15,927 nucleotides of DNA, taken from contig JAYQLI010000019.1 of assembly GCA_038143065.1 (NCBI GenBank), positions 1-15,927 on the forward strand, written 5' to 3'. This document shows, piece by piece, positions 1 to 15,927 of the stretch (position 1 is the stretch's first letter; every line of letters starts with the position of its first letter). The notes under the pieces were generated by a model. It made no database searches, was not told the origin of the DNA, and saw nothing but the letters and a program-made list of their open reading frames with translations. Position numbers and translations under genes: made by a program. Origin of the DNA: Rhodospirillales bacterium (GTDB taxonomy: Bacteria > Pseudomonadota > Alphaproteobacteria > Bin95).

Positions 1-63
1 GGCATGGCTGAAAAATCAACTGAGTTCCGTATTGGCGGTGCAGAGGTCTATAAAAAGGTATAG
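1..63 (+). CDS. thiC: 3' end of probable phosphomethylpyrimidine synthase ThiC (partial, runs in from the left edge)
   Basis: Frame 1 reads GMAEKSTEFRIGGAEVYKKV-stop (TAG 61-63). This resembles the characteristic ThiC C-terminus (GMxxxSxxFRxxGxEIY). Only 20 codons are visible. Confidence 0.7.
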   Translation, partial: GMAEKSTEFRIGGAEVYKKV

Positions 64-76
64 TCACTTACTTCGT

Positions 77-1053
77 CTATTTACAAGCGGACGGACCTTC
101 CGCGCACTCGTACACGCGAACATAATCGACTTCCATCTGTCTCGGAAAAATTTGAGCCATCGGAAGCGCCTGACCAATTGCCGCCCCGGCAAAGTTTGAT
201 TAGATGGAAATACTTGATCGAATGGGGCATTGGGATCATTTGATGCATCGCTCGAGAACCATTGATTCTGGGTCAAACGATAGTATTCGTCCCCATTCAA
301 GAACCATCTAATTTCATCGGGATACCATTCTACCGTATAGGTGTGAAAGTCATAATATCAGATAAATATCAGAACCACCTAGGTATGTATGAGGGTCTCC
401 CCAGTGCGCAGTGCCGTGAATAGTTCTACCGCCAGAACCACCAAGGTTAACCGCCTCATAATGTCAATTTCCCCTCGGCTGGGCCAATCGACATTGTTCC
501 GGCTCGGAAGCATCCAAAAGCAGGCCAGGATCCCTGACCTGTCGGAAGCTTAATGCTTGCCTCAAATTTGCCGTAGGTGAAATCACCTTCCCGTTCGATT
601 GGATGCGACCCGATGTATATGTGCGCCCTTGATCCAACACGCCGTCAGCACGGCGCGCCGTCAAAATAAGGTTTCCATCGCTAAAGGAGACGTTTTGCGG
701 ACTGTTTGTGTAGCACTGCTGTTCGTTGTTTTCTCCGCCATTACACATACTCCGTCCGTAACTATCAGAAGTGCTCCATTTATTTGTGTCGAGCGTGCTT
801 CCTGAAAACTCATCGAACCAAACTAATTCCCAGCCATCGGCATCTGGAGCGCCACCTGAGCCGGTATCGCTTCCGCTGCCACCATCGCCGTTATTGCTGC
901 CATCGCCGGCGTTGGCCCGACTGAACCACTATTAGCAGCAGCTGTTTCTGAGTCACTGTCTATTAACATAGCCATTGCAGCACCAAGAAAAATTGGCCGA
1001 GCAAGTTGCCAAAAAGGGATGCTGCGGGGTTTCCTCCCTAGGTGGTCGAGCAT
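77..1053 (-). CDS. GH16 endo-1,3-beta-glucanase (laminarinase-type), exported, with a Gly/Ser/Asp linker; frameshifted in this assembly
   Basis: Joined across frames: hydrophobic N-terminus (ATG 1053, GAGG RBS), GDGSNNGDGGSGSDTGSGG linker, WELVWFDEF, NNEQQCYT, GNLILTARR, YTSGRIQS, GSWPAF(W)M, GEIDIM(E) catalytic motif at about 455-474, DFHTYTVEW, APFDQ, MEVDYVRVY, and stop TAG at 77-79. Confidence 0.9.
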
Positions 1054-1073
1054 GGGTGCACCTCGATCAGCGC

Positions 1074-1484
1074 CTAAGCGGCCGTGGTGCTGAATTCTGA
1101 TGGTGATTTTTCACTTGCGAATAAGTAAAAAGTTAAACCAACAAAATCACTTTCACGATGCCCAAATCGATCTAGTCGATGGCCCGCCTCGAGTTGAAGA
1201 CCAAAAGGCAAATAGGCTTTTAGCGTCCGCGCACCGCCCATCCGCCAACCCCCCCAGCGCCCTTTAGCAACATAAGCATGGCGAAGAAAAGTAAGCTTTG
1301 GCAAATAAGGTACTGCAGGTAATGGAACGGCAACATCTACTTTACGAAAATCGCTTTCTACAGTAAGCCCTTGCAACTCCAAACCACCCCAGCTAGGAAC
1401 ATTGGCCGGCGACATGTGATCTTGCGCGCTGGCAGCGCCCTCCATCGCACACAAAAGCACAAAACCGCGAATACAACTTTTCAA
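1074..1484 (-). CDS. Hypothetical exported protein, 136 aa
   Basis: The ORF fills the gap between the symporter and GH16 on the same strand. It has a TTG start with an AAGGA RBS and a signal-peptide-like N-terminus (MKSCIRGFVLLCAMEGAASA-Q). No family recognised. Confidence 0.6.
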   Translation of the reverse strand: MKSCIRGFVLLCAMEGAASAQDHMSPANVPSWGGLELQGLTVESDFRKVDVAVPLPAVPYLPKLTFLRHAYVAKGRWGGWRMGGARTLKAYLPFGLQLEAGHRLDRFGHRESDFVGLTFYLFASEKSPSEFSTTAA

Positions 1485-1511
1485 TTTAATCCAGTCCTTA
1501 CTTCGCTAGCA

Positions 1512-3094
1512 CTACCAAAAATAGATATAGATGGCGATTAGAATGATCGTCAGGCCCACAGCTGATTGGTTAAAGCCGCGCGTCGTTACGAAATTCATAC
1601 CTGACAAATCAATGGCCTCGCTGTCGTTGGCTTTATCCATATTGGAGGCTAGATAGCCGACCACCAGACAACTCAGGAAGACGATCCATATGCGAATGAC
1701 AAAAGCCAAATCGGGGTTAGGAATTTCAAAGCAATATTGGCCAATACGGAAACAATCAGCATGGCGAATGCGCCTCGCGCATTACAGCCCTTCCAGAACA
1801 TACCAAGCAAAAACACCGAGACAATACCCGGGGCAATAAAACCAGTATATTCTTGAATAGCTTGGAAAGCGCTTTCCATTCCACCCAGGAATGGGCGCGC
1901 CAAAATAACCGCGATGATAATGGCAGCTGCCGAAGTGAGACGGCCAATGCTCACATAATGGGCCTCCGTGCGGCCCGGTGCGATCAGGTCGCGGTAAATA
2001 TCCATGGTGAAAATCGTTGAAATAGAATTCATCATTGAAGCCAGAGAGGACACAATCGCAGCAATCAGTGCGGCAAACACTAGACCGCGCAAGCCTTCAG
2101 GCACCAGACCCATCAAAATGCCGTAGGTCGAGTCGGGCTTGCCGCCAAGCGCGCCATGTCAATTGCCCTTCACGCGCCAGATAAAGCGCGGCTATGCCAG
2201 GAATAACAACGATAATCAGGATCAGCAATTTCAGCGCCGCAAAGGCCAAACCCTTTTGCGCTTCGGCCAAACTTTCAGCGCCTAGCGCGCGCTGGATGAT
2301 ATATTGGTTGAAACCCCAATAGGAGAAATGCAGCACCCATAGTCCGCCCAATAGCGTCCAAATGCCAGGCAGATTATTATAACTCGGATTTTCGGCGCTA
2401 GTATCATCTCAAAATGGCCTGGAATTTCGCTCATCAGCGTACCAAGACCTGCAAAAATTCCAGCGCCGTTGCCAACAAGCGACAGCACAATGCCGGTAAT
2501 AGCAAAGCCACCGGCGACAAGCACTACCACCTGAATAATATCCGTCAGTGCGACAGCTTTAAGCCCGCCATAAAGTGAATAAATCACTGCAAAAGCGGCC
2601 AGACCCATCATCGCGGCAATCACGTTCCAGCCGGTCAGGGCGGTCAAAGCGAGGCCGCCAAGCCATAACACGGCGGTCAGATTGACGGCGGTGTAAAGCA
2701 CCACCCAAAAAATCAGCCATCATGGATTTAATTGTATGGGCCAAATCGCAATTCTAGGAATTGCGGCATGGTGTAAATCTTCTTTTCAAGGAAAATATCG
2801 GCAGAAAATATTTGGCGACAATAATCAGCACAATCGCCGCTTGCCACTCATAAGCGGCAATGGCGAGACCAACCACAAACCCCTGACCTGATTGGCCAAT
2901 AATTTGTTCAGCTGATATGTTTGCCGCAATCAGCGACGCGCCAATGGCCCACCAAGGTAACGATTTGCCTGCCAGAGAAATAATCTTCACTCGACATATC
3001 CGCCGGTGACTTGCGGGTCGATACATAAAGGGCAACGCTCAGTAAAACCACCGCATAAATCCCGATAACAGGTAAGATCAATTGATGTAAGCAC
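1512..3094 (-). CDS. Sodium:solute symporter (SSS), vSGLT-like Na+/glucose or galactose cotransporter; frameshifted
   Basis: GTG start at 3094 behind GGAGG. Fragments read LAGKSLPWWAIGASLIAANISAEQ, AIAAYEW, YSLYGGLKAVALTDIIQVVVL, YWGFNQYIIQRALGA, AAIVSSLASMMNSISTIFTMDIY and AFQAIQEYTGF, ending in IYIYFW-stop. These match the vSGLT subfamily pattern. Confidence 0.93.
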
Positions 3095-3130
3095 AGCCTA
3101 CCTCCCCCTTCGCAAAAGAGACCTCAGAGA

Positions 3131-3150
3131 TTGTGACAGCGTTGTCATAA
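3131..3150. promoter_or_regulatory. LacI-family-type operator palindrome upstream of the symporter
   Basis: TTGTGACAGCGTTGTCATAA is a near-perfect 20-bp palindrome with a central CG (core TGACAGCGTTGTCA, 3134-3147). It lies just downstream of a predicted -10 element. Confidence 0.75.
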
Positions 3151-3155
3151 CCCAG

Positions 3156-3184
3156 AGAATGGCGCAAATAAAATTTTATTTCAA
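3156..3184 (-). promoter_or_regulatory. Putative sigma70 promoter for symporter-hypothetical-GH16
   Basis: On the minus strand: TTGAAA (3184-3179), 17 nt, CATTCT (3161-3156), in the 105-bp gap between the GH3 stop and the symporter start. Confidence 0.5.
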
Positions 3185-3199
3185 GCGAGCTTGTTGACC

Positions 3200-5086
3200 C
3201 TAATAGCTAAGGCCAAAACCCCGCTCAAAACGTGTTGGGGCGGGCACTTGCAGTTGCCGCCGTTGGCTGGCCACGCAAATGGCAAACGACCTGTGAAATT
3301 ATAACCCGCTTTGCCATTTTTCTTGCTAAAAGAACATCGGCAATGCCGCCGCCCTCACTTCCAGGAAGCCAAAGCAACGACAAAAGCATCAGCCAGATTA
3401 GCAATCAGTCGGTCTAAAACCGGACGGACGGCCGGTCAAGAAAACGCCGACTGTCTTAACCCCTTTTTCTTCATATCTTCAAAAGATTTGTCATCACTAG
3501 CACTCAACTTATCAAAGTCAGTACTTTCCTTATCGCCGTCGAACTCGGCATATGGAGTTTCACCCAAAACATAAACCGCAGTGTCGCCTGGCTTTCAGGG
3601 ATCGCTCTCATTCGCTACTAGAACGTTATTTTCTTTCAATGCTTCACGCAAGCCATCACCTGATGATGTATGGCCTGAATATTTTCTTGCTGCTTACATC
3701 TCGCCCTTGCCAATCCATGGTCCATCCGCCAGACTGCATCTTAACATTATCAACCCAGGCCCGGATAAGAGACGCGAGAACTTTCAATTGGTAATGCATT
3801 ATCGTTTTTCAAAAGGGTCAAGGATTTGCGAACGGCGGCCCGAGCGACATTCCGATGGGAGCAAATCCAATCAACCATCGCGTCCGGCAATACAGCGTTC
3901 ACTGGGCGATTTCCCCTTCATAAGGCCAGAACGAAATTTAACGCGTCAAAATGCGCCGCACGGCATCGTCAACGCGGGCACGGGAGATGTCGCCGCGTTT
4001 GACCTGTGAAACCGTGTATTTCGATAAATTTCCGCCAATCATATGGAACCATAATCATATCGACGCCGGCATTAATTGCGTCTGCACAACTTGAAGGAGA
4101 GCAGCCAGGCACCTGTTCGTGACCGTTCCAATCACCCACCACAAACCCATCAAATCCCATCCGACCTTTTAGGATGTCCGTGAGCAGATATTTATGATGA
4201 TGCATTTTATGACCGTTCCAGCTACTGAAGCTCGCCATTACGGTTTGAACGCCAACCCAATGCATCGATGTAGGGACGACCATGAAGCTCCGACAATTTC
4301 TTTTCACTGATAGGCACGTCGCCCTGGTCAATTTTATTATTACGCCCAGTTCCATAGACTGGACCCCCATCCCCAACAAAGTGTTTCGCCGTTGCAATAA
4401 CTTTCTCTTCAGATAGAAAATTATCCAGCGCAGGGTGTCCTTGCAGACCAAGGAAAATCTCTTTGGACAAACTTGACTATCTCTGGATCGGATGAATAAC
4501 CCTCATATGTTCGCCCCCATCGGACATCTTGAACATTGCCAAGTGTCGGTGCAAAAACCCAATCAATGCCGGTAACGGCAACCTCGCGTGCTGTTGCTAT
4601 GCCAATGTTGCGCATTAAAGCCGGATCGTTGGCCGCACCCAGACCAATATTGTGCGGAAAGATTGTTGCTCCCGCCAGATTATTGTGACCGTGAACAGCG
4701 TCAGTTCCCCAAATAATCGGAATACCTGATTTTGATTTAGCGGTTTCCTTGAAATACAAATCGGCCATTGCAACCAATCGACAGGCCGAGATCCAGGCTC
4801 TTCAGTTGGCCAAGATCCACCGCCATTTAACAGCCCACCAACATAATTCCGCTTGGCATCCTTGGGAGAAATTGCCTTAATCTCTGCCATGATCAACTGG
4901 CCAACTTTTCTCGCAGTTTCATCAGCCAAAACAGCAGAAATTCTTATTTTCCTAATTCTGATCAACCGGATGGTTGTTTTCACCTTAGGCCACAATTGTT
5001 GCTTCAGCAATCGCCGGTTGCAATAGAGTTAAAAAATAAGGGCAAAACATCCAGACAAAAAGTTCGATAGCAAGAATAATGGTCAT
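3200..5086 (-). CDS. GH3 beta-glucosidase / exo-beta-glucanase (ExoI/ExoP-like), probably periplasmic; frameshifted
   Basis: ATG 5086 with a GAGGA RBS and a signal-like N-terminus ending AIA-E. Motifs: KVGQLIMAE, LNGGGS, WGTDAVHGHNN, FPHNIGLGA, RWGRTYEGYS, AKHFVGDGG, GFVVGDWNG (nucleophile Asp). The C-domain, missed by the ORF track, reads QSGGWTMDWQG, GETPYAEFDGD, LTGRP, LPGSEGGGIADVL, FTGRLPFAWP and GFGLSY-stop (TAG 3200-3202). Confidence 0.92.
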
Positions 5087-5148
5087 TGTGATATCCTCAG
5101 AAACCCCTCTCCGGACACTGGCTGAGGAGGGTCAGTAATCATAAAGTG

Positions 5149-8100
5149 CTAAAAATGTTTCGGACGCGAATACCAAAGGTCCGCTCGATTGAAGAACCTC
5201 GTATTATCACGCTGTGTAAGAATGATAGCTTGCGGCTGGATTTCATTTGTGACATTGTTGAGGATCGCCTCAACTTTGATAACGATCGTCTCCAAACAGG
5301 CGTCCAACCAGCTCCGATATCAAAAGTCCAATAGTCACCCACAACTTCATCCAAGCGCTCTTCACTTAGTCGCCAGGATAAATCCGACCATTAAATACTG
5401 TCATAAACATTTCAGAGCGGTAACCCGGCCGACACAATCAATCGAGCGAACCGTAATCACCCAAATTTTCTGAGCGGCTGATATTCGCACGAAGCTGGAT
5501 TTCGGGCGCGCGCGGAAGTTCATGGCCATCAATTGACACGTATTTTGCTGTAATAAGGGACTGGGTCGTGCCATTATTAGCCTTCACAAGCTGAACATCT
5601 TCGCGCTCTTCATATCGACTGTCGTTGATATCCTGGTCAGTGCTCAGTTCGGAAGTCATAAACACTGCAGACAGATCAAGGTTTAATCCATTTGCAAAAT
5701 CGAGCCCCAAGTCTACGTTCAGGCCCATAATTTCGGCTTCGGCAGCATTGAAATTGTAGGTAACAACCTGGTTCAATGATGGGTTATCCGCTGTATCTCC
5801 GCCAAAATTTCCTTCGTCACCTACCCCAGTAATAATTTGACCTAAGGTCGTAACCGTTTAGAGCGAAAATTGATCCAACTGACGTCAACGTTGAAACAAC
5901 CATATCTTGATAGTCATAATAGAAACCAGCGAGATTGAGCTTTACTCCCGTTGGTTCCGTACTCAAACTCCTGCTTCGAGCCAACTTCATAGTAGAGGAC
6001 GCTTTCGCTCTCGTATTCGGGGCTTGAGTAGTGGCATCAAAGGCAACAGGCGCCGTTCCAGCACGACCCGCCGAGATTGGCGCCTCTGTTCCTGCCAAGT
6101 TATCATTAAATCCACCCGATTTGTGACCCGTCGCAATTGTCGCATAGGTCAGCCAATCTGCATGAACATCGTATTCAAACCGCAAACGCCAATCATCAAA
6201 ATCATTTTCGATGCGACCATTTTGGATGGCGATGTGACCATATGGGGCTGCATAAGAATAAATGTCATAATCCAGGCCAGCGATTGCGCCGTCTACGCAA
6301 CCAATATCCATCATATCGCCATTCTCATTTTCCCAGACTGCTGTGTCGGCGTCTACGCAACGGCCCAAGTGTTGGATTGGCGGCTAATGCAGCCGCACCG
6401 ACATAGGCATTGCTATTCGGGTCCCACCATTACCTTCCAGTTGTTCGCCTGCAGCAAGAATTTCATCGATATTATCGTCTTCCCCCCAACGGGCTACGCC
6501 ATCCAGCATCCAAGCAACGCGCTCGTTGCCGGTTAAAGTCCATCCCCGTCAGTGTCAGGGTTGTAGATTGTTCGGTTGAACTTGGCGAACTCAAAGCCCG
6601 GGGTTCCAAACCGCGCGGTTCCGATATCGCCCCACATGGAAGCCATATGATTAAATCCATTCGGCCGGTTTGTGCCTGCGGCATTACCCGCAATGCTGTC
6701 GGAACAATATTGGGCATTTCCGCAATTACCAAGGGCAATGAGAAAACACCGTTCACGCCATAGCGTTCAATTTCCTCGTCGGTAGCACGATACCCCGCCG
6801 TCAAACGCATGTCGTCTGCCAAGTCATATGTGCCGTCAAAATAAATTGCGGAGCTTTCAGAATTGTGTTCTTGTATTAAACTCTTGCCCCAACCAGTTTC
6901 CGTTTACACGATCGCTGGTTGCTCCCAGGAAAAGAACGCTGCTCCTCTTCAAATAGGAATATTCCCGCTGTGTAATTTAGGGGAAGCCCAAAAGATGAAG
7001 CCTCATTGCTTACAAACCGCAGTTCGGCCACGTCAGAATCAGATTCGTTAACGATGTTGAAAAAGGAATGATTATCATAAATCTCAGAGGTAGGGCGTGT
7101 GCGCGTGCTTTGATTATACTGCGTGCTATCAGGCCGCGTTACCAGGAGCCAAATTGTCTAAAACCCCTGTGTAAAATGGCGTCATCGGTGTTGCAGCGCG
7201 ATAATCATAAACCATTTCGCGGCGGCTGATCAAAAGCTCCAAGTCACCATAATCTATTCGCATAATCAATCTCTACTTTTGTTCCCTCATGGTCGAGTAT
7301 CGAGCACTGGCTCGTCGGCCCATCGCAAAACGACTTCACGGGGATTATCGATTGAGTCTGGGTTTACGCCATTTCCAAGAGGATTTGCAAAGTTTGAACC
7401 AGTCCAACCCGTCCCGTCTTCTTCAATTTTGTCATGCGTAAAAGTAATCGCTAAGTCGCTTGTTGGCTCGATAAGATAGGACAGCCGATATGAGAAATCG
7501 TCCTGCCCGTTCGCCCCATCTTTGGGGTCTGGTCCGTCGGTTGTAACGCCAAGATCAGCCCGAGAAGGACCCTTATTAATATAAAGAGGATCATTTTCTG
7601 ATCGGTAAAAGGCAAAACGCGCGGCAGACTTATCATTAATTCCCCAAGTTAAGAACACCCTCAGATGTAAATTCATTATTTTTACCAAACCGACTTCAAA
7701 CATTCCGTCAGTTGTACCAATGCCCGGCTTGAAGGCAATAACGTCAACTTGACCCCGCCATCGACTGTCTTCCACGAAGCGTTCCCTGTGGTCCGAAGTT
7801 CACCTCGACCCGGGCAATGTCAAAAAATGCCGAGCCAAAACCTGCTGGACGAGGGACATATACTCCATCGACGTGGGTCGCAGCAGATGGGTTGCCAAAT
7901 TCTGTATTATTTGAGTTACCAACTCCGCGGATCCAAACTTCAATGTTGCCGCCATTATTAGCGATATTCAATCCAGGCAAAGCTCCGTCCAAATCGGACA
8001 TTTTCTTGAGGTTTAATTCTTTTAGCGCTTCTGTATCGATGACGCCTGCTGTACCAGCAAGATCTTGCAAGTCCTGTGATCGGCGTTCAACTGTGACGAT

Positions 8101-8220
8101 GATTTCATCAACGCCGCCCTCTTCTTGAGCTACAGCTCCGGAGACTGGCACTAAAATTGCTGCCAATGCTGATGTTACAATAAGATTGCCCTGCAATCGT
8201 CCTTTAAAACTCTTGCGCAT
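5149..8220 (-). CDS. TonB-dependent receptor (about 1020 aa), probably a beta-gluco-oligosaccharide importer; frameshifted
   Basis: ATG 8220 behind AGGAGG, signal peptide ending AVA-Q, TonB box DEIIVT, plug motifs WIRGVG, VDGVYVPRP and FFDIARVEVNFGPQGTLRG. Barrel motifs include TYATIATGHKSGGFN and NLAGFYYDYQD. The C-terminus RTFGIRVR..F ends in a terminal Phe plus TAG at 5149 if one base is restored (5139 as read). Substrate is inferred from gene context. Confidence 0.92.
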
Positions 8221-8309
8221 GATAGAATTTCCCTCCTGATTGCCGCCAAACATTTGCGGACGGCGTTTCCTACTCCCAAAATAGGAATTAACTCAAATAA
8301 ATAAGTTTT

Positions 8310-8323
8310 GTCCACCGCTGTCA
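8310..8323. promoter_or_regulatory. LacI-type operator copy immediately downstream of the receptor -10 element
   Basis: The minus strand reads TGACAGCGGTGGAC, sharing the 8-bp TGACAGCG half with the 3134-3147 palindrome. Confidence 0.6.
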
Positions 8324-8352
8324 ATGATAAAAGTCTAACGCTGTCATTTCAA
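8324..8352 (-). promoter_or_regulatory. Putative sigma70 promoter of the TonB-dependent receptor, with an operator copy in the spacer
   Basis: TTGAAA (8352-8347), 17 nt, TATCAT (8329-8324). The spacer contains TGACAGCGTTAGAC (8346-8333). Confidence 0.7.
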
Positions 8353-8530
8353 AAAGGAAAGAAGTTTGTCATCAGCCTAGAAAATGATTGCGAGGAAAAT
8401 AATGCCTCGAGAGAGATGACAGTTTTTGTGAATAAAACCTGCAAATGATCTTAATTAAAATCTTTATTTAACTCCGAAATTGGAGCGCGGTTGTTGATCG
8501 AAAATATGATCAAAACTAGGCATGCTGGAT

Positions 8531-9735
8531 CTATCGTTCGCCCAGTGATTCAAAAAAAGTGTTTTGGTGACGGGCTTGAGAAGGTAATTTAATATTGTAT
8601 TTTTGCCTGTCTTCACTTCAACCATTGTTGTCATACCCGGTAAAATTTGGAGATTCTTGTTCTTGCTGACGGAGAACTCTCGACCCTTTGTTCTAACCTG
8701 AAGTTTATAAAATGGATCCTGTCCCTTTGACGCCTCATCCTGCAATGTATCAGCACTGATGTACACGACCGAACCTTCTAAATTGCCGTAAATCGTAAAG
8801 TCAAACGCGTCAAGTTTTACGGTCGCGTCTTGGTTTAAATGAACAAATCCAATATCAGCGGGAGACAGCTTTGCCTCAATAACAAAATCTTCTTCAATTG
8901 GGACAATTTCCATCACATCTTCGCCCGGGCGTATCACTCCACCCTCGGTCGTTACACGAATATTCTTAACAACGCCCCTCAGAGGAGCATTTCAATGAGT
9001 TTTGACCCAGTTGCCTTTCTTTTTGCACAAGGGCCTGTCGAACGCTCTCAAGCTCTTCTTCCGTCTCATTAAATTCAGCCTGAATATCTTTGAAATATTT
9101 GTTCCGCTTATTTGTAATTTCAGCATTTAACTCAGCCTCTTGTCGCCTGAGCCTTAGTATTTCAGTCCTGCTAACATCGCCAAATTCTAAAGAGGCTCAT
9201 TCATTGAAATTTCTTCTTTTACCAATGTCAATATCTTTTCTAGAGCCGCCAACTCTTCTGATTGCGAGGCTTTTCGTTTTTGGAATAATGCGAGTTGGCT
9301 TTTCACAAATTTTGGATAAGCATTAACTTCTTTAGGAAAAACGGGCTCACTTTGGCCATTTCAGCCTCAAGGCGTGCCATATTCGCCATCAGTCCTGCAG
9401 CTCTTGGCTTTGGCATCCTGATAGTTCGCCAAGGCCTCAGTCTGGTCAAAGCGCGCGATGACCTGTCCTTTGTTTACTTCATCACCAGCACTGACTGGCA
9501 AAGACAGAAGGACGCCGCCATCTTTTGACTGAATAATTTGAACCTTTGAGCTAGGCATAATAACACCCGGCGCACGAACCACTTGATCAATTTCAAAGGC
9601 ATATGCCCAGACTAGGAAGCTCGAAAGTGCAAGCACGGTAAGCCGCAGAACCCATCTTGCTCCTTTGAGCTCGATGTCCAGGCTTTTCGGGTCAATCACT
9701 TGATCTTGGCGCAAGGATGATACGACTTGCTTCAT
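8531..9735 (-). CDS. Type I secretion membrane fusion protein (HlyD family); frameshifted
   Basis: N-terminal TM segment followed by IDQVVRAPG..PSSKVQIIQSKDGG and GDEVNKGQVIARFD. The C-terminal part has EIVP, DIGFV, VKLDAFDFTIYG, ISADT, ILPGMT..VEVKTG and YLLKP. Correcting a T-run gives the typical ending ESLGER-stop at 8531 (8464 as read). Its start overlaps the ABC gene stop (ATGA). Confidence 0.93.
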
Positions 9736-11903
9736 GAAGAACTGCTCCGTTCATTGGCCTGTCGCTGTAATTCTTCAAACACCTGGTCTTTCGGCCCATC
9801 AATAACAAGACGTCCAGCCTCCATAATTATGACACGGTTTATGTGTCGCATTGAGTTAGTTTTTATGCGTCGCCATGATAATCACAGCATCCTTATCAGC
9901 AGCCCCGAACAGGCCATCCATCACCAACGTCTCGAGTTGCCCATCCATTGAAGCAGTAGGCTCATCGAGTAAAAGCAATTGTGGCTTTGCCAAAATTAAA
10001 CGCGTAAGCCCTACCAACTGCCGTTGGCCGCCCGATAAACCCTTGCCACCTTCAGAAATCATAATATCGAGCCCCTTAGGATGCGCTTTTATCGCGCGAT
10101 CCAAGCCGGTTTTAGCCGCTGCATCGAAAATTTGGCTGTCGCTGACTACTGGCAAACCAAGAACAAGATTTTCTCGAAGGGTTCCATTGAACAAACGCAC
10201 CTCTTGGGGAAGATAACCAATTTGCTCGCGCAAAAATTCGACGGCAACGTGTTGCATATCGATACCGTCTAGAAATGCTTTACCAGTCTGTGGGCGATAT
10301 AAGCCAGCCAACAACTTCAATAGTGTCGATTTGCCAGAGCCGACCGAACCCAGTATGGCAATTCTATCGCCTGGCCTGACATCGAGGTCCTTAACCTCAA
10401 TTGGGGGCGAATTTACTTCATATGAAAACGTGATGTCAGATAATTCTATCCGGCCATGGCACTTCTCAGGGACAATATTCCTCTCCACATTATGCTCACT
10501 TGGCATAGCCATAATGCCATCGAGAACCTTCAGGGCAATCTGCGCGTGTTTCCATTGTACAATCAAATTAGGGATTTGCGCGAGAGGTGTGAGCGCTCGA
10601 CCTGAGATAATCGAGCATGCGATCAAGCCACCCATTGTCAGGTTACCTTGAGAGATTGCATAAGCGCCGGTTGCAATAATTCCTACATAGCTCAATTGCT
10701 GTACTGATTGCACAGAGCTTGTTGAAATTGTGGTTAACAATTTCGTTTTAATTTCGGTATTGCTTATCCTCAACGTCAGCTTGCGCCAGCGGTCTTTTAT
10801 TTTCCATTCCGCCGCAACAGCTTTCACTGACTCAATACCATCAATTGCTTCGATTAAAAGCCCATTCTTTTCATTAGAAGCTTCCATATTCTCAGCCGTA
10901 TATTGCTCTACCCTCCCCAGCATTGAAATACCGACAAGCAATCCGAAGAGCATAAGAAAAAGCGGAACTAAAGCGACCGGTCCGGCCAAGAGATATATGA
11001 CGAAGATAAAAAAGAGAGCAAAAGGAGCATCCGCTAAAATAAACAGAGTGGTCGAGGTCATAAAGTTTCGCACAGATTCAAAATGTCTAATTTGCGCAGC
11101 AAATGTGCCGACCGTGCGCGGGCGCGACTCGGCTCTAATATCCAGTGCCTTGGCAAAAAAAACATCCGACAATTCAACATCGATAGCTTTGCTGGCGCGA
11201 TCCACCATTTGGGCACGGACTAGCTTCATAGCAAACTCAAAGATTATCGCCAAAAGAACGCCCAGTGTTAGAACCCATAAGGTACTAAATCCATTGGTTG
11301 GGACAACCCGGTCATAGACCTGCATTGTATAAAGAGCTGAAGTGAGACCGAAAACACTCACCATAAAGGTGCCGAGAACTGCCTCAATGAAGACTGCTTT
11401 ACGTTTTCTTATTGCTTGAAAAAACCAATCTTTGGCGCTGTAGCCTTGCTCTTCTTCGTTGAGGGCATCAGATTGCCCCACAACAAGCTTTACTGTCTGC
11501 CCCTCTGCAATTCGGTTTGGCGGGAGATATTCTGACACGCCATGGGCACTTTCGACCAAGAACCCTTGATTTTGAATCCACGGATAATCTTCGCTTCAAA
11601 GCCTTGCGCTGTTTTCAACACCCAAAGCAAAGGGAGGTCAGGTTTTCCTACTTTGGTGATATCAATGATAAATGCTTCGCCGTCTAAAAAGCGAGATTTC
11701 CAGAGTTCAATAGCTTGGTTAGCTGGATCAAGATGAGCAAGCTCCACACCATCAGCATTTGTTTCCGGAAAAGCAAAGCGGTGAACCGGAACTGCCACCC
11801 TTGCCAAAGCGGATATTCGGACCAACAAAGGCGCAAGCGCTCCCTCCACACCATCGTCGGACTGAGTTTCATCCTCACTAATGTGTTGATTATTACTCAC
11901 CAT
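9732..11903 (-). CDS. Type I secretion ABC transporter (permease/ATPase, LssB/LapB-like); frameshifted near both ends
   Basis: MQVYDRVVP, TM domain, Walker A GSVGSGKST, Q-loop YLPQE, signature LSGGQRQ, Walker B LLLLDEPT and H-loop ATH. It continues after a shift as RVIIMEAGRLVIDGPKDQV to TGA at 9732. The N-terminal extension (11490-11903 ORF) sits where a C39-like domain usually is. Confidence 0.95.
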
Positions 11904-13216
11904 CTGATCCCACTGTGCCGCTGTTCAACTCACCAACAAAAATTTTTAATTTAAACGATGTTAGGGTCTGTATAGCTTGATGGTCTGTGAGAGCATACCG
12001 AGCCTGCACCAGCTCTCTTTGAGCGTTCAGAACATCGAGCCATGATTTCCGGCCAACCGTATACTGCCGCAAATAAGAACCAACAACCTGCGAGGTGGAG
12101 TCTACCAAAAGCTGTGTCGGAGACAATTGCAATCTGGCCGCTGAGTATTCTCTCCAAGTGACTTTCACCTGTCGGCGCGTTTCACGCTCTAAAGCACGAA
12201 GGGTCTCGTTTAACGCACTTTTCTTCGCTTGACTTACGTGTATAGATGAGCGCGTCGACAAGCCCGCCCCTGGTTGGAAGTCCAAACCTAAGAAAACCTG
12301 TTCATCATCTTGATCGATCGCCAAATCGCCGTAGCGCTTCTCGTAACCGAGGGATATTTGCGGATATAAAGCAGACTTAGCAACCTTTTCCTCCGACTTC
12401 AGACCAGCAATCTCTGACCTCATTTTTCGAATTGGCGGAGAAAAAATGGAGCGCCGCTTTTTCTGCTTCACCAAGAGAGAATTGGCTCATGTCCGCCGCT
12501 TGAGGTGCAGTAATATTATAAATGGGTCCGCCAATGAGCTGCTCTAGGTCGGCTTTAGCAACATCCAAAGCATTGGAGTTTTGAAGCAACTGAGATCTGG
12601 AAAAAGCCAGTCTTGCATTCGCTAATCGCAGGTCAACCTGAGGGCTAGTTGCCGCACCCACGCGCCGTTCGATAATTTTATAAAGGCGCTCATGCTCTTC
12701 AACATTACTGAGGGAAATAGCAACTTTTAACTTTGCACGATGCATATCGATAAAGCTGCGAGCGGCATCCAAGAGCACGGCCTGCTCTGTCTCAATTAGC
12801 GCCAATTTCGCTGCATCACGTTTGGCTTTGGCAACTCCAATGGCCCCCGTTATTTTGCCTCCAGTCCATATTGGCTGAGAAACTGATAAGACCTCCTGAT
12901 CAAGTGCCTCTTGCTCCCCATCTTTTCGAAATCAGCGAACGCTAAATCCTGCATTTGGGAACAGAGCCCAGCGGGCAGCGCTTAGGTCACCCTCTGCAGC
13001 CTGAAATTCTTGCTTTTTTGCCAGGATCAAGGGATGAGACTGGACCGAGAGGGCGAGCGTCTGATTCAATGTTAGAACCTGCGGAATTACTGCCTCTTTG
13101 GCATAGCTGGGCCAAGCCAACGCGACCAAAAAAATAGACGCTATGGCCTTTCTTACGGCATCATGCCTTGCCTTTCCCGAAAAATGAGCGGCGCTTATGG
13201 ACCTAATATCTCGCAT
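11893..13216 (-). CDS. Type I secretion outer membrane protein (TolC family, LapE-like); frameshifted
   Basis: Signal peptide ending SYA-K, SHPLI, ARWALFP, QPIWTGGK, LYPQISL and RQYTVGRKSWLDVLNAQREL. Its stop overlaps the ABC gene start. Confidence 0.92.
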
Positions 13217-13264
13217 TCAGTCGAGGTTATCCCTCAAAACAGGAAATATAACAATTACAAAGTA

Positions 13265-13299
13265 AATCAGGCGATGGAACAAAATTCCACCGCCTGATT
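13265..13299 (-). terminator. Intrinsic terminator or stem-loop after the secreted repeat-protein gene
   Basis: The minus strand reads AATCAGGCGGTGGAA-TTTTG-TTCCATCGCCTGATT (15-bp stem with one G-U pair), followed by TACTTT, about 60 nt after the stop codon. Confidence 0.75.
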
Positions 13300-13359
13300 A
13301 TTTCAAGGTCTAAATTCAAAAACGCTTACATATGCCTTTGAAGCGACCTACTAGACTAC

Positions 13360-15829
13360 TTAGGCAATGATGATTGCCGAAGCAAAGGTTACGTCATCAA
13401 TGAAGTACGTTTGCCCTGCCGCTGCATCATTAAGGTCACCAAAAACGGATGCTTTCACTATGTCTTGCTCCGCTAGGCTTTCCCCGCCTGTCAGACTTGA
13501 GCTAGGAGAAATCAAACGTTACATCATTCCATCCAGCATCGACGCTTTGTTCTAGCTGAACAGATCCAACTGAATTATCAGAGGGAGCGCCAAATCGCTC
13601 GAGCTTCAAAGTAATGTCCCCAGCTTGCTCAGCATAGACACGCATCGTTACTTCGCCCAGAGTTGACATCAAGTCATTCTCCGTATCGCCGTAATCCGCA
13701 ATGGTCACACCGGCCCAATCTTCAGCACCCGGCGGGCTTACCAATTTCGAGCATTTCTCGAACACCGGTATCGCCATCGGTCTGTGTTCCAAAGGTAGCT
13801 GTTGCATTGCCAAATACCGTCACGTCAGCCCCGGCATTGAACGAGTAAGTTTGCGTGGTAGCGTCGGAGCCAACCAAGTCCACATTTGGGAAAGCCAAAT
13901 CATCGATAAAGATGGTTTGACCGGCACCTGCATCAGTAAGGTCAACAAAAACAACGGCTTTCACAACATCTGCAGCAACCATGTCCTCACCGCCACCGAG
14001 TGACAGTCCTGTCAGAGCAAAGCTGAGGTCGTTCCAACCGGTTGTTACCGCTTGTGTTATCTCGACCGCTCCAACATTGGAACCATCTGTCGGTGCACCA
14101 TAGCGCTCAAGCTTCAGGGTCACGTCGCCGTCTTGCTCTGAATAGACACGCATTGTAATTGCATCGTCCAAGCTTGTCACAAGATCATCCTCTGTCACCA
14201 TAGTCGACGACTGTCACACCGGCCCAAGTTTCGACACCGTCACCAGTCGGCTTCTCAATGCGCAGCATTTCACGATCAGTTCCACCATCATCCTGGTTGC
14301 CGCGGCGCACAGTGGCACCGCCAAATGCAATCGCATCGGTGTTAAAATCGAGAACAAGCTCTGCAGCTTCCGGCTGGTCGGCAGTGTACGAACCCAGAGC
14401 CTCAGTTCCATTGTGGCCCGCACGAAGGGCTACGTTGTCAATATTGACTTCACCCGTATCACCGGCAAACTCAAAAATGCTCGCAGTTCAGGAGTGGTTG
14501 AAGGCGCTATCACCGCCATCTGCAGATGCTTTCAAGTGCACCACGATGTTCTGAGTTTCGCCGTTTACCGTGATTACTTTTTTGTGGTTAGCAAAGTCAT
14601 CACCGTTTTCGCCAATACCCGCGTTCAGGGTACGGCCAGCGCGACCAGATACATCAAAAGTTAGCGCGTAGTAATCTGCACCAGCTGTCCATATCGACGA
14701 CTTGCTGCATATTGACAGACCATGGTTCAGCTGTGTTGGCTGTTGGCGTATTTACTGCATTCTGACCGTTTGCGGGGTTGTAACCGTTGTTTGATCCTGT
14801 CCAAGTATCGGTGCCGTCAAAGGTGCCATCGTTAATCAGATTAGGCGCGGTGTAAGAACCTAACGCCTCAGTACCGGTGTGTCCCGCTTTCAGGGTTACA
14901 TTATCGATAGTCACCTCACCTGTGTCGCCAGCAAATTCAAAAAATGCTCGCAGCTCTGGGTGGTTGAAAGCGCTATCGCCGCCATCTGCAGATGCTTTCA
15001 AGTGCACCACGATGTTCTGAGTTTCGCCGTTTACCGTGATTACTTTTTGTGGTTAGCAAAGTCATCACCGTTTTCGCCAATACCCGCGTTCGGGGTACGG
15101 CCAGCGCGACCAGATACATCAAAAGTTAGCGTGTAGTCTGCACCCGCTTCCATATCGACGACTTGCTGCATATTGACAGACCATGGTTCAGCTGTGTTGG
15201 CTGTTTCGATTGTAACGGTGTTCGCCCCATTTGTTGGGCTATAGCCACTGGCAGCGCCAGTCCAAGCGTCGGTAGTGTCAAAAGTACCATCGGTAATCAG
15301 ATTCGGATTAACGATAGCCCGGAGTTTCAGGTCATCGCTATCGTCGTCGTCATCGTCGTCAACCGCAGCCGCGACTGCGGCTGCGCCCAATGTAGCAAGG
15401 GTAACCTTTGCAATAGTACTCAATCCGCCGACTGCAGAAGAGCTGCCACCTGATGCAGCTGCACCAAAAGTATACGAACTTTCCGTCTCCGATGAAGCCT
15501 CAACAAAGCCATAACTAGCAACGTCATCCGCGAAATGGGTGCTGTCGTTTTCACGACCCTCCTACCTCTTGATCAGGCCCTTGAACGCACTATTTGAATG
15601 CCGTCAAGGTCCTCATTATCGCGTTCCTCTTTTTTATCCCTCTTTTTGGAAAGCTCAATTTTTTCTTCAGCGACAGGTGTCTGGGTTGCTTCATTAGCAA
15701 CGACCCCATTAGTGTCGGTTTGAACGTTTAGGCCGTCCAAAAAGAGGCCGCAAGCTTTTCAGCATTTTCCGCTTTTTGATTTTTACCAGGCTTGTTTCCT
15801 GCTAACTCAGTTGTTTTACCTTCAGACAT
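13360..15829 (-). CDS. Probable T1SS-secreted multi-module carbohydrate-binding protein (about 820 aa: 2x CBM4-like plus 2x unassigned beta-sandwich); frameshifted
   Basis: ATG 15829 behind GAGGG and no Sec signal. Reads: charged N-region, GGLSTIAKVTLATLGAAAVAAAV-DDDDDDDSDD, two about 154-aa repeats (NLIxDGTFD..W..AEPWSVNMQQ..YxLTFD..IDNVxL), two about 170-aa repeats (KP..WAGVT..MRVY..TLKLE..GWND.xF..FIDD.xF), ending SAIIIA-stop (TAA 13360). It lies immediately upstream of the T1SS genes. Confidence 0.8.
13363..14375 (-). repeat. Intragenic tandem duplication B: two diverged modules of about 510 bp
   Basis: Shared peptides REML.I.KP, WAGVT, DYGDT, TMRVY.EQ.GD.TLKLER.GAP.D, GWND, SL.GGE, D.VKA.VF.DL.DA.AGQT.FIDD. 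The anchor atagacacgcat occurs at 13634 and 14142. Confidence 0.88.
14380..15306 (-). repeat. Intragenic tandem duplication A: two CBM4-like modules (14846-15306 and 14380-14845)
   Basis: Direct repeat with an offset of 461-466 bp. 14688-14744 is identical to 15149-15205, and 14513-14666 is near-identical to 14979-15131. Confidence 0.95.
15331..15360 (-). repeat. GAC/GAT codon run encoding poly-Asp (DDDDDDDSDD)
   Basis: Read directly; it follows the hydrophobic segment of the secreted protein. Confidence 0.85.
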
Positions 15830-15927
15830 TGTTTCCCTCACTCAAGATTTTAGCAATGTTCTTGCGTCCACTTCCCCCGCAAGAATTGTCCTTTAAAACT
15901 TCGAACACTCCGAAATAATAGAAATTT

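Follow-up and report, generated by a model that had tools for sequence, protein, structure and literature searches.

The window, by which we mean the whole 15,927-nt stretch of DNA analysed, contains a beta-glucan uptake cluster joined to an adhesin-type type I secretion system (T1SS) and its predicted four-module substrate. We lean, slightly, towards a reading in which the T1SS exports this protein of carbohydrate-binding modules (CBM) and its leader tethers it at the cell surface, where it would catch laminarin for a GH16 enzyme and a TonB-dependent receptor. The parts are already known and their combination appears to be new: a literature search found no description of a T1SS joined to laminarin uptake, and no link of a T1SS with SAR92 or of the PS1 clade with laminarin.

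Organisation, integrity and host of the locus

All genes of the window are on the minus strand, and their order is the one given in an earlier note on this DNA, which placed a T1SS and a multi-repeat protein upstream of, and co-oriented with, genes for a receptor, a GH3, a symporter and a GH16. Pfam searches with 52 of the 81 minus-strand stop-to-stop pieces matched OEP, ABC_membrane with ABC_tran, HlyD_3, Plug, GH3, SSF, GH16 and CBM_4_9, although the GH16 match is weak and split over pieces and the CBM_4_9 match is on one piece. The T1SS had been called complete, and an HlyD adaptor and a TolC channel are indeed encoded with the ABC transporter (HlyD_3 and OEP matches). None of the 52 scanned pieces matched a SusD family, in agreement with the claim that none stands beside the receptor. 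The features are:

80..1484, minus strand: one gene with a small beta-barrel-like N-terminal domain, a hydrophobic segment, a linker and GH16 (from related ORFs)
1512..3100, minus strand: sodium:solute (sugar) symporter, frameshifted (Pfam SSF)
3184..5100, minus strand: GH3 beta-glucosidase, frameshifted (Pfam Glyco_hydro_3)
5150..8220, minus strand: TonB-dependent receptor, frameshifted (Pfam Plug, weak barrel)
8324..8352, minus strand: sigma-70-like promoter match (10/12) in the AT-rich gap of ~310 nt before the receptor
8531..9735, minus strand: HlyD-family adaptor (Pfam HlyD_3)
9732..11903, minus strand: LssB/LapB-type T1SS ABC transporter (TIGR03375 is the best T1SS subfamily)
11893..13216, minus strand: TolC-family outer-membrane channel, frameshifted (Pfam OEP; TIGR01844 in pieces)
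13360..15829, minus strand: predicted T1SS substrate of ~820 residues, frameshifted here, with leader, A1, A2, B1, B2 and the end IIIA
13378..14352, minus strand: modules B1 (~13884-14352) and B2 (~13378-13838), family of CBM X584 (PDB 8QX6)
14381..15306, minus strand: CBM4-like modules A1 (14847-15306) and A2 (14381-14845), a repeat 84% identical in DNA
15330..15829, minus strand: acidic low-complexity leader with a hydrophobic segment (~15361-15429), then an Asp run; putative tether

The contig is rich in errors, with ORFs of at least 250 residues covering 11% of its length compared with 65% in the main contig of its bin. Compared with short-read contigs from independent runs, the window has indels at 12 listed places, which include 9860, 11577, 12441, 13504, 13728, 14192 and 14491, where the frames of the window break; the frameshifts, whose correction the earlier note had proposed, are therefore read as sequencing artefacts, and we rejected the possibility of pseudogenes. 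A chimeric read was also rejected, since a 13,933-nt short-read contig (run X13) is collinear with the window from 5004 to 10000 and spans the HlyD-receptor junction. Promoter matching is weak, with three sites found and 1.1 expected. In one RNA-library run, short contigs lie on the substrate, exporter and GH3 genes, which is no demonstration of transcription.

Orthologues of the receptor adjoin GH3, GH16 or GH9 genes, so it is of the type found in beta-glucan loci; its N-terminal piece (P0159) scores 27.4 with TIGR04056, below the cut-off of 368.25. The GH16 gene had been listed as two, a hypothetical gene and a GH16, and this did not hold, as both are a single ORF of 469-532 residues in five loci of four related genomes. 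Its catalytic motif EIDIME spans a frameshift in the window, and its N-terminal domain has barrel-like look-alikes at 0.90-0.92, a weak resemblance.

The contig is probably mis-binned and fits a marine alphaproteobacterial family with small genomes. The main organism of the bin is an unlikely host: the bin holds three 16S types that are 83-88% alike, homologues of the receptor, GH3, symporter and GH16 are all missing from the main contig, and the receptor was found in none of 36 kin at E 1e-40. Composition did not separate the window contig from this organism. The MOLA455 family, which we take to be the SAR92 group, is a weaker candidate because family f122 has a symporter 83% and an HlyD 78-81% identical to those of the window; the DNA identity of the symporter to the best f122 genomes is 75-85%.

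The exporter and its predicted substrate

The ABC piece of the window, which is without ~120 N-terminal residues, scores 651 bits with TIGR03375 (cut-off 693.1), more than 300 bits ahead of the rival T1SS subfamilies HlyB (337) and PrtD (305), and an intact orthologue with 76% identity scores 718.4, above the cut-off. An intact member of the HlyD cluster (P0161) scores 330.9 with TIGR01843, also above its cut-off (208.65). The LssB/LapB subfamily is linked to retained adhesins, as outlined in 10.1101/198937.

The substrate has intact relatives (P0001, P0004 and P0163), and related loci were found in two genomes of other species, G1051 and G1042. The leader of the window aligns with that of the G1042 substrate with a score of 91, whereas 2000 shuffles reached at most 70. 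It ranks first with a curated profile of five adhesins (E 4.4e-5, bias correction off) and was not found with an uncurated profile built from automatically picked segments. The leaders of the window, G1042 and several giant adhesins show a hydrophobic segment at the same place. Furthermore, the C-terminal motif [FILV][FILV]A is common to the substrates of the window and G1042 and to large ORFs in six of the 10 exporter loci listed; it is present in 8 of 1149 background ORFs and in 1 of 147 other module homologues. As judged from these sequence features, a leader and C-terminal signature is common to the substrate and the adhesins of the same exporter family. The G1051 substrate ends in YFAV, outside the motif, and has no leader as assembled.

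No LapA-type retention module was matched on the leader pieces in Pfam or NCBIfam, no LapG-type dialanine site (TAAG, PAAG or AAAG) is present in the window leader and no RTX nonapeptide (GGxGxD) was found in the substrate, so tethering is proposed by analogy. In addition, Ig-like extender, RTX and cadherin families were found neither on P0004 nor on the window pieces, and no lipoprotein signal is seen at the substrate start.

The earlier note had linked the modules of the substrate to CBM4. Of the four, A1 and A2 stand as CBM4-like, while B1 and B2 belong, by profile and fold match, to the family of PDB 8QX6. The A1 piece matches Pfam CBM_4_9 with 29.1 bits, above the cut-off of 25.9, and a triple-A protein with 47-49% identity matches it at E 1.4e-10. 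Module A matches the laminarinase 16A module 1GUI weakly (E 0.064), CBM_4_9 gave no match on P0004 at E 1e-5, and pLDDT of module A is below 60 in a second model; module A is thus weakly assigned as CBM4-like.

The homologue search proposed for this protein gave two modules homologous to a characterised laminarin-binding CBM. A B-family profile of 78 sequences, including P0004, matches 8QX6 at E 7e-21 over residues 4-164, the whole module, and the profile without self-like rows matches the B pieces of the window at E 4e-22 to 2e-6; a single B module or the whole protein as query gave no 8QX6 match. The B2 model is a beta-sandwich with pLDDT mostly above 85, and its top fold match is 8QX6 (Z 14.1, rmsd 2.8, 144 aligned residues), less than 1 Z above unrelated beta-sandwiches. 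B2 of P0004 retains the W, K, E and D positions conserved across the B family, and P0001 folded without an alignment gave a pLDDT of 46.6. We take the CAZy name of this family to be CBM102. The 8QX6 module binds laminarin in gel shift and ITC and in a complex with laminaritriose (10.1101/2023.09.07.556657). A third module type, without Pfam or PDB match, is found in relatives: the set is A, A, B, B in the window, B plus the third type in G1051, and a pair of third-type modules in G1042. All four modules of the window are predicted to bind glucan.

Conservation and comparison with known systems

The earlier note had asked if the link is syntenic in independent genomes. The exporter and a CBM-module protein are kept in the beta-glucan loci of G1051 and G1042, a link at the level of the genus but not across the family (2 of 13 related loci examined). 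G1051 shows the same order as the window (substrate, TolC, ABC, HlyD, receptor, GH3, symporter, GH16) with 43-71% amino-acid identity. In G1042 the exporter is in the middle of the locus, with a different receptor and SapC, cupin, halogenase and GH16 genes on one side and a symporter-GH16 pair on the other. In the family of 57 genomes, the only two HlyD matches above 75% identity are in beta-glucan loci, and short-read contigs join receptor and HlyD in two further metagenomic variants, one with a receptor ~83% identical and the other more diverged. The exporter is missing in 11 of the 13 related loci, eight of these being long enough to judge, the 11 including all four related receptor-GH3-symporter loci with the same receptor type; the exporter is thus accessory and uptake does not need it.

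Within the genus, two of 20 genomes have the exporter cassette, and close orthologues of it are found in Limnohabitans and in a gammaproteobacterium, presumably of SAR92 type. Two collection scans in which the ABC protein was the query yielded 50 exporter loci, none with glucan genes or A/B modules; their visible large substrates are cadherin, Ig or RTX adhesins, and 36 of the 40 loci with an HlyD end had at least 800 nt downstream. These scans missed G1042 and G1051, so the negative result covers distant exporters only.

Like the window protein, Cf-SGBP of Christiangramia forsetii is non-catalytic and carries modules of the 8QX6 family in tandem (four laminarin-binding CBMxx), encoded in a laminarin locus with TonB-dependent receptor, GH16 and GH3 partners. 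However, Cf-SGBP is a lipoprotein, has Ig spacers and is encoded next to a SusC/SusD pair, whereas the window protein shows no lipoprotein signal, has an adhesin leader, precedes its own T1SS and comes from an alphaproteobacterium. The locus likewise differs from the SusC/SusD loci of Bacteroidota in having no such pair, no SusD family and no lipoprotein anchor. The LapA/LapBCE-type adhesins share the LssB-subfamily TolC-ABC-HlyD set and an adjacent substrate with a long N-terminal leader; the search of the window revealed neither a LapA retention module or LapG site nor an RTX roll or Ig/cadherin stalk, and the cargo is CBM modules only, in a locus for sugar uptake. In the MOLA455 family, multi-CBM surface proteins (26 of 201 genomes) contain the same A and B modules, and most of the 18 loci examined adjoin GH3 or receptor genes; these proteins have 1200-2100 residues and signal peptides, many are lipoprotein-like, often with GH5 and CBM6, and they would use Sec, while T1SS export is predicted for the window substrate. 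SusD absence is ordinary outside Bacteroidota, and SusD-less proteobacterial TonB-dependent laminarin loci have the same receptor, GH3, GH16 and sugar transporter, as summarised in PMC8319329, but the window has, in addition, an inserted exporter and CBM-only substrate.

Proposed function, alternatives and meaning

In the reading that we favour, the substrate would leave through the T1SS with its C-terminus first and would be retained at the surface by its N-terminal leader. Its modules would bind laminarin, the surface GH16 would cleave it, the receptor would import the oligosaccharides, GH3 would hydrolyse them in the periplasm and the symporter would take up glucose. The protein likely originated from an adhesin gene in which CBM modules took the place of the cadherin/Ig stalk while the leader and export signal were retained, the modules being swapped between species. 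The pairing of an adhesin export system with glucan-binding modules, put forward in the earlier note, gains support from the synteny in G1051 and G1042 and from the 8QX6 homology, while the possible promoter between exporter and receptor counts against the favoured reading.

It is possible, though rather unlikely, that the protein is a short adhesin attaching cells to algal surfaces or particles rich in glucan, uptake being aided by proximity only, with no hand-over to the receptor. The exporter, leader and C-terminus are as in the cadherin/Ig adhesins found in exporter loci 64-76% identical to that of the window, and CBM tips on T1SS adhesins are known (10.1101/2025.09.30.679566); however, stalk domains are lacking, substrates of glucan loci have 571 to ~820 residues compared with 1574 to >4789 for adhesins, and laminarin is soluble. 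We consider it improbable that the protein is fully released, or vesicle-borne, as a free glucan-binder whose leader, chaperone-like or disordered, aids export and is no anchor. The hydrophobic segment at a constant place speaks against this, as would the small return of a non-catalytic binder to a small-genome cell, even though the searches revealed neither a known retention domain nor a known cleavage site and the G1051 copy is leaderless as assembled. Little probability is likewise given to the cassette being a passenger, inserted once into a variable region beside glucan genes and inherited without common function. The cassette is mobile and patchy, as its orthologues outside the family and its distribution in the genus show, and a single insertion may be common to all three species, yet it stayed in the G1042 locus despite a changed receptor and gene order, and the cargo in glucan loci is only CBM-like, whereas the 50 distant loci have neither modules nor glucan genes.

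Beyond surface capture itself, we only tentatively entertain a broader reading, in which swappable CBM cassettes on a T1SS display platform with a leader-type anchor of a new kind would pass laminarin on to a receptor without SusD and to a barrel-anchored GH16, as a functional counterpart, assembled from adhesin components, of the SusD/SGBP of Bacteroidota. Laminarin makes up a large pool of algal carbon, and the surface capture proteins of Bacteroidota are described as lipoproteins. The candidate anchor type here is an acidic leader plus a hydrophobic segment, with no family match in Pfam or NCBIfam, and the single modules are small and directly expressible. If surface capture is true, bacteria with genomes of 1-2 Mb would devote ~6.5 kb to another route of holding sugar at the surface, which would bear on the competition of SusD-less receptors at low concentration, and an adhesin exporter would have been recruited into nutrition through module swapping.

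Gene order and origin of the window contig

The window spans an entire 15.9-kb contig (C19) of a bin of 52 contigs, and its genes follow one order on the minus strand:

13360-15829 (-): repeat protein, the predicted T1SS substrate, with a leader of ~165 aa, two A modules (A1 and A2, CBM4-like), two B modules (B1 and B2, 8QX6-like) and a C-terminal IIIA
~8531-13216 (-): exporter, with TolC, an LssB/LapB-type ABC protein and HlyD
following (-): TonB-dependent receptor, GH3 and sodium:sugar symporter
80-1484 (-): GH16 protein

Reading frames are interrupted in nearly all window genes, and ORFs of at least 250 aa hold 11% of this contig vs 65% of the bin's main contig. We read the breaks as sequencing errors, because short-read contigs of other runs are separated from the window by indels where frames break, and unbroken relatives are known for the substrate and HlyD. 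A single short-read contig over window 9407-14591 shows 225 differences and 15 gaps. No SusD family member was found among 52 scanned pieces of the window, which bears out the earlier note's claim that none adjoins the receptor and is ordinary outside Bacteroidota, according to the available text of PMC8319329. The bin has a second GH3 (pieces 51-53% identical), carried by a different small contig (C18).

The bin is contaminated and mixes organisms; it contains three 16S types, 83-88% alike (contigs C35, C39 and C49), and many small error-rich contigs. The window contig probably derives from a family other than that of the bin's main organism, in whose kin the window's receptor was absent (0/36). 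In a DNA-level search of 401 genomes from the class, only family f122 had the symporter, in two genomes other than the window's own. Of this family's 57 genomes (1.1-2.1 Mb), 19 carry the symporter, at up to 85% identity, and four match HlyD at E 1e-70; two of these matches reach 78-81% identity and belong to genus g502. A near-identical substrate was found in an NCBI alphaproteobacterial MAG, and the sequencing runs holding window-like sequence are marine and estuarine.

Substrate modules and the GH16 protein

The A modules share 84% DNA identity; A1 is narrowly above the Pfam CBM_4_9 cut-off and matches the laminarinase module 1GUI weakly. The B module matches no Pfam family. It has 161 relatives among cluster representatives, and 55 scanned relatives show a T9SS tail in many cases, PKD in some and GH16 in three. 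A profile built from 78 relatives matches PDB 8QX6, titled 'Novel laminarin-binding CBM X584', across the whole module (E 7e-21), and 8QX6 is also the top match of the predicted B2 fold (Z 14.1, rmsd 2.8, 144 aligned), with other beta-sandwiches within 1 Z. From its title and a shared 4BQ2 neighbour, we take 8QX6 to be the structure of the CBM of a C. forsetii preprint whose available text carries no PDB code. In that text, a B-type module of a C. forsetii surface protein binds laminarin, and the type is noted in some Proteobacteria (10.1101/2023.09.07.556657).

In another alphaproteobacterium (G229), B-module proteins are located on both sides of GH81, GH16, GH1 and a sugar ABC transporter. 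Its beta-glucan locus on contig C24 (L009-L010) encodes GH81, GH1, a GH16 with RTX repeats behind it, LacI, a sugar ABC transporter and several proteins with B modules; a receptor was not observed there. A third beta-sandwich-like module recurs with B modules in T1SS/RTX proteins (L096:13251-14963, L093:4653-5834, P0002, P0003 and P0048); it has no match in Pfam or PDB and is a candidate uncharacterised CBM. Compared with the window at 15315, a strain in run X2 (record 15) has a matching A module followed by a leader too diverged to align at 85%.

The hypothetical gene that the earlier note placed before GH16 and the GH16 itself form a single ORF of 469-532 aa in five loci of four related genomes. 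The N-terminal 125 aa weakly resemble small outer-membrane barrels, without a Pfam family, and are followed by a hydrophobic segment and a linker. Signal peptide, ~125-aa barrel-like domain and hydrophobic segment precede GH16 in window 80-1484, L096:5163-6581, L098, L101, L102 and L108. The protein is a putative surface-anchored laminarinase, and the domain and segment are possibly an unusual outer-membrane anchor for it.

Conservation and relatives of the exporter

Gene content, order, conservation and homology were observed. One short-read contig of 13,933 nt runs collinear with the window from the start of GH3 across the receptor (about 83% identical) as far as the ABC gene; another, of greater divergence, connects receptor pieces with HlyD. 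Identity to the commoner strain is ~80-85% in hlyD and the receptor vs 93-96% in the ABC, TolC and CBM genes (window 8500-9400; X2, X7, X10 and X13); this drop suggests recombination within hlyD.

The expected synteny of T1SS and CBM protein with the glucan locus was found in two other species of one genus. G1051 shows the full window gene order at 43-71% amino-acid identity; its substrate, as assembled, lacks the leader and has one B module and the third module type. In G1042, the exporter is flanked by a different receptor, SapC, cupin, halogenase and GH16 on one side, and by a symporter-GH16 pair on the opposite side; the G1042 substrate (571 aa) has two third-type modules, an FIA end and a leader homologous to the window's (score 91 vs at most 70 in 2000 shuffles). 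The synteny was not seen in 11 of the 13 symporter-positive genomes examined (of 19), whose loci show no exporter, three of these on contigs too short to judge. All four loci of genus g499 combine the window's receptor type with GH3 and symporter and contain no exporter in 6.8-9.7 kb upstream. By these comparisons the link is conserved inside one genus, and a single insertion may be ancestral to all three species.

The ABC protein is nearest to the LssB subfamily, tied to retained adhesins in the available text of a LapA study (10.1101/198937). The nearest orthologous exporter loci hold giant cadherin/Ig or RTX proteins, several of which resemble the window substrate at both termini, with an acidic leader plus hydrophobic segment at the start and [FILV][FILV]A as the last residues; this ending is present in 6 of the 10 exporter loci listed vs 8/1149 in the background. 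The window leader was recovered by a curated leader profile (E 4.4e-5 without bias correction) and missed by an uncurated profile. Giant cadherin/Ig adhesins of L011, L041-L044, L046 and L090, from the same exporter family, show the acidic leader and hydrophobic segment, an FIA-like C-terminus where complete, and no known retention domain. In G971, a giant adhesin and a signal-peptide protein flank an orthologue (68%) of the MOLA455 exporter, and the signal-peptide protein carries three A modules that share 47-49% identity with the window's; this arrangement could illustrate a route for bringing adhesin exporter and A modules together.

Proposed role and relation to known systems

We somewhat favor a model in which the exporter would put the CBM protein on the cell surface and the leader would retain it there, so that it would concentrate laminarin for GH16 and the receptor, with GH3 and the symporter carrying out the final uptake steps; export, anchoring, binding and co-regulation are what we infer for it. 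A role of the CBM protein in attachment to particles, as the kinship with adhesin exporters might suggest, is a lesser possibility. The substrate showed neither a LapA retention module nor a LapG site, and RTX repeats were likewise not detected; that it is a released binder nevertheless seems improbable, given its adhesin-like leader. Equally doubtful is that the exporter is a passenger cassette: in 50 orthologous exporter loci (54-76% identity) nothing matched the CBM modules, receptor, GH3, symporter or GH16 of the window, and the link persists in G1051 and G1042.

Compared with this surface-display model, tandem laminarin-binding CBMs are known as lipoproteins, SusD-less receptors are known as at the window locus, and CBM-tipped T1SS adhesins are already described in the available text of 10.1101/2025.09.30.679566. 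In the MOLA455 family, 26 of 201 genomes have the window's modules, within long signal-peptide proteins adjoining GH3 or receptors. Multi-CBM proteins of this family (1200-2100 aa) contain CBM4, CBM6 and B modules, often with GH5, by GH3 or TonB-dependent receptors (L072-L089). Our literature search, mostly of openly available papers, found no description of a stalk-less, CBM-only T1SS substrate in glucan-uptake loci. The parts are individually known; what appears to be new is their combination, a stalk-less, CBM-only predicted T1SS substrate retained within glucan-uptake loci.
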